The notes beneath the pieces are model-generated. The model did not search any database. It was not told the origin of the DNA and worked only from the letters and a program-made list of their open reading frames with translations. Position numbers and translations under genes: made by a program. DNA of 63,997 bases, counting the filler, from Stramenopiles sp. TOSAG23-3 (taxonomy: Eukaryota): the NCBI GenBank assembly GCA_900128585.1. It is 20 parts of 20 records of this genome, joined end to end, with 100 filler letters (N's around TTAATTAATTAA, not from the genome) between each part and the next. Parts side by side here need not be neighbours in the genome. Positions count along the whole stretch, not along the records: positions 32,213 to 35,327 come from LT644411.1; 19 more parts are not named here. One strand, written 5' to 3'. Within the stretch, counting starts at the first letter, position 1. Each line of letters opens with the position of its first letter. Positions 1 through 63,997 of the stretch are shown piece by piece.

Positions 1-79
1 CACATTCTTTTCCCATTTAATAACAGACGCCTTGCGTGGTTTGTCTTCCGCGTCGGCACGTTCGTCCTCTTCACCGCTG
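1..79 (-). repeat. Exact inverted copy of 976-1054 at the contig end (probable amplification/assembly chimera)
   Basis: The reverse complement of 1-79 is identical to 976-1054 (cagcggtgaagagg...gggaaaagaatgtg). Confidence 0.9.
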
Positions 80-1885
80 GCGCTGAAGACCAAGGACAAC
101 TGCTTTCTCGGAATGAACGTTTCTAGCACTGGGACGAGCACGTTCAAACGCATTGTAAGCGAGAAGGTTCTGCCATGGCCCGCGTGCAATTTCTCTATGG
201 AGCGGCAAGCCGCGTTCGTGTTGCGCCACGGCGGGGAGGCCGGGGTGGAAAAATCGTTGCTTTTGAAAATACTTGGGCTGCACGCCGATGATCCGGGGGC
301 GAAAAGACTCCTCTGGCGCTTGAAAACGGACGGGATTTGTGTTGAGAGGCGGCTCGCGGGCTACAACCCCGTCACGGGGGGTGAAATGGTCTCCAAACGA
401 GCAGTGCTGTACTCGAGTGTGTGCGTAGACGGGGAGAAGGCCGTGGCGAATGCAGAACCAGAGAAAGCCCCACGTCAGGACGTCGCAGAGGCGCACCCGC
501 GTTTGCTGGAACGGCTCTTCGCCAGATTCAGGCTAAGGCGAGCTCGATGCTTGCACCTAGCGTTGCAGCCAATCCTTACAAGAGGGCATGTAACCCAACA
601 CTTTACCATTCACGAGCTGGTGGCGCACATGCCAATAGACAAGTTCGTGTCCGAGTTTGTTGACCTGCACGGCATCTTGAACGCGGGGAAACAGGGGACA
701 ACGCCGGAGCGCTTCGAAGCGGTGGTCGCGGAGGAAGTACGAAGGCGGGGGGCCCTCGGGTACCCCATTTCCTCCCTTCCGCGCCAGGAGAGAGACTACG
801 TTTTGTTCCCATTCAAGAAAAAGGGAGTGATGAGAAAGAAAAGGAGCCAGGTGATGGCATACGCAGCCGCCAAGCGCGCGCTGAAACGGCAGAGGGGGGA
901 CGACCTTCCTGCTCCAAATAGAAAGCTGGTGGCCATCCGGTCCAAGATAAACCCCGAGTACATCAGTTGCGACAGCAGCGGTGAAGAGGACGAACGTGCC
1001 GACGCGGAAGACAAACCACGCAAGGCGTCTGTTATTAAATGGGAAAAGAATGTGTTGAAGAGCACGTTTCACCCGGGGATCGTCGATGCCATAAATTCGC
1101 TGCTGCTGGCCAAGGTGCTGCATAGGGAGGAGGCCGGAATGTACAGAATAAACGGGTCCATGGTTCCATGGGGCGCAGAGGCGATCGTTGGTTTTTGGGA
1201 ACACGCTGGAAACAAGCCCTACAACGAGGAGCTTTTGGGCCCTCGCCCTGCCTGGGTTGGGGCGGACGGCGAGAAAACCTCCGTCGCTGGAAAGGACGGG
1301 GGGGGCACGGCCTCTTTGATCGTCAGGGAAGGCCCCATGTTGGAAATGCCAACCACGCTGCACACCCAAGCGGGCATAGAGCCCCCCCCCCGCGAAGAGG
1401 AGGAGACGCTCGTTTCCGCAGAAGAGAACGCACCAAAAAGGCAGAGGTTCGAGAGCAAACCGTCGCAGTTCAAGTTTCCGGAGAGCTTCGGCTCTGAATC
1501 CATAAATAGAGACAAAATCCGGGTCGTTGAACGCCAGCTCCGTGGAATTGCCTCCGGTAGATTAGAGACTGCTCTAGTAAGGGGCGAAGGCGAGCCCGAG
1601 GAGGGCCAGCTGTACCCGTTTTCTGTTGAGATTGTCCGCGGGGATGAGGAAGATGACATCACCAACATGGGCAAGACTGCTTTCGAGAAGTTGTTGTTGA
1701 ACCAGCTGCGAAACTATCCCTCCTGCACCATCAAATCCATCAAGAGACGGGTGGCCGCCATGGGCTATGGTACACAAAGGCTTCAAAATCTGCTTTCCAG
1801 TCTGACCAAGCTGGTTGCCGGGGGCATTGTTGAGCGAATAGAAGCTGGAAACGAGTTTTACTACAACCTGGCGCTTTCAAATTAA
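80..1885 (+). CDS. 5'-partial nuclear protein, possibly TFIIIC subunit 1 (B-block binding)-like
   Basis: Long GC-rich ORF (32..1885; first ~16 codons come from the inverted copy). Segments RARCLHLAL...MPIDKFV...YPISSLPRQER recall GTF3C1/Tfc3. Basic NLS-like tracts. C-terminal winged-helix-like end (LTKLVAGGIVERIEAGNEFYY). Confidence 0.4.
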   Translation, partial: ALKTKDNCFLGMNVSSTGTSTFKRIVSEKVLPWPACNFSMERQAAFVLRHGGEAGVEKSLLLKILGLHADDPGAKRLLWRLKTDGICVERRLAGYNPVTGGEMVSKRAVLYSSVCVDGEKAVANAEPEKAPRQDVAEAHPRLLERLFARFRLRRARCLHLALQPILTRGHVTQHFTIHELVAHMPIDKFVSEFVDLHGILNAGKQGTTPERFEAVVAEEVRRRGALGYPISSLPRQERDYVLFPFKKKGVMRKKRSQVMAYAAAKRALKRQRGDDLPAPNRKLVAIRSKINPEYISCDSSGEEDERADAEDKPRKASVIKWEKNVLKSTFHPGIVDAINSLLLAKVLHREEAGMYRINGSMVPWGAEAIVGFWEHAGNKPYNEELLGPRPAWVGADGEKTSVAGKDGGGTASLIVREGPMLEMPTTLHTQAGIEPPPREEEETLVSAEENAPKRQRFESKPSQFKFPESFGSESINRDKIRVVERQLRGIASGRLETALVRGEGEPEEGQLYPFSVEIVRGDEEDDITNMGKTAFEKLLLNQLRNYPSCTIKSIKRRVAAMGYGTQRLQNLLSSLTKLVAGGIVERIEAGNEFYYNLALSN

Positions 1886-2004
1886 CTCGTAAATTTTACA
1901 CGGCATCGCAAGTTAGTCAAAACATTTTACTTATTAGTGCAAGATAAATTTGTCTTTTTATGTACATCTTAATGTTATCTGAACATTGTCGCACCCACTT
2001 GGTC

Positions 2005-3126
2005 TTAATCGTCAAAATCATCCTCGAGCCAATTCTCGTCCGTAATGACCTGGTTCGAGGACGATTTTTTCCTCTGGTCCTCCCCATCAGAAGGGGGGCG
2101 GGGCATTTTCGGCGGGCGGGGGGCCTTCTTCTTCTGCCCTTTCTTTTTCTTCTTCTTCTTCTTTCCGGCGGCACCACGGTCGCTCGTTTTTCTCCCCGCG
2201 TCCTCGCCCTCGTCATCGTCAACGCCTACCATGGGTGGCTTTGGCTTCTGTCCCTTTTTTGACTTTCTTGACTTTGCCTTTTTCTGTTCGGGTGCCTTCC
2301 TGGACCGTCTCGGGACTGGCGGGGGGCTCGGCGACCGGCTGCGGGCGCCGTCGTCGTCGCGGTCCCGCGCTTTCCCGCCGGTTCCACTTTCAAAATCGTC
2401 GTTGACCAGATCGACCACCCCACGGGACACTTTCCCCTCGCCGCCCTGATCATCGGAGGAGGACCCCATGTCATCCCTCTCCTGTTTTCGAATCAACGAG
2501 TCCAGCAAACGTTTGGTCGACTCCGACATGGACTCTCCCCGAACCCTGGCGTCCTCGTCCTCGGACTCGCTGCTGGAGACCTTCTTCGCCCCGCGGCGGC
2601 TGCTCTTGCTGTGCTTCTTTATCGCCTTCTCGATGTTTTTCTGAACGTCCGGCTGCCTTGCTGGGGCCTCCCCGTCGCTTTCGCTCCCGTCGGTGAGGAC
2701 TTGCACGTTGTTCAAGTCGTCTTCCAGGTCATCCATCCCCAAAAATGCAGTTTTTTTGCTCGCTGGGCGTCCCCTGCGACGCCGACTCCGGTCCTCGTCG
2801 CTGCTGCTGCTGCTGCTGAAAAACTCGTGCACGTCGATCGTTTCGATCTTCTTCTTTCCCTTCTTCCTGCCCTTCTTCTTCTTTTCGTCCGAGACCGACC
2901 ACGTCCTAATGTCCTCTACGGACGGTATGTCGCGCTCGTGCTCGTGCTCGCCGCGCTGGCTCTTTCTGGAGGTGAACACGACCGGGGTGTGCTCGGCAGC
3001 CTTTTTCGACCGCCTCCCTGTTTCCCGCGGGGCGGGGGTCCTCGGTGTGGGGTCCCTGGGAATTACCTCTAAATCCGAGACCTCCTCCTCGGACTCCTCC
3101 TCCTCGGACCCTTCCGACTCCTCCCC
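2005..3126 (-). CDS. 5'-partial low-complexity Lys/Asp/Glu/Ser-rich protein of unknown function
   Basis: Frame is open from the contig edge to the stop at 2005. High GC, convergent with the upstream gene. Confidence 0.65.
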   Translation of the reverse strand, partial: GEESEGSEEEESEEEVSDLEVIPRDPTPRTPAPRETGRRSKKAAEHTPVVFTSRKSQRGEHEHERDIPSVEDIRTWSVSDEKKKKGRKKGKKKIETIDVHEFFSSSSSSDEDRSRRRRGRPASKKTAFLGMDDLEDDLNNVQVLTDGSESDGEAPARQPDVQKNIEKAIKKHSKSSRRGAKKVSSSESEDEDARVRGESMSESTKRLLDSLIRKQERDDMGSSSDDQGGEGKVSRGVVDLVNDDFESGTGGKARDRDDDGARSRSPSPPPVPRRSRKAPEQKKAKSRKSKKGQKPKPPMVGVDDDEGEDAGRKTSDRGAAGKKKKKKKKGQKKKAPRPPKMPRPPSDGEDQRKKSSSNQVITDENWLEDDFDD

Positions 3127-3128
3127 AC

Positions 3129-3228
3129 NNNNNNNNNNNNNNNNNNNNNNNNNNNNNNNNNNNNNNNNNNNNTTAATTAATTAANNNNNNNNNNNNNNNN
3201 NNNNNNNNNNNNNNNNNNNNNNNNNNNN
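3129..3228. other. Artificial contig-joining linker (44 N + TTAATTAATTAA + 44 N), first of 19
   Basis: Identical 100-nt linkers with stops in all six frames also lie at 6356-6455, 9582-9681, 12806-12905, 16028-16127, 19250-19349, 22468-22567, 25683-25782, 28898-28997, 32113-32212, 35328-35427, 38540-38639, 41750-41849, 44960-45059, 48168-48267, 51369-51468, 54566-54665, 57761-57860 and 60954-61053. Contig lengths fall from 3128 to 3093. Confidence 0.98.
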
Positions 3229-3326
3229 ATGCCTATCATCATAAAAAAATACAAATTATCACTCTGACTTTTTTTCTTTTTAATAATAAATGTGATGAAA
3301 TACTGCAAAGAAGAAGAATTATTATT

Positions 3327-4530
3327 ATGTCAAGCACTACAAACAGTGTTGTAAAACCAGGGACGCCCCAAGCTCTTGATATTGACGGCACCAACATGGT
3401 GGTCAAAAAGAAGAAGAAGACAGACTTTATTGTGAATATGGTCAATCCTCGATTTCATAATTATGACAAACCTCTATGTCTTGCCTTGACAGTTGCTTTA
3501 TTTACTATTGCCCTGGTCATTATCATGGCAGGGGTTCTTGTTTCCCAGCCCCCGAAAGACATTCCTATTGACGCTGTGCCTGGTACGAATCAAACAACAA
3601 CGGTGTGTACTGACCACAGAAGCTATCCACAGTTCATCGGACACCATAAAATGCAACGTTCATTGGTCAATAAATTGACTGTTTTGCCCCCGCCACAAAA
3701 CGTGCCTGAAAATGCAGTTGTGACCTTGACCCCAACAATATGCATTGACACTGCGTACGTTACTCTGTCCGGACAAAGTAACTGGGGCTTCTCGTTTTGG
3801 AACAACGGCCCAACAGCGGGGAAGGCAACTTCCCGGCCCAGCCAAGACTTAACTGGTACTATTGATATGGATTTAACTGGCAACCAACAATTAACTGGTA
3901 TTAAAATTTCCAGTGTACCAATTGGCCCATCTTTCATGGAAGTATGCTATCCTCCACCAGCGTATCTCGAAGGGAAGACGCCGGAAAAATATACCAATTT
4001 GGTGAATGGAATCAGCACTGGCACAGCAGCGCCAAGTTGGGGCACTTTCGTTGCCACACCTTATATAATTGGTCTGTGTAACCCAGCTGAGTACAAAGTC
4101 AAGCTCTCCAACTATACACTTTTTAAAGGGGTAAACAAAATCGAGATGCTTAAAACCGGGGACAACTTGGAGTATCAACGCATTCAATGCCCTGCATACT
4201 GTACGTCTCATTCTTTTTCTACGTTTTGAAACGATAACCAATGAACTAACCAAAACAAACACACTTTTCACAGCGCTGGCAAACGGGTTAATTCCCTGGA
4301 ATGTTGTTTATAGGTACACTCTCACAACATGCACGACAACTTCAGTGACTAGCGCAGGAAAAGCTGCGTATACCATTAAAGGCGAACAGGTCAAATTCGA
4401 GAATGCGCTTGGGATAGCGCTTGCATATGCTGCGTACATTGAGATTGTTGTCACAGCCCTTGTTGTCAAGTGCGCGCTATTCAAAAAATGTGTCCGCGAG
4501 GCTGTCAAGGTGGTGCCAGATTGGTATTAA
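3327..4530 (+). CDS. Two-exon membrane protein (376 aa) with N- and C-terminal TM helices flanking a large Cys-containing loop; exons 3327-4200 and 4274-4530
   Basis: Intron 4201-4273 (GTACGT...AACTAAC...CAG) joins ORF 3327..4229 in frame to ORF 4345..4530. TM1 is LCLALTVALFTIALVIIMAGVLV; TM2 is ALGIALAYAAYIEIVVTALVV. Confidence 0.75.
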
Positions 4531-4861
4531 CAGCGTGTTTTTGGATTCGACAGGACGGTAGATGTCGAAATAAAAGGAGAGAAACTTAGAGGCCCGCTTT
4601 CTGAAAGATTTGAAGCAGGCTCTGACTGCAATGACGGCGCGTGTGTCGCTGAACTTGTCGGTCAAAGTTAAACTTTTGTCCGATAGACTATGTATGGTAT
4701 CCAAACATTCGTACGAAACGAAATAGGAACATCGCGAATCCAGCATCCGCACAGTATGTTCCTAGGATGATTAGTATAAGATTGAGTAGTGTAAACCGTG
4801 ATAGGATAATATTGTATTACGCTGAGTAGATGGTATACTCTCTCGTGATGGTGAGGCCTAA

Positions 4862-5124
4862 TTTGCTCTACAATTAAATTTTTTCGTACTATTGCCATTT
4901 ATTTTTATCTCACGATCATTTGGTGCTCTACAATCAATATTTTTCATACTATCGCCTTTTCTATTTATCTCACGATCATTTGGTGCTCTACAATTAAAGT
5001 TTTTCATACTATCGCCTTTTCTTTTTATCTCACGATCATTTGGTGCTCAACAATTAAAGTTTTTCATACTATCGCCTTTTATTTTTATCTCACGATCATT
5101 TGCTGCTCTACAATTAAATTTTTG
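4862..5124. repeat. 60-bp tandem repeat (minisatellite), ~4.4 copies
   Basis: Unit ~tggtgctctacaattaaagtttttcatactatcgccttttctttttatctcacgatcatt recurs at a 60-nt period with few substitutions. Confidence 0.9.
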
Positions 5125-5190
5125 TCTTTTCCTAGTAGATTTAGTACGTGGGAACTGTAGTGTAACTAATTTTCAGTGTTGCTTCGTAGC

Positions 5191-5250
5191 NNNNNNNNNN
5201 NNNNNNNNNNNNNNNNNNNNNNNNNNNNNNNNNNNNNNNNNNNNNNNNNN
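5191..5250. other. Internal scaffold gap (60 N)
   Basis: N run without the TTAATTAATTAA core. Confidence 0.9.
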
Positions 5251-5252
5251 TG

Positions 5253-5609
5253 CAATATTGCGATAGATCCCCGTTGACGGTCTCTGCGGCGTCCACGGTC
5301 GCACGCGCCTATGAAGTGTTTCGAAAGCTAGGTCTACGGCACCTTGTCGTGCTGGGACTAACCGGGGAAGTAATCGGCATGATTACCAGGAAAGACCTGA
5401 TGCTTTTTAAAATTTTAATAGAGAAGAAAAAAGAGTTAAGCGTCATCATTAAGCTTCAAAAGAAAGTCCGACACAGGCTTCGAAGGAAGGGTTTTTATAA
5501 GGGAGGGGGTGCGGAACCTTATGGTTCAGATTTTTCAGAATCGAAAGACGACCAGGAAACCGAAAAGGAGATAGAGAATAGCTTAAAGAAGACCATGTCG
5601 ATGATATGA
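5253..5609 (+). CDS. 5'-partial CLC chloride channel/transporter (CLC-6/7-like), second CBS domain and tail
   Basis: SPLTVSAASTVARAYEVFRKLGLRHLVVL...VIGMITRKDL matches the CBS2 signature of CLC-6/7 (FRxLGLRHLVV...GxxTRKDL). Confidence 0.8.
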   Translation, partial: QYCDRSPLTVSAASTVARAYEVFRKLGLRHLVVLGLTGEVIGMITRKDLMLFKILIEKKKELSVIIKLQKKVRHRLRRKGFYKGGGAEPYGSDFSESKDDQETEKEIENSLKKTMSMI

Positions 5610-5701
5610 TTGTGACAATTTGACACACATGGACATTTAAAAGTGTAAAATTTAATAAAACAAATACTTCTCGTACCTGTGTGCCTTAAGTTATTACTGT
5701 A

Positions 5702-6355
5702 TCAATACTTAAGCGTTGCTTTTACAAAATGTCTTGTCGATTTATCTGCTCGGATGTTCGGTAGAGACTTTGAGATCCTTCGAAACGCCGTTGAGATAGG
5801 ACGCCGAACCATTCGATTTGTGTAGTCCGTCGCTGTTGCAAACGCAAAGGTAAACCTCCTTTTAAAGAATCCAAACGATTCGTTATTTGGGATCATCGCG
5901 TCGAACGAATTTCTAGGCTGTGTGGGGTTGGAGTTCCAAAGCCATTTTTGGATATTTTTATCCTTGTCTATTCTCTGCAATTTTGCAATTGGCTGTTTGC
6001 TATTCAGTAACCCCAAATTTTTATTGTGTAGAGAGTCCGCCTGTTGAATTTCTTTCTTTAACATTCGTAGACGCTCTTTTCGTCTCATTGCCTTTTCAGA
6101 TTTGGACATTTTCTTCTTCAGTGGCACATCGCTCTCGTTCTTGACACGACTGGAATGTGCATTTGTCAAGTAATTAAGAGTGCACATTGCTGAATTGTTT
6201 TCTTTCTTTTGCAGTTTGTACAAGCTCATCGGTTTTTTTTCTTTCTTGCGTCGCTTTCCGCCTCTCCAAATTAGTGGGGGCAACTCCTTTTTACGACTGG
6301 TTGCCGCCGCATCGAAATCGGGTTTTGCTGGGGCGTGGTACATGTTTCGCGGCCT
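5702..6355 (-). CDS. 5'-partial basic protein of unknown function
   Basis: ORF of >=213 aa, open to the contig edge and convergent with the CLC fragment. Confidence 0.5.
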   Translation of the reverse strand, partial: RPRNMYHAPAKPDFDAAATSRKKELPPLIWRGGKRRKKEKKPMSLYKLQKKENNSAMCTLNYLTNAHSSRVKNESDVPLKKKMSKSEKAMRRKERLRMLKKEIQQADSLHNKNLGLLNSKQPIAKLQRIDKDKNIQKWLWNSNPTQPRNSFDAMIPNNESFGFFKRRFTFAFATATDYTNRMVRRPISTAFRRISKSLPNIRADKSTRHFVKATLKY

Positions 6356-6455
6356 NNNNNNNNNNNNNNNNNNNNNNNNNNNNNNNNNNNNNNNNNNNNT
6401 TAATTAATTAANNNNNNNNNNNNNNNNNNNNNNNNNNNNNNNNNNNNNNNNNNNN

Positions 6456-8441
6456 GCTCTTCTCTTTGTTCGGGCCGTACTTGATCTTTGCTTTCGTGCC
6501 AGGCTTCATCTCCTCCGTGACCGTAACTTCCACCATGTTCAATCCCGCCGCGCTATTTTCAGGCGGGAGAAGGGGCACAAAATTCGCTTCTGGCGCTGGG
6601 GGCCCTGCCTCCTCCAGTGGAAGAGGAACTTTTAGCATCGTTCCCACAGAGACACCCTCTGGAATAACGTAAACAAAATCTTTCTCTTTGTTCTCCCCGT
6701 AGCGGATGGTGACTTCCATCCCGCTTTCCATTCCCTCCACCACGGTGAAGGAGACTGCCTCATGCTGGACCGCATTGTCTTCTTTCGGCGTTGTGGTATC
6801 AGCAGCAGTGTCGGTAAGGTCAATATTGTGCTCCAGAAGCAGTGCTTTCAATCGATCGTTCTCTGCACGTAGTTCCGCATGGGAATCTTCCTCTTCAAGT
6901 TCATCTTCACCAGGGGCCTTTGTTGACATTTTTTTCACCAAGGTGTCCGTTAACTCGGACGTGCTGCCAGACGCGCCCGCCATCAGCTTGCAAAATTCTT
7001 CAAAGTTCAACTCTTCTGCCCCAGTACTACTTGCGTTGCGGATCATGCTCTTCACTCGCAGCTTTGACACGCTCAACCCCCGCATTCGTAAGAGTACCGT
7101 GAGCTCTTCGCAGTCGATCGTCCCCCCCTTGTCGGTATCTACCAGTTCGAATACGTCGCGCATGTGTTCGACATTGATGCCGTCCAACGCGTCCAATTCA
7201 CGCTGTTTCTTGTCAACTTTACCCTTGCACCTCCCAAGAATTTTTTCTTCCAGTTTGTGCTCGATGGCATATTCACGAACGAGGTGGCCGACCAGGTAAA
7301 AGAAGCAGATGAGGTTGATTAGTATCAGAAACCCTTGCAGGCCAATAATTTGCCATTCCTTACCATCTTCGTTATCGGATTCCAGTTGAAACATCATCAA
7401 TCCTCCCCACATGGTCAGCCACCCCACCGCCAACGCAGCAGCCTCCATTATGTGCAGAACACCGTTGGAGCTTTCAAACGGGATGAAGTAAAGGTGCAAG
7501 ACCAGCGAGATGAACAGTATGAACAGCGCCATGTGCGTCTGGATTTCGACTGGGGCCATCCTGCCCAGCAGCCCAACGAATATGAAAAAAACTTTTCGAA
7601 TACAGACCACCGCTTCCCACCAGTAGCGCTCCAAACGGTAACCATGGTGCAGAAGGCCAAACCGGAAGCCGATGTCTGGCCGCGCCAAGTGCTGTTTGTG
7701 CTTTCGCATCATGTAAACTGCGAAGCCAGGCAAACCGAACACCCACACTATTATTTGCCCAATGCCCAACGTCAGCACCATCACCAGGTGGCGGCCTTGA
7801 AAACATTGTTCCTGCAAATCAGCGTCCAGGTAGGCCAGGGGCCCCACTCGTTTGCATGCGAACAACGATATTGTTTTGTTGCAAATTGTTGGGTACATAA
7901 GGAACAGCGTCACAACGTTTGTAAGAATAATGTGGTCAAGAACAGTGAATTTTTCAGCCTTTCCAATGATGTCGTGCAACCCTTTCCGTTTCACGCATGC
8001 AACAACAAGCCACAGAAAAGAAAAGAATGCAGGAACGATCACCGGCAAAATGGCATAAAACGCTATAACTTTGTAAAAGTCATTGGCCTTGTCAACAGAT
8101 GAAAATTCACAGTCAGGACTGGCAAACTCGCTAATGTTTCCGATAACGGATTGGAATTTGAACAGATCCAGCAGCGCCTGGGGCCAGCGCAGCGGGAAAT
8201 TAGCCGCGAGCGCGCTAATTCCCATCCAATTGAGAATGATCTTTTTTATCGCATCGGAAATTCCCTCTTTCCCTCCGCTCTTGACCACCATCGCGACCAT
8301 ACCCATTACAACCAAGAACATCAAGAAGAACATCAGAACAAGGAAGCCGCGTGTAGTGCCTTTGCCTGGGCACTTTGAGCAGCGCTTGGACGTCTTCATG
8401 GTGTAACAACGCGTGCTACGCGCACCCGTGAAAGTAGCATT
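6456..8441 (-). CDS. Multi-pass membrane protein with cytosolic EF-hand pair, short coiled coil and a repeated small beta domain; 3'-truncated, 5' exon(s) uncertain
   Basis: About 10 hydrophobic helices. YPTICNKTISLFAC...YLDADLQEQC and YRLERYWWEAVVCIRK are typical of protist TRP-C-terminal-like membrane proteins. EF loops DTDKGGTIDCEEL and SSTGAEELNFEEF. Candidate acceptor (ACTAAT...AG) near 8442 and GTAAGT donors near 8759 and 9053. Confidence 0.75.
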
Positions 8442-9789
8442 CTTATATATTAGTTTCTGGTATCGTTTTATGTTATCAAGAAAACAAAAGAAGAAAATGT
8501 TCGATCCTTCATGAAACCAAACAACCAATGTTCAACAATTGTGTTTAAATTCTAAACTAACTGTAAACCGTCGTCGACTATTGTTCATTATCTTTTCCCC
8601 ACCACCATATAAAATCAAAAAAAATTACATCTCATTCATATTATTAGTTGACTTAAAATCTTTTTTTTTTCTTCTTACTTTCTTCTTCTTCTTCAGCAAT
8701 AATACTAAATACGGTAGTCAAGTCTAGTCATATTATCCATTATCTTCTTTCTTACTTACCTGTAAAAGAAGAAAAATATTTTAAAATTCTACTCTGTACA
8801 TAATATAAGCTCGAATCTCTACAAATAAGGCATACATGTAAGTGGAGTAAGCAACACAAAAAACAAGCCAACCACAATTATTAGTGGTATTATTATGAAG
8901 GAAGGCATGCGGCATGGCCTCCTTATAATGTTGAGTCCTAACGAAATTTTCATATTTTAATGCTGTGTGATGTATGATGTACGAGGAAGGAAGTGACCTC
9001 GTGAAATACACAGTAGTTAAAATCAAGAAGATGTAATCTAAAACAACACTTACCTATGTATTGAATATTGCACACACAGATTACATTGTGAAATTTTCTG
9101 CTCTTTCTGTTTCGTTGTTAGTGGAGTTAGATTGTTGCTGGCGCTGCGCTGCCAATTTCAAATAATATTATCGCTAAAAATAAAATGAGATGATGATACG
9201 ATGGGATGATGGATGTGATATTATAGTTATTGTTGTAGTGTCTAATAGTAGAGAAGATCTATAAATTATTATTTTTTATTATTACAGTATTTATTATTTT
9301 TTTTGAATTGTTGAGAAGATGAAAAAAAGAAGAGCATCGCATTGTTGAACATTGTTTTCATTCTTTGGATAAAGAGTATGTGATTCAATTTGTATATACA
9401 CTGTATAATCAACGAAACGAATATCATATGCTAGAAACGCCTTTCTGATAATTGTAGGGTAACTTTCGTTTTGTTTAGAAATCAAAACTGTACAAGAGTG
9501 CCACTGGACATGTCGAAACCAATTAGACTGACGGTGGGTCCACCGACAAAGAAGGTCGACAAGGGGCCGTCGAAGTGCTACNNNNNNNNNNNNNNNNNNN
9601 NNNNNNNNNNNNNNNNNNNNNNNNNTTAATTAATTAANNNNNNNNNNNNNNNNNNNNNNNNNNNNNNNNNNNNNNNNNNNNCATTTGTTATAATTCATTC
9701 TACCAACAACAATTTCATTAAAAAAGAAAAAAAGAAAAAAAAAAAAAAGAAAGTTTTTAGTAGAGTTTGCCGCGAAATCACAAGGAGGA

Positions 9790-10100
9790 CTTCCTTTTCT
9801 TCTTCTTTTCTTCTTTTCTTCTTTTCCTTCTTTCCTTCTTTCCTTTCTTCTTTCTTCTTTTCTTCTTTTCTTCTTTTCTTCTTTTCTTCTTTTCTTTTTC
9901 TTTTCTTTTTTCCTTTCTTCTTTTCTTCTTCCTTTCTTCTTCTTTTCCTTTCTTCTTCTTTTCCTTTCTTCTTCTTTTCCTTCTTTCCTTTCTTCTTTTC
10001 TTTCCTTTCTTCTTTTCTTTCCTTTCTTCTTTTCTTTCCTTTCTTCTTTCTTTTTTTCTTTCCTTTCTTCTTTCTTCTTTCTTTTTTTCTTCTTCTTTCG
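9790..10100. repeat. Degenerate polypyrimidine (CTT/CTTT) microsatellite
   Basis: About 310 nt composed only of C and T on the + strand. It explains the spurious K/E/R-rich and F/S/L-rich ORFs here. Confidence 0.9.
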
Positions 10101-10273
10101 AAAAAGAGAAGAAAGAGAAACACGAAAGGCATTTTGAAGAAGTGAACTTTTGTACACTTAGATCTACTATATATATTCGGGCCGACGTCTTCTTCATAAT
10201 CCAGTCATATATTGAAACGATACCCTTTACCACTTCTTTCTTTTTCATCCCCTTTTGACGCGACAGCCATACG

Positions 10274-12493
10274 ATGCCACCAAAAAAGAAGGCGAAAAGC
10301 ACCTCGGGTCGGTCAGGTCGGGTCCAGAAGAAAGAGCAGGCGCAACAGAAGAGTGCCGCTGCGTTTTTTGCGGACAACCAGGCAATCGCCGGGTTCGACA
10401 ACCCTGGGAAAGCGCTGTACACGACCATACGCGAGCTAGTGGAGAATAGTTTGGATGCCGCCGAAAGCATCCAAGTGCTCCCGTCCATCCAGCTCACCAT
10501 CACAGAGTTGACGCAAACTCAGTTCGACGGCATCCGTGGGTCGAAGAAGCGAGAGCGCGGCGATGGTTCCCTGTACGACGACCGCGAGGTGGACTCAAAG
10601 GGGCGCTTGGTAAAGATTAAGAAGAGCGCCGCGGGCGCGCCCGCCCCTGGCGCCGCCTCCCAGGAGCTTCCCCCGACCGCCGTCACGGGCATGCCCGCGC
10701 CTGGCGAAGGGAACGCCCCGGACATTGCCAAGCACGGCAGCGTTGGCGTTGCCCCGTCGCAGGAGGCTATGCAGCCGCCCGCAAAGAAAAAAAAGAAGAG
10801 GGGCGGGCCGAAACGGCTGGGGTTTTACAAGATTGTCTGCCGTGACAATGGCATGGGGATGCCCACCGACAAAGTCGGGGATATGCTTGGCCGCGTTCTG
10901 TCGGGGAGCAAGTACGGGCTGCGGCAGACGCGGGGGAAGTTTGGGCTCGGGGCGAAAATGGCCCTGATCTGGTCGAAGAAGAGCACGGGCCTTCCGATCC
11001 ACATTCGAACTGCGTACGGCATCGACGGCCGCGATGTGCCCGGGCCGACGGTGTCCAGCACGTCCCTGGACATTGATATTTTGAAAAACCAGCCGAACAT
11101 TTTGTCGCAAGAGGTCGTGGAGAATACCGAAAAGTGGCGCGGGACGGAGTTCACCGTTGTCATCGAGGGCAACTGGCAATGGTCGAAGTCGAAAGTGCAG
11201 CAGTACATGAGTTCCTTGGCCGTGGTGACGCCCTTTGCAGAATTCACCCTGACGTTCGACTCCGAAGAGTCCCCGGGGAAATCGTTTGAGCTGAAGTACG
11301 AGCGCCGGTCGGAGCGCATCCCGCCGCCAGCGCAGACCATCGAGTACCACCCGAAGTCGGTGAACCAGCTGACCGTCAAGCAGCTCATCGACGTCATGCC
11401 CCCCGCGACCCGCTTGTCGTCCTTTCTGAACAAAAAGTTCCAGTGCATCAGCACAAAGCTAGCCGCCAGGCTTGTCCAAGAGTTGGGCTATGACCCGAAG
11501 ATCAAGCTGAGGGACATCGGGGACGAGCAGCAGATACACAACATCACCCAGCTGTTGAGGCACGGAAAGTTCCCAGACCCAAGCGGCAAGTGCCTGTCGC
11601 CCGCCGGCGAGTACAACTTAAAGCTGGGGATTCTCAAAGAGTTCAACCCCGACGCGTGCGCGACGGGGCAATCGAAGGTTGAGGTGTTCGACGGGCACCC
11701 GTTCATTGTGGAGGCCGGGGTGTCCATTGGGGGCGCGACGAAGGAGGGCATTCAAGTCTACCGGTTTGCAAACCGAATCCCTCTCCTTTTCGAGCAAGGA
11801 AGCGACGTGGTGACTAAAGTGGCCAAGAAAGAAATTAACTGGACGTCGTACCATATAAACAAGAACAACGACAAAATTGGCGTCTTCGTGTCGATCGTAT
11901 CCACGAAAATCCCGTTCAAAGGGACGGGAAAAGAGTTTATTTCCGCCGACAACAAAATTTACTACACCGCAATCAAGAATGTCATCCGAAAGTGTTGCAA
12001 CGTTCTGAAGCACAGCCTGAAGAAGCGGAAAGCGAACAAGGCGAACGCGGAGCGCACGCGCGCCTTGGAACGCTACGTCCCGTCTGTCTGCCGCGCCATC
12101 GTATCAGTGTTGAAAGACATCAAAAAAGGCAAGAACGACGAGCAAAACCAGCTTCTGAAGGCTATTAAAAAGAAAGACATCTCAGAAACTGAACTCATAG
12201 CCAAGTTGAAGGAATCCATTCAAAAGCACGACGAAAACGAGTTGGCTCGAATGGCGGCCAAAGGGGGGTTGACCATCAAGAGCGACGATCGCATTGATTT
12301 GTTTTTGAAGCCCATCGACGCGAAGGACGCCAGTAATTTTGCCTTTGACTTGCACAATTCGTCGGGGTTTACGCCAAGCATTACATTTCGATTGTTGAAA
12401 GGGCTGATGAAGCAAGAGGAAGAAACAGTGGCCGGAGAGTGTGCAAAGACGGTAACTGCTGCGCCCGACGAGGGGGTCATCGACCTCAGCTAA
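10274..12493 (+). CDS. TOP6B: DNA topoisomerase VI subunit B (plant/algal type)
   Basis: GHKL motifs YTTIRELVENSLDAAE, DNGMGM and QTRGKFGLGAKMALIWSK, plus GTEF. Transducer motifs GHPFIVEAG, RFANRIPLLFEQG and STKIPFKGTGKE. Complete, no introns. Confidence 0.95.
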   Translation: MPPKKKAKSTSGRSGRVQKKEQAQQKSAAAFFADNQAIAGFDNPGKALYTTIRELVENSLDAAESIQVLPSIQLTITELTQTQFDGIRGSKKRERGDGSLYDDREVDSKGRLVKIKKSAAGAPAPGAASQELPPTAVTGMPAPGEGNAPDIAKHGSVGVAPSQEAMQPPAKKKKKRGGPKRLGFYKIVCRDNGMGMPTDKVGDMLGRVLSGSKYGLRQTRGKFGLGAKMALIWSKKSTGLPIHIRTAYGIDGRDVPGPTVSSTSLDIDILKNQPNILSQEVVENTEKWRGTEFTVVIEGNWQWSKSKVQQYMSSLAVVTPFAEFTLTFDSEESPGKSFELKYERRSERIPPPAQTIEYHPKSVNQLTVKQLIDVMPPATRLSSFLNKKFQCISTKLAARLVQELGYDPKIKLRDIGDEQQIHNITQLLRHGKFPDPSGKCLSPAGEYNLKLGILKEFNPDACATGQSKVEVFDGHPFIVEAGVSIGGATKEGIQVYRFANRIPLLFEQGSDVVTKVAKKEINWTSYHINKNNDKIGVFVSIVSTKIPFKGTGKEFISADNKIYYTAIKNVIRKCCNVLKHSLKKRKANKANAERTRALERYVPSVCRAIVSVLKDIKKGKNDEQNQLLKAIKKKDISETELIAKLKESIQKHDENELARMAAKGGLTIKSDDRIDLFLKPIDAKDASNFAFDLHNSSGFTPSITFRLLKGLMKQEEETVAGECAKTVTAAPDEGVIDLS

Positions 12494-12705
12494 GAGCACG
12501 CAAACCAAGGTTTTCAATTTCAAAACGGTGAACACTCGCTCTTAATAAAACTAAACGAAGTGTGGTTTTAAACCGAAATAGGCACAGTCACTCTCTCTCG
12601 TAAATTAAAAAAAGGCCGAAGAAAGGCATGTGAGTGCAGCCGCACGGACGACCTGTAGTTTTCACCTCAGAATTGACGATTGCCGACAGTACTTTTAAAT
12701 CAATC

Positions 12706-12805
12706 TAGAGTTCAGTTCGCAGTATGTTACATTAATTTTAATTAAAACAAGAAAATTGGCTGTTAATTATTAACACAAGAAAAATTGGCTGTTATTTTAT
12801 AGTAA
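12706..12805. repeat. Dispersed AT-rich 3'-intergenic element (rearranged copy with two core motifs)
   Basis: tagagttcagttcgcagta followed by two copies of acaagaaaa(a)ttggctgtta. The same motifs occur on other contigs. Confidence 0.8.
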
Positions 12806-12907
12806 NNNNNNNNNNNNNNNNNNNNNNNNNNNNNNNNNNNNNNNNNNNNTTAATTAATTAANNNNNNNNNNNNNNNNNNNNNNNNNNNNNNNNNNNNNNN
12901 NNNNNAA

Positions 12908-14107
12908 AACGATGTTCTTCAAGACGTTCTCTTGCAATATTGGCACGCAAACCACGAGTCCAAGTCCACACGAGCGTCTGCAGCGAACGGCGCAAAAGAG
13001 CAGCCAGCGCCGGTTGCGGCAGAAATGGAAGGCTTTCCAACCAGCAACGAGCACCATGATACTGTTTCATCAGGCTCTACCACGCACTACGAATCAAAAT
13101 ACGAAGAGCCGGCCCCGGAAGGGCAGGAAGAAGTGTCGTACCCAGACGCCAATGGGATTATGTACACTGCGGCGGAATGGGCAGAGTACAATGGGAATCA
13201 GGCGGAAGAAAATGTGGTGCACGGGTACGAAACGGACACGATCGGGACAGTCGTTGGTGTTGCGGGTGAAAATTATCAAGCGTACGAACCGGAGTCTTGG
13301 AGCGAACAGCATGGGCAAGAGAATGTTGAACACTGGGAGGAGGATGGGGTAGACGACAGTGTTGCTTACGAGAACCAAGGGGGTTACGCATCTGAATACT
13401 ACGATACTCCACTGTATGAGACGAAGGAAGCAGAATCAGGAACGGGGGAAGAGTTGCACCAGGAAGATTTGTCGTCCCAGTTTGCAAGTGTGGAAAGCGA
13501 GGCATTGGATTCGTTCAGCATTGAAGTTAACGGGGAAACATTCCACATGAACGACGAGTGGAGAGAGTGGTCGGAGCGGCAGCATGAGCACCAGCCGCAG
13601 TACTCGGTCAAGGAATGGTTTGAATGGGGCGCCCAACATTACTATTTTGGTGAGGCCGAGGAAGCCGAGGACTTGAACAATTCGGATCATCAATGGGAAC
13701 AGGAGGACGTAGAAGAAAGTAATAGCGACGAAAAGGCAATAGGAAACTTGTTTAGTCTTTGTCGAAATGGTAGGTTTGGAAAAGTGAAGGACAGCATTTT
13801 GCGGGGATACATCGAAGTTAACGCTCGGGATAGCTCCAGGTCCACGCTTTTAATAGTTGCCGCCCAGAGCAACAATCGCAAAGCCGTCAAATTTCTTTTA
13901 AAATCAGAGGCAGACCCCAACTTGCTGGACAGCAAAGGGAAAAATGCCCTGTATTATGCTTTGAAATTCGGATACCGCTCCATATCGAAGTTGTTAATAG
14001 ATGCAGGCTCAGACGCGACCGTGGACATGAAGCCTCGCCCACGGGTCGTGGACAGGCTACTGCCACCACACTTGCGGGGTTCAAAATTGAAATTTCGCAA
14101 GAAGTAA
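12908..14107 (+). CDS. 5'-partial acidic protein with C-terminal ankyrin repeats
   Basis: Ankyrin consensus segments VNARDSSRSTLLIVAAQSNNRKAVKFLLKSEADPNLLDSKGKNALYYALKFGYRSISKLLIDAGSD. N-terminal part is E/Y/W-rich. Confidence 0.8.
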   Translation, partial: NDVLQDVLLQYWHANHESKSTRASAANGAKEQPAPVAAEMEGFPTSNEHHDTVSSGSTTHYESKYEEPAPEGQEEVSYPDANGIMYTAAEWAEYNGNQAEENVVHGYETDTIGTVVGVAGENYQAYEPESWSEQHGQENVEHWEEDGVDDSVAYENQGGYASEYYDTPLYETKEAESGTGEELHQEDLSSQFASVESEALDSFSIEVNGETFHMNDEWREWSERQHEHQPQYSVKEWFEWGAQHYYFGEAEEAEDLNNSDHQWEQEDVEESNSDEKAIGNLFSLCRNGRFGKVKDSILRGYIEVNARDSSRSTLLIVAAQSNNRKAVKFLLKSEADPNLLDSKGKNALYYALKFGYRSISKLLIDAGSDATVDMKPRPRVVDRLLPPHLRGSKLKFRKK

Positions 14108-14877
14108 AAATGGTGGCGAAATTTCAACACGAGAGAGTTAATGTAAAATATTTATTACTCACACTTGCACCGTGTTAATTTTGTAAACTAATAAAAATCA
14201 GAAACATAAAAATTATATGTGCTGAGTATATTTTACATCTTTCGTACCTCAGATTTAAAACGTACCATCGTCGCACACTTCTCGGATGAAGAAAAGGATA
14301 TTTTCTTGTTGAAGAAAAAAAAGGATAACATATTAGACATACCGGTACTATGAGATGTTATATAATTTAATAATAAAATATTATTATTAAGAGCCAATTT
14401 TCTTACTCCTGTTGAAGCTCCTAGCTCCTAGCTTTTGATATAAATAATAAATTTAATAAAAAATGATGGATGATGCAATTCAACTCTCGTTTTACTGCTA
14501 TGGTGCTGTATTTATATTATAATTGTTTGAAAAGAGAATGGACGGCTCTTCTGTTAGGAAAAGAAGAAGACGAAAAAAAAATAACGATCTTCTCATCCAT
14601 CACATCCATCACATCAACAACAAGCTATTATTTATTTAGAGGGGTAGGCATATAATAGCAGGAGATATATAATAATATAATTAAATAAAAATAATAATTC
14701 TCTTCTCTTTTTCTTCTTCTTCTTCAAAAAAAATTAGTAGCAATGAAACTTTGTTTGTTCGTTTGCAACAAAAAAGGTTTAATTTTGGAACAGTTTGAGG
14801 GATTTGTTTGATTTAGTTTCGTTTTTTAAAGCCTTTACACAGTCGTGCAACCCTGCCCACGTGAACCATTAGGATCG

Positions 14878-15777
14878 ATGGCAAACGTTGTGAACAAAGC
14901 CGCTACCGCTGAGAACAGCACGGCCGGAGAAAAACAAGTATGGTTGTTGACTTTCCCAGGGCTTACGGCAGCCTTGTCTGTAAGTTGCATTGGCTGCTTT
15001 CTAGCTTCAATTCTGATACCCAATATAATAGCCGCTTGCGTGTTTGGAGGATTTGGATGGTTTATCTTCTTCGATTTAGTGCTTCGTGTGACGTACACGT
15101 ATGGAGGAGAATTTACCCAAACGGTGCCAGAGGGAGAAACTGTACCACGTTGCTTTGGCGTCGTTTCGCTGACGTACCAATTTATTATTTTGCCGATACT
15201 ATTCGCAGCCGTCCTAATATTAAAATGGAGCGATTGGGACAATTTTTACTCCGGTAAGACGGACGGGCTGAATGATCTGGTCCCTATGCACATTATGTTG
15301 GCGTTGATCGGATACGAAGCCAAAGATTTTTTGCCCCAACGCGGGCTGAACTTGGTGTTTGCGTTCCACCACTTCGTCGTATTTCTGGGGTCGTACATTA
15401 CTTTGACTTCCAACGTTGGCCTCGGGGTACTGATATGCGTAGGAGTTTCAGCAGAGATAGGCAGCGGTTTTTACAACATGGACTGCCTATTTCCTAACCG
15501 TGTCCATTTCCGAGTGCTTTATCAAATTTTGATGACGGCGTCCAACACTTTCTGCACTATCTTTATGGTCCACTACTTTCAGTTGAAAGGCAACCCAGAG
15601 AGCTACCGCATAATTTACATGGTATGCACTATAGCACTCGTCCTACTACGATCTGTAGGACAGTGCCTGGAATTAAAAAAGTATTTCGAGAAGCCCAATG
15701 AAAAGAAGGGTGAGGCAGAAGCGGAAGGCGTTGCGGACATTGAAAACCCGGTTGGAAAGCGGCCGTCCTCGACGTAG
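14878..15777 (+). CDS. TLC-domain (TRAM/LAG1/CLN8)-like multi-pass membrane protein
   Basis: 7-8 hydrophobic helices with TLC-type motifs GYEAKD, FHHFVV and AEIGSGFYN. ATG at 14878. Confidence 0.65.
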   Translation: MANVVNKAATAENSTAGEKQVWLLTFPGLTAALSVSCIGCFLASILIPNIIAACVFGGFGWFIFFDLVLRVTYTYGGEFTQTVPEGETVPRCFGVVSLTYQFIILPILFAAVLILKWSDWDNFYSGKTDGLNDLVPMHIMLALIGYEAKDFLPQRGLNLVFAFHHFVVFLGSYITLTSNVGLGVLICVGVSAEIGSGFYNMDCLFPNRVHFRVLYQILMTASNTFCTIFMVHYFQLKGNPESYRIIYMVCTIALVLLRSVGQCLELKKYFEKPNEKKGEAEAEGVADIENPVGKRPSST

Positions 15778-15905
15778 GTGACAGCCACATACTGTTCTCA
15801 ACGTAGTCCAGAGCAGGGGGGGTAGCTATTCAAAAACACTCCCGTTCAGTAGGAGAAATACCTACTGACTTAGGCACGTATGAAACAGGGCCAATATTTG
15901 TTTTT

Positions 15906-16025
15906 AAATAAGAAAATTGGCTGTTATTTAAGTAATTATATAAAAAAAAAAACAAAATATATAGTATGTTTTAAGACTCTCATTTTAAATCAAATACTAA
16001 CTTCAAATCCAACCCTAATCCTATC
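15906..16025 (+). repeat. Dispersed 3'-intergenic element plus second shared motif and CCCTAA-like end
   Basis: aagaaaattggctgttatttaagtaatt at ~15910-15937. ttttaagactctcattt...tccaac is shared with 29221-29272. Ends in accctaatccta. Confidence 0.75.
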
Positions 16026-16502
16026 TCNNNNNNNNNNNNNNNNNNNNNNNNNNNNNNNNNNNNNNNNNNNNTTAATTAATTAANNNNNNNNNNNNNNNNN
16101 NNNNNNNNNNNNNNNNNNNNNNNNNNNCCTAGAATATGGTCCCTACTAATAGCACGTCTACACAATGGGCAGTGCTGGTTGATGGCAACCCATTTTAATC
16201 CGCACTGCACATGAAATCTATGGTTGCACTCCAATATATATATACAGGTTTCTATACATGGGTTAGGGTTAGCTAATTTTCAGTGTATCATAAAATGGAT
16301 TAAAAAAAAAAACCTGAAGACTTAATTCAGTTTATCTAAAAATTACATGCTTCGTAATTCTTAAAAAGTAAAAATACAATATACCCTTACGAATAAATTA
16401 GTTCCCTTGTTCTGGACCATATCTTGACCCCCTAGTAGCGGCAAAACTAGATCCCCGGCGCTCAATTATTAGATTTCTCCACGATCGACCAGACGACATT
16501 TT

Positions 16503-18425
16503 TCAATCCAATTTTTTCTTTTTTAATTGCGCCAAGTGCTTCTCTAAAAATGCTATATCATCAATCAGATTGCGCTTAAAAACGACCAGGTCGACAAAAC
16601 CGTACCCGAGTATCGAAAATGCAGCTAACATTCCTGCCTGCAGTGCACCGGCATACCCTGAAGTGATAATATCTTGGCCGGAGAGGTACAAACCAGGGAT
16701 ACCACTTTCAGGTCGAAGGCCACGCGCTGCATCGTTGTTGTCATACCTCGAAGGGAGGGCTGCAAGGCCATAAGAGGCTGCGCGGCCATAATAGTACCGT
16801 TGCGTCAGAGGGCTTCCAGTTTCGACAAAATCGATCTTTCCTTTTATTTGTGGGTAGTGACGGCACATCGACGAAACCAACTTCTCCTGAAACTTTGTCT
16901 TGCATGCCTTGTATTCTTCAATGCCTTCGCATCGTCGCTTTTCACTTTGACCGCCAGTTAGCACCTGCGACTTATCCTGCCACTTTGCAAAGTGACTTTC
17001 CTCGGCTTCCGTAATTACGCAAGCGACGCTTTTCCCAGGGCAACGATCGTTGTACGATGGGTCCTTTGCAGAGGGGAAGCCAGCAAAGAAAAATATGTCG
17101 TTCTCGCCACCCCCGCACCCGGCCTTTGATGATTCCTGAAACTCGTAGCCGCTTGCATGAAAGTTGTGGACCGTTTTGTTCAAGTCATAATCTGGGCCGC
17201 ATGGAAGCCGCCAAAGATTGTGCGCCGGCAGCTTCAGCTCATCTTGAGAACCGGACAACCCTATGAACGTGGTCACATGGCTGACGCCACTGCCAACTGT
17301 TTCGTTAATTTTTGCAACATTTGCCCTTTCGCATTCCTGTTTCGTTAGTAAGCGGCTCAACACCTCTGTTCCAGCTGCACATACTACTGTTTTCTGTGCT
17401 TCAATCACAGTCCCATCTGCCATTTCAACACCCCTTGCCCGGCCACCGTCTGGGTCGACAAATATTTTTTTCACTTGAGCTCTGACTAAACACCGACCTC
17501 CTGCTGCCTCAATGGTGGGAACTAACGCCTCCGCAATCTTTGCTGGTCCACCAACAGGGTACCATCCACCATTTTCCAAATAATGCGCGAGGACTCCCGC
17601 ATGAATAAAAAAAGAAGCCTTATCTGGTGCTAGGCCATGGTCTCCAAACTGAGCAGACAGGTACGCTTGCAATCGTTTGTTTTTAGTGACCCCGTCCAAC
17701 ACTTCTTGCAGCGTTTTTGAACTGAGCCTTGTGAACTTGGTGGCTAGGTATTGGTCACTGAAGCGCTGCAGCCAAGGCGGAAACAGTTTGCCGAAAAAGA
17801 AACTGTCCGCGTCCTTGTTGACCTTCTCGCATAGATCGACGAATTCTATTATTGCTGCCCGCTCGTCTGGGAATATTTTTGACAGGCACTTGATGTAATT
17901 TTCTCGCCCCGCCGGGTACGATACATACGGGTCATTGCCAATCTTCACCTTGTCGTAAACAAAACCATCGCTTTTGCTCCCCAGCTGGGACCACTTCACT
18001 TTTTTGTCCCCAGAGACCAGGTCCAACAAATAGCCATACTTTTCTACTTTCGATACGTAATGGATCCCAGTGTCAAATGTGTAGCCGTGGTCTGTGAACT
18101 CGTGCATGCAACCCCCCAAAACATAATGCTGTTCCAGCACGACTACTTTTCTTCCCGTCTTTGCGAGCGCGGCGGCGGCGTACAGGCCTCCAATACCACT
18201 CCCTATTATTATGTCGTCAATATCGCCCGGCAATTTTCGTTCTTTGAATGCGTCCTTAATAAGCAGGTTTGGGCTGCGCTTTTTAACATCTTCCATACGC
18301 AGATCTTGGCCCAGCTTTGACGGGTCCCACCCACGGGGCAGCGTTTCTTTTCGCCGTCCCCTCCGGTACCACACGTACAGCAAAAGCAGGGCAAAGAAAG
18401 CAAGCGGGAGAATGAGAAGAAACAT
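16503..18425 (-). CDS. RETSAT: All-trans-retinol 13,14-reductase (RETSAT)-like FAD oxidoreductase, phytoene desaturase family
   Basis: N-terminal anchor, IIIGSGIGGL dinucleotide motif, VLEQHYVLGGCMH, FDTGIHY, YPVGG, GSPLT, LYLSGQD. Confidence 0.85.
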   Translation of the reverse strand: MFLLILPLAFFALLLLYVWYRRGRRKETLPRGWDPSKLGQDLRMEDVKKRSPNLLIKDAFKERKLPGDIDDIIIGSGIGGLYAAAALAKTGRKVVVLEQHYVLGGCMHEFTDHGYTFDTGIHYVSKVEKYGYLLDLVSGDKKVKWSQLGSKSDGFVYDKVKIGNDPYVSYPAGRENYIKCLSKIFPDERAAIIEFVDLCEKVNKDADSFFFGKLFPPWLQRFSDQYLATKFTRLSSKTLQEVLDGVTKNKRLQAYLSAQFGDHGLAPDKASFFIHAGVLAHYLENGGWYPVGGPAKIAEALVPTIEAAGGRCLVRAQVKKIFVDPDGGRARGVEMADGTVIEAQKTVVCAAGTEVLSRLLTKQECERANVAKINETVGSGVSHVTTFIGLSGSQDELKLPAHNLWRLPCGPDYDLNKTVHNFHASGYEFQESSKAGCGGGENDIFFFAGFPSAKDPSYNDRCPGKSVACVITEAEESHFAKWQDKSQVLTGGQSEKRRCEGIEEYKACKTKFQEKLVSSMCRHYPQIKGKIDFVETGSPLTQRYYYGRAASYGLAALPSRYDNNDAARGLRPESGIPGLYLSGQDIITSGYAGALQAGMLAAFSILGYGFVDLVVFKRNLIDDIAFLEKHLAQLKKKKLD

Positions 18426-19078
18426 CGGGTGGATGAATGTGGTTCTTATAATAGATACTATTCTGAATATAAGAAGGTTTCATAAAAGACTATAAATAAA
18501 ATAAATTTTCTTTCTTTTTGCATAGCATAAACCATTCAATAAACAGTTACGGGTTCCTCGTCCAAAAAGTCCAAATATAATAATAATAATTCAATAATTA
18601 TTATTCTCCATTGTGTTGTATTAATACCTACATGGTACCAGCAGGTATTATTATTATACCGTAATATTATAAATATTATTTTTTTTAATTAAATTATTTT
18701 TTTTAAAAAACTTTTTTTTTTTTACAATATAAATAATAAAAAAAAAGATTCGCGCTGCCAGCACTCCTCTCCTCCTCCTCCCCCCTCGCGAAGATTGAGA
18801 TGATGATTATTTTATTATTATTATTATTATTATTTTTTATTATAATATTATTTTTTTTGATTATTATTAATATTGTTGTTGTTGTTGATGATGATGATGA
18901 GTCTTCTTCTTCTCTGTGCGTATTTTCTAGACGACTATTAATTTTGATTTGCATTTGTTTATGTATAGTTTGATAAAGATAACAAAATGTGTTAAGAATA
19001 TAATTTTTGAAGACTTAGGTAATTAATATTTATCTATGTTGGTATAAGTGTTAAAATTTTAGTCGTTAGTTTTTTTAT

Positions 19079-19249
19079 ATGCCTCGAAAAAAAAGTAAGG
19101 GGAAGAAGAAGCGAGAGGCTGCGGAACGTTTGAAGGCGAAAGGGAACTTATCCCAAACCAGTCCGACCCCGAAAGGAAAGGACAAAACATTTGGGGTTTT
19201 ACAGAAATTTGTGGGAGAAATTGGTAACTGGAAGAATGCAGAGAGAGAG
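19079..19249 (+). CDS. 3'-truncated start of a Lys-rich protein
   Basis: ATG follows AT-rich intergenic DNA; frame is open to the linker. Confidence 0.45.
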
Positions 19250-19687
19250 NNNNNNNNNNNNNNNNNNNNNNNNNNNNNNNNNNNNNNNNNNNNTTAATTA
19301 ATTAANNNNNNNNNNNNNNNNNNNNNNNNNNNNNNNNNNNNNNNNNNNNGTTCCGTCGTACTACATACAGTATAATTAATAATAAAAAATAAAGTTTGAT
19401 AAAAAAATAATATCTTCAGGAGAGGAGGATAATCTTACTACCGTCCTACCCTCTTCTCCTAATTTAAACCCTCTCCTCCTACCCTCCACCCTCCACTATC
19501 TCATTAGTTCTCTAATCATCCCATCTCAACTCATCTCTCCTCCCACATCCCCACATCTTAAATCTTTCTTCTTGGAGACGAAATAAGATAAAATCTGTAG
19601 TCCTCGTTACGTTTTAAATACCTCTGCTGTTGAACTGAGACTGAGACGCTCGATTTTCTTCCATTTTCGTTCATATGGTGAGACCAC

Positions 19688-20521
19688 TCAGACTTTTCCA
19701 TTATCCTCGTCCATTTGTACGTACGACAACTGGCGTTCTTCGCTTTTGGAATATGACGACGATTCGAGACCGCTACTGGTAGTATTCAAAACCATGTCTG
19801 CAAAAACTGCCGACCCAAACGTGAGTTGTTCCCAAAAGTTGCTCGCGTAACACTCATAGTACGGACCAAGCGCTTGTTGAAGCGCTTGCCCTGGTAGGCA
19901 CAGAAAGTTCGCTATCAGAAATATTAAGTGCCATTGGCTGTCTCCTTGGCATCCGTACTTGTATATCATAACTATCCCGGAACCTACCATTAGAAATTGG
20001 TACGCGAAGACGCTGACTAGCGAAAAATTGACCGATCCCTTCGGGACCGAGAGCTTAAAAGTGCGGTCTACTTCTGTACACTCCGTCTTTACGTACATGG
20101 GGTTTGGCTGTGCCTTTAGATAGTTGAAACCCGCAAACACAAACAAAATTACAAAGAATCCCACGGCGATGCGTGGGACCAAACGTTTCCATCGGTCCGT
20201 TGTAACAAGCTTTTGTATGAAGCAAAATGGAGTAAATACGCAGAAGGCTGTCAGCCACTGGTGGTTGATCACGCAGTACCATGACACAATGAAATTTAAT
20301 GTTGTGTCTGTTTGGTCGACGGACTGATAAAGATTGCCGAAAACGGCACGGGCATTGTCAAGCGTCGTCCCAATTGTCATAACAAGTATACCAAGCCGAC
20401 AGAGCACAGCCATGGCGTCATTGTCCCATTGTTGCTTCAAATTGTCCAGTCGCTTCAGTATGATCACACTAAATATGACAGCAATAATGGTATACAACGT
20501 GTAAATAACTGATGTTAGCAT
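19688..20521 (-). CDS. 277-aa membrane protein (about 6-7 TM) of unknown function
   Basis: Complete ORF in an AT-rich background with multiple hydrophobic helices and a hydrophilic C-tail. Confidence 0.75.
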   Translation of the reverse strand: MLTSVIYTLYTIIAVIFSVIILKRLDNLKQQWDNDAMAVLCRLGILVMTIGTTLDNARAVFGNLYQSVDQTDTTLNFIVSWYCVINHQWLTAFCVFTPFCFIQKLVTTDRWKRLVPRIAVGFFVILFVFAGFNYLKAQPNPMYVKTECTEVDRTFKLSVPKGSVNFSLVSVFAYQFLMVGSGIVMIYKYGCQGDSQWHLIFLIANFLCLPGQALQQALGPYYECYASNFWEQLTFGSAVFADMVLNTTSSGLESSSYSKSEERQLSYVQMDEDNGKV

Positions 20522-22317
20522 TGTGAGTATTGAGGGGGTGGGGATTGAGTATAGTAAAATGCAATTTATACGAATTTGTTTCGTTCAAACAATGTAGCTT
20601 TTCACATGAAATCTTTGTAAAGATAGAGATAAGAAGTAAGATTCCATCCTCACGAAATGTAAATGCGTGACCATATATCTTCCAATAGACAGAGAGATCA
20701 GTTCAACATATTGAAAACTCATTGTTGTATCGTCGTGGCGCATCTTCATCTTCTTCTCTCATCATCGAATATTTCTTCCTTCCAATTTTTACAAAGATAT
20801 TTGATGCTATTTAATGTACATTAGTTATAAATCTTAAATATCTATTTTATTCGATCGAAGAATCGAAGAAGAAGAACGAAAGAAGAAGAAGAAGAATTTT
20901 TTTTATTATTATTTTTTTTCTTCTTCATCACCTATTCCGTCCTGTAACCTGTTGTTACTTACCACAATTGAATGCTGCGGCAGGAAGAAGAAGAAAAAAA
21001 ATGAATCGGCGTAAACTATTATACTACGGTGATGAGGTATAATACCAAGGTATGATAGTCTAGATATTATTATACAGTTGGTTATAATAATAATAGCTAG
21101 ACAAATAATAGTCTAAGGTACAAAGAGAGGTTGGTTTTATTTTAATTTGTTTATAAAATCGAAAAGGAGGAGGTGATTTCATCCCATCCCCCTTCCTTCC
21201 CTTCCTTCCCTTCCTTGTTGTTTGTTGTTTGTCGCTTTTCTTTTTTTTACAAGGACGATTTCCTTTGTGGTAGACTAGTTTAACACACTGTATTCTAGTC
21301 GGTCTATCTATATATAAAATAAGTACAATAATATTTTGAATTTTGGATATATTTTTATTACTATTTGTTTTTAAATGGATTTCCTAATTAATTATTATAG
21401 TCTATTATTATACAACTATGAGTTTTATTTGTTCGTAGTCTACCATTAGGTGAATCGCTTACTTGAATGACTTTTTTTTTTCTTCTTGGTTGCTCTTGTT
21501 CATTTCCCGGTTTTCTTCTTTCTTTTTAATTTTTAATTGTACGTATATTAATTAATTCCATACGTAAACTAAACTATATAATAAAAAAATACTGTAACAA
21601 CATTTCCTTCCCTATCTATATAATTTATATACTCTCGTAGTCTAGTTTTGGACAGAACGCCTTTAATAGAATAGTCATTCTACGAGTAGTCGTCTACTCG
21701 TATGTTTTTCCTCCTCGTATCTGTGATCCTTTTTTCTTCGTTCTTCTTTCTTCCCCCACATTATTTTTTTAATTTTTTCTTCTTTTTATTTTTTTCATTC
21801 TTCTGTGCTGTTATTATACTGTAGTTGTCCAGGAATAATATTAAAATATTAATAAAAAATAAAAAAATAATACTGTAGTAAATTAATACAGTAATAGTCG
21901 TTCTAATTAAGTTAAATTAAAAATAATAATAATAATAAAAAATAATTAATATAATAATACCCATCATCATCCATCCATCGATCCAGTCATTATAATAGTA
22001 GAAAATTAAATAATAGAATAATAGAAAAAATCAACGAATTCTGATGTAGAAGAAGAAACGAAAAGTTAATAGTAGAGGTAGTAGGATATAAAGATAAATG
22101 TATGAAAAGACCGTTGGTTTTGTTCAGTTTTGTTCGCTCACTCACGACCCGTATAAATATATTCATAGGAAAAGGATTTCTTTCTCTTCCACCGATAGAA
22201 CCATCAGAGTACGGAGTAGAGTGGGGTGCACAAATACTCATCAGCCAACACAAAAGGAAGCGTAAGTGATCTGTGACCTTCGTTCCTGGGGTTGTCTGTT
22301 ACAAGACTTGCGTTAGA

Positions 22318-22467
22318 ATGTCCGAAACCATTGCGTCCAGCGATACTGGCCAAGGCCAGGGGGCAGATGCGCCGTCGTCAGGCGAGCGGGTGAAACGGGA
22401 CTCTCTCGTGCTGTACGGCAGTATGATAGACGTTCAAGGTACGGGTGATAACGGTAGTGACAAAGAG
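22318..22467 (+). CDS. 3'-truncated start of an unknown protein
   Basis: ATG at 22318, GC rises, frame open to the linker (MSETIASSDTGQGQG...). Confidence 0.45.
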
Positions 22468-22887
22468 NNNNNNNNNNNNNNNNNNNNNNNNNNNNNNNNN
22501 NNNNNNNNNNNTTAATTAATTAANNNNNNNNNNNNNNNNNNNNNNNNNNNNNNNNNNNNNNNNNNNNGGGGGGGGGGGTACCTCTCGGCGTGCACTAATC
22601 GTGCAAAGTACAATATAATACGGTACCCAGGTACCGAACTCTTCTACGGTATCTGGATAAGAATAATAACCAACAACAACAACAAATAATCTTTGTTTTG
22701 TTGAGAGGAGTCCTTCGTCTCGTGCCGGTGGTTGCAACAATGAAAAAAAAAACTGATGAAATCGTACGATTTTTACTCCATCTGTGAAATTAGATATTTA
22801 CACAATATAACACATACCTAGTGCTTGAATCGATACTAATAAGTTTTGGGCAAGGAAGCGAACGATTGAAGTCCCGCGGTTGGAAGC

Positions 22888-23943
22888 ATGAGTTCTTTGG
22901 GTAAAACTGCGAGCACGCCGACCGGCGGCAAAGGCGCGCCTGTGTTTGTTGCGGTTGGGAAGAACGTGGCAACCAGTCATTTGTACATTGTTCCCTTCGG
23001 GCTTCGTTTTTATGAAGATCCCAGGGGTTTGTTAGAACGCTTGCTGGCGTCATTTAAACTGTGCGGCGTCTACGTGCGCGATACGCACTCTTATGTGTCA
23101 TTTTTGAACTTCACGGAGGCCCGGAGGTGCCAAACATTTTTAATTTCATTAACACTTGAAACGTTCAATGAATTTTCGGGGCGCACTGGCGGCTGGAGGA
23201 GTAAGCTAAAAGTAAGGTTTTCTAGGCTGGTCAAGGGGGGGGGCGGGACGGTAGAGAGACCGGCAAAATCGCTTCATTTTAACGACTTCGACGTTGAGGG
23301 TTTGACATTGATTCCGGACGTTATTTCCGAGTTGGAAGAGGCGGCTTTACTGCGCCAAATAGACGCACAACCCTGGAACGACCGATTGAAGCGTCGGGTG
23401 CAGCATTATGGTTACGAATTTGATTATGTTACAAGGAAGTGTGATACTATCGAAACGCCACCTATTCCAGGCTTCATTGTCTCTTTGATGACGGATAAGT
23501 TGGCACTGGACCCGGTGCCAAACCAGTGCACGGTGAATGAATATTTCCCTGGGCAAGGAATAAGTTCGCACGTAGATACCCACAGCGCTTTCGGAGAATA
23601 CATTATTTCGTTGTCACTGCATGGAAACACCGTCATGTGCTTCTCAGATGCGGACCATTTAGACGAAGGAAAGAAGCACATGTTTCTTCCGCGCCGATCT
23701 TTGTTAATAATGAAAGGGGAAGCGCGTTACAAATGGCAGCATGGCATATCACCAAGGAAAACGGACGTGCTCCCGAACGGGGACATCTCTGAGCGGGTTC
23801 GACGAGTCTCCCTGACGTTTCGGGTCGCATGCTTGGATGGATCGCGCTGCAACTGCAACTTTCCAAACCAGTGCGACAGTCGAGGTGTTCCAACAAGCCA
23901 TACGACTATTCGGTTAAAGAAGAGGAAGCTGGAAAAATCCTAA
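22888..23943 (+). CDS. ALKBH8: ALKBH8-like 2OG-Fe(II) dioxygenase (RRM-like + AlkB + Cys cluster, no methyltransferase domain)
   Basis: LKRRVQHYGYEFDY, NQCTVNEYFPGQGISSHVDTHSAF (HxD), ARYKWQHGISPRKTD, RRVSLTFR, then CNCNFPNQCDS typical of ALKBH8. Confidence 0.85.
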   Translation: MSSLGKTASTPTGGKGAPVFVAVGKNVATSHLYIVPFGLRFYEDPRGLLERLLASFKLCGVYVRDTHSYVSFLNFTEARRCQTFLISLTLETFNEFSGRTGGWRSKLKVRFSRLVKGGGGTVERPAKSLHFNDFDVEGLTLIPDVISELEEAALLRQIDAQPWNDRLKRRVQHYGYEFDYVTRKCDTIETPPIPGFIVSLMTDKLALDPVPNQCTVNEYFPGQGISSHVDTHSAFGEYIISLSLHGNTVMCFSDADHLDEGKKHMFLPRRSLLIMKGEARYKWQHGISPRKTDVLPNGDISERVRRVSLTFRVACLDGSRCNCNFPNQCDSRGVPTSHTTIRLKKRKLEKS

Positions 23944-24091
23944 ATCTTACCTTTTTGTATAAAAAAAATACGAATAAAATGCACAAATATTTATACACAA
24001 AGTGCATACTATATCATTAGTTTTTTATATCATACACAAAGTGAGTACTGGTACGTAAATAAAATGTTCATTTTCGCGGTACATGTGAGAA

Positions 24092-24141
24092 AAGCTAAAT
24101 TTTAATTACTTAAAAAATATAACAGCCAATTTTTTGTTTTA
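24092..24141 (-). repeat. Dispersed 3'-intergenic element
   Basis: Reverse complement reads aaaacaaaaaattggctgttatatttttt aagtaattaaaatttagctt, matching 45721-45764. Confidence 0.75.
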
Positions 24142-24285
24142 AGAACTTATTATACAGTTTTTTTACAGCAGGCAAAATGATATCTTATACGACCTAAAAG
24201 AATAACCCCCCAACAGTTTGTTCTAAAATTCAAGTTTACGAAAAGTCCTCTCTACTCTTTCCTTCATCTAAAGAGACGCCGAGCA

Positions 24286-25680
24286 TTACCGCTTATTCTT
24301 TGCGATCGCTTTCGCTCTTTTCTTTATTTTCTTTGGGATCTTGTTCAAACGTTTTTCTTTCCGTGCCTCCTTGATCAAACGTTTGTGTTCCTTCCTCGCA
24401 GCTTTGTCTTTAACTCTGTGAATAGAAAACTCTTCGCTTCCTGGTTTCGGTGCGGGCGCGTTTTTTCGTTTCTCGTACTCCTCGTCTAGTGCAGCTATCT
24501 CCTCTGCATTGAGTGCGTCTGACTCGTCGTTGTCGCCCGCCGCGGCAACTCCACCAGATACTTTCACGGAGTTTACAGTATAATACATGTCTTTGGTGTC
24601 ACCGCTTAGCAGGCGATTGTGCTCGTCCTCAAAATGCCTCACCTCATTCAACGCGCGGGGTATGAAAGACTGCATGAACACGGCCTCGTCGACTTCCTCT
24701 TGGGCCATTTCCATTTTGCTCCGAATCGACTCGGAGGAGTTCTTCGCTTTCTCACTCATTTGTTCCAAGTACTGAGGAACGTCTTCATCCCGTAACGCCT
24801 CGTTTGTGATAAACTCGAAGAGTTCTCTTGTTGTCATTGTGGCGAGCCCTTTTTTGGAGAAGAATGCGGTGACATTGGAGCAGTCCATTCGCAAAAAATC
24901 CATTGCGCTGGGGTGTTCGTGTTCGACACTTTGGGAGACGTCGATAATATACAGTTGCCCCTTCATGTAGAGCATGTTGTACTCGGACAGATCCCCGTGC
25001 ACCAACCGACACTTATGAAACATGTTTCGCATCATTTCTACGCATTGCTGATAGCAAGAGATCAGCCTCTTTTCCGATAGCTTTGCATCTTTGATTCGTG
25101 GTGCGGGCCACCCGTCCTTTCCAATGAACTTCATGATCAACACGTTGTTCCGAATCATGATCGGTTCGGGGCAACGGACACCAGCCGCATGCAAGCGTTT
25201 TAAATTTCGCATTTCTTTCTCCGCCCAAATCTTCACCATTTTTCTCGGGTTGCTCTTGCAATAACCATGACGGAAACGGTACTCCCCAGACACGTACCTG
25301 TCCCGGTCTTTGAACACTAAAATGGACGTCTTGAACACCTTGACTGCCAGGGGCGCGCCGTCCTCCAAGTCCCCCGCTTTCGCGCCCGCCACCGCAAAGT
25401 ACACGTTGGCCTCTTTGCCGGTACTTATGCACCCGTTGATCTCTTGGAGAAAATTGCTGGCCAGCATACGAAAGAGAATCATTCGCGTTCGCGGGTCCAT
25501 GACTTGCTCCGTGGTTGCCCTATCGTCCCGCCCAGTGTGCCGCGTTTGGCCCCCCCCCCCGCCCCCCCCCCCTCCGCCCCCCCCGAAATTCCATTGACCC
25601 TCGCCGAGGCGTTGAGACTTTTTGACCTCCGATCTTGACCTTCGCCAATAAGTCCCAACCTGCAACGTGCCACCAAAGAC
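24286..25680 (-). CDS. RIO1: 5'-partial RIO1 atypical Ser/Thr kinase
   Basis: DRATTEQVMDPRTR, CISTGKEANVY, FKDRDRYVSGEYRFR, NPRKMVKIWAEKEMRNL, LVHGDLSEYNML, IIDVSQSVEH and a basic C-tail. Confidence 0.95.
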   Translation of the reverse strand, partial: VFGGTLQVGTYWRRSRSEVKKSQRLGEGQWNFGGGGGGGGGGGGQTRHTGRDDRATTEQVMDPRTRMILFRMLASNFLQEINGCISTGKEANVYFAVAGAKAGDLEDGAPLAVKVFKTSILVFKDRDRYVSGEYRFRHGYCKSNPRKMVKIWAEKEMRNLKRLHAAGVRCPEPIMIRNNVLIMKFIGKDGWPAPRIKDAKLSEKRLISCYQQCVEMMRNMFHKCRLVHGDLSEYNMLYMKGQLYIIDVSQSVEHEHPSAMDFLRMDCSNVTAFFSKKGLATMTTRELFEFITNEALRDEDVPQYLEQMSEKAKNSSESIRSKMEMAQEEVDEAVFMQSFIPRALNEVRHFEDEHNRLLSGDTKDMYYTVNSVKVSGGVAAAGDNDESDALNAEEIAALDEEYEKRKNAPAPKPGSEEFSIHRVKDKAARKEHKRLIKEARKEKRLNKIPKKIKKRAKAIAKNKR

Positions 25681-25849
25681 ATNNNNNNNNNNNNNNNNNN
25701 NNNNNNNNNNNNNNNNNNNNNNNNNNTTAATTAATTAANNNNNNNNNNNNNNNNNNNNNNNNNNNNNNNNNNNNNNNNNNNNTATAATACGAGCGAGAGG
25801 AACACACCTAAACGAGGAAACACATTTTAAATATTTTTAATTATTATGA

Positions 25850-28800
25850 TAACAGTCGTTCGTGTAGTTTCGATCAGGCGTTGTAATTGTTGCAATTGCT
25901 TTTTGTTGTAATTCTGAAGAGCATTAGCTTCACCGTCTTCAATGTCCTTAAATGCTTGAAATACTTCCCTTACGTAGTAAATTGCATTAATAAGGAGGGA
26001 GATTTGGGCCGGATCTTTGGGTTCCTCGTCGGCAGCTTTGTCCAACAACCATGTAATTCGCTCTTGTGTGGGGTAACGCTCCAAACTCTTTTTCATGGTT
26101 CCAGTCATTGTAGCTTTCATTTGGTCCAATAGCGTTTGCAAGTAGATTTCTGGCTTTCCCTCTAGCTTCACAGGAGACGCAAAGCGCGTGGTTTCTTTTC
26201 CAACATCGGCGACCCAGCGAACGGCAGATGGCCGTGAATTGTCGGATGGCATATCTTTTGGGTCCAATTCAAATGTTTTGGTTGCCAAGAATACTGCGGT
26301 GGTGTGTTTCATGATCTTGTGCGGTTGCGAGCCATTACTTAGCAAATCGAGCAACTGTGCCTCCGACACAAAGTAAAATCGAGGGAAGATACGTTGTTTT
26401 CCAGACAGGAAATCCTTCAAGGACTTTTTGCACAGGCTCAATCGTTCGTTGATATCTTCCAGCTTCTTGAACCGGCCCTCAACCACACAAGTTTCCTTAA
26501 CATTTCCTGTGTTGGTCGCATCTTTCAAAATAACTTTTAAGTCCTGGTCTACACCAACGAAGCGTTTTGCATCTTCAGGCAATTCCTTTTTTACTTCATC
26601 CGAGCCCACAAAAAGTGGTTCAAGATACGACCAAGTGCCTTGAATCTCTCCTAAAAGAGTGAAAATATCTGCAATATTATTCAATGCACTGTTCCAACTA
26701 TGGATCTGATCTTCAAACGTCATCATGTATCGGTTCCCGAGCATACTTTGAACCGTCAGTTGATCCGCTTCAAGTTGCTCAAAATCTTCGTCAAGCATTT
26801 TCAAGAGCTTCACCTCTTCTGCACTGGCTCCATGGGTCGTGAAAGTATCAAACTCCCAGTCCACCGACGACCATTGATTTTCAAGATTTGCAATGTTCAC
26901 TTCCATTTTCTCTTCTTTTTGTGACTGATCCGTGATTTCGTCAACTTGTTCACCGTATTCGTGCAAATTCAGTTCCAGAAGGCCACCAAGTTTCAATTCT
27001 GGATCTTGGTACGGAGGCGTGAATTCCTTTCCTGTTGCTTTCATAAGTAACGCCCAGTGACGGGGTCGCATACTTTGATGGTGCAGCGCAACTATCAGAG
27101 GGCACGTTGCCAAGAAGTCTTTTACCGATTTCTCCGTCTCTAAGTAAACATTACTGAACTTAATTGACCGGTTTGTCTTTTTAACACTTTTCATGAATTC
27201 TTTTGCAGTCTCTTCCATAACGTTGGCGTCAATCGATGCCCATAGTGCTTCATGGGTTTCTGCGAAATACTTCAGGCATTTCTCGGTGATGTTCCAAAGG
27301 TTTCGGGCCCATCCCAACATATCGTCAATGTTTTGCAAGAGTTGTTTTGCCTTTTCCATTACTTCTGGGAATTCGAACATGGTTGCAATATGCAACATTT
27401 TTTCGTACTTCACTCGTTTAGTAGCCTGGATCGTCTTAGCATCATCCAGCATTTGTTTGGCTTGTTTTGGACTTGTTGTAAACGACCAGAACCGGTTTTG
27501 TTTGAACTCCTTCAAGTAGGTTTCTAAATCCGACGTAAAATTGGCCGTATCGATTTTTGTTCGCGCACCGTGGCGTTTAATGTGTGGAACAATTTGGACC
27601 TTGGTGGCCGGCAACTGTTTCAAGCATGAATCTAGTTTGTTAGTGCAGTCTTTCACAGTGGCTATCATTTGGGCTGGTTTATTCCCTCCCATGTTTTCAC
27701 GAACTAAATGCTCAAGCATAGCTGCAATCCTGTCGGTTTGAATCTTGTTTGAATCTTGCTTCACTTGAACAGCGTGCAGCCTTTCCATAACGGACAGCAG
27801 AGAATCGACGTCATCTTCTGGGACTTTGTTTCGCAGGGCGGACAAGGTTTTCTGCGCAAAAGCAAGAAGTTTACCCAACTCCGCTTCAACGGCATCAATG
27901 ACCATGCTGCCGTCAAATTTGTTCTGCGAGTCTGTAGTTTTGCTTTGATACGACACATTAACGGGAGATCCGGCGATATGGCCGGCTTCGCCTTCAAAGG
28001 TGCCTTCGAACACGCACGATATTTTGTAGGATCCTGTGTCCCCTACTTCAAACGTCGCTTTGTAAAGCCCATTACTAATGTATTCCATTTCAGGCTCGAT
28101 TTCTCGACCTCCTGAATGGGCGACCGTAATGGTAAATTCATCTCCCTCGCTTACGCGGTTGTTCCCCCCGGCATCTCGAGATTGCACGTAAAACTCCGTT
28201 TGGAGTTCCGCAGCCGTGCCAGAAATGAGTGCAGGACCGTACATAATGCACTGGTTACAGTTTGCCACGGAGAAAAACCCGTACGTCTGAAATGTAGTTG
28301 TGAGTGCATTGCCATTCAACGCAACTCGCACGATAACGTCGCCAGGGCCTAAACTGGAAAAGTTCGGCGTCATGCACACAAGGGTGTTCTCGTCAACAAA
28401 ATCTGCGCTTGCTTCCAAGAAATGTTTTCCACGGGTGAAGCGCACGGTAATTTGGCTCGTGCTGACAAAATCAATCCCGATAATTTTCAGTCGGGCGCCG
28501 CCAGTGATTGGACCATTTGCTGGCTCGAGACCCATAATCGCGTAAGGTGGGCCGACGATATTGCTGACATCGACAGTGTGAATGTCCTGAAACCATTCGT
28601 TTGACCACCCGCCGAAGCACAAAAGCCTGCTGTTCTTTGAATCGTATACCATTTCAGTGTCCGCCCTCGGAGCAGGAAGCTCTCCAACAATGTCCGGCTT
28701 CTGCACGGCCATGCTTCCACAATCTAATACGATGAGATCGTTGGAATAAGACGAGCGGGTGTTTCGATCGTTGACGAGGCCCGTGGACCCACCGAACACA

Positions 28801-28895
28801 AACAGCCTCCAGTTAGGGATTGCCGCGACTGCAACTGCCGAGTGGCACCATCGCGACACGCCAAGGTCTACCTCGGTTTGGGACCATGTCCACTG
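25850..28895 (-). CDS. Partial axonemal dynein heavy chain with kelch, IPT/TIG and filamin-like N-terminus (outer-arm alpha type)
   Basis: Kelch repeats (LFVFGG, LLCFGGW), GPITGG TIG motif, filamin-like HIAGSP, then DHC_N2 motifs MRPRHW, WSYLEPLFVGS and KQRIFPRFYFVSEAQLLDLLSNG. Truncated at both ends. Confidence 0.9.
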
Positions 28896-29405
28896 ATNNN
28901 NNNNNNNNNNNNNNNNNNNNNNNNNNNNNNNNNNNNNNNNNTTAATTAATTAANNNNNNNNNNNNNNNNNNNNNNNNNNNNNNNNNNNNNNNNNNNNGAA
29001 AAACGCTGGGTTGACAACCCGTTGTATGGCATGGAATTAACATCATCTTAGTTAACTCTAATCCTAACTTAGGGGAGTAAAAATAACTTCTTAAAGTTAA
29101 GCTATAAAGCTTCATGTAGACAAAAGCAAATTACGAGTACATTGTCAAGGAAGGCTGAGCTTGGAGAAACTTCAGCAGTGGTCACACTAACTTAAAAAAA
29201 AGAAATTATATACTACTACATGCTTTTTAAGACTCTCATTTCATATCAATTACGATTTCAGTTCCAACTCTTAACATAAAATGGATTTTTTAATTTGATT
29301 TTTTTAATTTCGTTAGTTGTCAATCACTAAAGGAATATCTAAATTAAAAGCAAGTTATCATAAATATTTGTTTTAAAAGTTAAAAGCTTATATGTACCCT
29401 CGGAA

Positions 29406-30569
29406 CTAGCGCAGGTTATTCCGCAGCCGGGCCTGTACCAAGTCGAACTTCTTCCAAATGTTTTCGCCGAGGGGTTTGCCTGCGTGTTGGCGCCTTGACA
29501 GAAAATTGCAAACGTCCCCCATTTCAGTGGCAAAGCGCTCTTTGACCTTTGCATTTAGCCGCTGCTTAACGATCTGGCCGTATGTTGGCCTTGAACAGCT
29601 GTTGGACGGTCCTTTGCTGTATTTGCCTCTATTTAGTTTTTCCTTTTGCTTCTTGTACTGGTGCTTTTTTGCCGCCTTCCACTCCATTAAATTTATTAAA
29701 TTGCCGCACATGGCGCAAGAGGCAAGGCACTGTTTTTTTGCAAAATTTACGTCCAGCCCACACTTTCGACAAGTGGGTTGCAACGGATCGAACGGGCGCC
29801 TCCACGAGCGCTCGGGCGTATCACCATCCTCTTCGGCAGGCCCCTTTTCCTCCTTCGATGTTGCTGTGGTTTTAATGTACGGGTTTGACCCTCTAAACTG
29901 TTTCTTAAATGCTTCGAACCTTAGAAACGTGTTGCTCTGCTCTGCATGTTCCACCAGCGCTTTGAATTCGTTGAAGACGGCGTCGCTTTGCACGGTCCCG
30001 GACGTGGTAGGTCTACCCCCCCCTTCAATGAGCTGCCCCGCCTTCTTTGCCTTTTCCATGGCGACCTGTTCATCGTGTTCTTCCACTGAAAGCAACAGCG
30101 GAGACGTTGGAGGCATGGCCATGGGCGTTATCGGGCGAAGGAAGGAATTGTTATTTTTCCCTGGGGAGGCCCTCCGCGATTTCTTTTTCAAATTTTTTTC
30201 TTTTTGCCGGGCTTTCTTCTTTGCGGGCATTTGCTTCGCTTTTTTCCCTCTTTTCTTTTGCCTATCCTCTCGAGCCTTTGCTCGCCGTTCTAATTCCTGG
30301 AGCGAGAAATATTTCCCGATGGCCTTTTTCTTCTCACTGTCCGTGAGAGTCATCCATAGAAATGGCGCATTCTCCTCTGGTTCTTCTAACGGCATCACCG
30401 GCTGGCGGAGAGTCATCAAATGGTTGTTTTTCTTCGCATTTAATTCTTGCTGCCGTTTCTTCCGCTGTTTTCTTTCTCTCGTGCTTGTCCGGATAATGCG
30501 CTCGTTTCTAATCTTCAAGACTTGGTCAGTCAATGACTCGCTGCCAAATTCTAGTTTATGCATTGCCAT
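29406..30569 (-). CDS. Basic coiled-coil protein with a CxxC-x14-CxxC putative zinc finger
   Basis: 387-aa K/R/E-rich ORF containing CRKC...CAMC. The opposite-strand ORF has the F/S/L-rich composition of a shadow. Confidence 0.65.
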   Translation of the reverse strand: MAMHKLEFGSESLTDQVLKIRNERIIRTSTRERKQRKKRQQELNAKKNNHLMTLRQPVMPLEEPEENAPFLWMTLTDSEKKKAIGKYFSLQELERRAKAREDRQKKRGKKAKQMPAKKKARQKEKNLKKKSRRASPGKNNNSFLRPITPMAMPPTSPLLLSVEEHDEQVAMEKAKKAGQLIEGGGRPTTSGTVQSDAVFNEFKALVEHAEQSNTFLRFEAFKKQFRGSNPYIKTTATSKEEKGPAEEDGDTPERSWRRPFDPLQPTCRKCGLDVNFAKKQCLASCAMCGNLINLMEWKAAKKHQYKKQKEKLNRGKYSKGPSNSCSRPTYGQIVKQRLNAKVKERFATEMGDVCNFLSRRQHAGKPLGENIWKKFDLVQARLRNNLR

Positions 30570-31101
30570 CTTCCTGCGTTTCTTTCTTACCGTGTCTCGT
30601 TCGGCTGTGTCGTTGAAGTAGAACTAAAACTCAAAGGTGGCCAAGATTGTTTTACAATACTTTTACAACGATTTGAAACGCATGTATATTATCAAGGTTG
30701 GTCTTTTTGCATTTTATAATCTTCACGTAACGAATGGTTCAATGTTCAATATATTTTACCAAAGAGCAAAGATCGATCATCTGTTATATTTTGCTTTCGC
30801 GATACATTATATAATTTTAATAAAATAAATAAAAAATGATGATGAGATAATAATAATAATAATTTTCTTCTTCAACAATAAATATATATAATAATAAATG
30901 TATTATTATTTGTTGCTGTTTCTTCTTGATATTTTATAATAAAAAACGGACATTTTGTCATTTATTTATTATCAAAAACTAAATGACAAAATTATGTATT
31001 CTAATTTTCCTATCAAAAATAATACGACTAACTACAGGAAATTTGAAATTTGACATTCACCACCCACCACCAACATGCGAAAACTTCTTCCCTCACTCAT
31101 A

Positions 31102-32112
31102 TCACAAAGCACCAGCGAGGATCCTCTTTCGCAGAGTCTCCATTATTTTATGGGTGTGATGAATATTGTGAATCGATATTAACGTTGCAACGACCGGTTC
31201 GTGCATCTTCAGCAAGTGGTGCATGTATGCTTTCGAGTGGTTTCTACAGGCATAGCAGTCGCAGTTGGAATCCAAGGGGTCGGGAGATTCTGCGTGTTTG
31301 CCAGACTTCAAGTGGAGCCGCTCGGAAGATCCGTCCGATCTTATGTTAACGAACGCCGTGCCATGCCGGGCCGCTTTCGTCGGAAAACAGCTGTCAAAGG
31401 AGTCCACCCCTTTCTGGGTACCCATTCGTAGCATTCCTTGATCTGCCAAGCCAAGTAAATGGACCGGCTTTTCAGAGGGCAAATGGGGCATCACCCAATC
31501 CAAAACGTTCGCTGCATCTTCTACGGAGCGACCCAAAGACCCCCCCACTGCGAAGCCATCAAACGGCAGTTCGCTCAAAAATGCGGAGGAGTACTTTCGA
31601 AGGGATTGGTCTAGTGCCCCATGAACGACAGCATACATTGCTTGTTCTTTGGGATGCTTCAAATGTTCCTCCAAGGACCGCTTCTCCCAACGCATCGACT
31701 TTTCCACACTCTTTTTCAGTTCCTCGCGGTCAATTTCGGCGCCGGACGGTGGGAGCTCATCCAGTGGTATAATAATGTCCGCCCCGATGAGCTTTTGTGC
31801 TTGGACAGTTGACTCGGGAGTCAATTCGATTTTTTTCCCGTCCCGGTACGATCGGAATGTTACCCCATCTTCTGAAATTTTTAATATCAATCCCTTCCGT
31901 TTTGTATTTCTGGACTTTAATTCACCGGTGACTTTCCCACCGGCTAGGGAAAACACCTGAAAACCGCCCGAGTCTGTGATGAAAGGCTTGTTTCTTCCAC
32001 TCCATTTATGAATGCCACCAAGCTTGTGAATCGTCTCGGGGCCTGGGTGGACCATGAGATGGTACGTGTTTGAAAACATAAGCTCCGTTCCCGCAGCCTC
32101 GCTTTGGTCGTG
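31102..32112 (-). CDS. tgt: 5'-partial queuine tRNA-ribosyltransferase, Chlamydia-like signature
   Basis: NTYHL, TDSGGFQVFSL, LTPES, PLDELP, GGSLG, HLLG, DSFDS and zinc site CDCYAC...HN. Confidence 0.92.
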   Translation of the reverse strand, partial: HDQSEAAGTELMFSNTYHLMVHPGPETIHKLGGIHKWSGRNKPFITDSGGFQVFSLAGGKVTGELKSRNTKRKGLILKISEDGVTFRSYRDGKKIELTPESTVQAQKLIGADIIIPLDELPPSGAEIDREELKKSVEKSMRWEKRSLEEHLKHPKEQAMYAVVHGALDQSLRKYSSAFLSELPFDGFAVGGSLGRSVEDAANVLDWVMPHLPSEKPVHLLGLADQGMLRMGTQKGVDSFDSCFPTKAARHGTAFVNIRSDGSSERLHLKSGKHAESPDPLDSNCDCYACRNHSKAYMHHLLKMHEPVVATLISIHNIHHTHKIMETLRKRILAGAL

Positions 32113-32344
32113 NNNNNNNNNNNNNNNNNNNNNNNNNNNNNNNNNNNNNNNNNNNNTTAATTAATTAANNNNNNNNNNNNNNNNNNNNNNNNNNNNNNNN
32201 NNNNNNNNNNNNTTGTTGTTGTTGTTCTTTTTGTATTCTATTTTGTTCTTTTTCCGAATTTACTCACTTTAGTGTTCCGAACTTGTACTCAACTGAGAAT
32301 GAAACAAGAAAAGTGTGAGGTCGGCCATCTCGTACGAAAAACCA

Positions 32345-35005
32345 ATGCACGATTCAGACGAGAGGATGAATATTGTTGTTGCACGGACCAGCGTCCCAAT
32401 ATGTTCGCACTGTCGCCGTTCCTCTATTGAACAGTTCTCCAGGTCGCAACGGAAACGATGGCGGCAAAACAAGCCTGCGGTCTGTACGCAGTGCCAACAG
32501 ATGGGGCCAGCGAAGGAAACAAAAACATCTGGTAGGGAACGTCAGTTCACACCAGATGCAATGTGCGTTTGTGTGCCTCAGCCTTATGCTTCACTCATCG
32601 TATCTGGGTTCTACCGTTGTATTCCCACGCGTAGTGCGGAACTGAAGGGGTACAGGGGAACACTGTGGATTGCCAGCAAGGAAAAGCACTCCCGCACCGA
32701 CCTTCTTACGGAGTTGAAATCAATTGAAGTTTTTTGTGATCGGGATGTTAACGTGGCAAACAAGGCAAAACTGTTAAACCACGCGAATCGTTCCTGTTTA
32801 TTGGGGTCCGTAGAGGTGGACGAAGGGGCGTTGAACCCAGTTGAAGAATTTAAAGGCTACTGCCTTGCCGAATACGAAAAGTGCAATCGGTTCGCAATTA
32901 GGTTCCGGGATGCGAAACGACTCGTCCTTCCGCTTCCTATGGATATGTCGGGCGCCAAGTCTGCTATTATCGTGTTACGAAAGAAAATGCTTGACTCGGC
33001 TCGGATGCAGTCGCCTACTCCGTCGCCACCAGTCATGCAGCCTTTGGAATCGTTAAGTTCGCGCTTCGACAGCACAATAAGCGAGCAACCAAATAGCGAC
33101 GAAAGCAAAATCTCCCCAAGCAGGCCAAGGCAGCCAGCGGAGAGTTTCTACGAACGGAACGCATATTCACTATGCGAAGAGAGTTCCGTTCCCCAAGACA
33201 GTGTCACGATAGTTTGGTTTCGCCAGGATCTACGGATACAGGATAACCCTGCGTTGTACAATGCCGCAAAAACTGGGTCAAGGTTAGTCTTTGTGTACAT
33301 CCATCCCAAAGACAGCGAAGAAGGCGGCTGGCCAATGGGCGAGGCAGCAAGAGTGTGGACGAAGCACGCCCTTATGAACTTGTCGCGTTCGCTGTTCTCT
33401 CTTTACAATAGCCCGCTGCTCATGGCCAACGCCGCGTCGTTTGAGAATGGTACGGCCGGGGCACTGCAGCGCTTGGTCAGCAGCGTCGGTGCAGGGGCGA
33501 TATTTTACAACAGAGTGTACGAGCCATGGAAGTGCGCCCAAGACAAAGAGATTCAGAGATATTTTGAATGCTTCGGAGTTAAAATGGTATCGTTCAAAGG
33601 CGTGGTAATTTATGAACCGTGGGAGGCCCGATGCGACGAGAAAGATGCTGCCATGAGATTAGGCTTTGGAAGTGTAGGTTTCTTTCTTAGAGCATGCCAA
33701 AATATTGAAATCGATTCAATCCCGCTGCGAGAGCCAATGCACGCGAATGGGTACCAGTTCAGAAAGGGGAATGTCCCGCAATATTTTTGCTTTGATGCAG
33801 ACGATCTGAATCTGTACTCACTCCCAAAGAGGCACGCTTGTGAGAAGGACAAACGGTGGGGGAGAAAGTCTTGTAAGTTTTGTGCTGTCAAATACGGAAT
33901 CGTTTCCGACTCCCTTTGTCCCCACGGTCGATCGGGCCCTATTGATTGGACGATCAACATGACAGAATTTTGGGACATGTCCGAACATGGCGGCCAACGA
34001 GCCTTGGCCGAGTTTATGGACAATGGTATTACGGAATTTGAAACACGCGAGAAGCACCGGGGCGATAAGAAAGGAACATCTCTGCTAAGCCCCTACGTTC
34101 GCTTTGGCCAACTGTCGGCGCGCCAAATTTTGTATGAAGTGAAAGCCAAGTATGGCAACGCGGCATCCCGTTCCTATCTGAGAAAGTTTGCATGGCGGGA
34201 CCTGAGCTACTGGTTTTTATGGCGTTTCCCGAACGTATGCGACGTCAGTTTTAGACCGCATTACGAAAAGCAGTCCTGGACATACGACGAAAAACTACTT
34301 CGAAAGTGGCAGGAAGGGAAAACGGGGTTCCCGCTCGTAGACGCTGCAATGCGGCAATTGTGGTGCGTCGGTTACATGCCAAACTACCTTAGGCATGTCG
34401 TTGCAGGGTTTCTGATTGAATATTTGAACATGGATTGGAAGCATGGGTTCAAGTGGTTTCACGACACGCTTGTCGACGCAGACGTAGCCATCCAGGCGTA
34501 CATGTGGCAAAACGGTGGGGGGTGCGGCACCGATTCGTGGAATTTTGTAATGCACCCTGTGAATGCCGCAAAAGCGACGGACCCAGAGGGAGACTATGTG
34601 CGGAAGTGGGTCCCGGAGCTGAGGCATCTGCCTGCCGGGCTCATCCATTGCCCGTGGGAGGCCGACTTGGGGACCCTTTGTGCCGCGAACGTGCGGCTAG
34701 GAGGAACGTATACACGTCGCGTTGTAAAGGACTTGGAGCGCGCGCACCGAAAAAACTTCAACGCGGTCATGAACATTCGGGATGGAATTGGGAAGAAATA
34801 CATCCTGCCCTCTGGCCACGAGGGCATTGTTTTGGATAATGGAAAAGTTGCTGTCTGCATCACACGAGTTGATTACAGAGAAAAAGAAATCTGCACGTTC
34901 CAAACCCCTGAAGAGAAATGGGATAAACGAAAACGGTTGGCGAATGGTGATATTCGAGGCCATGTCTTGCGCCAAGAGATTATGAACCATGAGAAACGCT
35001 GCTGA
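32345..35005 (+). CDS. Cryptochrome/photolyase (plant-like CRY type) fused to an N-terminal Cys4 zinc finger and ASCH domain
   Basis: IVWFRQDLRIQDNPAL, TSLLSPYVRFGQLS, WQEGKTGFPLVDAAMRQLW, LVDAD, DPEGDYVRKWVPEL. N-terminus has CSHC...FSRSQ...CTQC and QPYASLIVSG...YRGTLWIAS...CLLGSVEV. Start ATG 32345 (or 32366). Confidence 0.9.
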   Translation: MHDSDERMNIVVARTSVPICSHCRRSSIEQFSRSQRKRWRQNKPAVCTQCQQMGPAKETKTSGRERQFTPDAMCVCVPQPYASLIVSGFYRCIPTRSAELKGYRGTLWIASKEKHSRTDLLTELKSIEVFCDRDVNVANKAKLLNHANRSCLLGSVEVDEGALNPVEEFKGYCLAEYEKCNRFAIRFRDAKRLVLPLPMDMSGAKSAIIVLRKKMLDSARMQSPTPSPPVMQPLESLSSRFDSTISEQPNSDESKISPSRPRQPAESFYERNAYSLCEESSVPQDSVTIVWFRQDLRIQDNPALYNAAKTGSRLVFVYIHPKDSEEGGWPMGEAARVWTKHALMNLSRSLFSLYNSPLLMANAASFENGTAGALQRLVSSVGAGAIFYNRVYEPWKCAQDKEIQRYFECFGVKMVSFKGVVIYEPWEARCDEKDAAMRLGFGSVGFFLRACQNIEIDSIPLREPMHANGYQFRKGNVPQYFCFDADDLNLYSLPKRHACEKDKRWGRKSCKFCAVKYGIVSDSLCPHGRSGPIDWTINMTEFWDMSEHGGQRALAEFMDNGITEFETREKHRGDKKGTSLLSPYVRFGQLSARQILYEVKAKYGNAASRSYLRKFAWRDLSYWFLWRFPNVCDVSFRPHYEKQSWTYDEKLLRKWQEGKTGFPLVDAAMRQLWCVGYMPNYLRHVVAGFLIEYLNMDWKHGFKWFHDTLVDADVAIQAYMWQNGGGCGTDSWNFVMHPVNAAKATDPEGDYVRKWVPELRHLPAGLIHCPWEADLGTLCAANVRLGGTYTRRVVKDLERAHRKNFNAVMNIRDGIGKKYILPSGHEGIVLDNGKVAVCITRVDYREKEICTFQTPEEKWDKRKRLANGDIRGHVLRQEIMNHEKRC

Positions 35006-35427
35006 ATCTATTATTTTCACTGTTGCTATTTACTTCTCTATCTATATTAATATTAAAAGCATGTTCAACATTCTTCAGAATTACCTTTCTGTATATATTA
35101 TGGTTAAAATACAATATATAGGAATAGCACTGAAAATCACATTTTTTTAATTTAATTATTATTATTTTGATGAGATGACCACCTCTCCTCTCTCAGTCTC
35201 TCTCAGTCTTCTCGGCTCAGCAGAGGTATTAATAGCTACCATAATAGCAAAAAAAAAAAAGAAGAAGAAGATAAAAATGAATTGCATTTTTTGATGCGGC
35301 GTGTTTTTTTTTTACAGAGTGCATGCANNNNNNNNNNNNNNNNNNNNNNNNNNNNNNNNNNNNNNNNNNNNTTAATTAATTAANNNNNNNNNNNNNNNNN
35401 NNNNNNNNNNNNNNNNNNNNNNNNNNN

Positions 35428-35429
35428 GA

Positions 35430-35500
<71 letters not shown>
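35428..35500. repeat. (GAAA)n microsatellite at contig start
   Basis: Perfect GAAA run of about 18 units. Confidence 0.95.
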
Positions 35501-35501
<1 letters not shown>

Positions 35502-35881
35502 AGAGATTTACTTTTTGGAGAGGAGGAAGTAAGAAAATATACTTTACAATACTGTTTACCTGTATGTATATGTTTTTACTGCGTGATGCAGCAAGCAGTA
35601 TCATATAACAAAAAGAGAGGAGGAACGAAGGTGGTGAGTGTGTGCGCAGAAGAAAAAAGAAAGGAAGGAAGGAAAATAATAATAAAAAAGAAGAGGAACG
35701 GAAAGAAGGAAATCGATAAGCTAATGACTAGTTTCATGTTTCCTCCTTTTCACGTACAGTAAGATGCATTCTGTTGCATTAATTATAGTACGCAGCGCAC
35801 ATAATTCGGATTCAGATAACCTCTTTTCCAAATTTAAAACAACCCATCCAACTGCAGTCTTATTTTTGTCAGTTTAGTACC

Positions 35882-37090
35882 ATGGCGTTAAGACTGTCGA
35901 GCAAGTGGCGCATGGGGCTCTCCCTGTGCCTAATTTGCTTCTTTGTCAGCAAACTGGCTGTTGGGGTAGACATGCGTGCTGGCGTACACGGCAATGGCGA
36001 TAAAACGAAAGGTGGCAAGGATGAAAAGAAAGGCAACAAGACCTCGTCCGTGGAGGAGATAGGGACTGCGGAAAATCTCAAATCCAGATCGTACGACCAT
36101 GGGCTACTCAAACTACTTGGTACCAAGTCGTTTGTCCCGGGATATTTGTGTCAAATATGTGAAGACGTCGCGGAAACATTCCGTGACACTAATAAGTGCC
36201 GTGGGATCGATGGAGACGAAAAAGAAACGAACCACGACGGCGAAGAAGCAAGCCCCCGTGCACAAGTAGACCTGACCCCATGCAAACCTCCGCACCATTG
36301 TACCTTGTGGAAAGATCAGAAGAAACGTGACAAATGTAGTAGCCTTCAAAGGGCGTGGCGGCAAGACAAACAAATATTAGATATTGTATACAACCGGCAC
36401 CCTCCCCTACAAAGTTGCATACAGCTGGGCATGTGTCGAGAAGAACAAGATACAGAGGGAGAGGCATGTGCCTACGTATTAAACTCCAACGAATGCAGGG
36501 ATGATATGAATTGCGATAGTTCCAAGTGCCCATCGGACGACTGTATGGCATGCTACTGGCTAGTGAAAACGTGGCCAATGTTCGGGGAAATCTGCACGCC
36601 TGGTGGAAATAAGAACCCCCCAAAAGGGGGAATGACTTCGAAAGATTTTTATAGGAGCGCCCTAAGGGCAAAGGGTTCCCCGTCTCTATCCAGAGATTCT
36701 CCATCCCAGAAAATACTGCCAAATCCGGCTACTTTGTCAAACGAGTGTTACGAAATGTGGGACAGATTTGTCTTTTCGCCGAAGGCTAGGTATATGATAT
36801 CGTACGTTAACCAGTTAGGAGTTGCCCAAAACAACGAGTGGGGGGCTACGGCATGGGACGCAAATACAGTATGCAAATGTTTGTCAGAATGTGCATATGA
36901 CGAATACCAGGCTCCTCAAGTAGAACAGGCGTGTCGTGGCAACGCTCTTGTAAACCAACCAGGGGTGCTGAGCTCGCTATTTCCAGATCTAGGAGAGGAG
37001 CAAGTGCACAACAAACAGAAGACGCAAAATATCCACATCGGGGCAAAAGATAAAGAGGAGGCAAAGGAATGGTGGAATCATGGCAATTAG
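35882..37090 (+). CDS. Secreted Cys-rich protein with two saposin-like Cys patterns
   Basis: Signal peptide, then CQICEDVAE...PPLQSCIQLGMC and CMACYWLVK...ANTVCKCLSEC. Confidence 0.65.
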   Translation: MALRLSSKWRMGLSLCLICFFVSKLAVGVDMRAGVHGNGDKTKGGKDEKKGNKTSSVEEIGTAENLKSRSYDHGLLKLLGTKSFVPGYLCQICEDVAETFRDTNKCRGIDGDEKETNHDGEEASPRAQVDLTPCKPPHHCTLWKDQKKRDKCSSLQRAWRQDKQILDIVYNRHPPLQSCIQLGMCREEQDTEGEACAYVLNSNECRDDMNCDSSKCPSDDCMACYWLVKTWPMFGEICTPGGNKNPPKGGMTSKDFYRSALRAKGSPSLSRDSPSQKILPNPATLSNECYEMWDRFVFSPKARYMISYVNQLGVAQNNEWGATAWDANTVCKCLSECAYDEYQAPQVEQACRGNALVNQPGVLSSLFPDLGEEQVHNKQKTQNIHIGAKDKEEAKEWWNHGN

Positions 37091-37209
37091 ACAATGTCGA
37101 TCATCAAATGTTGCGTAACTAATTTACTAACAGTTACTCTACGTCTTTTAACTAAATATGGAAGAGTATGGCACACCTCACACCGACCTAACGTTCGTAC
37201 TCTTAATTC

Positions 37210-37950
37210 TTACATCAAACATACATAAGTCCCACCGCTAGAACCCGTCCTGCGAGACGGAGGCCCAACATTCTTCATTTTGGCCTTGTAAGCTTCTAAA
37301 ACATGTTTTGAATTTGCCTTTTTCTGCAACGAATCAAACTTTTTCATATTTACCTGTCGGTATGCCCGCTTCGTCCGTTGTACCCGTTCCTTTTTGTTAA
37401 TTTTAATGATCCCCGCAAAATTTTCTGTCGACGTAACAGGTTGGGCCTGTTTGTGTAAACGCTTGGCCTTCGTCGGGGACAGTGGAGTACTGAATGTCAA
37501 AACTCTTGGCGACACTGGAAGCCGGGATCTGTGTGGGTCTTGGCGGGCCAAACTTGTTTCGTTGTATCTGACTTGCCGTGTTTTCAGCTGCTGAAATGAC
37601 AATTCCGCCTCTAATGCTGTTGGGGGCCTACCTGAGGTTTTCTGTTCTACCGACCGAACGATGGAGTTTGTTCGTTTTCTTGGCAGTACTTGTTGTTTTT
37701 CTACTTCGGCATTAAACGTGCTGTCTTCTTTACCTTCACCTTTGTTGCCTATTATATTTTTCAACGCTCCTTTTTCTACATATTTTTCGAAGCTGGGGCG
37801 ACGTTTCGCAAAACGCAAATTAACGTTGGGCTTCTCGTGTGGTTGCAAACGTTTGGAGAACGCTTGGGGAGGGCGTTCAGACTGTACATTGCCCTCTTTA
37901 CTTCCTGTCCCGTGGTCCTTCCGCGCAGGGTTGGTAGGTCGCTTCCCCAT
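37210..37950 (-). CDS. Basic low-complexity protein of unknown function
   Basis: 246-aa ORF convergent with the previous gene, coding-like GC content. Confidence 0.55.
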   Translation of the reverse strand: MGKRPTNPARKDHGTGSKEGNVQSERPPQAFSKRLQPHEKPNVNLRFAKRRPSFEKYVEKGALKNIIGNKGEGKEDSTFNAEVEKQQVLPRKRTNSIVRSVEQKTSGRPPTALEAELSFQQLKTRQVRYNETSLARQDPHRSRLPVSPRVLTFSTPLSPTKAKRLHKQAQPVTSTENFAGIIKINKKERVQRTKRAYRQVNMKKFDSLQKKANSKHVLEAYKAKMKNVGPPSRRTGSSGGTYVCLM

Positions 37951-38459
37951 TGCTATATAAAGCTACGAAGATCCAATCTGCTCGTGTAAGAGTTGTTGTT
38001 TTTGAGTCCAGAACGGAATTATGGACTCACTATTCCAAAACTGACAAACGGTTTAATGGTGGCGACTGACCTCCGAACAAGGCGGCAATGGAATTATTGA
38101 CTTCAACAATACCACCAAAGAAGAAGGGGAGAAGGAGGAGGAGGAAGAGAGAAAAAAAGATGACAATGTCATTACTTTGATAGATAAGGAAAAGCATAAA
38201 AAGTAGGAATGAAAACAATACCAGCAAAATTAATAACAAAATATTATTCTAGTTTATATTTCCTTAATCTAAATCATCAAACATGATGACTCCTCTCCTT
38301 TTCAAGAAAAAAGATAAGATGAGGTGAAGAACGAAACGCGTGTAACCGTTGCTTCTCCTTTTTCCTTCCTTAGTCTTCTAATCTTCTAATACGGTATAAT
38401 AATAGTGTATTTAAAGGCTCTTATTATAATGTAATTATATAGTAGTTTTTAAAAAGAGC

Positions 38460-38460
<1 letters not shown>

Positions 38461-38520
<60 letters not shown>
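38461..38520. repeat. (GAAA)n microsatellite near contig end
   Basis: Perfect GAAA run. Confidence 0.95.
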
Positions 38521-39418
38521 GTCGAAAGAAAGAGTCGAANNNNNNNNNNNNNNNNNNNNNNNNNNNNNNNNNNNNNNNNNNNNTTAATTAATTAANNNNN
38601 NNNNNNNNNNNNNNNNNNNNNNNNNNNNNNNNNNNNNNNAAATCGGTCCAGGGGTTGTTATCTGTGGGTTGAGATGTCGGGGGAGGGTCGTTTGCGGTAT
38701 TTTCGATCGGCGGTGCAAGAGCCAAGGTTCGGTGGCGTGCCTTCGTCCTACTTCTCTTGAGTAATTCTTACGTAAGATTTAGCGACTTATTATAGTATTC
38801 TAATTGTATTATTAATCCTATTTAATTATATGGAATAAATACGAAGTCTCTAATTCCACTATTATAATTGAAAAGACGTTAGCCTCGAAAAAAGAAGAAT
38901 GTTGGTTGGGGCATTCATTATTATTTTTATATTAATGTCTATGCTGTGTTCATATTATTATTGATTTACCAACGACTAGTTTTTCAATTCTTCTTCTTCT
39001 TCCTCTTCTTTCTTACCAAAAAAAAAGAAGAAAAAAAGAAGAAGAAAATAATATCTCATTTTTTTTAATAAATTGACAACAAGAAAAAAAAATGTACTAC
39101 GTTTGTCGTAGTAAGCAGACATGGATGATTCAATATAAATTAATATAGACACACAATGGAGGGAGGATGATAAAATTATTATTTTATTATGTTTTACCAC
39201 CAATATCTACTGTAATTATAGCGAATTGCCTTTATTTAACCCCATTCATACTAGTTTCATACGTTTCTCATGTGTTTAAACTATGTATTATACGATTCGA
39301 AGGATTATTGATCAGTTTCAGCATTGAAGTAACAACAGATTAAAGTAAAATCAAAATTGACTCGGGGCAGAGACCGTTAACTTGAGTTTGACCCTTGTAC
39401 CCAGTTACAAAAGGTACC

Positions 39419-41749
39419 ATGCCGTTCTCGTCTACGCTGAAACCCCCGCGGCCAAACTCTGCAGGCGTTGTAAAGCTTGCAAAGCATTCCGGCAGCAACC
39501 GGCCATCTACCGCCCATGCCTTCTCCAAGAGCTCTATTGTAAGTGCAAACCAACGCTTTGACATTTGTGGCCTCGTCTCTCTCTCCCCTTTCTTTGCAGC
39601 GCAAACAAAACCCTTACAAATTGCGGCACCAAAACCATAATTGTTTCTCTTTCTACTACTTTGTGTGTGAACTTCTCTCCTCTACGGTTTCGAACCTCTA
39701 CCCCTCCTCTCTGTGGTACGTACAGTAGCAGCTGGCACTAGGAACAAAACTTTACTAACCATTATTTTTTTCTCTCACTCCTCACTTTTTAGCAAACACA
39801 TGTAACTCTGAAACAAACGTCTACCGGTCGGGTTCGCATATCAACAACGCAGGTTAGCAGCAACGCGGCGAACGACTACGATGACGAGTACGAAGAGAGG
39901 GAGCGCTTACGCGAAGAACGAAAACTGAAGCGAACGATAAGAATTGCAACGCTGTATGGTATGAACAGCACGGCCAAGCTTCCAACGGCAAAACGCAAGA
40001 AAAAGCGTCCAAAAACAGCCCCTGCGAAGAAGAAAATGCTCACAAAACGTCGAATGCAGGAGGCAGAGGAAAAGGAGCGCCACAAGTACACTTACTTGCG
40101 CCACGATTCTCACAGGTTTGTCCGAGGCGCCCAGTCTTTTGAAATGTTAACGAACGTTGATGGTTCACCCCGTGACCCAAAAGCAGCTGCGCGCGCCGCT
40201 CGAGACATATCTATATCAAAGCGTACGTGGAAAATGGGGTACAACAATGCGATTTCAACTAGGCCGGTGTCCGGAAAGAAGCTGGAAGTAGACAGTCAGG
40301 GGCGGGTAAAGCACAAGCCAAAACTTGGGAAAGGGTGGCCGTACGATACGTCCCTGAACCGCCCGGACTTGGTTAGGGGCCCGGAGCCATGGCAGCCACC
40401 CCTGACGAACAAATTTCCAAAGGACTGGCCAAAGACAGACTATGATGCGGAGTCTCCCCGGGGGATGCATTATCCGTGGTCTCCACCGCGTCGGCCGAGC
40501 TCGGCACAGGAACCGTTGATTGGAAGCCCAAAGAACGTATATTCAAAGGGCAGGGACAAGAGTTTGATGGCTTCGTTGAGACCCAGCGAGTACTACCAGA
40601 ACCAACACGACGAGCAAGTAGAATTGCTGCGTGAGCGTTTTAACACAAAGTTAGAGCTAAAACGACAAAAATCTGCACGATCGTCGAGAAGAATGGTTAG
40701 GTCCGCAACCACGAACGGTAGACTTAGCTACCCGTCGACTGCGGGCAGCAGTCGTCGACGGCCACCAACCGGTTCCTCTACGATTAGCACGAGCCGTCGA
40801 GTTCAGTTCAATGCCGAGTCACCAATGCGTGGAAAGTTGCGGCCTCGCACGGCAGTTTTACAGGAACGAAGTCCTAATGTAATGAGAAGCGATAGGCCGA
40901 ACACGGCAGAGATGACCCCAAGCCCCGCTCGTCGAATAAAAATGAGACCCAAATCTGCAATGCCAAAGGTGCGCCCCCAAACTGCATCACGAAATAGAGG
41001 AAAAAAGCTTGGTGGTATAAGGTCTCAAAGCGCCAAACCATCGTTTGCTGGGGATTCCCCGTTTCGCACCAAAGGCCCAGGGAGGAGCGCTGGGCGATCA
41101 CGGCCGAGCACGGGAGGATTTAGCCGGTCAAACCAGCGATCCCCCCCCCAGAACAAGAGGCAATTGAACAAAAAACGCAGCTTTTCTGCTTCGCTGGCCG
41201 ACTTGAGAAAGATAAAGGGAAAAGGGGCACCCCATCACTTACGGCCTACGACCGCGACGAAAACGAAGAGAAAATACCGGGTAGGGTTGTGGCCGAGTGG
41301 GAGATGGAAGTACGAATTTGGGGAGCATCATACACACCACAAAAAATCGCAGAAAGGTGGAAAATTCAAAAGTTCTGGCAGCGAGGAAATCCACAGCGAT
41401 GGTGACAGCGATTTATCGGATGCAGAAAGTGTCGACGAAAACGGGGAGACTGCAAAGCAGAGGTACGCAAGAAGAAACAAAGATGCCAAAAAGCGTCCTA
41501 TGGTTGCAGGGCAAAAGAAGGCCAAGAAAATGTTTGAATCCTCGTCCCTGGCCACATATACTGTAATGAGAAGCGCCCCTTTGAAGAAGCAATTGCTAGA
41601 AGAAATGTTGCACGCGAAAGAAAAGGAGGAGACAAAACGCGTACATTTACGCAACGACGCGTGCGCGTGGTTGCTGAACCACCCAAGGTTTAAAAAGATG
41701 CCCATGGTTCGGTTGTGGAAAAAATTCTCCCCCATAGCGATAGAAAACA
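39419..41749 (+). CDS. Two-exon, 3'-truncated basic disordered protein with many RPx(S/T)(A/G) motifs; exons 39419-39538 and 39793->41749
   Basis: Phase-0 intron 39539-39792 (GTAAGT...TACTAAC at 39753...TAG). Exon 2 is open and in frame with ORF 39961. Both exons contain the same motif type. Confidence 0.8.
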
Positions 41750-41849
41750 NNNNNNNNNNNNNNNNNNNNNNNNNNNNNNNNNNNNNNNNNNNNTTAATTA
41801 ATTAANNNNNNNNNNNNNNNNNNNNNNNNNNNNNNNNNNNNNNNNNNNN

Positions 41850-42245
41850 TACAAATGGCCGCCGCGCACGTTCCCGTGCAATATTACATTACAAATATAT
41901 TCTGACAATCATGTAAAAACAGTCTAACTATCCTCAAATCACGTACTTATATACACAACAAAAGCTTTAAAGGTGTCCCGAAAAGTCTCCCATACTTTTC
42001 TTCCAAACATTCGACCATCTCCCACACCCACACACTCAACCGCATGCCCTACCCAGAAACACCCTACAAATGGCCGCCGGGCACGTTCCCATGCAATATT
42101 ACAATACAAATATATTCTGACAATCATATAAAAACAGTCTAACCAACCTCAAATCACGTTCTTATATACAACACAAAAGCTTTGAATGTGTCCCGAAAAG
42201 TCTCCCTTACTTTTCTTATACACATTTGACTATCTTCCACACCCA
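41850..42245. repeat. ~215-bp tandem repeat, nearly two copies, at contig start
   Basis: tacaaatggccgccg...cacgttccc starts at 41850 and again at 42065, with shared internal blocks (aaatatattctgacaatcat, gtgtcccgaaaagtctccc). Confidence 0.85.
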
Positions 42246-42655
42246 CCTTTACATGCTATACGTGCTCTTGAATGGCCGTCTCAAACACACACAGAAATGG
42301 GAGAGCGGGCCAGTCCGAGACCGTGGTTTTGTACAAATATATTATGTTATACGTATTAAAATGGAATATATGGAGCTGAGTTGGTTTTTTGTGGTTATCT
42401 TGAGACCTTCAAAGTGTTTCGAAACCCCTCCCTTCTGCCCATCCAGATTTTGAACAGTTCTTTGCCGCACCCTTGCTTTCCCACAAACCCCTCGAAAAAG
42501 GCAGGACGGGCCCCGACGAGCAACAATCAAAGGAGGCTCTTTTTTTGTATTGTAGATTCCATTTCAAATTTACTGAGTGTAAGATTTTGTAAATGTAAAT
42601 TGTTTTTAGAAGAGTATACCGAGTGAGTAAAAAGAAATGTTCACTCACTTAAACG

Positions 42656-44542
42656 TTAATATAATACTATTTTGCGATACATGATCTCCTTTGCCTTGCT
42701 TGATACAGCTGACATTGACTCCGAAGACAAAATTTCAAGATAATCGTGAAGGACTTGATCTGAAACCTCTGGGTCTGGATGGAAACGTTTCGGGCGGTGA
42801 CCAGGTAATATGCGAGATTCACCCCCGCTTTCCCTTGAAATCAAATAAACCTTGCATTGCCGGTCTAAACTTACTTCGTACGACACTAGCACAGGGAGTG
42901 AATTGGAAGCGCAGGCTTCAGATGCATCAGGATACTCAATCGGTGGCCCTGACGTCACGATCCCTTCGACCGTGTCCAAGACACGATTAAACACCCCGGA
43001 ATAGTCACTGTTGCACAAATATCCCATGTGCTCTTGCAAATAGAATTGGAAAGATTCCGGTTTAAAACGCTGCTGGCTCGTGGGGATGTCGTACTCCGAA
43101 CGAACAGGTTCGGCGAATGTGTGCAGTTCAATGGAATTGTGAATGAAAGCGTTGCCTCGGGAAACGTCCATGGTTACCCAAACTTGCAGGGAAAATGTGT
43201 GAAAGTATTGTTCTCCGTTTCTGACCAACGGTATCAGACAATGGCTTCCTAATTCCGACAACCCCGCGAATTGCTTTCTCTTCGCGGGCAACAACGCATT
43301 TCTCAAGTATTGGACGACATCTCGCTTCACCCGCTTTGGCACCATCACAGTTTTTGAGACATCGTCAATCAAAAAGTGATACGCTATCTCGTTCTCAAAG
43401 AGAACAGCGGCTTCCGTAGCCTTCCCTTCATCTTTCAATCTAATGAAGCTGTCGATGGACTTCACGGGCACTATGCCATGGTACTGCTCTTTTTCTGGGC
43501 CCAGGTCCTCGACAGACTTTCCTTCCTCCATGCAAATGTGAAAATGGTCCAGTAAGCATAATTCTAGGCAATACGCTCGAGCAGCAGTTTCATTGTAATC
43601 CTCCTTTCTAACGAGAACCGATGTCGTGGTGGTGAACGCCACGGTGCGCCTTACTTCTTGGGGATATATCATCTTCATTATTTGTACGTTCTTCAGCTCA
43701 CGCCCAGCCTCCTTTGTTGTCGTCGAAGGGGAAAAGTACGCTAGCATCGATGCTGGCACTAGTGATGACAAGACTGCAGATAGTTCCACGTGCTGGAGGT
43801 GCCCATACTCCCCGAATGGATTATGGGTCGCGACAAGTTTCCACGGTTTCTCTGCCAACTCTTTGTACAGTTTTGCCCGTATCTCTAACGCCTCAGTGCT
43901 TCCCCTCTGGAACGGGACACACGTGGTACAATCGCGGTAATCCCAAACTCCATAACTGCCCAAATTTAAAAGCCGCATCCCGCGAGCAAACTGGATATGG
44001 CGCGATGTGCCATACCCTGTAATAGAAACAACCTTCCAACAAGACGGTTCCATATTTACCAAGTTTCCAAACAGGATCTCGTCATCCGGATGAGCCACAA
44101 ACATGACTTTCTCTGGTGTTTTGCACTTGGGTTTCAAATCATTAGACTCTGGAACGCGCACGATAGATACATATAGAGATTCGTGACGGGTAATGTTTGC
44201 TGTTGGCAATAAACTGCTGAGGTGTTTTGGGTGAAACCATTCTGTCAACAGAAACCCTAGACCGAAAAGGTGGTGCTCAAGGTGAACAAGGTTTGAAGAG
44301 GGTACGCCGGAAAGACCGACAAGCTGTACAAGCGACTTTGTTCCTGCTTCTTTGCTTATCATGTTATTCAGTTCAAACAATTTAGATACATGGAGTGCGT
44401 TTATATAGTTATCATGAGACATGCGACGGTAACGAAATATTTTTTCAAACCCATCGGAACCCGGCTCTACCCCCAAGGTTGTTGAAAGGACGACCCCCCA
44501 GACAAGTAGGATCGTAACAAATAACCTGGCAACCTGCGGCAT
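42656..44542 (-). CDS. Signal-peptide protein with PIG-L/LmbE-family deacetylase domain and degenerate TTL/ATP-grasp-like C-terminal domain
   Basis: MFVAHPDDEILFG and THNPFGEYGHLQH metal-site motifs. C-terminal VVQYLRNALLP...FSLQVWV...SYEVSLDRQCKVYLI. Confidence 0.7.
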   Translation of the reverse strand: MPQVARLFVTILLVWGVVLSTTLGVEPGSDGFEKIFRYRRMSHDNYINALHVSKLFELNNMISKEAGTKSLVQLVGLSGVPSSNLVHLEHHLFGLGFLLTEWFHPKHLSSLLPTANITRHESLYVSIVRVPESNDLKPKCKTPEKVMFVAHPDDEILFGNLVNMEPSCWKVVSITGYGTSRHIQFARGMRLLNLGSYGVWDYRDCTTCVPFQRGSTEALEIRAKLYKELAEKPWKLVATHNPFGEYGHLQHVELSAVLSSLVPASMLAYFSPSTTTKEAGRELKNVQIMKMIYPQEVRRTVAFTTTTSVLVRKEDYNETAARAYCLELCLLDHFHICMEEGKSVEDLGPEKEQYHGIVPVKSIDSFIRLKDEGKATEAAVLFENEIAYHFLIDDVSKTVMVPKRVKRDVVQYLRNALLPAKRKQFAGLSELGSHCLIPLVRNGEQYFHTFSLQVWVTMDVSRGNAFIHNSIELHTFAEPVRSEYDIPTSQQRFKPESFQFYLQEHMGYLCNSDYSGVFNRVLDTVEGIVTSGPPIEYPDASEACASNSLPVLVSYEVSLDRQCKVYLISRESGGESRILPGHRPKRFHPDPEVSDQVLHDYLEILSSESMSAVSSKAKEIMYRKIVLY

Positions 44543-45061
44543 AATTCGTATGACTACTTTCTTGTAAGTTTCACTCGCGCATCATATAATAAGCCATCAT
44601 GGTCCTATAGCAGTTTAGCAAATATTGTGTCGTCATGGAACCCTTCCGCTTTGCTTGATTTCCAGCACACCATTACCCGAAGTGAAAGAACACCCATACA
44701 TACATCGCTTCGACTGAACCCGTCAGAGATATATTATATATAAAACGCAGAGGGGAGAAGAAGAAAAGAAGAAAAAGAGAGAGAGAGAGAGAGAAGAAGA
44801 AGAAAGAAGATGATTTTGTTTACACCTACTACCATACTACGGTAAAACTCAACAACTATTATATTAAAATACTACTTTTTGTGTGTGTGTGGTGTTGTGT
44901 ATTGTGTGTGCTGTAATATAAGACAGCCCTAATTAATGGAGGGTTTTCTTTCCTTGTAANNNNNNNNNNNNNNNNNNNNNNNNNNNNNNNNNNNNNNNNN
45001 NNNTTAATTAATTAANNNNNNNNNNNNNNNNNNNNNNNNNNNNNNNNNNNNNNNNNNNNGG

Positions 45062-45550
45062 CTCGAGATTGTCCAGTACAATGCCTGCTGGCGCTGGCAC
45101 CAGGACGCTTACGTCGGCAGGGCAATTGTCAGCTACGTTGGGCCCGGAACGTACACTGCCGAGGATCAGGCCGTACGGTGGGACCGATTGCATGAGGAGA
45201 CAAATGAGAGCAGCGTACCTCACGAGAGTGTTAAGCAAATGGAAACGAATTCGGTGCTGCTAATGAAAGGAGACTCGTGGCCAAATATATGCGGGAAGGG
45301 CCTGGTCCATAAGTCGCCAGCAGTTCACGGAAAGAACCCTCGAAAGCGTCTGATTCTGAAAGTTGATCTGAACACCTTCCAGCCTCAATTAGACTTCGAG
45401 GATGGCAGCGACGAGGACGGTGAGGAAGAAGAGGACTACGACGAAGATCAGACTTTCATCCATGGAGATGAGAACAAAATGGCACTGAAGCGGTTGGCAT
45501 CATCCGAAGGGTTCAAAACAGCAAAGGCGTGGAAAGTGCGGCGCCGGTAA
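45062..45550 (+). CDS. 5'-partial DUF1826-like protein (putative 2OG-Fe(II) oxygenase fold)
   Basis: In-frame upstream of ORF 45188: CWRWHQDAYVGRAIVSYVGPGT, then VLLMKGDSW, GLVHKSP and RLILKVD. Confidence 0.75.
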   Translation, partial: LEIVQYNACWRWHQDAYVGRAIVSYVGPGTYTAEDQAVRWDRLHEETNESSVPHESVKQMETNSVLLMKGDSWPNICGKGLVHKSPAVHGKNPRKRLILKVDLNTFQPQLDFEDGSDEDGEEEEDYDEDQTFIHGDENKMALKRLASSEGFKTAKAWKVRRR

Positions 45551-45720
45551 AGTGCCAAACAATCGAAAGTAAGCGAAGCATGTGTGGCATGGATAATAGA
45601 GTTTTATAATATTATTTTTATTACTTTAACGTCGCTTCATCCGTAATAAACTTATATATTTTATCCAAAATATAGTCGCAATATTTATTATTTCATGATG
45701 TCTTTTTTTTTCTTCTTCTT

Positions 45721-45991
45721 AAAACAAGAAAATTGGCTGTTATTTAAGTAATTAAATTTAGCTTCGTCGTACCCTAATCCTAACTTGGTTCTATAATTTC
45801 GTCTCATTGATGATTGTCAATCTTCTTCTTTTCTTCTTTTCTTCTTCTCTTTCTTCTCTTTCTTCTTCTTTTTTCTTATAAAAAACAACAAAATAATGTG
45901 TTATTATTAAAAACAAGAAAATTGGATGGCTGTTATTTAAGTAATTAAAATTTTTAAAAAATATGATAAAATTAATGTACTGCGAACTGAA
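45721..45991 (+). repeat. Two copies of the dispersed 3'-intergenic element between convergent genes
   Basis: 45721-45764 aaaacaagaaaattggctgttatttaagtaattaaatttagctt, followed by accctaatcctaa. 45910-45991 is a full copy ending aattaatgtactgcgaactgaa. Confidence 0.85.
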
Positions 45992-46024
45992 TCGAGATTT
46001 ACTCGTTACAGACACACCAATTGT

Positions 46025-47995
46025 TTAGTTCAACTTAGAAAAATCCTCACAAACTGGGTCTGGCAACCACAACTCATGGAAGACATGAAAGAATACATAA
46101 ATCATGGGAAGAAACCCCGTCAAAAACATTGCTGAACCAAGTCGTTTGTCTTCGTTTTCCGTTGGTGAGCTCCTAAATTGCTGTATTAAGAATGAACCAA
46201 CAGCTGTAACGAAATATGTCAGGAGAAGATAAACAACACCTGGTCGAATTTGTATATCAAGTATCGCTTTTGGATATACATCTCTTTGTTCTATATGGTT
46301 TGCACATTTGTTAATCAAACTAAGCAAATCGGTTTGCGATTTCACAGCTGCATTATCCTTCGTATTATCATTATACTTCAACGATGTGGCAAATGCACTC
46401 TTCCGCAGTAAGCTGGCGTGCGATAATTGTTTATTGCCGATTTTAACGATAAGATTAATAATGCTTACAGCCCAAACTAAAAACACCACCGCTATTCCGG
46501 AATAGGAAGCTGCATTCTGGTGATTTTCCGCCAAGGTTTGCAAAGGACTTTTACCATCAATTATGGAGACAATTAAAATCCGTATAGAGATATACGTGAC
46601 AAAGTATAGTCCCCCAGATAAGATGATGCTCAATGATACGCTCACCGATTGGTAGTCCGGTTCCGTACTTTCAAGCATTAACTGCCGCACATGCATCCAT
46701 TTTTTCAAACTTGTTGGATTGTTTAGCGTAGAGTCTAGATCGGTCAACATTTTTGTATCATTGACATTGGTTATGAATGTGGAAAGGGAGCAGATTTCTT
46801 TGTGTACTTTCCTGTAGACAATAGATATTTTCCGATAAACTGTTTCATACAGAAAAATACCAACTGCCATGTTTCCAATTACACCAACTACCAAATGGAA
46901 GGCGTCAGAGGTTTCGTTCAAGGTTGGATCAGAATTTAAAACATAGTCAACAATATAACCGGAGCTTCCAGCCAGACCAGCCAAACAACCTAAGCCACAT
47001 GGTTGCCAAGCAGATAATAATGTTTCCCTAACATTGCTTGGGTTTCGTTTTATCAACAACTCCTTTGCACGATCCATTCTGCTGTCGCCTTGACGGTCTT
47101 TAAATGGGAATTTACTATATACATACTCAATATATTCTTTTCGGGAACGCAAAATGTCAGCTTTCTTGATATGGATAATTCCCAAGCAAACCGCCGAAAA
47201 AACAGCTAAAATACATATAGCTCCTCCAGTTATTTCTGATCGCATTTGGCATATATAGCGAGGTGGATTTGTAGCGTTGTTTTGCATGGCCTGCAAAAAC
47301 TTTTGCTCTTCTGCGCTTGGAATTGCACCTCTGTTCAAATAAGATGCGTTTCTCAAATAGCGATATTTGGATGAAGGACAATTTTCCATACAGCGTTCTG
47401 TCAAACTGACCCATCTGATATTTACAATCATCCCTAAATTGCACCCAGTTGACAGCATTAAAATGATTCGTTGTATCATCGCACAAATATACGCAAACAA
47501 AAGAAGACCGTAACCCTTAAAAGTGATTAATTCAGGGGGCGCAATAGGACATTTCCCGTGCTTTTCACTTTCATCGGGGGCATTGCTGTCTATTGGTACT
47601 GAGACGGAATTAACGCGGCTTAACTCGTTCGCAATTTGCGTGGATTGCTCTTTCTTCAGATAATACATTGTGGCAAGGTATAGTAGCATGGGAAAAAACA
47701 AAAACAAAATACCTGCCTCAGTGAAACACTCGACAACAGCAAGACTGTACAATGCGACAAACGCAATGTGAATATATATATTTCCACGCGGATAGAAGAA
47801 TACCTGTGGATTCTTTACGCTTGGTTTTGTAGACATTGGTGTTTTTGCTCCGTGCTTCGTTGTCAACTTGATAAACTCAATCGCCGCTTTATGGGATTTC
47901 CTGTGCATATGATTATCTTTGCGACCAATTTTGGGGGTGTTCAGTGGGTTCTCCTTCGCCCCTTCCCACCACCCTTTACCTTCCCCCGCTTCCAT
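46025..47995 (-). CDS. 656-aa multi-pass membrane protein of unknown function
   Basis: Complete ORF with about 10 hydrophobic segments; lower GC than most CDS in the window. Confidence 0.75.
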   Translation of the reverse strand: MEAGEGKGWWEGAKENPLNTPKIGRKDNHMHRKSHKAAIEFIKLTTKHGAKTPMSTKPSVKNPQVFFYPRGNIYIHIAFVALYSLAVVECFTEAGILFLFFPMLLYLATMYYLKKEQSTQIANELSRVNSVSVPIDSNAPDESEKHGKCPIAPPELITFKGYGLLLFAYICAMIQRIILMLSTGCNLGMIVNIRWVSLTERCMENCPSSKYRYLRNASYLNRGAIPSAEEQKFLQAMQNNATNPPRYICQMRSEITGGAICILAVFSAVCLGIIHIKKADILRSRKEYIEYVYSKFPFKDRQGDSRMDRAKELLIKRNPSNVRETLLSAWQPCGLGCLAGLAGSSGYIVDYVLNSDPTLNETSDAFHLVVGVIGNMAVGIFLYETVYRKISIVYRKVHKEICSLSTFITNVNDTKMLTDLDSTLNNPTSLKKWMHVRQLMLESTEPDYQSVSVSLSIILSGGLYFVTYISIRILIVSIIDGKSPLQTLAENHQNAASYSGIAVVFLVWAVSIINLIVKIGNKQLSHASLLRKSAFATSLKYNDNTKDNAAVKSQTDLLSLINKCANHIEQRDVYPKAILDIQIRPGVVYLLLTYFVTAVGSFLIQQFRSSPTENEDKRLGSAMFLTGFLPMIYVFFHVFHELWLPDPVCEDFSKLN

Positions 47996-48294
47996 TCTAT
48001 CCGATTGGACGCTCGTTATTGCTGTTCGTATATATAATGAATTCGTGTAATTAATACTACAATTTCACAAATTCAAAAAATGCTGTGTATAAACTCAAAC
48101 GTCTTTTCTGTCGCCCTTTCTTTCATTCCAGAAGAAATAGAAATTTTTTAATCATAATAATTAATATNNNNNNNNNNNNNNNNNNNNNNNNNNNNNNNNN
48201 NNNNNNNNNNNTTAATTAATTAANNNNNNNNNNNNNNNNNNNNNNNNNNNNNNNNNNNNNNNNNNNNAAGGAATGTAAACCTCGAATGTCTAAA

Positions 48295-48360
48295 TTTAGA
48301 GTTCAGTTCGCAGTACATTAATTTTAATTACTTAAATAACAGCCAAAATTTTCTTGTTTT
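48295..48360 (-). repeat. Full-length copy of the dispersed 3'-intergenic element
   Basis: Reverse complement: aaaacaagaaaattttggctgttatttaagtaattaaaattaatgtactgcgaactgaactctaaa. Confidence 0.85.
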
Positions 48361-48470
48361 TATTTTGTTTAAAAGTAAATGGAAAAATAAAATACACACA
48401 CACAGGAACGAGCCAAAAATAGAAAACCAAAAAACAAAGAGGATAAAGAAATTTTAAAGAACAGGTCTTC

Positions 48471-50494
48471 TTAAAAATGAACAATCGTTTTCCCCCTTGA
48501 GATTTTGACGACACCCGACCTGGACTGCCGTTGAACGCTATGGCCCAAATCGTTCTGAACATGCTTTTGAAGCAAATCTTTTTCTTCTTTGAAATCGACC
48601 AGGGCACTTTTCAGTGCCCCTCGGTCCAAGTACTGCATTTCTGCAAAGGTCTTGGCTTTTGCACAACACTTCGTTTTCGTCCCGTAAAGCATTGCGACCT
48701 CCCCAAAGTAACTCCCGGGTCCCAGGCTAGCGTATAGCTCTAGTTGCAAACCTGACTCCCCAAACTCTCCTTCCGAATGGCGCTCGTCACCCTCCTCGTT
48801 CGCTTTGGCCTCGTCTGGGTTTCGCCGTTGTTTCCCGCCCTCCTCCGCCTTCGGAACGAACAGAGCCACTTCCCCAAAACTCAAAAAGAACATTTTCAGC
48901 AGCGTATCTCCCACGTGGTAAATGGTGTCACCGGGAGACGCAAGTTCGACCCGTAGGTCCATGGCCACGCGAGCAATGAAGGCGGCCTCACAGTCTTGGA
49001 ACAGCGGACACCTGGTTATTACCGGTGCGTGGGCAAGCAATGCCAGCTCCGTTCGCAGCGATCGGCTCAGCAGAATCTCGCTAGGCTCCCCGCTGAGGAG
49101 GGCATTGGTGTCTCGGCCTCTGTAGCGGTCCCATGCAAACTTGTTATACTCTATGACCCTTCGCTTGAGCAGGTCCGGGACATGCATCTTGTGCAGCCTC
49201 TGCATCAACACGTGCTGGGCCTGGTTGTAGTGCGACGACTCCTCGCTCATTTGCTGGACGAGCAGCGTGATGTTACCGACCAAGGTTGCAAATATGACTG
49301 CACCGATGAACAGCATGAGGCCCGCGAATACAACTTCCATTTCAAGCAACGGGTTTATATTCTCTCCAAGCATAAGCATCAGGCCAGCGTACATGGAAAA
49401 GAAGTACTTTCGCCTGGCACTGTCGGACCATGCGACCCCTTGCTGAGCGTACCAGCTGTCGTGGCTTTCTTGGAGAAGGTGAAACCCGACCCAACCATAC
49501 CACAAGCACGCGGTAAAGTGGACGGCCAAGAAAAAGTAGACCATCAAGCGCACCACCGTCCAGATCGAGAGTTGGCTTTTCACGTTGTAAAACCACCGGG
49601 CCATGCGAAAGGTTCTCAAAGGCTTCAAAAACACCACGAACCTTGTGTTGGTCGTCCCGAACGTGACCAGAAACGTTACCAGCGCGACGGGGATGCTTCC
49701 GATGATGTCAAAGGGCAAGTAGGACTGGGAGTAGTGCTTGAAAATCTGGGCTGGGCTTGTAACCATTTGATGGAACTCGTTGTAGAACCCTGGAATGATT
49801 AGAATGTTAGTATTGAAAAAAGCGAGTGTGCGTGAAGAAGATGAATTTACTTACCAATGCGAAATTGGAGGAGGACGTCCAGGATGAAGATTACCTCGCA
49901 CATCATCTCTGCGAGCGGCCACCACCAGTAGAGGGTTTGGGGAAAAAAGGCCCACTCCATCATGCCCACGCCCATGATGAACATGGTCAAGTACCCTAAG
50001 AAATGGTCCCAATAGACAACGAAAAGAGAGTCCGGCAACAGAATAACCGAAAACCATCTAATACCGTTCGACTGCGCCTCGGTCCGGTAGACCGAGTAGT
50101 GTTCCAATCTTATGGCGGCTGCCACCTTTTCCTCCATGAGCTTTCTCTTTAATTTCTCCTGCTCGGACTCGTGTTTCCGAGCATGAAACCCCGAGCGTTG
50201 CAAGCGGCCCCTCACAATAGCCTGTATTTTCCTCGCGCTCGTGTCTAATTTGGTAAGCGTTGGCCTTTTCTTTCTCGCTGGCTTGACCAAGTACTTTGCC
50301 GCGGAACTGTTCGATACTGCAGCCTCTGCCTCCTTCAACACATCGTACTCATTTTTACCAGAGGACTCGTCGCCCGTAACGGGAACCGTTCCAATGGAAG
50401 CAGGCCCACCCTCCACACGGTTGAACCCATCATCATTCGCCGCTTTTTTGAACACTGGCGACAGTGTATTTTGCCTCCTCAAGAATTTCGGCAT
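48471..50494 (-). CDS. Two-exon cyclic-nucleotide-binding-domain cation channel (EAG/HCN/CNG superfamily, 652 aa) with N-terminal IQ motif; exons 50494-49855 and 49789-48471
   Basis: Intron 49790-49854 (GTAAGT...TACTAAC...CAG) restores FRIGFYNEFHQMVTSP. S4 is LKPLRTFRMAR, followed by HFTACLW, C-linker and CNBD GSYFGEVAML. IQ motif is KIQAIVRGRLQR. Confidence 0.9.
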
Positions 50495-51132
50495 AATAAT
50501 TCTATTATTCGTTTCAACCCAACAGACAACAATTATATATATTTACACACACACAAACACACACACATACATACAAACACACATACACACTCAAAATATT
50601 CAAAATATTCTCCCATTGCTTCTTGACTTTACTTTTCTTTCCTTCTTCCATTGTTGTACGTCATAAACATTTCATTCTATAAATATAAATGAATTGTTGA
50701 ATTTTGTTACCGTTATTTATTTTAATTTCTTCTTCTTCTTTTTTTTCGTCGTCTTCTCATAATTTGTTTAAAAAATTAGTATTTTCAATGCTATCTTTAT
50801 ATTAAATAATTAATTTCAAAATTTAAAGAAGAAGCAAAAGAAGAAGAGAGAAGATAGAAGAGAAGAGGAGGACGAAGAGAGATGATTGACCATTTATTTA
50901 TTTTATTATTATTATTTATTACAACATTAAAAAAACGTAATAACAAACAATATTTTGATGATTGAAAAGAAGAAAAGGAGTTATATACAAGAAAACGTTT
51001 CTTCCTTGATTTTGAATTATTTTGTTTGATATTGATGGCGTACATTGGTCTTTCTATTACGTATTCAATATATGTAAATATATGTTATAATTTGAGCGGC
51101 GGATTTTTCTGGTATTTTTGTGCGTAGTGAGT

Positions 51133-51368
51133 ATGGTGAATGGGACGAAACGTAGTCGGGGGGTTCCCATTTTTTTGTGCACCACCACCCCTCTTCTTCT
51201 TTTTCTTACCGTGCTCGTGCAGCGCCTCGTCGGGGTCTGGCCGACGAGCAATGCGTTGGCTATTTTTAGTTATGCCGGCCAGGAACACCGAAAAACGTTT
51301 CTTGCGCCGATCCGAGTGTTTGAGTTTGAAAAATTGGAAAAGAAGCGCATAAAGATCGAGCAGCAGTA
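51133..51368 (+). CDS. 3'-truncated start of an unknown protein with an N-terminal hydrophobic segment
   Basis: ATG at 51133, GC rises, frame open to the linker. Confidence 0.4.
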
Positions 51369-51470
51369 NNNNNNNNNNNNNNNNNNNNNNNNNNNNNNNN
51401 NNNNNNNNNNNNTTAATTAATTAANNNNNNNNNNNNNNNNNNNNNNNNNNNNNNNNNNNNNNNNNNNNGG

Positions 51471-52730
51471 GGGGGGGGGGCAGTTCGCACCGAGGGGAAG
51501 GTTGACGATCCCACGTACGTCTATATGACGCGAATAAATGCCACTGAAAACAAACAATTGGATAACGGCGAATACACTGGTGGTGCAGGAATGTTTATTG
51601 CAGGAACCTCCAACGCCGAAATTCGCGAATCGACTTTTGTGAACAACAATGCATCGTACAATCGTGGACACCAGATAATGACCTCGTCGAACCCTGAAAT
51701 AAAAATAATCAACACCAAGTTTTCCTCTACCGATAAAGGCAGCGAGTTCATGGGCTGCTCTGCCTCTGGGAGCAGCGTGGCCAAATATGCAAAAACAAAA
51801 GGTTGCAGTCCATATATGTGCGTGACCGCACCTTTTACAGGGACCTGCACCGATCGAAAGACGAATCCTAGCTACGGCGTCTTGTGCCAATACTCGGAGT
51901 CGAAGATGTGTCCTTCTGGGTACTATTCCAGTGGTGTAACAGACGAAACATTGCCACCGCCATTTTATAGAAGCGATTTCAGTTGTAAAGTTTGCAACCG
52001 AAGTATTTTTCTTGAGGCAGAAGATCAACGAAACACATATCCCATGAAATGCATCAAGCATTGGATTTCGTTGGCACATCCTGTTCCGAACAAAACTTCG
52101 ACGATAAAAAATAACGCATACACGACACTGTCTAGCAAAGCGTCCGAATTGGCTGCGGTTACTGGCCTGTTGATCACCCTGCTGGTGTTGATAATCATGT
52201 TGCTGGTGGAGTTTTTATACAGACGCAAGGTCCACTTACATCTTAAAAAGTGTGGCAGCGAACAAAACAAAATTGAGCTTCAACGGGCAAAGGAGACTGC
52301 TAAAGTATGCGCCAGCACTTGTTCGAGGCACGCCAATAGATTGGCAGAATACGTAAAAAGATGCGCAGAACACAGCTTTCGTAAGTGCAAGGATCTATCC
52401 CAACGTGACGATGTTCAGAAATGCGTTCGGAAAATTTCAGAAGCAGTTCTAATCGCAATTGAAAAGATAAAAGAAGTTGCCACAAAATGCCATGATCGAT
52501 ACGTCAGAGCATCCGAGCAAAATATTGATCGAGGAGACTTAGAAATGGCAAAAGTGGGCAAGAAATTCGTCGACGATAACGAGGATCAACTGGAAGAAAA
52601 ATCAGAAGACGATGCAAGCTCAAGTGTATACGAAGAAGATGATTCTGAGAGTGAAGATGAAGACGCTCCCAAACAGGAGGGAGCCCCTCCTCCTCCGCAT
52701 ACCAGTTTTTTGTTGCCAAACATGATTTAG
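51471..52730 (+). CDS. 5'-partial type I membrane protein: beta-helix (GGA...FxxN) repeats, Cys-rich region, TM and acidic tail
   Basis: GGAV, GGAGMFI and STFVNNNAS motifs; several Cys; TM LAAVTGLLITLLVLIIMLLVEFLY. Confidence 0.7.
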   Translation, partial: GGGAVRTEGKVDDPTYVYMTRINATENKQLDNGEYTGGAGMFIAGTSNAEIRESTFVNNNASYNRGHQIMTSSNPEIKIINTKFSSTDKGSEFMGCSASGSSVAKYAKTKGCSPYMCVTAPFTGTCTDRKTNPSYGVLCQYSESKMCPSGYYSSGVTDETLPPPFYRSDFSCKVCNRSIFLEAEDQRNTYPMKCIKHWISLAHPVPNKTSTIKNNAYTTLSSKASELAAVTGLLITLLVLIIMLLVEFLYRRKVHLHLKKCGSEQNKIELQRAKETAKVCASTCSRHANRLAEYVKRCAEHSFRKCKDLSQRDDVQKCVRKISEAVLIAIEKIKEVATKCHDRYVRASEQNIDRGDLEMAKVGKKFVDDNEDQLEEKSEDDASSSVYEEDDSESEDEDAPKQEGAPPPPHTSFLLPNMI

Positions 52731-53025
52731 ACACACAGGATTTGGCAAAAGAGATTTGTCGAATTTAATCTTTAACACTTCAACTTAGAAACATTATTAA
52801 ACCATTTATCTCTTACGATCTTTTTATAATACTTTGTACATTTAAAAAAAATTATATGATTACCTTAAGTAACAGCCATTATTTTGTTTTTAATTTACCG
52901 TGGTGCGCAACAATCATCCTCTCTACCACTATAACTTGATATTTTACTCTCTTATATTGATAGTGCGGATTGTGAACACATACACATGTAAGCAAAAATT
53001 AATTGTTTTAATTGACTCTTCATTT

Positions 53026-54564
53026 TTAGTGCAGTGCCTTGGTCCACCTTCCACCAACACAGCTGTTTACAATTAATCCTTCAGCGGATCCACCGAAAAT
53101 ACAACTCCCCATCACCTCGTCAACTGGAGCCCCTCTCAATGAACTCGCTTTTAAGTCTAACAAGGCAAAATCTGCCCATTTACCTTTCTCGATGGTGCCA
53201 GTGTCTACTTGTAGATGCCGTGCGCCCACTACAGTTGCGCAATCGAAAAGATATTTCGAAAGGGTGCCTTTACGGTCCGGCACTACGGAAGCAAAAACGC
53301 CGCGCTGTCCACGTTTAAGCCGTTGTGTGTATTCTAACCATCGCATTTCTTCAAACATGTCAATTCTTGCATTGCAATCGGTTCCGATACTTACCTCGCC
53401 TTCAGTTGGCTCCAAAGAAAGGAAAATTCCGTCGCCAAGAGACGCCTCCGTCAATGGGCATATGCAAACACCGGCACCAGTAGAAATTAATTTGGTCAGC
53501 TCGTCCTCCCTAGAATGTGTACAGTGGACTGCGGATAGCCCTTGAAGGTGCTCTGGTGGCACCGACTCTAGCAACAGCCCCAAAGGTGTAATTCCGTGGG
53601 TCTCAATACAGTCCGAAATTTCTTGGGGTTGCTCTTCCAAATGTATGTGAAGGGGCATCTTCCGGGAGTAGGCCTCTGCTGCGAGTCGCTGCAACGATTC
53701 CACCCCTGCGGCGCGTAACGAATGTACGACGACTCCTAATTTCTCACCTCGTGAGCTATCTAAAAGCGTATCGTTCAGACGGCCCATTTGATCCCAATAT
53801 TTTTCTTGGCTTAGGGTCCGAAAGTGCTGCTGGCCCTGCCCAAGCGGGCTGTTGTCAAAACCACCTCGCTCGTAGCAGGCGTTCAGCAAAACCAAACGAA
53901 CATTGGCTTCCCGAGCGGCTTCGATGACAGCCTGGTCCATCGTGAAATCTTCGTCCTCGCCACCGCTGCTGGAGTGGTGGAAGTAGTGAAATTCTCCACA
54001 CGTTGTAATTCCAGCTGCAGCCATTTCTTCAAAGCATTGCTTTGTCTGTTCTTTAAACTTATCCACGTCGCTCAATCCGTTGACCAATTCGTACATGGCT
54101 TCGCGCCACGTCCAAAACGACGGCGTTGGGTCACCTTCAGGACCACGCGGGTAAGTTTCGCCTTTGCCTCTGAGACCTCGTTGAAATGCATGGCTGTGCG
54201 CATTGACAAACCCTGGAATAATAGCACGATTTGGAAGATGTACAATATTGTCTCCTTTGGCGTGCCCATCCTTTGGTTTGACGGATATAATTTTTCCGTC
54301 CTCTCCAATGGTGATAAAAATGTTTTTCTCAAAAGTCTTTCCTGTCCAAGTGAGCTCTGCGCTGTATGTCTTGGTTCGTTCCCCGCGTGTGACGCTACTT
54401 GCCACGCCATTATCTTCGAACGTGACTGGTTGTGGATAGCGAGAGTTCAATTCATCAGCATATTCAAAAAACTCAGTTTTTTGGTACATCTCAAAGGATT
54501 CCCACGTCATCAGCCACCCGGTGTGAGTTATATCTGGAAAAAGCTGCCCTTCCAAGTGGTCTTG
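53026..54564 (-). CDS. hutF: 5'-partial formimidoylglutamate deiminase (HutF) with an in-frame N-terminal extra domain
   Basis: PGFVNAHSHAFQRGLRG, SFWTWREAMY, GEFHYFH, HSLRA, HIHLEEQ, VHCTH, CPLTEASLGDGIF, GTDCN. Frame is open to the contig edge. Confidence 0.9.
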   Translation of the reverse strand, partial: QDHLEGQLFPDITHTGWLMTWESFEMYQKTEFFEYADELNSRYPQPVTFEDNGVASSVTRGERTKTYSAELTWTGKTFEKNIFITIGEDGKIISVKPKDGHAKGDNIVHLPNRAIIPGFVNAHSHAFQRGLRGKGETYPRGPEGDPTPSFWTWREAMYELVNGLSDVDKFKEQTKQCFEEMAAAGITTCGEFHYFHHSSSGGEDEDFTMDQAVIEAAREANVRLVLLNACYERGGFDNSPLGQGQQHFRTLSQEKYWDQMGRLNDTLLDSSRGEKLGVVVHSLRAAGVESLQRLAAEAYSRKMPLHIHLEEQPQEISDCIETHGITPLGLLLESVPPEHLQGLSAVHCTHSREDELTKLISTGAGVCICPLTEASLGDGIFLSLEPTEGEVSIGTDCNARIDMFEEMRWLEYTQRLKRGQRGVFASVVPDRKGTLSKYLFDCATVVGARHLQVDTGTIEKGKWADFALLDLKASSLRGAPVDEVMGSCIFGGSAEGLIVNSCVGGRWTKALH

Positions 54565-54666
54565 CNNNNNNNNNNNNNNNNNNNNNNNNNNNNNNNNNNN
54601 NNNNNNNNNTTAATTAATTAANNNNNNNNNNNNNNNNNNNNNNNNNNNNNNNNNNNNNNNNNNNNA

Positions 54667-56877
54667 GAGAAATTTATGTCGCTGCTGAAAGACGAAGAGA
54701 CCTGCTTGAGCGATGCCATCAAGCAACACCGAGAGACTAGCGTACCGTTCCACAAGACGATTGTCGGCCATGTCGAGAGCGATTTACAAAAGGCCCGAGT
54801 GGAACAACATGACGAAGAGTTGCAAATGATCTCAGCAGAAACGAAAGCCCTTATTAGTGTTTGCAATGAGCCCTCCATGTTAGGATCTGCCAAAGATCAT
54901 TTGGGGGCGGCCAGCAAGAATTTGTCAACGCTTCAATCCCACATGGAAAAGTCTTTAGACGAGCAAGCGTCTGTACTGGTAGAACAGCACGAATTGATGG
55001 AAGAAACTTTGCAATTGCACATCGCCAACGGCGCAACGGAAACGGAGAAAACGCATTTAGGCACCATTAAGAACACGGAAGTGGAGGTTAAAAAGAAGCT
55101 TGAAGAACAGAGAGAACTATTCACAGTTGCACTGAACGAACAAAAAATGAAGCAAGAGAAGATAATTAGCACTGTTGTTAGTGAAATGCAACGTCTTCTA
55201 CAGGCACAGATGGCTGACATGGCCCATATGTTTTCTAAAAATATAACATCGTTAGAAGAAAAAGCAACCGATATGGAATCTGTTGTTGAGGATTCAGTGA
55301 ACACGATGAATGCTGAAGCGAAAGCTTGGGGCGAATGTGGCCGTAAAGTGGAAGCAAACATTCAATCTATATCGAAAACTAATGTCGACGTTAGGAATGA
55401 GGTTGAGTCTACAAAATTTACCGCAGTCGAAAAAATAACAGCGCTGACCGACAGCGTAAGCCAATGGGGAGGATGTGACGAGGCAGCCATGTGCAAAGTT
55501 CACACCGTCATTGAAAATGTACAGAAATTGTCCGAGCATGTTGAAACAGCACACGGTAAGAACCAAAAGGCAGTTGCAAATGTATTATCGAACGTGCACG
55601 CATGGGGAGAATCAAGTGCAAAAGTCGATTCGGAGCTTAGCAATATTATGGAGCAGGTAAAGAATGTCGAGTCAGTCACGCTGTCAAACAAAGAGGCCTT
55701 AACCAACAGTTTGAATACCGGAATGACGAATATCGAAAAGAAAATCCAAGAATCCTCGAAAAATAGAAAGGAGACTTTGAATGTCATAAATTCGCAAAAT
55801 ATCGAGGCCTCCAAATTGGAAAATGAAATGAAGGATTCACTCACAGCGACGAGCCAGGACATTATGGAGCAAGCGACAAATATTCAAGAAACTATCGAAG
55901 AAGTAATATCAGCCAATACAAGTGTGTCTGCTAAAACCGCCGAATCAATCGACGCGTACGATGGCTTGAAAAACCATCTTTGCAGCTACGAAGTTGCAGG
56001 CAATGACCAAGCTGACAAATTAGAGCATTCCGTGAAAGAGTTGCACAAAAATTTGGAAGAATGCAAAGCATCTTTAGCTGGGAAGTTGATCCCATCGTAC
56101 GTTGATCATACTAAGGATGAGCTTTCGGGTATGACAAAAAGCTTTGAAAAGTCTTTCACGAACAAGGTGATGAGTTTCACAAAATCGCATGTGGACGATA
56201 TTAGCACATTTTTGGAAGAAGAAAAGAGTGATTTGGACAGCTTCTTCAAAGATCATGAGATTTTCTTTAAATCGTCCGAGACGTCTATTGAAGAAAATAC
56301 AGACCTGCTTGCAGCTGGCGTAGGTGAAATTCAAGATAAAATAGTTGAGCTGTGCGACATTCAAAGCGATTTTGTTGAAAATGCGATGACAAAACCTTCC
56401 AATGACTTCAAGAAAATTCATCTTGCGACGGTAAGTTCAGGTATCGTGGAGCCTAGCACAACGTTTTGTTCGGACGATGTTAGAATGAATGAGAATGTTG
56501 TGCCCGTTGAAGTCATGAAGGAGATAGTGTACTCTGAGGCTCTTTCGAAGACTCCGGCGGACGAAATAATCACTAAGGACATTGTGTTTCACGAAAATGT
56601 AGTTGGGGTCGACCATGATGAACTATTCGATAACGACGAAGTCATTGATGCCCCCCAAGCCCCGTCCACAAACCCACCCATGCCGGAACCCCCTGTCGAA
56701 GAAGAGCAAATTGTTTACGATGAAAACATCGAACAGAAACCCGCCGACAAGAACTCGAACTCCGCGTCGTCTACTCGAAGGGCAGGAAAATCAGGAAAAA
56801 GAGAAGGGTTGAAAAAATTAAACACTAACACCCCGATCAAAAAGAGAGAGACTTTTGCGCTCGGTGGAATCATGTAA
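54667..56877 (+). CDS. 5'-partial long coiled-coil protein, possibly a kinesin-5 stalk/tail
   Basis: >730 aa of heptad-like helical sequence with a tail containing YSEALSKTP and NTPIKKR. No motor domain is visible, so the kinesin call is weak. Confidence 0.6.
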   Translation, partial: EKFMSLLKDEETCLSDAIKQHRETSVPFHKTIVGHVESDLQKARVEQHDEELQMISAETKALISVCNEPSMLGSAKDHLGAASKNLSTLQSHMEKSLDEQASVLVEQHELMEETLQLHIANGATETEKTHLGTIKNTEVEVKKKLEEQRELFTVALNEQKMKQEKIISTVVSEMQRLLQAQMADMAHMFSKNITSLEEKATDMESVVEDSVNTMNAEAKAWGECGRKVEANIQSISKTNVDVRNEVESTKFTAVEKITALTDSVSQWGGCDEAAMCKVHTVIENVQKLSEHVETAHGKNQKAVANVLSNVHAWGESSAKVDSELSNIMEQVKNVESVTLSNKEALTNSLNTGMTNIEKKIQESSKNRKETLNVINSQNIEASKLENEMKDSLTATSQDIMEQATNIQETIEEVISANTSVSAKTAESIDAYDGLKNHLCSYEVAGNDQADKLEHSVKELHKNLEECKASLAGKLIPSYVDHTKDELSGMTKSFEKSFTNKVMSFTKSHVDDISTFLEEEKSDLDSFFKDHEIFFKSSETSIEENTDLLAAGVGEIQDKIVELCDIQSDFVENAMTKPSNDFKKIHLATVSSGIVEPSTTFCSDDVRMNENVVPVEVMKEIVYSEALSKTPADEIITKDIVFHENVVGVDHDELFDNDEVIDAPQAPSTNPPMPEPPVEEEQIVYDENIEQKPADKNSNSASSTRRAGKSGKREGLKKLNTNTPIKKRETFALGGIM

Positions 56878-57372
56878 ATATTCGTTCTACAGATATTACC
56901 AGTCAACAATGAATTTAATAACATCAAATTGAAACATTTACTTTTAAATAACAACAGCCAATTTTTTGATTTTAGAATACTGTGTTGGGTACCTGATATA
57001 CAGTATATAATATTAATACCTGCGCCCCACCGAACCGCAGGATTGCGAAAGAGTTTCCTTTTAACACAGTATTATTATCATCATCATCGAAGAAGAAAAT
57101 TCAAATATGATTTCATGATGTGATGATGTTCTTCCATTACAATAGTTTAGATTAATAATTATTATATAATAATATTATATTTTTATTAAAAAAACTCGAC
57201 AATCTCTAATACGCAACGAAATAATATACAAAAAAGTAATGACGACAAGAATATTTACTTTTGAAGATATTAATGCTGCATGAATAGTGTTTGCTGACTA
57301 AAAGGAAGCGTGCATCTTCAAAGTAAACTTGCTGTTAAGAACAACAGATTTGCTGCAACTGGATGTTTTACC

Positions 57373-57760
57373 ATGAACCGTATTCCTGCAATGTCTGTTT
57401 CGAGCAGCGATTCGACCAGCAGCAGCAGCGACTCGGGCAACAGCAGCGATTCTAGTCAAAGCAGTATCGACGGAAGAAGTGGGTTGTATTCGAAACAAAT
57501 GGTATCTAAGACAAGTAGAACACTCCCCTCAGTGAACTCTACAATTCATAGAACAACTGGTGGTCGCATTAATAGCAGTAGTAGCGATAGTGTTAGCGAA
57601 AGCGATAGTGATAGTAGCAGTAGTAGCGATAGTGATAGTGGAAGTGACAGTGAGACTCCAAATTTAAAAACAAACAACGCCAGCACAAACTTTTTCTCCT
57701 CCCGTGGTGGTGTTCCAAAGGCCGAGGCGACACCTGTAAACTCACAAGAAAAGCTAGTCC
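57373..57760 (+). CDS. 3'-truncated Ser/Asp-rich low-complexity protein
   Basis: ATG at 57373, SSDS repeats, frame open to the linker. Confidence 0.5.
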
Positions 57761-57860
57761 NNNNNNNNNNNNNNNNNNNNNNNNNNNNNNNNNNNNNNNN
57801 NNNNTTAATTAATTAANNNNNNNNNNNNNNNNNNNNNNNNNNNNNNNNNNNNNNNNNNNN

Positions 57861-60325
57861 CGTTCTATGGCGTCCTTCTCACGCTTTCTTGCTTGAACGG
57901 CTTCCTTGTGTGCCTTTTTCGCATCTATAACTTCTTGCCGTCTCTTCTCTCGTTCTTCTTCTTCTCTCTTTTCTCTGGCTTCCCGCTGTTCGTCGGTTTC
58001 TCTATTCTCTTCCTCTTCTTTCAAACGCAGCTCTTCTGCAATACGAGCAGCTTCGGCAGCCGCCCGTTGGCCCTCTTCCATTTGCTTCTCCTCCTCGATT
58101 CTTATTTGCTCCATGCGCTCGTGGCGCAAGGCGTGGTACTTCTTGTACGCAAGCTTTCGCCTCCAAGCGCACTGAAGCATGATCGCGGCTTGTTCTCGCA
58201 ACTTATCGTCTCGTTCTTTTCGCAGACCATTAACTCTTGATTTTGCAACTTGTCTTCGCCACTGAGACTGGACAATGATAACGCGTTGAATCCTTAACTT
58301 TTCATCCCTCTCTTTCTTGAGCTCGGCAACGTGCTGCCGCGCGTGCCTTCGCCTATATGCGCATTGAATCATAATGGCCGCGTTTTTATCCCTATCGTCT
58401 TTCTTGACTTTGAACTGGATGCGTGCCAGGGTCCCGCGGACATGCGTTTGCACAATAATTGCACTCTCTGTTTCAATTTTGCTGTTGTACCACTGTTCAA
58501 GTTTGTGCAATTTGTTCCTTGCCATTCTATTCCGCCAAGCAAATTGTACACATTGTGCACTCTCGTGGTCAATTTTTTTGTTGTACTCTTCTCTAACTTT
58601 GCGAAATTCTGCTCTGGCCATACGACCTCTCCATGCGCTCTGAACCATGGTAACAGCGCTGTGCTTTTCCATCAAAAGCTTCTCCCTTCGAACCCTTTCC
58701 TTCTCCCGCTCGATGAGCTTTCGTGTCTCGTACTCTAGGGCGGCTCGGCGCACGGCCCGCTCCTTTAGCATTTTAGCCAAATTGTCGGCGCGCTCTTTAA
58801 TCCTTTTGAACACTAATGCCCGGTTCTTTCCCAAGTACCCGCGCCAATTGGATTGAAGTCGGATGGCTGCGTCGATGCGCTTTCGCTCTTCAATCTTGGC
58901 ATGGTTGAAATGCCACCTTGCCAAACTTCCTCTCAGGTGCGCTTGAATCCGCTTTGCCGAAATATTCCGAACCATGCTTTGGTGTTTTGTGAAGACGTCT
59001 TGGAACAGCACCTTTCGAGCAATGTGCCCTCTAATTATTCTTTGGCACATAATTGCTGCCTTTTGCAAACGGTACTCTAATGCAACTTGGCGGTACTTTT
59101 TCTCGATGATCTTCCTGTCCTCGTTTCCTCTATGCAGCGCTTGAATTTTCGTCGCTGCCTTGTGCTGGCGTTCCAGTTCCTTCGCCTCCCGCAGAGCTTG
59201 TACCATGCACCTGGCTTTGTAGCATCTCCAGTTGCACTGAAGTATGATAGCGTACTGTTCCTCTAGCTGCCGTCTCATTTCTGCCTTTAGTTCCAAATAC
59301 TTATGGCGGCACTTGCGTTCTCGAAACCACGATTGCAGAATAACAGCGGCCTTGTTGCGTAACATTTCGTCTCGCTCTTTCTTTAGTCTATCGTATTCCT
59401 GCCGAGCCTTGAACCCTCGCCATGCCGCTTGTAGCATTCGTGCAGCATCCTCTTCTTTCGCTTGCTGATCTTTGGTGTGCTTAAAGTGTAGGCGGGCAAG
59501 AGAGCCTCGGATTTGAGACTGTATCATGATAACAGATTGTTCCTGCATTTGCGCCGTGAAGCCTAGGTACAGGCGGTGAAGTTGCCGTCGCCCCGTGTGG
59601 TTCTTCCACACGTTCTGAATCATCCGTGCCTTTTCGTCCTTTATTTGGTGATCGAAGTGGTCGTGGATCTCTTGAACTTTTTTCCTCGCCAAGTGCCCCC
59701 TCATGATGGACTGGATCTCGGTCGCCTTTGCGTTCCTGAGGAGCAGGTCCTTGTTTCCCATCAACGCGTCAAACCTTCGTTTTGTTTCCCGCTCGATCCA
59801 TTCAAGTGACTGCTCCTCCGTCGGCTCGAGCTGCAGCTTCACCTCCCCTGTATAATCTTCTAAAATACGTAGTCGCTGAAGCAGCCAGTCAATCAAATAC
59901 CCGCGCCTGGGAGCCCATCCCTGGGCCGCCCACTTCCTCAGCGATCGGTTGACAATACTATTCCCGTTCTCATCGGGGGGTAAAAACGAGCTTGCCGCAA
60001 GGGCATTTTCGACGGGGCGCGATGACTTTCCTTTGAACAGGGGAAGCATAACTTGGGCGAGATCGTGAGCGCCAAGCACATAGTCTACAGATACGTTCAT
60101 GTCTGGCTGCTGTGCGTGCAGCCGCAATTGGTAACCCGGCTCCCACTTCTCGTATACTGTAACTTGTACAAAGACTAACCGTTGCACTGCCTTGTCTGAT
60201 ACTACTTCCCACCCAAGATCTTTCAGAACGTCTACCGTTGCGCTGGACACCGCGCAGCGGTAGGACATTTCCCACCCACCACGATAAACTACCTTTTCTT
60301 TCAACTTTGCACGTGGAGATGCCAT
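57861..60325 (-). CDS. 3'-truncated protein with about 16 IQ calmodulin-binding motifs and a charged coiled coil
   Basis: Repeated [I/L/V/C]QxxxRGxxxR motifs such as EIQSIMRGHLARK, MLQAAWRGFKARQ and RLQSNWRGYLGK. Confidence 0.85.
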
Positions 60326-61460
60326 TGTGTACGACCGAGTACTCTAAACGCCTTATATATGGTAACAATGGTTTCTAAATCTGCTTTTCCTTGTCTGGTT
60401 TTTGCCTTTGTAATCTGACTCTGACATGAAGATATGTCTTTTTCTGACAATTTTTTTACAGTATACACATTTTTCCATGTTGAAGAAGACCAGGCCAATT
60501 TGCCTACTTTTGTTTTTTTACTCTCTCCTCCTCTACACTCCTCCATCTCATTTTTTTTATATAATTTTATTATTTTTTATTCCTGTACTGTGTAATGTTA
60601 CTTCTTTTTTTTCGCAAAAAACAACTAAAAAATAATAATAATAAAAAAACAACAACAAGAACAGACGACGAAGAAGGAAGAATTATGAAATTTTTTTATT
60701 TTTTAATATTAAATAGAAATAGAAATAGAAATAGAAATAGCCAATTAAAATATAACCCAACCCACATCCATCCATCATACTCAGTTATACATGTCAAAAT
60801 AATAAGGAAATAGAAGGTGATTGAATTCCAAAAAAAAATCCTAAATGAATAGAGATAGAAGGAATACAAGCAATAAATACAAATACATTTTAGACTACGG
60901 GAGTATATCTGGATTCGAACGTTACAACGGTCGTATTTTTTGTTCAGCAGTGTNNNNNNNNNNNNNNNNNNNNNNNNNNNNNNNNNNNNNNNNNNNNTTA
61001 ATTAATTAANNNNNNNNNNNNNNNNNNNNNNNNNNNNNNNNNNNNNNNNNNNNCAATGGTATTGAATGTAATTGACAATGATTGCAATGATATGACTACT
61101 ATTCCATATAATTTAAATATATTAACTAAATATATAATTGGCAATAATAGATCGATCGATCTTCGATCTTCTATTTATTTCGAAGAATTTTGTTGTTGTT
61201 GTTGTTGTTGTGGTTGTTGTTTTATTTTTTATTCTTCCCTTCTTCTTCTTGACTTTCTTTTTTCTTAGTTGAAGTTGGTGACAATTATTGTATCAAGAAG
61301 GTTTCTTTCCGAGTAAAAATTTGATTTCGTATTATTTAATTATATAATGAAGGTAAATTCTCTCTTCCTGTTAAATTTTATTTGGAATGACTTAGTTAGG
61401 TCTTTTAAACAACCAGTTGCATTTTAGACATAGATATAACTGTTTTTACTTTGCAGAACA

Positions 61461-63170
61461 ATGGCTGTTTTATTCTCCCGACGTGCGTGCCTCGCCCTTC
61501 TCTGCCTTCACGCGGTTGTTGTGTGCGTCAGTAGTACTCGGCATACGTACGACGCGCCGCGGGCTGCGCGGAACTGGCGTCGTGGACACGATCGTGCTAG
61601 CCCGAGTGCGCAGATCACTCTCTTTTTCATGATGCGACAGTCGAATGTGGAGCAACTGTTGGAAGCATTTCATGCTGTCAGCGACCCTTCCAACCTGAAA
61701 TATGGGAAGCATTTATCCAATGAAGAGGTGAACTTGCTGACAGCACCTTCGGACTATGCGCTACGCGAGACGGAGCGTTACATTCACAACTTTACACACC
61801 AAAACATATATTCATCGACCCCAAACAGGGATATGCTAGAAGTAACCGTGTCAGTCCACGCCGCAGAACAGATTCTAAACTGCGAGTATTACGTGTACAC
61901 GCACACAAGAACGGGTGAGACCATGCTCCGAACCAGTGGATACAGCCTCCCAGAATCGATCGCCCCTTTTGTTGCTGCTGTAGCACCCACGGTCTTCTTG
62001 CCCAACTACGACGCATCGCGGCCTAAGAAAAGCGTGGGGCGACCGGAACAATTGGTTAATGTGCCGAGCACGCTCCGGACACTATACGGTGTTAATCTGA
62101 CGCAGGGGCAATCCAGCCAACACAAAATGGCAGTTACCGGATTCATAGGGCAGCTGTACTCAAAGTCAGATTTCTCACAATTCAAAAAATTGTTTTTGAA
62201 TGCAACACAGATGGGCTACAATGTAACAACAAGCCAATTAAAGTGCGTCGGCGACGATGGGTCCCCGTCCTTTCTGGGTGGCACGGAAGCCATGCTTGAC
62301 GCAGAGTACATTACTGCCCTGGGCGCAAACATCTCCACTGAATTTTGGGGCTTCAAAGGGAATGGCAATGATCCTGGGTTATGGATGAAATGGATGGCGA
62401 AAGTTGCCAATACAAGCGATGAATCTGTGCCAAAAGTGTTTTCGGTGAGCTATGGCGAGGACGAAGATACCATGCCTACAGATTATGCCGACCGTGTTAA
62501 CGTTGAATTTGTGAAAGCCGGCGCTCGGGGAATTTCTATCTTGTTCGCATCGGGCGACAGCGGGGCCGCCAATCAAAACAGCAAATGCCCTGCGAAGAAG
62601 TTCGTACCAAAATGGCCGGCAGCGTCTCCTTACATCACTTGTGTGGGTGGCACAGGGGGGATTGTCGGCACGATCGAGGCTGCGGCAGATCTCTCTTCGG
62701 GCGGGTTCTCAAACCGGTACAAGCGTCCGAAATGGCAAGCAGAGGCTGTCGAAAAGTACTTGTCGAGCAAGAAAATCACAAAGCGCACAAGGGAGTATAT
62801 CAACAACACAAATGGACGAGGATTCCCAGATGTCTCTGCACAGGCAATTGACTTTATGGTCGTCGCAGACTTCATCCCGATGCCAGTCATGGGAACCAGC
62901 TGCGCGTCCCCTACCTTCGCTGGGATTGTCGGTTTACTCAACAGCGACCGAGCTGTGGCAGGCAAACCCCCGCTTGGCTTCCTGAACCCCTTGTTGTACC
63001 AAAATGCGGATGCATTGAATGACTGCACCTTTGGAAGTGGGGGTGGCTGTTTTGACAACAGCGATAACGACAATGGTTTCCCGAGTTTGCCGGGCTGGGA
63101 TGCTGTCACGGGGCTAGGCAGTCCGAACTATCCTAAAATGAAACAGATGGTAGACGCGCTGCCCCAATGA
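61461..63170 (+). CDS. TPP1: Tripeptidyl-peptidase 1 / sedolisin (peptidase S53) with signal peptide and pro-domain
   Basis: VSDPSNLKYGKHLS pro-domain, EAMLDAEY (ExxxD), SVSYGEDE, FASGDSG, SSGGFSN, GRGFPDVSA, GTSCASP, GWDAVTGLGSP. Confidence 0.93.
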   Translation: MAVLFSRRACLALLCLHAVVVCVSSTRHTYDAPRAARNWRRGHDRASPSAQITLFFMMRQSNVEQLLEAFHAVSDPSNLKYGKHLSNEEVNLLTAPSDYALRETERYIHNFTHQNIYSSTPNRDMLEVTVSVHAAEQILNCEYYVYTHTRTGETMLRTSGYSLPESIAPFVAAVAPTVFLPNYDASRPKKSVGRPEQLVNVPSTLRTLYGVNLTQGQSSQHKMAVTGFIGQLYSKSDFSQFKKLFLNATQMGYNVTTSQLKCVGDDGSPSFLGGTEAMLDAEYITALGANISTEFWGFKGNGNDPGLWMKWMAKVANTSDESVPKVFSVSYGEDEDTMPTDYADRVNVEFVKAGARGISILFASGDSGAANQNSKCPAKKFVPKWPAASPYITCVGGTGGIVGTIEAAADLSSGGFSNRYKRPKWQAEAVEKYLSSKKITKRTREYINNTNGRGFPDVSAQAIDFMVVADFIPMPVMGTSCASPTFAGIVGLLNSDRAVAGKPPLGFLNPLLYQNADALNDCTFGSGGGCFDNSDNDNGFPSLPGWDAVTGLGSPNYPKMKQMVDALPQ

Positions 63171-63281
63171 CGAAAATTTTGTAAGATTAAGATTTAGTGG
63201 GGTTTCCTTCAGCTGGCGCTTGCCAACAAATGTGCAACGGTATGAAGTGTAAGAGGGGTGGTTCTTGGTACTTCGTAACTT

Positions 63282-63410
63282 AACACAAGAAAATAATTGG
63301 CTGTTATTTAAGTAATTAAATTAAAAACAAGAAAATTGGCTGTTATTTAGGTAATTAAACTTAATGTACTGCGAACTAGTAAGTAATTAAAAAATTAAAA
63401 TGTACTGACT
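63282..63410 (+). repeat. Tandem copies of the dispersed 3'-intergenic element
   Basis: Two aattggctgttattta(a/g)gtaattaaa cores followed by ttaatgtactgcgaact, then a partial third copy. Confidence 0.85.
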
Positions 63411-63607
63411 TCGTAACTTTAAAAATAGCATGTTGTGAAGGGTAAAAGGGAGTCTAATTTTGTTTATAAATAAATTATTAAATGAGTTCTTTAAAAATGA
63501 AAGAAATAATATTTATCTCCGGTTCCTACTGGTTTATGTACACACATACTTTTAATATTTAAAAAATGACCTCTCGGCCTCGCCCCACTCCGCCTCCTGC
63601 TAGCAAC

Positions 63608-63853
63608 TCACTTCGGCCCATAAAACAGGGCATCCGCCGCGAGGAACAGCACGTCTGGAAGGTCCATCCGTCTGTTTGGGCCACCCCAGTACCTCACACC
63701 GCCATGTCGTGAACAGAAACCGTAGCAAGCACCACCGTGGGGACAATTGCTCCAAGTCACCATACTGCTGCAAATGCAGGTACCAGCGAGTGCACCCGTC
63801 AGGAGCGTTGCCATCGCGGCGACCAAGAGGACAATTCGTTTTGTCGTCAGCAT
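63608..63853 (-). CDS. Small secreted Cys-rich peptide precursor (81 aa)
   Basis: Signal peptide ending ALA, 5 Cys, CSRHGGVRYW, dibasic RR. GC-rich island in AT-rich flanks, convergent with TPP1. Confidence 0.6.
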   Translation of the reverse strand: MLTTKRIVLLVAAMATLLTGALAGTCICSSMVTWSNCPHGGACYGFCSRHGGVRYWGGPNRRMDLPDVLFLAADALFYGPK

Positions 63854-63997
63854 TGTTCACGCGTATTTGGACGTACGTTCGTTTGTTCGTTTGTTCGTTC
63901 GTTCGTTTGTTCTTTTGTTCGTTTCTTTCTGTGAATTTTCTGTTTTAGATCTTTAATTTGGTTTCAATTTCAAATATATATTATCTTGAGTTCTGTT

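Follow-up and report, generated by a model that had tools for sequence, protein, structure and literature searches.

A gene of Stramenopiles sp. TOSAG23-3 encodes a fusion in which a Cys4 zinc finger and an ASCH domain of the ASC-1/TRIP4 type stand ahead of a complete photolyase-homology region (PHR), and this fusion is real and conserved. The reading frame runs in order through the finger (aa 20-50), the ASCH domain (aa 72-222), a disordered linker, and the complete PHR with a conserved C-terminal tail. An earlier note, made from the sequence alone, had proposed finger, ASCH domain and full PHR in one unbroken frame, an architecture that proved right in every testable detail. Features of the gene are collected in Table 1.

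Table 1. Features of the fusion gene; positions count along the whole window.
Feature	Positions	Strand	Remarks
Contig with fusion gene	32213..35327	.	3115 bp; bounds are artificial N44-TTAATTAATTAA-N44 linkers
CDS, 886 aa (stop included in coordinates)	32345..35005	+	single uninterrupted ORF
Cys4 zinc finger, C20/C23/C47/C50, with basic helix QFSRSQRKRW	32402..32494	+	conserved in fused and stand-alone relatives
ASC-1/TRIP4-type ASCH domain, PUA-like fold, aa 72-222	32558..33010	+	profile and fold matches
Degenerate ASCH octapeptide GFYRCIPTR (canonical G-x-K-x-x-E-x-R, "GKER")	32606..32632	+	alignment
P/S-rich linker, aa 223-285, predicted disordered, poorly conserved	33011..33199	+	spanned by RNA-library contigs
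Photolyase alpha/beta (antenna-binding) domain, Pfam DNA_photolyase PF00875, aa 288-435	33206..33649	+	98 bits, cut-off 26.6
Insertion in inter-domain connector, C510-x2-C513-x11-C525-x-H527	33872..33925	+	candidate extra zinc site
FAD-binding helical domain, Pfam FAD_binding_7 PF03441, aa 612-805	34178..34759	+	213 bits, cut-off 27
Conserved C-terminal tail, aa 806-886	34760..35002	+	common to PHR subfamily

Locus and reading frame

The window, meaning the whole 63,997-nucleotide stretch of DNA that was analysed, consists of unrelated contigs of ~3.1 kb, sorted by length and joined end to end by N44-TTAATTAATTAA-N44. The genuine context of the gene is therefore limited to its own contig, adjoining ORFs are not genomic neighbours, and neighbourhood was rejected as evidence. 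Elsewhere in the window lies a mirrored pair of 387-aa ORFs (29406-30621), in which a Lys/Glu-rich ORF casts the plus-strand frame as its antisense shadow; a palindrome reading of this pair was rejected on sequence check.

The frame claimed at the outset as one unbroken ORF does run from ATG to stop over all 886 residues, with its start codon at 32345 and its stop codon at 35003-35005; the longest frame listed opens at a GTG at 32315. An alternative start is M8 (ATG 32366), the position where the N-termini of orthologs begin. One public gene model, P0002, begins at M53 and so lacks the finger.

Conservation and probable expression of the fusion

Independent sequences with the same architecture show 40-46% identity over the N-terminal module and 48-71% over the PHR. 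One PHR clade (SH-aLRT 99) consists of seven rows, each from a fused form: six are labelled for ASCH, and the seventh, P0005, is a short gene model that shares its 90% cluster with the ASCH-bearing P0175. Ortholog L004 carries the fusion as one uninterrupted ORF; ortholog L003 has a GT-AG intron within the FAD domain. The CxxC...CxH insertion of the connector is aligned in five of eight rows of the ASCH clade, is found by pattern in P0005, P0034 and P0175 (read directly in the latter two), and is absent at its aligned columns from every row outside the fused clade. Fusion and insertion together have a single, old origin.

A 2.4-kb metatranscriptome contig is collinear with the gene over 32364-34795, across the domain junction, and in three runs RNA-library contigs span the linker with neither joint nor gap, bridging positions 33010-33200, where the earlier note had suggested looking for transcripts. 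In 17 runs, half or more of the words sampled from the gene are present, and the 20 rows with such words come from 12 studies. The RNA contigs leave 32213-32316 and the sequence beyond about 35040 uncovered, gaps that are no evidence for transcript ends. Because RNA libraries can contain DNA, expression of the fusion gene as one collinear piece is supported, short of proof. A chimeric or mis-joined contig, or read-through of two adjacent genes, which had been named at the start as grounds for discarding the fusion, would suit a short contig from a fragmented assembly of many small pieces and the disagreement on the start among public gene models (834, 814 and 886 aa), but is barely credible, being contradicted by the linker-bridging RNA contigs, by the single ORF of L004, and by orthologs of one clade whose divergence excludes one common mis-assembly.

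The N-terminal module

Residues 1-240 had been said to contain an ASCH domain like that of ASC-1/TRIP4, and profile searches, an AlphaFold model and Foldseek all bear this out. As a single sequence, the segment matches human ASC-1 ASCH weakly (E 0.003-0.005). Against solved structures of the ASC-1 ASCH, a profile of five fused sequences only gives E=4e-9, and a profile of nine sequences, with stand-alone relatives added, gives E=4e-33; against vertebrate ASC-1, the profile value is about 1e-35. With aa 1-240 as modelled by AlphaFold (pLDDT 75.9), the top Foldseek match is TRIP4 ASCH (E 1e-9, TM on target 0.69-0.81), with TRIP4/ASC-1 in ranks 1-8, followed by EOLA1-type proteins (6kir, 5y7d), ZmASCH and TTHA0113. 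Membership rests on profile and fold because Pfam's own ASCH model (PF04266) gives the window protein no match at E<=10; among 57 scanned PHR relatives, likewise, it has no match at E<=0.001. Since that model does not score the fused ASCH, the family is invisible to Pfam-based architecture catalogues. Searches of IMG/VR by pattern and tblastn returned 0 viral relatives, and ESM-Atlas feature matches between the N-terminus and phage ASCH clusters, with scores <0.9, are leads only.

The octapeptide, described from the first as degenerate, indeed lacks the canonical Lys and Glu. Both residues are lost in all eight fused forms (K to Y, S or A), and in the same alignment G-x-K-R-x-E-G-R is kept by TRIP4 and by eight of nine stand-alone finger-ASCH relatives. 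According to passages of a preprint (bioRxiv 10.64898/2026.02.27.708502), TRIP4-ASCH and EOLA1 need this Lys and Glu to remove ac4C. Because both are absent from the fused forms, the fused ASCH is predicted to be non-catalytic, the fusion having cost it the residues proposed for catalysis. In structural alignment it shows 23-25% identity to TRIP4, a divergence strong enough that its binding properties may differ from those of TRIP4.

The Cys4 finger, with pattern C20-x2-C23 ... QFSRSQRKRW ... C47-x2-C50 and pLDDT of 72-89 in AlphaFold models, lies at exactly the coordinates first given for it. Its proposed Stc1 type stands in part: the likeness appears at family level, where it is borderline, and the window protein itself has no match to Pfam Stc1 (PF12898). 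Relatives score 16.1-24.9 bits against that model (cut-off 24.8), with matches that cover only model positions ~47-83 of 84, the C-terminal half and one of two fingers, and the finger-ASCH family profile reaches E 0.019 against the Stc1 structure 2luy. We therefore describe the finger as borderline Stc1-like at family level, with zinc binding predicted.

The photolyase-homology region

A full PHR had been read from ~33202 onward, and both Pfam domains confirm it. The alpha/beta domain is modelled with pLDDT about 90, and residues 217-282, preceding it, with pLDDT <50. Residues were mapped against PhrA, CRY2 and E. coli Phr, with E. coli residue numbers as used in the literature, which agree, at offset 1, with the translated phr gene of L001. 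The FAD contacts T234, S235, N341, R344, D372 and D374 of E. coli align to T578, S579, N680, R683, D711 and D713, and the Trp triad W382/W359/W306 aligns to W721/W698/W645. In the fused clade the triad positions are Trp in 8/8, 8/8 and 7/7 rows, and in the rest of the subfamily 113-114 of 114 rows have Trp there. Judged by its sequence, with both domains, the FAD contacts and the triad, the PHR belongs to the cryptochrome/photolyase family.

Among solved structures, the best relatives of the PHR are CRY2/CRY1 of plants and PhrA, a class III photolyase. The plant cryptochrome model TIGR02766 gives 278.7 bits, below its cut-off of 603.85, and the Asp next to flavin N5 (D393 of CRY2) is absent; Gln717 aligns there, at a position that other subfamily members fill with Asn, Asp or Gln. 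The C-terminal tail carries a conserved block, ILPSGHE ... ITRVDYRE ... QT.EEKWDK. The taxonomic spread of its relatives and the length of its tail agree with a review's description of plant-like cryptochromes, a branch to which the PHR may belong, going by trees and alignments that include no sequence named PtCryP.

Proposed function

We propose, at about even chances, that this is a nuclear gene, belonging to a flagellated marine eukaryote, and that its product is a flavin photoreceptor of the plant-like cryptochrome type which a non-catalytic finger-ASCH module permanently tethers or targets to nucleic acid. Blue or UV-A light would reduce the flavin via the Trp triad, the PHR with its conserved tail would change in response and so alter binding by the finger-ASCH or what the PHR recruits, and a change in transcription or in RNA or DNA processing would follow at the bound site. 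TRIP4 ASCH, seen with dsDNA in PDB entries 8yfj, 8yfi and 9kyl, binds both dsDNA and ssDNA, and by analogy the fused ASCH may do so too. The earlier note's idea, that light or UV damage could act on RNA binding, on transcription or on ribosome quality control, is a plausible prediction. The full-length AlphaFold model (mean pLDDT 64.8 from 12 sequences) is too weak for inter-domain geometry, and a complex prediction made without alignments, PHR aa 281-886 plus FAD against finger-ASCH aa 15-232, scored 0.00 against a mark of 0.34 and is silent either way.

Unlikely, but the best placed of the other readings, is targeted repair, with the PHR carrying out light-driven direct reversal of a UV lesion, for example in ssDNA or RNA, and the finger-ASCH delivering it to its substrate, a service like that of the ASCC complex to ALKBH3, itself a direct-reversal enzyme. 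The complete FAD contacts and Trp triad would serve such an enzyme, a true class III CPD photolyase, 4u63, is among the closest solved relatives (E 2.9e-71), and PUA-like ASCH, YTH and EVE domains, seen among the Foldseek fold matches, recognise flipped or modified bases. The lesion-pocket residues of class I/III CPD photolyases, E274, W277, R342, M345 and W384 in E. coli, read K614, W617, Y681, H684 and N723; W277, a Trp that stacks on the lesion in photolyases, alone is kept, so the protein may have a repair activity, but the other four are replaced across the subfamily: E274 by K/R (8/8 fused-clade rows, 112/114 other rows), R342 by Y (8/8 and 114/114), M345 by H (8/8 and 113/114) and W384 by N (7/7 and 107/114). 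His684 may stand where (6-4) photolyases have a catalytic His, but the (6-4) motif has two His residues, and just one would be present. Scores against NCBIfam photolyase models also fall far under their cut-offs (PRK10674, 195 against 506; 8-HDF type, 170 against 885), and the one studied member of the subfamily, a diatom protein, is listed with no repair activity in a table of the review, as far as the cited portions of it extend (PMC8591175).

Less probable still is a light-regulated adaptor of an ASCC3-type helicase or of ribosome-collision quality control, whose ASCH would dock on an ASCC3/RQT-like helicase, as that of TRIP4 does, so that stalled ribosomes or damaged templates would gain a light sensor. 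In favour of it, the ASCH belongs specifically to the ASC-1/TRIP4 type, and the ASCC3-ASC1 cryo-EM complex 8alz is among its fold matches. Sister PHR lineages carry RING, UBA or ZNF598-PAH N-termini in place of finger-ASCH, and in ribosome quality control ZNF598 has its place upstream of the ASC-1 complex. UIM-like motifs end two stand-alone finger-ASCH proteins, P0182 and P0183, and are found also in the PHR relatives P0007 and P0009. Against an adaptor, PAH_ZNF598 was detected at E<=0.001 in one of 57 scanned relatives only (P0022, 33 bits, cut-off 25). The finger of the fusion is, moreover, of another type than that of TRIP4, a search of the window protein for zf-C2HC5 finding no match, and it is through the C2HC5 finger, not the ASCH, that TRIP4 docks stably on ASCC3, according to passages of a paper (PMC10076317).

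We hold as more doubtful again a broader idea of light-powered or light-gated nucleic-acid quality control, in which a photolyase-like head would act on UV-damaged RNA or ssDNA and the ASC-1-type module would have turned from enzyme to reader, within a wider, unrecognised link between the subfamily and the ubiquitin and ribosome-collision systems. That wider link is proposed because N-termini of the ZNF598-PAH, RING, UBA or UIM-like kind occur in sister lineages.

Cryptochromes normally signal via protein partners; a tethered photoreceptor with a PUA-like nucleic-acid-binding domain of its own would, if this reading is true, connect light with DNA or RNA through a single protein, and, if its binding is light-switchable, could serve as a compact optogenetic part. 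Members of this conserved family occur in marine metatranscriptome libraries. Their ASCH domain, which shed the residues proposed for catalysis when it was fused, is a natural example that bears on the role of the ASC-1-type ASCH, and they reveal a little-studied subfamily, probably that of the plant-like cryptochromes, as a modular scaffold for ASCH, RING, UBA or ZNF598-PAH N-termini.

Comparison with known systems

That no described cryptochrome has such an N-terminus, as the earlier note had it, agrees with our literature searches. No paper was found that pairs an ASCH domain with photolyase, while the cryptochrome/photolyase family trees of PMC8017926 may already show the clade. For ASCH with cryptochrome, none was relevant by title among the matches listed, the word-start matches being Aschoff and the like. 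Searches found no paper pairing ZNF598 with a PAH domain, and none relevant on fusions of CRY with a RING domain.

Among known systems, the PHR most resembles CryP from Phaeodactylum tricornutum with its algal and metazoan relatives. It is nearest to plant CRY and class III photolyase and has the full Trp triad, and its relatives come from algae, namely Guillardia, Emiliania and Lotharella, and from fishes and molluscs. The conserved tail of the fusion is ~80 aa long, and that of CryP about 70 aa by the review, whose cited sections describe plant-like CryP as a regulator that binds FAD and MTHF and occurs in algae and metazoans (PMC8591175). In contrast, CryP as described lacks the finger-ASCH N-terminus, the fused clade also has the CxxC...CxH insertion, and Gln takes the place of Asn at the flavin-N5 position in the subclade of the window protein.

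For the ASCH domain, the best profile and fold match is that of human ASC-1/TRIP4 (8yew, 8yfj, 9kyk, 2e5o; in complex with ASCC3, 8alz). The two share a beta-barrel PUA-like fold and the motifs QP(W/Y)ASL and CLLG(C/S)V, but differ in the octapeptide, GIKRVEGR in TRIP4 and GFYRCIPTR in the fusion. The ASCH is C-terminal in TRIP4 and N-terminal in the fusion, and the finger is C2HC5 in TRIP4 and Cys4, Stc1-like, in the fusion. Pfam searches of the window protein for the TRIP4 domains PF23134, PF06221 and PF23135 found none. Lacking matches to the C2HC5, N-terminal and middle domains, and with its ASCH placed N-terminally, the protein does not classify as a TRIP4/ASC-1 ortholog.

Stand-alone proteins of ~225-280 aa from marine metagenomes (P0139, P0140, P0160, P0178-P0183) combine an Stc1-like finger with ASCH. 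They have the same module order as the fusion and the same helix, QFS(R/K)(S/A)Q(R/K)K(R/K), but no PHR; they keep GxKRxEGR and pass the Pfam ASCH model with 26-38 bits (cut-off 21.2). This family was probably the donor of the fused module.

Dualchrome, a phytochrome-CRY fusion in the review as cited (PMC8591175), and the RING-PHR and PAH_ZNF598-PHR proteins resemble the finger-ASCH fusion in joining a core of the cryptochrome/photolyase family to an added effector or targeting module in marine protists. What sets them apart is the nature of the added module: a second photosensor or a ubiquitin-system domain in the dualchrome, RING and PAH forms, and a PUA-like nucleic-acid-binding type of domain in the fusion described here.

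An ASC-1-type ASCH domain fused to a cryptochrome

The protein described here is encoded by one uninterrupted frame of 886 codons on the plus strand (32345-35005). Pfam places DNA_photolyase at residues 288-435 and FAD_binding_7 at residues 612-805, and returns no match for residues 1-280 even at E<=10. Taken as a single sequence, residues 71-160 give a weak match to the ASCH domain of human ASC-1/TRIP4 (E 0.003-0.005). Searched exhaustively with phmmer against 1.84 billion representatives, residues 1-280 had 11 matches: fused orthologs and fragments, plus two stand-alone proteins of about 235 residues, P0139 and P0140, that pass the Pfam ASCH cut-off (26.2 and 38.5 bits vs 21.2) and also contain a Stc1-type half finger. 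A profile of nine N-terminal modules matched TRIP4 ASCH chains over the whole domain (E=4e-33), followed by EOLA1-type proteins (0.002) and Stc1 (2luy; 0.019); a control profile from five fused sequences alone still reached TRIP4 ASCH at E=4e-9. Against a 5.8-billion-protein set, the N-terminal-module profile found vertebrate ASC-1 at about 1e-35, ranking below the stand-alone finger-ASCH proteins P0178-P0183. For the AlphaFold model of residues 1-240 (pLDDT 75.9), the eight best Foldseek matches are all TRIP4 ASCH structures (best E 1e-9), among them dsDNA complexes and the ASCC3-ASC1 complex. The earlier note had described a finger, an ASCH domain and a degenerate octapeptide, GFYRCIPTR; the profile search and structure prediction that it had proposed recovered the ASCH match, and the description is borne out.

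The stand-alone proteins (P0139, P0140, P0160 and P0178-P0183) make up a marine-sample family of about 225-280 residues, with a Stc1-type finger, an ASC-1-type ASCH domain and an intact GxKRxEGR motif.

The photosensory core

Among solved structures, the photolyase-homology region (PHR) best matches Arabidopsis CRY2, the class III photolyase PhrA, and CRY1 (E 1e-67 to 1e-72). The top-scoring NCBIfam model is the plant-cryptochrome model, yet the score falls far under its cut-off. Residues were mapped onto E. coli photolyase through BLASTP and HMMER alignments and a 123-row MAFFT alignment, with the results listed in the table.

Residues of the photosensory core (E. coli photolyase numbering in the first column) and other features, with their locations
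Feature	Location here	Fused clade	Other subfamily rows	Context
Trp triad W382/W359/W306	W721/W698/W645	W 7/7, 8/8, 8/8	W 114, 114, 113 of 114	
N341	N680	8/8	114/114	FAD contact
R344	R683	8/8	114/114	FAD contact
D372, D374	D711, D713	7/7	114/114	FAD contact
W277	W617	8/8	113/114	lesion stacking
E274	K614	K/R 8/8	K/R 112/114	lesion pocket
R342	Y681	Y 8/8	Y 114/114	lesion pocket
M345	H684	H 8/8	H 113/114	lesion pocket
W384	N723	N 7/7	N 107/114	lesion pocket
N378	Q717	Q 4, N 3	N 66, D 40, Q 8	next to flavin N5
CxxC-x11-CxH motif	33872-33925 (aa 510-527)			insertion in PHR inter-domain connector; alignment and pattern
Dynein heavy chain fragment with Kelch, TIG and Filamin repeats	25827-28859 (-)			other piece
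Queuine tRNA-ribosyltransferase	31102-32079 (-)			other piece

Judged by these aligned positions, the proteins form a coherent subfamily of the cryptochrome/photolyase family, with a non-photolyase pocket. The variation of the flavin-N5 neighbour inside one subfamily suggests that photochemistry may differ among close relatives. That the protein is a lesion-directed repair enzyme is unlikely; the W277 equivalent is kept, and one His stands where we take a (6-4)-like position to be, yet the pocket lacks four residues.

Changes tied to the fusion

In the alignment, TRIP4 and eight of the nine stand-alone finger-ASCH proteins read G-x-K-R-x-E-G-R at the octapeptide, while the ninth, P0138, is without both the motif and the finger. 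The Lys and Glu of the octapeptide are both gone in all eight fused forms, which have GFYR.(I/L)P in the subclade of the window protein and GISRVINM or GIARVLNM, then an insertion, in the other fused subclade. Passages of a 2026 preprint (bioRxiv 10.64898/2026.02.27.708502) report that TRIP4-ASCH and EOLA1 need this Lys and Glu to remove ac4C; because they are lost, the fused ASCH would most simply be a binding module rather than an enzyme. A CxxC-x11-CxH motif is present in all eight fused-clade rows (five by alignment; P0005, P0034 and P0175 by pattern) and in no other subfamily row at the aligned columns, with ten other rows, nine of them bearing RING fingers, matching the pattern somewhere in the protein. 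The motif is a candidate extra metal site, possibly arisen with the fusion.

Interchangeable N-termini across the subfamily

From about 122 proteins fetched, 57 mostly protist members were scanned with Pfam (E<=0.001). Both PHR domains were found in 57 of 57, RING fingers in about ten (relatives noted with N-terminal modules include P0019, P0022, P0048 and P0013), a ZNF598 PAH domain in one (P0022, 33 bits vs a cut-off of 25), and a UBA domain in one (P0013, weak); none of the 57 matched the Pfam ASCH model. P0019 has a weaker PAH match of 18.5 bits, and UIM-like motifs occur in P0007 and P0009 (by our own regular expression) and at the C-termini of the stand-alone finger-ASCH proteins P0182 and P0183. 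This variety indicates that the subfamily bears interchangeable N-terminal targeting or effector modules, and the ASCH fusion is one such module, invisible to the standard domain model. The cryptochromes bearing RING, PAH, UBA or UIM-like sequences may be light-linked ubiquitin-system proteins; we found no published description of such members in the literature searched.

The ASC-1 type of the ASCH domain and the ZNF598 PAH domain in a sister lineage would suit an adaptor for ASCC3 and ribosome collisions, a role we consider quite improbable, as the type of finger by which TRIP4 docks, according to passages of PMC10076317, is absent here.

Reality and age of the fusion

The whole architecture is common to P0003 (886 aa), P0004 (892 aa), P0006 and P0176. 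Compared with the window protein, the first three are 40-46% identical over the N-terminal module and 58-71% over the PHR. A second, more distant fused set, P0034, P0173 and P0175, was found by hmmsearch over the fetched proteins (E 1e-21 to 1e-23). PHR identity to the window protein is 48% both for P0034 and for P0005, a short gene model that represents the 90% cluster containing P0173 and P0175. In a quick maximum-likelihood tree of 51 proteins chosen from 126 assembled, plus E. coli Phr, the six ASCH-labelled rows and P0005 form one clade (SH-aLRT 99) with two deep subclades. P0002 (the same protein) was omitted from the tree, as were the truncated P0006 and most rows from metazoans. Among nucleotide sequences with orthologs, L004 has an uninterrupted 914-codon frame, and L003 has a 104-nt GT-AG intron (2699-2802) within the FAD-binding domain, whose excision restores the conserved LVDAD motif; the intron is absent from the window copy and from L004. 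The fused gene family is spliceosomal and nuclear, and the fusion is real and old. No relatives were found in the viral contigs searched.

Of the 20 listed sequencing runs (12 studies) that contain words of the contig, six come from RNA libraries and two could be where this DNA originated. From four marine metatranscriptome runs came one contig of 2432 nt that follows 32364-34795 collinearly, free of gaps or joints; it spans 33010-33200, where the earlier note had proposed a check for read or transcript support. Two more contigs, drawn from other runs, bridge the linker at 33067-33414 and 33105-33338. Assembled contigs from RNA libraries, which may include DNA, make a good though not decisive case for a single transcript. 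In practice, we regard an assembly artefact as excluded.

The gene has a 3115-bp contig (32213-35327) to itself, flanked by AT-rich sequence; a poly-T/TTG-rich tract (32213-32260) opens this contig, and a (GAAA)n microsatellite (35428-35503) starts the following piece. The window holds 20 pieces of 2944-3128 bp in descending length, with GC from 0.365 to 0.567 and N44-TTAATTAATTAA-N44 spacers between them (e.g. 32113-32212, 35328-35427). Because these are unrelated pieces joined together, adjacency in the window is not adjacency in the genome, and neighbouring ORFs are uninformative about the neighbourhood of the gene. The dynein heavy chain and queuine tRNA-ribosyltransferase on other pieces indicate an assembly from a flagellated eukaryote. 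At 29406-30621, two 387-aa ORFs on opposite strands overlap almost fully; the minus-strand ORF is Lys/Glu/Arg-rich and has no Pfam match, no inverted repeat was found there, and the ORF on the plus strand appears to be an antisense shadow of the other.

Proposed function and comparison with known cryptochromes

The best-supported reading is a photoreceptor held on nucleic acid by its finger-ASCH module. The flavin would be photoreduced via the Trp triad, and the module would keep the photoreceptor on nucleic acid. Structures of the homologous TRIP4 ASCH with dsDNA have been solved, and ssDNA binding by TRIP4 depends, according to passages of PMC10076317, on a C-terminal region that includes ASCH. 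Light might alter finger-ASCH binding, with DNA, RNA, or a helicase/ribosome complex as the target.

The earlier note knew of no described cryptochrome with such an N-terminus, and the literature search agrees: we found no description of an ASCH domain fused to a photolyase or cryptochrome in the literature searched, although supplementary trees and tables could include these sequences, and no mention of it in the searched passages of two reviews and one metatranscriptome study on the photoreceptors of algae. The combination, undescribed and conserved, pairs a photosensory family with a nucleic-acid-binding fold, both already known, and is present in RNA libraries.

Plant-like cryptochromes, according to passages of a review (PMC8591175), occur in algae and metazoans, bind FAD and MTHF, and include a regulator in a diatom (PtCryP of Phaeodactylum tricornutum). 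By this description the PHR subfamily may belong to that group, which it fits in taxonomic spread: named relatives occur in fishes, in molluscs, and among the cryptophyte, haptophyte and chlorarachniophyte algae.
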